A model generated the notes under the pieces. It had not been told where the DNA came from, made no database searches, and saw nothing but the letters and a program-made list of their open reading frames with translations. A program made the translations under genes and the position numbers. Below are positions 1 to 64,000 of a stretch of 64,000 bases of DNA, in pieces. The stretch covers positions 6,550,784-6,614,783 of the forward strand of contig CM121341.1 of assembly GCA_051530055.1 (NCBI GenBank). The letters are read 5' to 3'. Every line of letters starts with the position of its first letter. The stretch's first letter is position 1. Source of the stretch: Neoechinorhynchus agilis (taxonomy: Eukaryota > Animalia > Acanthocephala).

Positions 1-1
1 C

Positions 2-151
2 GCAAAAGAACAAGAAGCTGGGACAGTTAATGTGCGAACAAGGGACAATCAGCAACTCGGTGAAATGGACGTCGATACCGTTATAAGTCGCATGAGATTA
101 CTCGTGGAATCACGATGCCTTAGTTCGGAGATCCAATTTACCAAACTATAG
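2..151 (+). CDS. TARS1: Threonyl-tRNA synthetase, C-terminal anticodon-binding end (5'-truncated by window edge)
   Basis: Translates AKEQEAGTVNVRTRDNQQLGEMDVDTVISRMRLL...KL*, matching the conserved ThrRS C-terminus (GTVNIRTRDN..HGE); TAG at 149-151. Confidence 0.9.
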   Translation, partial: AKEQEAGTVNVRTRDNQQLGEMDVDTVISRMRLLVESRCLSSEIQFTKL

Positions 152-424
152 AATGAAAAATTCTTACATTTCCTACTTGCATGTCGGCTAAGATCTTTTT
201 CAAAGAATAAGCAGGGGTCCCCTCTTTTTGTTTTAATCATTGTGATTGCTGATTTTTGTACTTGACCTTCCAGTTTTCATTATTTATTATCAAGGCCTCA
301 TACACTCTTGTTAGTTTGTGACATCTTCTTTTTCGGCCTTACGGTCATATTCCTTTGTATCCTTTCGGCTGACTTATCCTAATCCCTCTCCATGCAAGTG
401 TCCCGAGGGTTTTTTATTATTAAA

Positions 425-705
425 GAGTCGACCCTAAACCCCAGGATTCCGGCGTAGGGACGGATTCAGGAAGGAACTTTAACACAACGGAGGCGCTCAG
501 CCGCACTCGATGGGCCAGGACCAACCCACTTTTGGGGCCGATGAGTGATCTCAAAACCTGACCCCACCCCTTCCAGCAGCCTAGCACACCCGTGGAACCC
601 AGCGACCGGTGGCGTTGAACCTTCGACATATCAAGCGCATTATGAACGCGCTTATGCCACACGGGCACTGGGCCCTCGGTTTCATTAATGCCCGCACACT
701 TTAAA
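425..705 (+). ncRNA. Candidate structured non-coding RNA (identity unresolved; telomerase-RNA-like order of motifs)
   Basis: GC-rich island in AT-rich intergenic DNA with no recognisable protein in any frame. Long stem 590-613 with 656-679 closes two hairpins (614-627, 633-653); stem 504-511 with 541-547; ACCCTAAACCC at 431-441. Confidence 0.25.
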
Positions 706-989
706 CCAATAATAATACTTGGTTTTTGTTTTGTAGAAACCGTTTTGACAAAAACATAAAAAACAACCAATATAAAGAGATAATGGAGGGAAAACGGGCT
801 TTTTTGAACGTTGATGATGAACACTGGACGGCGGCGATACGACCATTCGACCTGACACGGCTGACGACGAATAGAAACGACCGATTTGAACACCGTGAAT
901 GGAATTGGGTGAGCGTTGAAGGTCATATCATTTTTGGTAGTGGTAATCTTTTGCGAGCCAGGAAAGCGCATAAAATCACACTTTATACG

Positions 990-1509
990 CTGCTGATCTA
1001 TACGGTTTCGAGTTTTGTACGAATCCCTCCAGATCCTCAGATATATCCCGGGGAGAGACGATTGTCATCAGTGAGTTTCCACTGTTTTTAAGTATTCAAG
1101 TGGCCATAATTAAAAAAGGCTGATTGTTTTGTTTGGGCACACAGCCCACCGATCTGAGCCAGGGACCCTGCTGATCTATACGGTTTCGAGTTTTGTACGA
1201 ATCCCTCCAGATCCTCAGATATATCCCGGGGAGAGATGATTGTCATCAGTGAGTTTCCACTGTTTTTAAGTATTCAAGTGGCCATAATTAAAAAAGGCTG
1301 ATTGTTTTGTTTGGGCACACAGCCCACCGATCTGAGCCAGGGACCCTGCTGATCTATACGGTTTCGAGTTTTGTACGAATCCCTCCAGATCACAGCCCAC
1401 CGATCTGAGCCAGGGACCCTGCTGATCTATACGGTTTCGAGTTTTGTACGAATCCCTCCAGATCTTCAGATATATCCCGGGGAGAGACGATTGTCATCAG
1501 TGAGTTTCA
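990..1509. repeat. Direct tandem duplication, 178-bp unit (2 full units plus rearranged partial units)
   Basis: CTGCTGATCTATACGG recurs at 990, 1168, 1346 and 1419; the unit contains a GTGAGT...ACAG intron-like segment. Confidence 0.9.
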
Positions 1510-1808
1510 TTCAATATTCGCTCCTATTAATTGTTATATACCTCATACGACTTAATTCTTGAGTTTTTAAAATCGTTAATGGAAGTCTAATACCGAAATC
1601 TTAAGTTCTTTCTTTTTAACTTGAACGAGTGCACAATGCCTGGAAAGTAAGAAACTTTAAAAATTGTTTCACAAGGAAATTCGGTATGGGTCTTTTTGAA
1701 AGCGTTAACTCTAATCTTAGGAATGAAGTGGCAAGGTGTTATCGCGGAACTTTAAGAGAATTCTTGAAGGAAACAAGGTATTATTAATCCCAGGTGTACT
1801 TTCCTGAT

Positions 1809-2686
1809 TTACTTATAGTTTGCATTACTTCTTAAAGTGAGAGGGATTAAAGTAGGATTCCGATAACCGTCTTCAATACCTGGCTTGATATTCGGTTTCC
1901 TTTTTGTCCTTAATATCACAAACATGACAATGGCAGCCATAAATATGGTCGTTATCACAATTAGGACGACAACGGTTACCATGTGCCGAATTTCGTGTCC
2001 TGTATCCTTCTCATTAAAGAAATTTCGCAATCGCGCCCACCTTTTGATCCACAATGAATTTCGTCAAATAGCGGTGAAAAACTACAGTAATTTCCGAGAT
2101 AGTAATATTTGAATCGTGCACCAGCAGCCAATTCACAATTGCTCAGATGACATTCGGATCTATTTCCTTCTTTGAACTTATCACCATCTCTCATAATATA
2201 AACATGAACACCTAATCTCGCTTCTTCACGGTTCTGTGATTCATATTCGAAATATGTATGGCCATTGGCTGCAAAACACGAATGATTGGGTGAAGTGGCG
2301 TCAAATATCTTCTACTCAAAATGAAAATGTTTCCATGTTAAACTTAACATTAGTAACTTACAACCAATCTCCTATCATTGTAGATCTCTAAGTTTTCACT
2401 TTGACTGAGACTATTTTCCATACTGTAAACAGTTATGGATTCTGGTGTCTTGGGCTGGCTTTCCGAATCCAATATGTAAATCCTGCATTTCGATCCAACA
2501 AAACTAAAAGATGCCAATAATTTTATCAGAACTCGAGTTAAGGGCACTTATGAGAATAATAAACACGTTTGGTGGCGAAGAGGTTAAATTCACGCTATTA
2601 CACAAAACTATACAGCACTCTGCAATTTGGGCATTTAGAATCATGTAAGCACTGTTTGTTATCAACATTCTGAAAAAATTACCCAT
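1809..2686 (-). CDS. Putative spliced single-pass membrane protein with Cys-rich ectodomain (boundaries approximate)
   Basis: Cys-rich ORF 1976-2194 joins via a plausible 41-nt GT-AG intron to VTVVVLIVITTIFMAAIVMFVIL-RTKRK (TM plus basic stop-transfer); further ORF pieces upstream to about 2686. Confidence 0.35.
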
Positions 2687-3419
2687 CTGATCGAAAAATC
2701 ATTGATCCATCGGTAAATACGTCGTTGTCCAGAGTGCATCGGTTGTATCCCTTGATCGAGTAGTTGTCTAAATGAATCAAATTACTTTTTTTAGTATCTT
2801 CCTTCAATTTCACTTACGATATCCCTCCGGTGGGCAAGTCTCATTTGCTTGATGTATTTGAATATTAGGAGATAAGATATTAAACAGTAGAAGCTTGAAT
2901 ATCAGCTTGGTGAACATTTTGCTTGTACTTTTTTTGAAAGGAAGCAGACACAAAAGTTGCTTCTGGTTCTATATCCGTGGTAACCACAAGTTTACACTCG
3001 AGTTGCCGTTGTTAAGCCCCCCAAGGCGAGTTTCCGCTTTCATTTTTGTCGAGCGAAACCCTGTTTCATTAAAAATTTGAGCTCAATGACGACAGGATTT
3101 AAAATTGAATGCGGATGTCTTCTATGAAGCGTAGAGGAAAGGAGGCAATGCGTTTATTCGGGATAATTTAGTAAAGTGAGTTGCAGAATAAACATAGCGC
3201 TTAATGGGAAAATCCAATAGGCCAATGGAAAATTAAATATCGAGGGCTGAAAACGATGAAAACCAGCGAAAAGAGCAACTTTTAATTTGATAGATCGATG
3301 GATATGTGCAGCAATTTCAATTTTACAATAAGTTCGAATAAATAAAGGATAAAGCACACGAAGAAACGTACTGATACCGTAAAGATTGAAGACAAAAAGC
3401 AAGTTGAAATGTTAACGAG

Positions 3420-5190
3420 GGTACGAACTGGTGGACGAATACGAACAGATGAATACGAACAGGTGGACGAATACGAATGAAAACGAACAGGTGGATCAAT
3501 TCGAACAGGTAGATTTGAACAGGTGGAGTCGAGCAGGTGGATTCGAGCAGGTGGATTAGAACAGGTGGATTTCAACAGGTGGATTTGAGCAGGTGGATTT
3601 GAGCAGGTGGGCTTGAACAGGTGGATTCGAGCAGGTGGATTCGAACAGGTGGAGTCGAGCAGGTGGATTCGAGCAGGTGGATTCGAACAGGTGGATTTTG
3701 AGCAGGTGGGCTTGAACAGGTGGATTTGAACAGGTGAACAGGTGGATTCGAACAGGTAGATTCAAACAGGTGGATTCAAACAGGTGGAATTTAACAGGTG
3801 GATTCAAACAGGTGGAATTTAACAGGTGGATTCAAACAGGTGGATTCAAACAGGTGGAATTTAACAGGTGGATTCGAACAGGTGAATTCGAACAGGTGGA
3901 TTTGAACAGGTGGATTTGAACAGGTGGATTCGAACAGGTGTATTAGAACAGGTGGATTCGAACAGGTGGATTAGAACAGGTGGATTTTAACAGGTGGATT
4001 CGAACAGGTGGATTTTTAACAATTCGAACAGGTGGATTTGAACAGGTGGATTTGAACAGGTGGATTTTAACAGGTGGATTTTAACAGGTGGATTCGAACA
4101 GGTGGATTTGAACAGGTGGATTCGAACAGGTGGATTAGAACAGGTGGATTTGAACAGGTGGATTAGAACAGGTGGATTTTAACAGGTGGATTCGAACAGG
4201 TGGATTTTAACAGGTGGATTTTAACAGGTGGATTAGAACAGGTGGATTTTAACAGGTGGATTAGAACAGGTGGATTTTTAACAGGTGGATTTGAACAGGT
4301 GGATTTTAACAGGTGGATTCGAACAGGTGGATTTTTAACAGGTGGATTCGAACAGGTGGATTAGAACAGGTGGATTTTTAACAGGTGGATTTTAACAGGT
4401 GGATTTTAACAGGTGGATTTTTAACAGGTGGATTTTTAACAATTCGAACAGGTGGATTTGAACAGGTGGATTAGAACAGGTGGATTTTTTAACAGGTGGA
4501 TTCGAACAGGTGTTTTTTAGCAGGTGGATTGTAACAGGTGGATTGTAACAGGTGAATTTGAACAGGTTAATTCGAACAGGTGGATTTTTAACAGGTGGAT
4601 TTTTAACAGGTGGATTTTTAACAGGTGGATTCGAACAGGTGGTTTTTAACAGGTGGATTCGAACAGGTGGTTTTTAACAGGTGGATTCGAACATGTGGAT
4701 TTGAACAGGTGGATTAGAGCAGGTGGATTCGAGCAGGTGGATTAGAACAGGTGGATTTGAACAGGTGGATTAGAACAGGTGGATTTTAACAGGTGGATTC
4801 AAACAGGTTGATTTTAACAGGTGGATTTTGAACATTTGGATTTTAGCAGGTGGATTTGAACAGGTGGATTTTAACAGGTGGATTCGAACAGGTGGATTTT
4901 AACAGGTGGATTCGAACAGGTGGATTTTAACAGGTGGATTAGAACAGGTGGATTAGAACAGGTGGATTTGAACAGGTGGATTTGAACAGGTGGACGAGTA
5001 TGAACAGGTGGATTTGAACAGGTGGATTCGAAAAGGGTGATTTGAACAGGTGGATTTTAACAGGTGGATTCGAGCAGGTGGAGTTTGAACAGGTGGATTT
5101 GAACAAGTGGACGAGTATGAACAGGTGGATTCCAACTGGTACATTCGAACAGGTGGACGGATTGGAGCAGGTGGACGAAGACGAACTGGT
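3420..5190. repeat. 14-bp minisatellite, consensus TT(C/T)GAACAGGTGGA, roughly 120 units
   Basis: Continuous GAACAGGTGGAT repetition with 14-15 nt period; units degenerate at both ends. Confidence 0.97.
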
Positions 5191-5327
5191 GGATTCGATC
5201 GGGTGGATTTTCAAAAGCTCTATTTTGCAACTTTATTGGAATTCATCCTTATTGTGATGGTGATAATCCCGGATAATAGATATTTCATTGATATCTTCGA
5301 TAATTTTATTAACATTCACCGGTTACG

Positions 5328-5480
5328 CACACAACAGCAAAACGTTTCAACAATCACCACCGTCCACGAGTAGGAGGCATCGCTCTCCCCTCAGTGGTCG
5401 CGACCACACTCGCTGCGTTTTTTCTTTGGATTGCGAGACCAATGTTTTGGCGCAGGAAAGCGCCAGCTCTTGAATTTCCT
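5328..5480 (+). pseudogene. Duplicated TM-encoding exon fragment (copy of 9388-9541)
   Basis: Near-identical to 9388-9541; reads VGGIALPSVVATTLAAFFLWIARPMFWRRK; no flanking exons here. Confidence 0.5.
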
Positions 5481-5510
5481 TTCTTGGCTAGGAGTCAACC
5501 CGATAACTCC

Positions 5511-7209
5511 CTCTCGAACATGTCGCGGAGATTTTTTCAATACAATTTTTCTGTTTTTATTTTGAGGTCGATCATACAAAACCCCAAAAGGTAATCTGTC
5601 ATTGGCAATTCAAATTGGTCATAAAAGCTTACAAACAATTTTGATTGATGAAATGACTCATAAAATCAGTCGAAATATTCGACTTTAACGATCTTTCTCG
5701 GGATTTAAATAATCGACCACAAAATAATAACATATTTCACCGCTCGAATGTAATCCTAAACGAAAATCACAATCATTTTTTGCAATAATTCTTTTCTATT
5801 ACTGACCTTAAAACTCCAAATTGCTTAAGAAATATTTTCTTTGGGAAATAAGCGAATTTCAAATAGATGCGTTTTTCTAAAATCACAAAACCTCTTTTGA
5901 ACTGCTCCGGACATTTTGACGCTAAAACATAAAGATTTACTTGCTATACACCTAAAAGAGGTATTAAATATTTAATTTTAGTTTCTGCGCTTGCCTATTT
6001 GTGTATTTGCATTTTTTTTAAAGTTTTACAATTTATTTTAAAATGATTAAATCGTCCCCGTTTTCGATAAGGTGATGAATGTTTTACCGATGGATAAATC
6101 ATTTTACGACAATAAAACAAAGGACGATTTTATATCGTTTCGCGATACGACTAAAAATTAAATACATTCGACTTTAACGATCTTTCTCGGGATATAAATG
6201 ACCGACCACAGAATAATAACATATTTCGTCACTTAAAATTTTGTTCCTTTTATAGTTTAAACAAGTTAAATTACTAATGTACCTTCCTTTTTGTTCAGTC
6301 TCAATCCAATTTCAATAATTAACATCAGTCTTTTAAAATTAGTTTTTTAAAGCAAGAGAAGAAGATGTTACATTCGATGCTTTCAATCGGCGTTCGAGTT
6401 CAATAAGCCTTTTAAGAGTTGGTAATAGCAAGCTGATTGCAGAGTGTGAAATCTATTTCAAAAGTAAACAATTAAAGTACCAAAAATCGTAGATATCTGA
6501 TACCATTTTTTGATTTTTGAAACGTTATCGGAAAACTCAAATGAGTTACGAAGGTTTAGCAATAAGGAGATTCGTTTGTCGTATGATTTAGAAAAGTCTT
6601 AGCACCGTAAAAACCCTTTTCTCGGTCACAAATAGTAATTTATTCAATTGCTGAAAATGATAAAGAGAGCATGGATCAGTCCTGGTAAATAGAAAAGAAA
6701 CGTCAGCAGTACATTGATCCAAACTTGTCCAGTGCATCCATCTTCAGCTAGAAAAACAGCAACCGGCGAAGTATTAGAAGAGCCAACAGCGCAAGAAGAA
6801 GTTTATTTGTATCAATCCATTCCTTGGTTTGATTGCATTGTTAAAAGATTTTCGACAAACGGGTTTAAGTGTAGGTTTTAATATAGATTTTATGTCATAA
6901 ACCGTCTTTGTATTCAAAAAAAACACCTTCAAGATAATCTTTCAAAAAGGCCCCTGTCAACAATGACTCATTTGGATTTAAAAAAGCCAGAAATTGGACA
7001 AAATCCTCGCTAGTGAAACTGTCTTCATGGGTCGACTGAGTATGTGAATCAAAAGCAAGTAAAATTAACTTATAAAGAACTGCATACGATCCGAATTCAG
7101 TGAGAAAATATCTCACATTAATGGTTAAGAATGCGATAGTTTTAAGAATACCTTTTTATCCGCGTGTAGCACATATAAAAATTCGTTTTCAAATCGCATA
7201 ATCAACATA
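5511..7209. repeat. Segmental duplication paired with 21522-22686
   Basis: 5511-5697 matches 21522-21738, 6519-6560 matches 21755-21800, and 6561-7209 matches 22037-22686 nearly base for base. Confidence 0.9.
6644..6838 (-). pseudogene. Pmp3/UPF0057 small membrane protein, frameshifted copy
   Basis: Near-identical to the intact ORF 22117-22311 but has small indels near the 5' end (ATGCAATCAAACCAAGGAATGGATTGA) and at the LLPP motif; these could be sequencing indels. Confidence 0.7.
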
Positions 7210-7613
7210 AAGATATCGGCCAAAGATTGTGATATTGAATCAATATATCGTTTGTTTCCGAATCGTGTCTCAGTCATTAACTTCTCCAAAATATAAGTGA
7301 ATGAGAAACGGAGTTTGTACTTCGTTATTGGCCGCTTCGGTTAGTTTCTCCATTGAACGCTTACTTCAGTACCCACTTCTTTAAATTAACATTGTAAACT
7401 GTTCGATTGAACGTCTCATGAACTCACGTGTCCTTTTTAATCGATTCACTTCTTAACAATTAACCCGGATCGGAATGCTAATGCTCAATGGCAATGATAC
7501 GAGAACAGTTTAAGACGCCTTTCCTAACCTGTTAAATCGTTAGCTTAGTGTTAATCTTTTTATCGCTTGTAAATTAACTAAGATTTCACTTCAGTTTCAA
7601 TTAGCGATGTTTG

Positions 7614-8950
7614 ATTCCGGGGGCACTAGTCGACCTTGCTTTGCCGGCCTTTCTTGGATCGTTTGAGGGGAGCCTACCAGTCTCGAAGAAAATTTTGAGG
7701 GAAAAGTTCTGTCTTGACCGGGATTTCGTGGTGGCGGTTGAGGAATTGTGCCAGCAGACAGGCTTTAACAATGTTCCCATGAATGGCCTCAGACAGTCGA
7801 TCAGGGACGGACTTCTTATCGCGAGAGCTCACAGCTCTCTACTTTCCGGTTCTCGCGATGGGGTTGCCCAAGCTAGACTGTTTGCAGTTTCGACACCAGA
7901 ATCTGGGGCGTGGTTGGAGGCTGTTCCTCTGGCATCAGTGGGAACACTTCTCACTGATGAGGTAAAGAGGATCGCAGTATCCTTAAGACTTGGTCTCCCG
8001 ATATGCACGCCCCATCGCTGTCGATGTGGGTCTTTGGTTGATGCTTTCGGGCGACAAGGACTCGTTTGCCGAAAGTAAGGAGGAAGGTTCTCCCGCCATT
8101 CTGAGATCAACAGCGTAATTTCTCGGGCGTTGAGAACGGCGAACTTTCTGAACATCTCGGAACCCGCCCACCTTTGTCGACTAGACGGCCGTAGGCCCGA
8201 TGGAATTTCGGTCTTCCCGTGGCGGGAGGGCAAATGCCTTCTCTGGGACACCCTCGCAGCCAGCAACATCCCCTACTCCCTCGAAATCGCCGGTGGCGCC
8301 GCCAGTGCAGCGGAAGGGAGGAAAATACGGAAATAGATTCACTTATCGAGGGCTCACTATTTTGTCCCCTTTGGGGTAGAGACGTATGGAGCGCTCGGCA
8401 CTCTGCTCCAGGATCGCTTGAAGAAATTGAGAGAAACGACCGGAGACTCAAGAGCAGGCGTATTCCTTCGGCAAAATATCTCCCTCGCAGTACAACGGGG
8501 CAATGCTGCCAGCGTGATGGCGACAGCCGAGGAAGGAGAGAAGCCCCCGTGGCGGGAGGGCAAATGCCTTCTCTGGGACACCCTCGCAGCCAGCAACATC
8601 CCCTACTCCCTCGAAATCGCCGGTGGTGCCGCCAGTGCAGCAGAAGGGAGGAAAATACGGAAATATCTTCACTTATCGAGGGCTCACTATTTTGTCCCCT
8701 TTGGGGTAGAGACGTATGGAGCGCTCGGCACTCTGCTCCAGGATCTCTCGAAGAAATTGAGAGAAACGACCGGAGACTCAAGAGCAGGTGTATTCCTTCG
8801 ACAAAATATCTCCCTCGCAGTACAACGGGGCAATGCTGCCAGCGTGATGGCGACGGTCGAGGAAGGACAAAAGCTAGAATTTGGCGGGAGGTGGTGAGTG
8901 TGCTTCGAACAGATTGTTTGAATTGTTAAAAATATATATTTTATTTCAAT
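7614..8950 (+). mobile_element. CRE-clade (RLE-type) non-LTR retrotransposon, 5'-truncated, degenerate, with internal 330-bp tandem duplication
   Basis: Motifs DLALPAF, ESGAWL, RIAVSLRLG, CRCG-x-D-x-G-x3-L-x-C zinc knuckle, DGRRPDG-x4-PW-x2-GKCLLWD, HYFVPFGVETYG, FLRQNISLAVQRGNAASV; stops at about 8076 and 8335; 8217-8546 repeated at 8547-8876. Confidence 0.88.
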
Positions 8951-8996
8951 CAATCTTCATCTCTCGACAATTAACACACTCACCACCTCCCGCCTC

Positions 8997-9213
8997 AAAA
9001 AAAAGATTTATCTTGAAAAGAAGCACAGTCGAATAGTTTATCCGGTGGGACTCGCAGGCTGAATTTATAGTCAGCTTCATTGCCAACAAAAGTACCTGTT
9101 TGCTATATAATGATGGCTTCCATAGTAACTCTGTCGCGTCTACGTCACTCTTCGCAAGAACCTCGACGCCATCAAAATTGATTTCATGCCCACTGCCATT
9201 GATGTGAGACACT
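8997..9213 (-). mobile_element. Penelope-like element GIY-YIG endonuclease C-terminal fragment
   Basis: Reads SHINGSGHEINFDGVEVLAK...KPSLYSKQ...LLFKINL, resembling the PLE H-x4-H...IL...KPSLN C-terminal motif; appears to resume at 7613-7597 (AAACATCGCTAATTGA). Confidence 0.55.
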
Positions 9214-9552
9214 ATGGAGCACTCCTATGGATCAATGGAACCTCTAGACCTGTCTCTTTTAAAAGCGCCTTCTGATGTCGCTCGTAAATTTTTCGCTCGG
9301 TAAGGAATCTAGATTTTAGCTTATTTTCCACGTCACCATTCGTGTTCTATATTTCTTTTTTAAATTAGCAAGTATTTCGCTGTCAAACACACAACAGCAA
9401 AACGTTTCAACAATCACCACCGTCCACGAGTAGGAGGCATCGCTCTCCCCTCAGTGGTCGCGACCACACTCGCTGCGTTTTTTTCTTTGGATTGCGAGAC
9501 CAATGTTTTGGCGTAGGAAGGCAGCAGCTCTTGAATTTCCTGTCAAGATTAG
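9214..9552 (+). CDS. Small spliced membrane-protein gene or gene fragment, function unknown
   Basis: ATG 9214 exon ends CG|GTAAGG at 9299 and joins in phase to TTAG|CAAG at 9373, giving MEHSYGSMEPLDL...KFFARKYF...GGIALPSVVATTLAAF; one extra T in a T-run breaks the TM; donor AGG|GTACGA follows. Confidence 0.3.
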
Positions 9553-10034
9553 GGTACGAGTAATCCTCGCCTCATCATTTCGAGATTATCATCCTCACAA
9601 TTATAAAATCAATATATTATTTGTGTTTTCTAAACGTGTCTTATTGATTAACTTCTCACACTGGAGAATCTTGACAATAATTGAATGACACATAAAGGAT
9701 AAATAAGTTCCCACGATTAGCTTTTATCGGCGAATTTCGCCTATAATCAGTACCATTTTAAGTTTTGATTGCAATCGTTTTCTCTGATCGTTGTTAATCG
9801 CACATAATAAATCGTACTAAGTTCTAAGAACTCTAAACGTTTATCTATGAACGAATATTTATTCCTTAAAAATGAAATCTAATTAACTCTCTAGGGCGCC
9901 CTTTAATTGTAGTCTTTTTTTTCCTAAAATCAAATTGATGTGTAGAGAGACAAGAGATAGATGTGGTTGAATGTTCATCGTTAACATTTCGCCTCACTCA
10001 ATATCATGAACAAAACAACAATTTGATTTTGAAT

Positions 10035-10778
10035 TCATGATTTTTGTAAGGCGAAATCCGGAAACAGTTGAAATTGAATGTCTTTTTTCCTCAACTCCTT
10101 CATTGCACAGCAAATGTCGAGTTCGATTGCTTTTATTAGTTCTTGGGTGCTGGCAAAGATTCTCATCGGTCGAATGTAGCCACATACGAGAACTCTCAAT
10201 CGATGGCCATAAAAGTCATTGGAAAATACATGAAGAATGTGAACCTCCTTTTAAAAGAGAAGATAAAATGCGCAAATCCAAAGGCAAATACTCACGAGAG
10301 ATTTTACACGATTTTTAAACTGAGGATTGTATCCAACGCTCATAACCATTGGATAAATATTACCGCGTTCAACGCGAGCGTAACCGTAATAGACTCCGTC
10401 CTCGAAACTATTCGGTAGTCCCTGGACACATTCATCGTCTAAATTGGCTGAACAGAGTTTAAGAATTGTCAAATAATCATTTTTATCTTCTAGGAATAGA
10501 ACGTTCTAAGAGCCTAAAAGTGCCTTAAAATTCGTATATATTATCTTAGCGGAAATAAAAAGGAAAAATGAAGTTTAATAAAATCCGCTTTATGGTGATT
10601 TGCAGTACTGGGTTCGTTGGAACTTCACGTTTAAGTGTGTGATTCATTCACACGCTTAAGTTTGCTTCACATAAACAAAAAGTTCCATACCAGTTGGAAA
10701 TCCAAGTTCTCGACTTCCCCGTTTGAACCCGGGTTCAACAATTCCTGATATGTATAGGGGAAGATGCTGATTTTTCAT
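10035..10778 (-). CDS. RFK: Riboflavin kinase (3 exons: 10778-10691, 10447-10296, 10247-10035)
   Basis: Spliced product has GFKRGSRELGFPTAN, GVYYGYA, MSVGYNPQF, EVHILH.F..DFYG and GYIRP, all RFK hallmarks; GT-AG introns in phase. Confidence 0.95.
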
Positions 10779-11300
10779 CTTAAAGAAACGATATTGTACT
10801 TATGAACAGTTGTGTTGAGCGAATTCGTTATATGACTTCTTAAGAATCACTCGGACTCGGATTTAGTTATAATCCATTCTCAACGCTTTCAGCAGTACGT
10901 AAGGGAGATTCTGGATATTATTTGGTCCGAAAAGGAAATCGGTCATTTGAAAATGTGAGCTTGACATTTGCGCTGCAATTTTTAAAAACTTTATAACAAT
11001 CGCAAAAGCCAAAACGTTAGGATTTTCAGGAGTGTTCGTTGCCTAGAGTAAGCGAAATGTTTTTCCCACAATGTCAAGAATAAGAGAGAAGTCCATTAAT
11101 GTTGCAGAGCAGCGTTTGCAAAAACACTAATAATATTTTCCCCTTTTGTAGAGCAATGATGCTACCTACTCACAAGTGCACCCAGCAATATTTCTTCTAT
11201 TAAAACGTATTTCATCCCTGACCAAAATGTAAAATCAATATTATGGCTAAACTGATAAATATTTGAAAGACTATCAGCTGTTTACTCTGTTGTTTTATGG

Positions 11301-11466
11301 CAAAGAAATTGAAATGATTTTATTTTAAAATCCGATATTTCGGAGGCGTAATCTAGTACGCCTTTTGATCAAGGTTGTTTCGCAAATTTGTTAGTTTTTG
11401 CGAAACAACCTTGATTGTGCCTCCGAAAACAATCGGATTTAAAATAAAATCATTTCAATTTCTTTG
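11301..11466. mobile_element. Foldback/MITE-like palindrome; related partial copies at about 11905-12028 and, more diverged, about 56125-56240
   Basis: Arms CAAAGAAATTGAAATGATTTTATTTTAAAATCCGA / TCGGATTTAAAATAAAATCATTTCAATTTCTTTG plus inner arms ATCAAGGTTGTTTCGCAAA / TTGCGAAACAACCTTGAT. Confidence 0.7.
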
Positions 11467-22311: not shown

Positions 22312-23036
22312 TGTTAAAAGATTTTCGACAAACGAGTTTAAGTGTAGGTTTTAATACTCACGATTTTATGTCATAAATAGTCTTTGTATTCAAAAAAAAC
22401 ACCTTCAAGGTAATCTTTCAAAAAGGCCCCTGTCAACAATGACTCATTTGGATTTAAAAAAGCCAGAAATTGGACAAAATCCCCGCTATTGAAACTGTCT
22501 TCATGGGTCGACTGAGTATGTGAATCAAAAGCAAGTAAAATTAACTTATAAAGAACTGTATACGATCCGAATTCAGTGAGAAAATATCTCACATTAATGG
22601 TTAAGAATGCGATAGTTTTAAGAATACTTTTTTATCCGCGTGTAGCACATATAAAACTTCGTTTTCAAATCGCATAATCAACATATCTCGTTTGTTTCCA
22701 ATGACTCGATTTGCACACTATGTTTACAATTTAAAGTTAATCTTATTTTTTATTGCTTAACGCACAAGGGCTTTGGGCAAATGAATGCGACAGTTTTATT
22801 GTCTGCCTTCGAATTGTCTCACATTATGTTTATGTGGACTAGGATAAAATTCGAATTATCTTAAGGTCATTTTTGCATATTTACGGGCACTTCGGGGTTG
22901 AGTACACCTTGCTATTTCTAGTCGTTCAAATAAGTTCGTATTGTAGAAGCTAAGTCTTAGCTGATGTTTCTTTATTATGCTTTTAGTTGAATTAACACTA
23001 AAAACCTCGTACCACGCACATTAACGGTCTAAATAT

Positions 23037-23834
23037 TTAATCCAAGTTGAGGGCATCGAATTTCTCTTTGATTCCAAGAGAGATCATTAATTGCTCCATA
23101 GCTTCAACACATATACTGGCTGAGAATGGTTGTCTCTTTTTGTTGCATTCCATGTGATCGGGACAGTAGGACAAGAACGGAACATTAACTCTTTTGCATC
23201 CCTCGGTGCAACACATCGATTTCGCCGTCTTACTTGAACTTAAGTCGTTCCTTTTTATTTTCGTTCTTGCTTTAATTCTCTTGAATAGCTCTTCCTTCTT
23301 CTTGGATGTCTTATCAATCGCAGCCATCTTTTCGACCTCGTTTCCTTCCTTCGTGAACTCTTGGTGCATCTGTTCCACAATTCTCACAAAAGTTTCCGAT
23401 CTAATCTTAGACTTAAATCCTGGATCTAGGAACATCCGCTTCTTAGAAGGCTCGACTTCTTTATACTCGCTGTGTGCCGTTGTCTTCGAATTAAAATCAC
23501 CGGGTTTTATATCATCAAGTGCATCGTGGTCGTACTGCTCTTTTCTTAATGGATGTTGCCCCAATGCCTCCATAGTCCATTTGATCATTTTCCCAAAAAC
23601 TGAATACCTCTGATTTCTATCAAGATCTCAAGTAAACTCGTATCGATCGTTGAGTATCGTTAAAAAATGGGTCGTAATTTTCCTCGATTCGCTATCACGT
23701 GTATGTTGTGTTTTAAGAAAACACTTCAACAAGTTTTGTATTTGTAACACAATATCATATTTCAATTGTTCAAGTATCTCTCTCATAGATGATGTGCTCA
23801 TTTCAGTTGAGTCTTTTTGTCGTACTAAGAACAC
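23037..23834 (-). CDS. Protein with zf-C3Hc3H-like domain (KANSL2/INO80D-like); 5' exons unresolved
   Basis: CCTEGCKRVNVPFLSYCPDHMECNKKRQPF fits C-x4-C-x4-P-x3-YC-x2-H-x8-F; the two ORFs are in the same frame, separated by one TGA at 23628-23630. Confidence 0.45.
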
Positions 23835-26382
23835 CTTTGTTAATTATTTCCCATGATCATGGAAGGAAATCTTTCAAAAAATTAAGGCTTTAAAAGCATT
23901 GTCGACCTAAAGTACTTTAATGGAGCCGAACATGAAATGATAGAGTTGGATATGTGTTGATCATAATCCAAACAACGGATAAAACGCATATTTTATTTAC
24001 ATATTTCGAAAGAGGAAGCCTTGCGTCCAGGACTGCTACTTTCAAGTCTTATAAGATATTTTGAATTCGGAATCACTCGTTTTCACGCAAACGAAAAGCT
24101 TTCAAATTTTCATACTCATTAGGCGATATTAAAAGTCCACATTGTTTAGTAATTCTTAGAACCTAAAGATGCACCCGTGTTAATAATTTAAAATCTTTAG
24201 ACATTTTCGCTTCTGTCCTGATTCGTGTTGATATTTGTAACCTTTTTTTATGTGCTGAACCCGAAAAATAATTCTAATGAGTAACCAAACACACTGTATA
24301 GTTAGAAGATATTGTTTTTATAATCGATTCGTTTGCGATCGATCTCATTTCTTTATGCAATTTAGTGCTTTTTTCATACCTTTATCTTACTCTTAAATGG
24401 CATTTTCGACATAAAAACCTTCTAATTGTATGTAAAGTTCCTTTTTTGCGGATTATGAGAATGCGCAAACCCTCGTGGAAATCAAAGGTCCATTCTCGTT
24501 CAAATGTATTGGATTTTGGTACTTAGCACTACCTTTTGTTTTGTTGTTTTTAGCACGGAAATGTGACTATTATTTTTTCATGCGACAAAGATTGGGCGAA
24601 TAAGCTTAGTAGAATTTATGGAAACTATCGAAACGGAGAAAACACTTACCACATTGGCATATATTAAGAAATCTTTATTCCTAACAGCGGTTGCTTTCCT
24701 CCTAAGTTAAAAGAAAGGCGTAAATGTAAACGCTCGCGACCTCATGGTCACGAGTAAATTGCAATCATAATCGTCGCTTAGTGATTCAGTGTGTTTCTAA
24801 GAAATGAAATCGATTATGAGTATTATTTGGTAGTGAGTTCTTTAGAGAAAAACCAAAGTTGTTGTTAGAATGGCCCATGCAGCATTTTCGCTCTACATTA
24901 TAAAATCTCATGCCATTGAGACAATTTGTGCCATCGGACCAACACCGCTCGCAACAACAACAAAGGATTCAGGGGCAAACTATTTTTATCCGAGAGTTAC
25001 CTGCTCTTATTCAGAAAGAGAATGAATACTAGGATAAAGATGTTCCTCGGTTCGAATCGGAACTTTATAAATTGAAAAAACTTCATTTTCCACATAAGCG
25101 AATTCCCACACACAAAACATAATGGTATTGTATGATTGATGTGTTAAGCAATGGTTTTTCTTGTTCGTCTGTATTTGTAGAATGTCTATGACAGCAAAAA
25201 TGAGTATAGACTGAACGTTCAAAGATTTTTTTGTATAAACACAATTTCCGAGCTGAGATATTAAACGGTTCTCGGTTACACCATCAGACGGATTCCTTCA
25301 AGCGGAAACAAGTGCTTATCATGGCTGGAAATGGGTTTTTTTATGTGATATGAAAAGTGTTAATTGATTTTTGTAGAAGTCTACAAACGTACGCTTTCCG
25401 TTTCTCGTTTGCACCATCTTCATAATTTGGTGAGTATTTGAGACTGATCGTCACTGTGCATCCAGAAAATCGGACAAACCGCATTTCCGGGGCTGAAGAG
25501 AGCGGGTGAGGGGGGTGGGAATGTGCATCAGTCTTCGGGAACGCTCATTGTCTCTCAGCGAAAGCAAGAAGGAATTCGGCGCCTCAGGAACATGATGAGC
25601 ATCGAGCACGTCTATAGCTATTATTGACGAGCGGAATAAGTTAAATAAAATGTTCTCTACATCAGACGCACAAGTTGCTCATACACAGAAAATGATTCAG
25701 ATGCAGTCCTGAGCACGAGACTGTGCCACAATCACGAATAGTGTTTTTGTTGATTTAATCTATGCCACATCAGGTTAGTCTTAGAACTGTGCTTTGGAGC
25801 TAAATGCCGATTCCCATGGTGAAAAGGAGTGAACGGACGCCAGACTTGGAATAACTTTTCTGAATTCCTCTCAGGCTAACGCTGTCCTTGCTTTGGTGTG
25901 ATGCTAACATTTAAAACGACAAGTACCGAAAATTTAATTTATTGTTTCATCGTGCAGGTACCAGCTTGAAACACCACGATCCCATTACAGGACTCTTTAA
26001 AGGTCGAGAAACTGTTATGTAAAAATGAAGATTGCCGCTCGAACAAAAGCGAAAGCGTGGCATTGTATTTACATTGCCTACAACAAATGGTTCAAAATAT
26101 TACAAACGTATGAAATCTATACGCTAAAATTTTGAGTTTTGACTTTCTAACTGAAAAAAAAGGTCGTTGATGTATCAGAGAATAATGATTTCGAACTCAA
26201 AAAGTCACTTAAAGTAGTCACTGCGGAACTTAAAAAAGCGTTAGACTACTTTAATTGCAATGGACATTTGAGTCTAAAGGGAACTAAAATCCTAGAGGGA
26301 TCTACCAGTTAGTTCGTTTAATTTTCATGGAGTCCATCGATATATCCAAAAACGCGTTCTAGTTATTCTAAATGCTGTCACA

Positions 26383-29300
26383 ATGCTGCTCATATCTCTG
26401 GACAAAAGCAAAATTCGAGAAGTTCAAAGAAAGTTCAAATCCGTTGTTAAACACTTTACGATTATGGACGCGGTGGACACAGATGCTTCTATGAGGATAT
26501 TCGTGAAGGTGGGTTCAACTTCTGCTATCATCGAGATAGCTGGTATTTTTCTAACCATGCCCATTTGAGTTTTTTATTCGCTCTAATGCCCTTTGATCAC
26601 TTTATTGAAGCTTTCGTAGAAAATCAAACTTGCTTGCAATATCCATGAACCATTGACGCGTACCGTTTTTAATTTTCAACCCTTTAAATACGCTTAAGAT
26701 TGCTTTAGTGTGTACTATTGATTGTTTCTTCATTAGAATTAGGTGAGACGTTCTTTAGTTTATCTCGCGAGAGCATATTTTACAATATAAATTCTTTAAT
26801 TTCAGAATCTGTTGCCACAAGTGGAAGCATGCGTAAAATTAATCAAGGAGACAATGAACACATCTACATCTCAGATATTCCACGAAATCCTTGATGGCGT
26901 TATGCAGAAATTCAAAGACAAATGCTTACGATTAAAGACCAATATCGACTCATTGTGCTCCGAACATGAACTTGATTGCCCGCAAAGATTATCAGGTGAA
27001 ATCATGTTGTTACTATATTTCGAAGTAATTCTGCCTGTACTGGAATAGTTCCGCCAATGCAGCGACAAATGTGCTCGGCGCTGATTTTGAAGAATTTTGA
27101 AAGAGAAACGTTAAGAATGATGGATGCCGCTTCAATGGTTCTTAAAACGGAAAGTTATTGGCCTGATGGATGCAATGTGGCTATGGCCCACTCTACTTTG
27201 GTATTGTCGCAACTTCTATTCCTTCCCCAAATAAAACTACAAACAGCAATATATCACATTGGGGATTAATGTCCAAACGTTGGAACTTGATCTGAGCAAA
27301 ACGCTTACAGATGAACTTATAAAAATGATTTTACTGCGTTCAACCAGCTTAATCGACAATGCAATGAGAAGGAGCGATGGAACTGAATCCACTGAGACGT
27401 ATTTGGCTCTATTAAAAACCAAATACAATACTTGTGTTGAAATTTTTGAAGGATCGGACTATGCGGAATGCCGGGTAAGCATTCCTTAGATTGAAGTTAA
27501 TTTGAATCTCATTAATTGTTAGAAATCATCTTTTAAGAGGGGACAGCCGGCAGCTGGAATGCTTCTTAATCGATTAATAGATTATGCCAATCACCTGTCG
27601 CAAATTAAGCCGCTTATTGATGACTTAGAGAGCGACGATGAAGGTTCAGTGCTAAGACGGGGTTGGGAAGATGGAATTGAACCAACGATTCGTGGAAAGT
27701 TCGTGCAGCTAAAGGTCTGCTTAAGCATCCCGCAATATTTTGAAGAAGGTACTCAAGGAATTTGTGTTGACTGAGAATGTTCCCACGTAAGCGTTCAGGT
27801 CTTAAATTGGTCGAAATATTGCTCCGACAAGCTGGACAAGTTCTCGAGATTTGTGATAATCTCTACAGGCGTCAGCTTGCTACTCTAATCGACGGTTGCT
27901 GCATTTTTCTAAAGAAAATAAAAGGGACGAACAAACTAACGGTAAATTTGACACCACAATGTTGTTGTACTTTAGTCTTAGAGTACTGTCCATAGCCTCG
28001 CCAATTTAACGAGTTGAGTGCTAAGATCGAAGAAACGATGGAATGTGCTGAGACTGCATTATTGTACAACTCGACGCGAGTTCTTAAAGATCCATCTGAT
28101 CCTATTCTGAGAATATCTCGAGCCTGCTTAATTCCTCTCGGTTAGATAGTAAACACAATAAAGAATACAGGACGATTTAATATTGTTCAGGTGATGCGTC
28201 TGGGACCATAGCGCTGACGGGAGCCATTAATTCATTTCAGAAACATGCGATTGAATTTTGTCGGGTGATAAAGTACTTAGCTCTTATAAGTGAGGACCAA
28301 GGAAAGGCGAATGTTGTACGGATATGCCGATTGGTCCGAGAGGTTCACACTTGCTTCTATTTCTCGTATATAAAGAACAATGCTTAGATCGAGGACATCT
28401 ACCCGCTGGTAATTTCAGCAGCAAAACTCCATCACCAAAATCGAACGAACGAAGTGTTGGGTATATTCTTTAATGAACTTAAGGCGGATTACATGAGAGT
28501 TGTTGAGGAGGCTACGTTTAGATTAGAAGAGGCTATCCCTCCGCTCAAAACAATTTGTGCAATAGGTGAGTTTACTCAGCACTTTTTAGACTTAATCTCT
28601 TATCAGTTGGTATACAAAGGCTAGGCTCTTCCCCAACATATGCCCCGGAGCTCATTGAAGTAAATTGGAGATACGAAAAAATTACACCCAAGTATACGAT
28701 TAAAAACTCATGTATTTCTTTTGGTAGTTATAACACCCCGGATTTAAATTGATTAATTTATTTCCGATGTTTGACCTAGCATAATTCCGACATTATCAAG
28801 GGAGACGTAAAATATCGCAAATAAATTAGTCAGGTTAAATCCGGTGAACGGTGTTATAACTAAAAAAAATAAAGTATTCCCCCCCTTCGTCGAAGACAAT
28901 AATCGAAGACATTATATATTCCATTCGCAGAATGTCAATCAGCTACCGGAAGAGCGATCATCTTCTGTTGCACTATTAATTTACATGAAATTTCTGGAGC
29001 ATTTTCACTTTATTCGTAGGCTGTTAAAACAGCCGTCACTACGAAGGACCATTGTGAATGACAGGGGAGATTAATAAATGAAAAAATCAAATATTTTTTA
29101 AATATTTCGTTCTTAAAAATTCCACTTTGGCCGCCGATGAAAAACCCCAGCATAAGTGCGTTGCGGCTACTGCGGTTTCTAAATATTTCTGCATTTTTAG
29201 AAGAAGCGATTATTAACGACCTACAAGAAATCGAAAAGTCTATAGCTGATCGCGAATGCTTTTCGATTGTATCCTACGCAGCGACTGCAAGGAAACACGC

Positions 29301-30351
29301 TTACCGCTTGAGCACTCTGGTCTACCGAGAGAGTAGATGTGCTCGAGGAATGCGAACGGTAATGCAACTTCGAACACTAGTTGGTGATATAAACGAAGGT
29401 TAGAATCAACTTGTTAATTGTTAAAGATTTGAATAAATGGATATAGTCGCCAATAGCTTGGAAAGTAAGACAAAAAGCATCGCCCCACGGCTCGATGATT
29501 CAAAGCTGCGAGCCGAGCTCCGAGAGATCGGTTCCAAGGTTTTGTCGCCATTACGTAAAAATGTTATTTGAATAAATAATCCAGTTGTCGGACTCATTGA
29601 CGAGATCAAAGGAGATGTTTGAGCAAAACGAGATGCAGACACAAAAATGTTTGAAAGAAGAATACGATTGTAGATCTGAGTTATTGTCGATTTGTCTAAT
29701 AAGGTTAATACCGGGTGGTTGCGATATTTCTATTCAGGTAAATTCGTTAATGAAACGTACTTTTGAACAAGTTTCCCTCACAGATGGCTGCTCGAAAATT
29801 AATGATAAATATTGGGGAATTTTGTTCAAAGTCGAACAACCTAATTTACATTAGCTGGGAATTTATTGGAGCACTTGACGAGCTTTCTAATTGGCGATCG
29901 TCGGATCCAATGAGATTTATAGAAACAAAGGATAAAATTAGGGAGACGTTGTCTGAGATTATCTCAATAGTTAACACTGTAGAGGTTGAGTGCAGTAATG
30001 ACTACTATGTGAAGGTATATCTTGATCGCCCTTTTGTTTCTTCTTACAGATTTTAGAACATCTCGCTCCTGCGTTCAATGCTAGCTTCATTTTCAGCTCA
30101 ATTACAGACATTGATCATTATGCGAATATGTAGGCTTAATGATATGGGTTTGTACGGGGGTTGAATTTTTTAGTATCGATTTTCATACATCTTCAATAGT
30201 TGCCGTTATCGGAGATTACAAACAAGCCATGAGAACCTTGACTCACCATGCAGCGGATGTCGTGAGCGAGCTTATAGCCTGCTGCCGACGAGCATCACCT
30301 TATTGTGACGGTCAATCGACTCTAAAATGGAGAAAACATTGTAGAGAATAA
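26383..30351 (+). CDS. Divergent alpha-catenin/vinculin-family protein, many exons (5' end uncertain)
   Basis: Successive exons align by eye with the alpha-catenin M domain (KHAIEFCRV...IS...VVR; IEDIYPLVISAA; EEAIINDL...A..AR..AYRL..LV..E) and tail (AMRTLTHHAADVVSELIACCRRAS*). Confidence 0.7.
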
Positions 30352-30525
30352 ATATTGCCAAGACTGTAATTTTGCTGAAAAATTATAGCTTTAAGTTTTT
30401 ATTCGCGTTTATGCGGATTTAGAAATGTGTGAACTTCGTTGCTAAAATCCAAAATTCAGTTTCTACGGCAACTGGATCTGTATTAGAACCACGAATCGAT
30501 TTTCTCCAGCTTTGAGGTGCAAGGA

Positions 30526-31591
30526 ATGTACGCTGGTATGTGGGCCATATATTTTCTATCACTCGATTTCGTAAAAGCTATGGATATCAAAAGTTGCAAT
30601 GGACAACAGTTGAACGCCTACTTTGTAATAACAGTTCCAAAGAGTTCCTTGAATACAGCAGTAAGCATGGTAGCGAACATTGATTCGCAGTCATTAAACC
30701 GAAGGACTGTAAATCTTTGTCATAAGAAGACATCTTCAAGAATCTGGGTTACCGACCGGAAGTGGCCAACGAGTATCAATTTTATACCACAGCTCAACAT
30801 TTGACATTTTGCAAATGGATGGATATTTGGCCTATTTGAAGCTGACTGAATCGCTAGGCAAGATACTGAAATTCCTGGACGATTTGGAATTGTTCCACAA
30901 AGGACAAATACCTGATAATCCCGACATAAAATTTACCGGAAAACAATATAGTCAGCTGAATATATTAGCACTAATTCTTCAAGGAGGCGACTATAACAGT
31001 AAACATCACAATCTTTTCGTCTATATCAGCGAAGGTATTCCGACTGGTCTTCTCGTAGGCAATGAAGATTACAGTAGCAGACGAGATGTTTTTCTACGTA
31101 TTAATCAGAATAGTGATGGACGATCTGAATTTCATTGTGTGTTAGCTAATGGTTCGCACGTGGATCTGTGCATTATTTTGGGCATACCAATAGATAAACT
31201 TGATGTACCTGCGAAGATGATAGTAAAAAGTAGCAGAACTTTTGTTGAATTGCTAAATTTTCGAGAAGATCTCATCGATGTAGACCTAGAGACGCGGATG
31301 ATTCTTCGATACTACGATTCAAGAGTCAGTTCGCCTGATCAGCTCCTTCTGTTAAAACCAGAAGCATCACTACCTGAGAATCGAGAACAAATACCCATCC
31401 TGAGGCTTTGTGACAACTTAGCCGCAAATGTTTCCGATCGAAATTCTAGTGATTCTACCATTAGTGCTGATATGGCCTATGTTGCACCGTTATCCGTGGA
31501 CTTGCCGAAAAAAAGATACCCCGTTGTCATGTTTAACATTTTGATGGCTGTCATGTCCGTATTTACTTTATTTCTGCCTTATTGCATTTAA
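30526..31591 (+). CDS. Surface protein paralog A: signal peptide, degenerate vWA-like domain, C-terminal hydrophobic (GPI/TM) tail
   Basis: SCNGQQLNAYFVI, GQRVSILYHSS and FVYISEG resemble vWA strands without an intact MIDAS; hydrophobic C-terminus; frame change near 30690-30730 solvable by a 37-40 nt GT-AG intron. Confidence 0.55.
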
Positions 31592-32291
31592 ATGAAAGTA
31601 AAGTAAATTAGTTTTTCGCCGAGAAGAAGGTAGTTTTACTATTCGGTGTCAGAAGATTCCAAATGTTTAGTAGATTGGAGATTTACTAGTTTTATAAAGA
31701 AATATATTTCGGTCCGATGTGTGATTGGGCGCAGTCGGGCCAAGCACCGCATAATTTTTATTCAAGGTTAGAAAACGTTTGATCGCAACAACGAACGATA
31801 ATTCAGAAAGGGAATGCTGGATCCATCCTCGAAGCAATGGAGGATAAAGATGTTATTCCGTTCATATCGGAAATTTTATAAAATTTTAACCTGATAAAAT
31901 ACAAGCCTTGCGCATTTTGTCTTTGCCGGATATATTCTTGACCTTTTGTTGATTTTAATCGCCGCTTAACGTTATTGACAATACACCAAACGGTGGTCGT
32001 TATTTTTTAGGTTCTGTCGATCTTATACAAACGAATTTGAACAAATACATAAAATTTAAGGCTGCGAGCGCCTAATAGAATTGCCGATTGTGACCTTAAA
32101 AACTGGAAAAATAAAGCTTTATAATAAATCCAAAAAAAAGACGAAGGTTAATGCAGTTTTTCACAACATTTATAGACGATAAGATTTTAGGTATTCTGCC
32201 TATCAGTTACTATGGCGACTTGTTCTACTCATAATAAACTGAATATTCAAAGGTACGAATATTCAGTTTACATACTCGTTGTTCACTTTGA

Positions 32292-33692
32292 ATGTCGGTT
32301 CGTGGAGGCACTATCCAGCTCCAGATAGGCGGATGTGGTAATAGATTGGGATGCCAATATTGGTTGGCCTTATCCGAAGACCACAATATCAACATTGGAA
32401 ATGGTCTATACGATGGCAATAATAAAAGTGATGTCCTATTTGCTGATACAGCGTTCAATATAAACAAGTACGGTCAATATAGACCAAAGTGTATCCTAAT
32501 TGACAATGACAAATTGAGACTGGATGGAATATTGTCTGAAGCAGGACTTAAATCATTTTTCTGTGAAGACACAAAGGTTTTGGTCAAAGCGGACACACTG
32601 TGTTTGGATCGAGATTCTGCTGAAACTCAAATATCTATTGAGCCGATATTGGAGGTATTGAGAAAAGAATTGGAAATTAACGATTTTCCATGTGGACTTC
32701 AATTAGTTCATTCAGCGTCGGGGTCTTTTACTACCAAATGTGTCAATGCTCTATTACCAGAGATAAAGAATCATTATAATAAGAAGTTTATAATGAACGC
32801 CGTTGTCCTACCAGAAATAGAACCAGGCGGTATTGGTGGATGTAATTTTAGAATGATTCCATTGTTCGACTCACTAATTAATCATTCCGAAGGGTGTTTC
32901 CTCTACGACAACGGAGCACTCCAACTTGTTTGGCAGTCATTAAGATCCAGTGAGAATACACAATTAGATAACCTTAATCATTTGGCAGCCACTCATTTGG
33001 CAGGAATAACAGCCTCCCATCGACTTCCAGGTCCAATGAATCGATCCCTTCGCAATTTATTAAACGGAATAATCATGCTTACTGGAATGCACTTTTTCAT
33101 TCCTTCAATATCACCCATTAATTGTCTCACAGAGAAGATATGCTGCCAAGGAAATGTATTCGATTACACCAGACAATTATTTAAACTTGAAAACTCAATG
33201 CTCATCGCCAATAGGCATCCAAGTTTGATTAGGCACTATTCTGCAGCCGGTGTGTACCGTGGACCAGTTTCGCCGTTTGAAGCAAGACGCGAGCTAGAAA
33301 ATCTGATTGTGAAACGACCAGAGGTGTTCCCGGCTGAATCCGGATTCGCCTTTGAACACGCATTTGTTTCAAGTTCTGGAGATCATGGACCCTTGACTAT
33401 GACGGCTGCATTGAATTCCAATTCGTGCGCTGATCCCATTCAAAGGATAATTGAAACCTGTACTGTTAACGAAGGCAAAGTTTTGGCTAGGTATCTGGAA
33501 GCAAAAGACGAAACCGAAAAAGCAGAGTTTCAAAATCAGGAAAATAGTTTGAGAAACATTGTTGATCTTTATCAGAAGGATGCCCTGAGCATGTACGAAA
33601 GTGCAAAATCTGATGAAGGAAATACTAAGATTAAATTGAACAAAGTGGAAGAGTCTGATCAATATTTAGATTCTGACAATCTCGAACAGTAG
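32292..33692 (+). CDS. Highly divergent intronless tubulin (closest to beta by eye), lacking the GGGTGSG motif
   Basis: QIGGCGNRLG..YW..LS.DH.I, Y.PKCILID, GLQLVHS, DNGAL, LNHL..THLAGIT..HRLPG.MN..LR and MHFF align across the tubulin fold. Confidence 0.9.
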   Translation: MSVRGGTIQLQIGGCGNRLGCQYWLALSEDHNINIGNGLYDGNNKSDVLFADTAFNINKYGQYRPKCILIDNDKLRLDGILSEAGLKSFFCEDTKVLVKADTLCLDRDSAETQISIEPILEVLRKELEINDFPCGLQLVHSASGSFTTKCVNALLPEIKNHYNKKFIMNAVVLPEIEPGGIGGCNFRMIPLFDSLINHSEGCFLYDNGALQLVWQSLRSSENTQLDNLNHLAATHLAGITASHRLPGPMNRSLRNLLNGIIMLTGMHFFIPSISPINCLTEKICCQGNVFDYTRQLFKLENSMLIANRHPSLIRHYSAAGVYRGPVSPFEARRELENLIVKRPEVFPAESGFAFEHAFVSSSGDHGPLTMTAALNSNSCADPIQRIIETCTVNEGKVLARYLEAKDETEKAEFQNQENSLRNIVDLYQKDALSMYESAKSDEGNTKIKLNKVEESDQYLDSDNLEQ

Positions 33693-35487
33693 CGTGTTTT
33701 TAAATTAAAATGAATCTGCGTTTAAAGGAATTCATTTATATTGTTTTTCTTCGCGTACGATAAATAAAAAAATTCGCATAACTTCCGAACAACATTTTCA
33801 GTGATTCTGGCGAAAATGAGGACCACCGAATCATTTTACTTTCTGTGTTCTACATTTTTTGCCTTTGGCAATGCCGTTCGTGCGAGATTTTTGGCAAAAG
33901 TTTTAGTAATCTCGAACAGTAGCGTGCTTTTAAATTAAAATGAATCTGCGTTTAAAGGAATTCATTTATATTGTTTTTCTTCGCGTACGATAAATAAAAA
34001 AATTCGCATAACTTCGAACAACATTTTCAGTGATTCTGGCGAAAATGAGGACCACCGAATCATTTTACTTTCTGTGTTCTACATTTTTTGCCTTTGGCAA
34101 TGCCGTTCGTGCGAGATTTTTGGCAAAAGTTTTAGTAATCTCGAACAGTAGCGTGCTTTTAAATTAAAATGAATCTGCGTTTAAAGGAATTCATTTATAT
34201 TGTTTTTCTTCGCGTACGATAAATAAAAAAATTCGCATAACTCCGAACAACATTTTCAGTGATTCTGGCGAAAATGAGGACCACCGAATCATTTTACTTT
34301 CTGTGTTCTACATTTTTTGCCTTTGGCAATGCCGTTCGTGCGAGATTTTTGGCAAAAGTTTTAGTAATCTCGAACAGTAGCGTGCTTTTAAATTAAATGA
34401 ATCTGCGTTTAAAGGAATTCATTTATATTGTTTCTTCGCGTACGATAAATAAAAAAATTCGCATAACTTCGAACAACATTTTCAGTGATTCTGGCGAAAA
34501 TGAGGACCACCGAATCATTTTACTTTCTGTGTTCTACATTTTTTGCCTTTGGCAATGCCGTTCGTGCGAATTTTTGGCAAAAGTTTTAGTAATCTCGAAC
34601 AGTAGCGTGTTTTAAATTAAAATGAATCTGCGTTTAAAGGAATTCATTTATATTGTTTTTCTTCGCGTACGATAAATAAAAAAATTCGCATAACTCCGAA
34701 CAACATTTTCAGTGATTCTGGCGAAAATGAGGACCACCGAATCATTTTACTTTCTGTGTTCTACATTTTTTGCCTTTGGCAATGCCGTTCGTGCGAGATT
34801 TTTGGCAAAAGTTTTAGTAATCTCGAACAGTAGCGTGCTTTTAAATTAAAATGAATCTGCGTTTAAAGGAATTCATTTATATTGTTTTTCTTCGCGTACG
34901 ATAAATAAAAAAATTCGCATAACTCGAACAACATTTTCAGTGATTCTGGCGAAAATGAGGACACGAATCATTTTACTTTCTGTGTTCTACATTTTTGCCT
35001 TTGGCATGCGTTCGTGCGAGATTTTTGGCAAAAGTTTTAGTAATCTCGAACAGTAGCGTGTTTTAAATTAAAATGAATCTGCGTTTAAAGGAATTCATTT
35101 ATATTGTTTTTCTTCGCGTACGATAAATAAAAAAATTCGCATAATCGAACAACATTTTCAGTGATTCTGGCGAAAATGAGGACACGAATCATTTTACTTT
35201 CTGTTTTTTTTTGCCTTTGGCAATGCCGTTCGTGCGAGATTTTTGGCAAAAGTTTTAGTAATCTCGAACAGTAGCGTGTTTTAAATTAAAATGAATCTGC
35301 GTTTAAAGGAATTCATTTATATTGTTTTTCTTCGCGTACGATAAATAAAAAAATTCGCATAACTCCGAACAACATTTTCAGTGATTCTGGCGAAAATGAG
35401 GACCACCGAATCATTTTACTTTCTGTGTTCTACATTTTTTGCCTTTGGCAATGCCGTTCGTGCGAGATTTTTGGCAAAAGTTTTAGT
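33679..35487. repeat. Tandem array, about 229-bp unit, 8 copies, comprising the tubulin stop codon and 3' flank
   Basis: ATCTCGAACAGTAG at 33679, 33909, 34138, 34367, 34592, 34820, 35043 and 35261; units differ mainly by small indels. Confidence 0.97.

Positions 35488-64000: not shown

Follow-up and report, generated by a model that had tools for sequence, protein, structure and literature searches.

What defines the tubulin/FtsZ superfamily biochemically is that GTP is bound by way of the glycine-rich T4 loop. In ordinary tubulins, the T4 cradle of glycines, together with loops T3 and T5 and a stacking tyrosine, holds the phosphates, the Mg and the ribose of the nucleotide. Misato/DML1 proteins are the known degenerate relatives of tubulin, members of the superfamily with an eroded GTP-binding region. 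Septin pseudoGTPases offer an analogy, being cytoskeletal GTPase paralogs with a degenerate pocket that serve as structural subunits of hetero-oligomers (Hussain et al., 2023; PMC10731463). The same review explicitly contrasts septins with tubulins on the pseudo-GTPase point (PMC10731463). In the literature, we found no description of a tubulin lacking the signature, of a tubulin pseudo-GTPase or of the gene family reported below.

Neoechinorhynchus agilis (Acanthocephala) is a parasite of fish. We analyzed a window of 64,000 nt of its genome (assembly GCA_051530055.1, contig CM121341.1, positions 6,550,784 to 6,614,783 of the forward strand; genome paper PMC12690905), and coordinates of the gene under study, L001, and of its neighbors are window positions. 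L001 resembles Misato/DML1 in being a superfamily member with an eroded GTP-binding region. Unlike them, it has the full Tubulin plus Tubulin_C architecture, groups with beta-tubulins and does not match Misato segment II. Septins differ from it by their unrelated fold.

Gene structure and transcription

L001 is an ORF of 466 aa on the plus strand (32292..33692, stop codon included), with an ATG start and zero internal stops. It was annotated as the CDS of a divergent beta-like tubulin from the ORF itself, Pfam, PDB alignment, AlphaFold2 (AF2) and Foldseek. As originally predicted, the ORF is full-length and intact: the stop-free frame carries both tubulin Pfam domains and can be aligned end to end with PDB beta-tubulin chains, from residue 8 to residue 454.

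Four public runs from one study each contain every sampled word of the L001 ORF, and their contigs were placed on window positions 29900-35800. In 4/4 runs, one collinear contig covers the gene from 32267 (32275 in X4) to 33696-33726, with 0 mismatches to the genome and 0 joints. These contigs define a monoexonic mRNA (32267..33726, +) with a 5' UTR of about 25 nt and a 3' UTR of 4-34 nt, in agreement with the expected lack of introns. A variant polyadenylation signal, ATTAAA (33704..33709, +), precedes the contig ends at 33720-33726 by 11-17 nt. Coverage of the flanks (31870-32263 and 33840-35800) is zero in the 4 runs, and in the upstream gene the contigs splice two GT..AG introns of 42 and 52 nt. 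The classification of the runs as RNA is itself a program's guess, but since introns are spliced and intergenic DNA is uncovered, they behave as RNA; contig depths are unfit for ranking expression. The N. agilis transcriptome paper contains no discussion of tubulin genes, and the supplement examined has no tubulin entry.

The lack of introns had been taken to suggest retroposition. In the same genome, however, the canonical beta genes (L004, L005/L006 and L007) and alpha genes (L009, L011 and L012) likewise each consist of one uninterrupted ORF, and no genomic poly(A) tract or A-run was found after 33726. Retroposition is therefore unsupported; an ancient event could have lost its hallmarks at such divergence.

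Two observations concern the neighboring sequence. Within the upstream gene, 52 nt (30670-30723) are skipped by the contigs of 2/4 runs. The skipped stretch ends in TA..CA, with no GT-AG in any register, and folds no better than shuffles (z = -1.7); the other two introns of this gene (30012/30055 and 30146/30199) are GT..AG. The skip may represent RNA-level excision or an insertion polymorphism between worms. Just upstream of L001, a 260-aa ORF (30809-31591) without a Pfam match is covered by RNA contigs that contain odd joints of 177 and 206 nt (CT..TC and CG..TT) with short anchors, and these joints may be assembly artefacts.

Fold and relationship to beta-tubulin

Pfam analysis of L001 returned Tubulin (PF00091; 5.9e-16, 59.7 bits, gathering cut-off 33) and Tubulin_C (PF03953; 4.6e-6, 27.2 bits, gathering cut-off 26.6). 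Both scores exceed the gathering values, as expected of a tubulin/FtsZ superfamily member, and nothing else of weight was matched. Against all PDB chains, the best match had an E of 7.9e-36 with about 24% identity over aa 8-454; 171 chains matched, and among the matches listed all 60 of 60 were beta chains.

AF2 was run on a 68-sequence tubulin alignment, so the prediction was guided by that alignment. It produced a tubulin fold with a pLDDT of 88.2 and a pTM of 0.89, weak at residues 101-110 (the T3 equivalent, pLDDT 54) and 444-466 (pLDDT below 50). When this model was submitted to Foldseek, the best PDB matches were tubulin chains of microtubule and tubulin-complex entries, deposited beta included (E 2e-33, TM 0.81/0.88). 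Core elements H3, S4, S6, H7 and S7 are 55-62% identical to beta. According to the model, L001 keeps the whole tubulin fold; the structure prediction proposed for this gene thus yielded a confident tubulin fold for the monomer. The C-terminal tail (aa 437-466; 33600..33689, +) is predicted to be disordered from AF2 pLDDT and sequence. It had been described as acidic, which stands in a mild form (net charge of about -4 over the last 30 aa), but an E-hook is absent.

We compared L001 with canonical beta-tubulin (L004, KAL7677069.1, from the same genome; PDB 6s8m_B). The two share both Pfam domains, length, predicted fold and an end-to-end alignment, and both lack the S9-S10 insertion of alpha. 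Cys12, Ser138, Asp203-Asn204, Asn226 and the T7 Asn (beta numbering) are kept in L001. Unlike canonical beta, L001 is without the MREI start, Tyr222 and the E-hook, its T3, T4 and T5 loops are rewritten, its VEWIPNN is replaced and its M-loop is only 13% identical, at an overall identity of about 24%. L004 itself falls into a cluster of at least 90% identity that includes vertebrate beta-4 tubulins, so the divergence of L001 does not reflect a genome-wide decay.

In blastp, L001 scored 125-130 bits with beta, 82-99 with gamma, 57-86 with alpha and 75 with an epsilon-like protein (P0111). A HMMER profile of the L001 family (A2) was scored exhaustively against 1.84 billion representatives. Only three N. 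agilis proteins exceeded 680 bits and the next match reached 184 bits; the matches below it are ordinary beta-tubulins, and the best non-self matches carry beta hallmarks. With nothing between 680 and 184 bits, no ortholog outside the N. agilis genome was found among these representatives. A word-based search likewise found no outside relative, only the paralog, and a JGI metagenome scan found no relative of the family. L001 thus appears to be a lineage-specific gene, with no orthologs in the searched libraries.

We built an IQ-TREE tree (LG+C20 PMSF) from 38 tubulins. In it, L001, L002 and L003 of N. agilis cluster together (100/100) within the beta group (90/93), separate from the clades of gamma (100/100) and of alpha (100/98). 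The family stem measures 1.29 changes per site and the path between L001 and L002 0.59, consistent with rapid initial change and later constraint. An AU test did not reject a grouping of the family with the alpha-tubulin clade (p = 0.236), which leaves the class assignment to depend on scores and branch support. The alpha alternative may have gained from the inclusion of L021, a long-branched alpha-like protein, in the constrained group. FastTree grouped the family with L021. We treated this as long-branch attraction, since the site-heterogeneous tree separates them. Taken with these limits, the scores and branch support make it likely, though not proven, that the L001 family descends from beta-tubulin.

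The nucleotide pocket is rewritten

We aligned L001 with the beta, alpha and other tubulins of the same genome (alignment A1) and compared it with beta site by site. Of 17 beta positions in contact with GTP, Mg or ribose, about 12 are replaced non-conservatively in the family. The changes are Q11 to G (Gly14 in L001), Q15 to R (Arg18 in L001), N99 to R/V, G140 to S/T, G142 to S/A/K, T143 to F, G144 to T, G146 to K/R/N, D177 to G/S, E181 to C/G/K, N184 to R/G and Y222 to L/M. The beta residues C12, N14, S138, G141, D203-N204, N226 and the T7 Asn are kept. T7 of L001 is half conserved, with Asn250 retained and Asp249 changed to Ser; Lys252 has become Asn (Asn255). L001 therefore shows neither of two beta-class hallmarks, the MREI N-terminus and the Lys252 opposite the N-site.

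The motif losses read from the sequence in the original prediction were all confirmed. L001 begins with MSVRGG and not with MREI. In the T1 loop (aa 13-20, GGCGNRLG; 32328..32351, +; alignment and residue table), GQCGN has become GGCGN (aa 13-17). The T3 motif GAGNNWAKG, with the NNWAKGHY region, is replaced and shortened by a gapped, unrelated loop (aa 100-112; 32589..32627, +; alignment, regional identity and residue table), with loss of the gamma-phosphate Asn. In the T4 "tubulin signature" loop (32709..32738, +; alignment and residue table), HSLGGGTGSG has given way to HSASGSFTTK (aa 140-149), reported earlier as HSASGSFTT. Just one glycine is left in T4, and the stretch S-G-S-F-T-T-K (aa 143-149) departs from the signature [SAG]-G-G-T-G-[SA]-G. 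In T5 (aa 174-187; 32811..32852, +; regional identity and residue table), the equivalents of Asp177 and Glu181, which contact the ribose and phosphate, are replaced, and identity to beta is 0% over a 10-residue window (beta 172-181). Overall, T3, T4 and T5 are 0-14% identical to beta.

We then tabulated about 90 full-length tubulins (400-520 aa), drawn from the 150 library tubulins nearest to the L001 family. Nearly all have a T4 of the xGGxGSG type, and most keep EPYN in T5. The nearest proteins after ordinary beta are divergent beta-like tubulins from Naegleria gruberi (D2VY59), Stentor coeruleus (OMJ71007.1), Anaeramoeba and the wasp Prorops nasuta (XP_066594709.1). Some of them share GGCGNRIG in T1 with L001. 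Unlike L001, they have a glycine-rich T4 (IGGSGSG, GGGCGAG, GGATGGG) and usually EPYN in T5, and in the tree they branch apart from the N. agilis clade. The loss seen in L001 is unusual even among aberrant tubulins and exceeds chance drift.

Two paralogs share the new residues

The same genome encodes two intact paralogs, L002 (ACOME3_000888, 592 aa, 62% identity to L001) and L003 (KAL7677207.1, 415 aa, 36%). NCBI annotates the family members as hypothetical proteins. The rewritten T1, T3 and T4 of L001 recur in both paralogs, as does its H10-S9 motif. L002 differs from L001 by a C-terminal extension of about 150 aa rich in Lys, Glu and Ser, and L003 is without most of H11-H12.

Across the three proteins, all 8/8 residues of T1 are invariant, as are His140, Ser141, Gly144, Phe146 and Thr147. 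The replacements Gly14, Arg18, Phe146 and Thr147 are common to all three, and three-way identity in T4 reaches 43%, versus 26% overall. Because these new residues are common to the three paralogs, rewriting of the pocket preceded the diversification of the family, and the result has been maintained.

Conservation of new sequence extends beyond the pocket. The H10-S9 segment of L001 (aa 346-360; 33327..33371, +; regional identity and invariant family columns) is 7% identical to beta but 57% three-way identical within the family. Here a motif of the SGFxFEHAxVS type, conserved within the family, stands in place of VEWIPNN on the minus-end longitudinal face. Judged from the alignment, both longitudinal contact faces are remodelled, one of them into this new motif.

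Predicted function and alternative explanations

The T4 cradle, T3, T5 and the stacking tyrosine are replaced by bulkier residues, including the invariant Phe146-Thr147, which suggests that L001 has lost GTP binding. The protein would most likely be incapable of canonical GTP binding or hydrolysis and, if so, would take no part in GTP-driven dynamic instability. Since the canonical pocket is lost and both longitudinal faces are rewritten, we propose that it is probably a nucleotide-independent structural or regulatory subunit with a tubulin fold. Possible partners would be its two paralogs, an alpha-like protein that has degenerated in a similar manner, or something else, and not the ordinary microtubule lattice. 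On balance, we consider it somewhat probable that L001 is a functional, lineage-specific, beta-derived tubulin with a rewritten pocket, likely making no canonical use of GTP and serving as a nucleotide-independent subunit.

A single-exon gene without its signature motifs could also be a decaying retro-pseudogene, still open by chance and transcribed as noise. Saturation of synonymous sites in all pairs, even those of canonical beta genes, made a numeric dN/dS unobtainable, and we used pS/pN and a simulation of ORF survival in its place. Between L001 and L002, pS (0.78, saturated) is far above pN (0.22), values indistinguishable from those of the canonical beta pair L006/L007 (pS 0.82, pN 0.20). 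When the 477 observed substitutions were placed at random under neutrality, 0/20,000 simulations kept the L001 frame open. Three intact paralogs with the same new residues, a discrete transcript in 4/4 runs with its ATTAAA signal, and a genome in which intronless tubulin CDSs are normal and no poly(A) relic follows the gene also argue against decay. L001 is a working gene, transcribed and under purifying selection, and not a pseudogene, a reading that we regard as extremely unlikely. The paralog-fixed replacements, the transcript and the excess of pS over pN all support the earlier proposal of a real, functional tubulin-family gene without the canonical pocket. It is also very unlikely that L001 is a fast-evolving parasite's divergent version of a known minor class (delta, epsilon, zeta or Misato/DML1). 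The branch is long, one alternative placement survives the AU test and the tree was built without a named delta or zeta reference. However, neither Misato (PF10644) nor Tubulin_3 (PF14881) matched L001 at E<=1, which sets it apart from Misato, and the best non-self matches were ordinary beta-tubulins in a search containing all classes. The epsilon-like protein scores well below beta, and in the tree the family belongs to the beta group and is separate from the epsilon-like row.

Other readings accept the gene as functional. Several features speak against a dead site. Not only is T1 invariant, but the residues that contact the base in canonical tubulin (Cys15, Asp206-Asn207 and Asn229 in L001) are invariant too, and the new basic residues Arg18, Arg107, Lys149 and Arg187 cluster at the expected phosphate site. 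Arg/Lys occupies four canonical contact positions in L001 and L002, and Lys two different pocket positions in L003; the new T4 is itself conserved. A non-canonical nucleotide or anion would be compatible with these features, and we hold it possible, though doubtful, that the rewritten pocket binds a guanine nucleotide, or else some other acidic or phosphate-bearing ligand, through the new Arg/Lys. With the same reserve, these side chains might replace the backbone amides of the glycine loop, probably without hydrolysis, giving a permanently liganded tubulin. Against this, a single glycine survives in the phosphate-cradling loop, which now contains Phe and Thr; the model shows T3 as deleted or disordered; and all three paralogs have lost both Asp177, which contacts the ribose, and the stacking Tyr222. 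Of the two roles originally suggested, a lattice cap and a stage-specific cytoskeleton, the first would have L001 act on ordinary microtubules as a cap or poison, its minus-end face pairing with canonical alpha-tubulin; such a protein would block growth by a nucleotide-free plus-end face or would sequester alpha-tubulin. Its origin from beta-tubulin, the half-conserved T7 with Asn250 and the 55-62% identity of H3, H7, S4 and S7 to beta are in line with this idea. We nevertheless judge both the cap itself and these modes of action quite unlikely, as the minus-end face is remodelled (VEWIPNN replaced, T7 Asp249 to Ser, and Lys252 to Asn) and the M-loop has diverged from beta.

If L001 is indeed a nucleotide-independent subunit, a folded, expressed and selected tubulin without the T4 loop would mean that the fold can be stable and usable without the canonical nucleotide. 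L001 would then serve as a natural test case for the contribution of the nucleotide to tubulin folding and assembly, and the pseudo-GTPase concept, known for Ras-like GTPases and septins, would extend to tubulins. For acanthocephalan biology, it would point to a lineage-specific cytoskeletal element. The three beta-like genes and at least one alpha-like gene so far carry only the label of hypothetical proteins.

Other divergent tubulins of the genome

The alpha-like gene is L021 (KAL7668880.1, "hypothetical protein"), an intact 439-aa ORF (1489-2805, +; match at G000:C3, 4544311-4545177). It falls inside the alpha clade (100/98) and is without the T4 glycine loop (AKAMSGS), T3 and the T7 catalytic region. 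As a co-degenerate alpha-like protein beside the beta-like family, it could form an orthogonal pair with it. A complex prediction of L001 (aa 1-440) with L021 scored 0.69, versus 0.52 for the control with chain 1 replaced, which gives no verdict either way. It is conceivable, but unlikely, that L001, L002 and L003 pair with L021 in a second, nucleotide-free tubulin system, a GTP-independent polymer or scaffold parallel to microtubules.

Another long-branched, beta-like tubulin of 430 aa is encoded by L008 (KAL7668766.1; 1039-2328, -; G000:C3:4142030-4142845). Its T1 reads GYAGN and its T4 is partly degenerate (SGGCGGG), and it may represent an intermediate state of pocket erosion.

We also observed a tandem pair of divergent tubulins 12 kb apart on the minus strand (L015 and L014; G000:C1:2804355-2804582 and 2791977-2792204). 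Their T1 is GEAGNRIG and their T4 is AAGGCGAG, and both are split by an intron or a frame change. L014 is damaged, with an internal deletion and stop codons in its second exon. Finally, gamma-tubulin is present twice, about 39 kb apart (L023 and L024; G000:C2:12433339-12433740 and 12394250-12394651). The matched ORFs of the C-terminal exon are identical over the first 70 residues shown, and both genes contain introns, unlike most alpha and beta genes of this genome.
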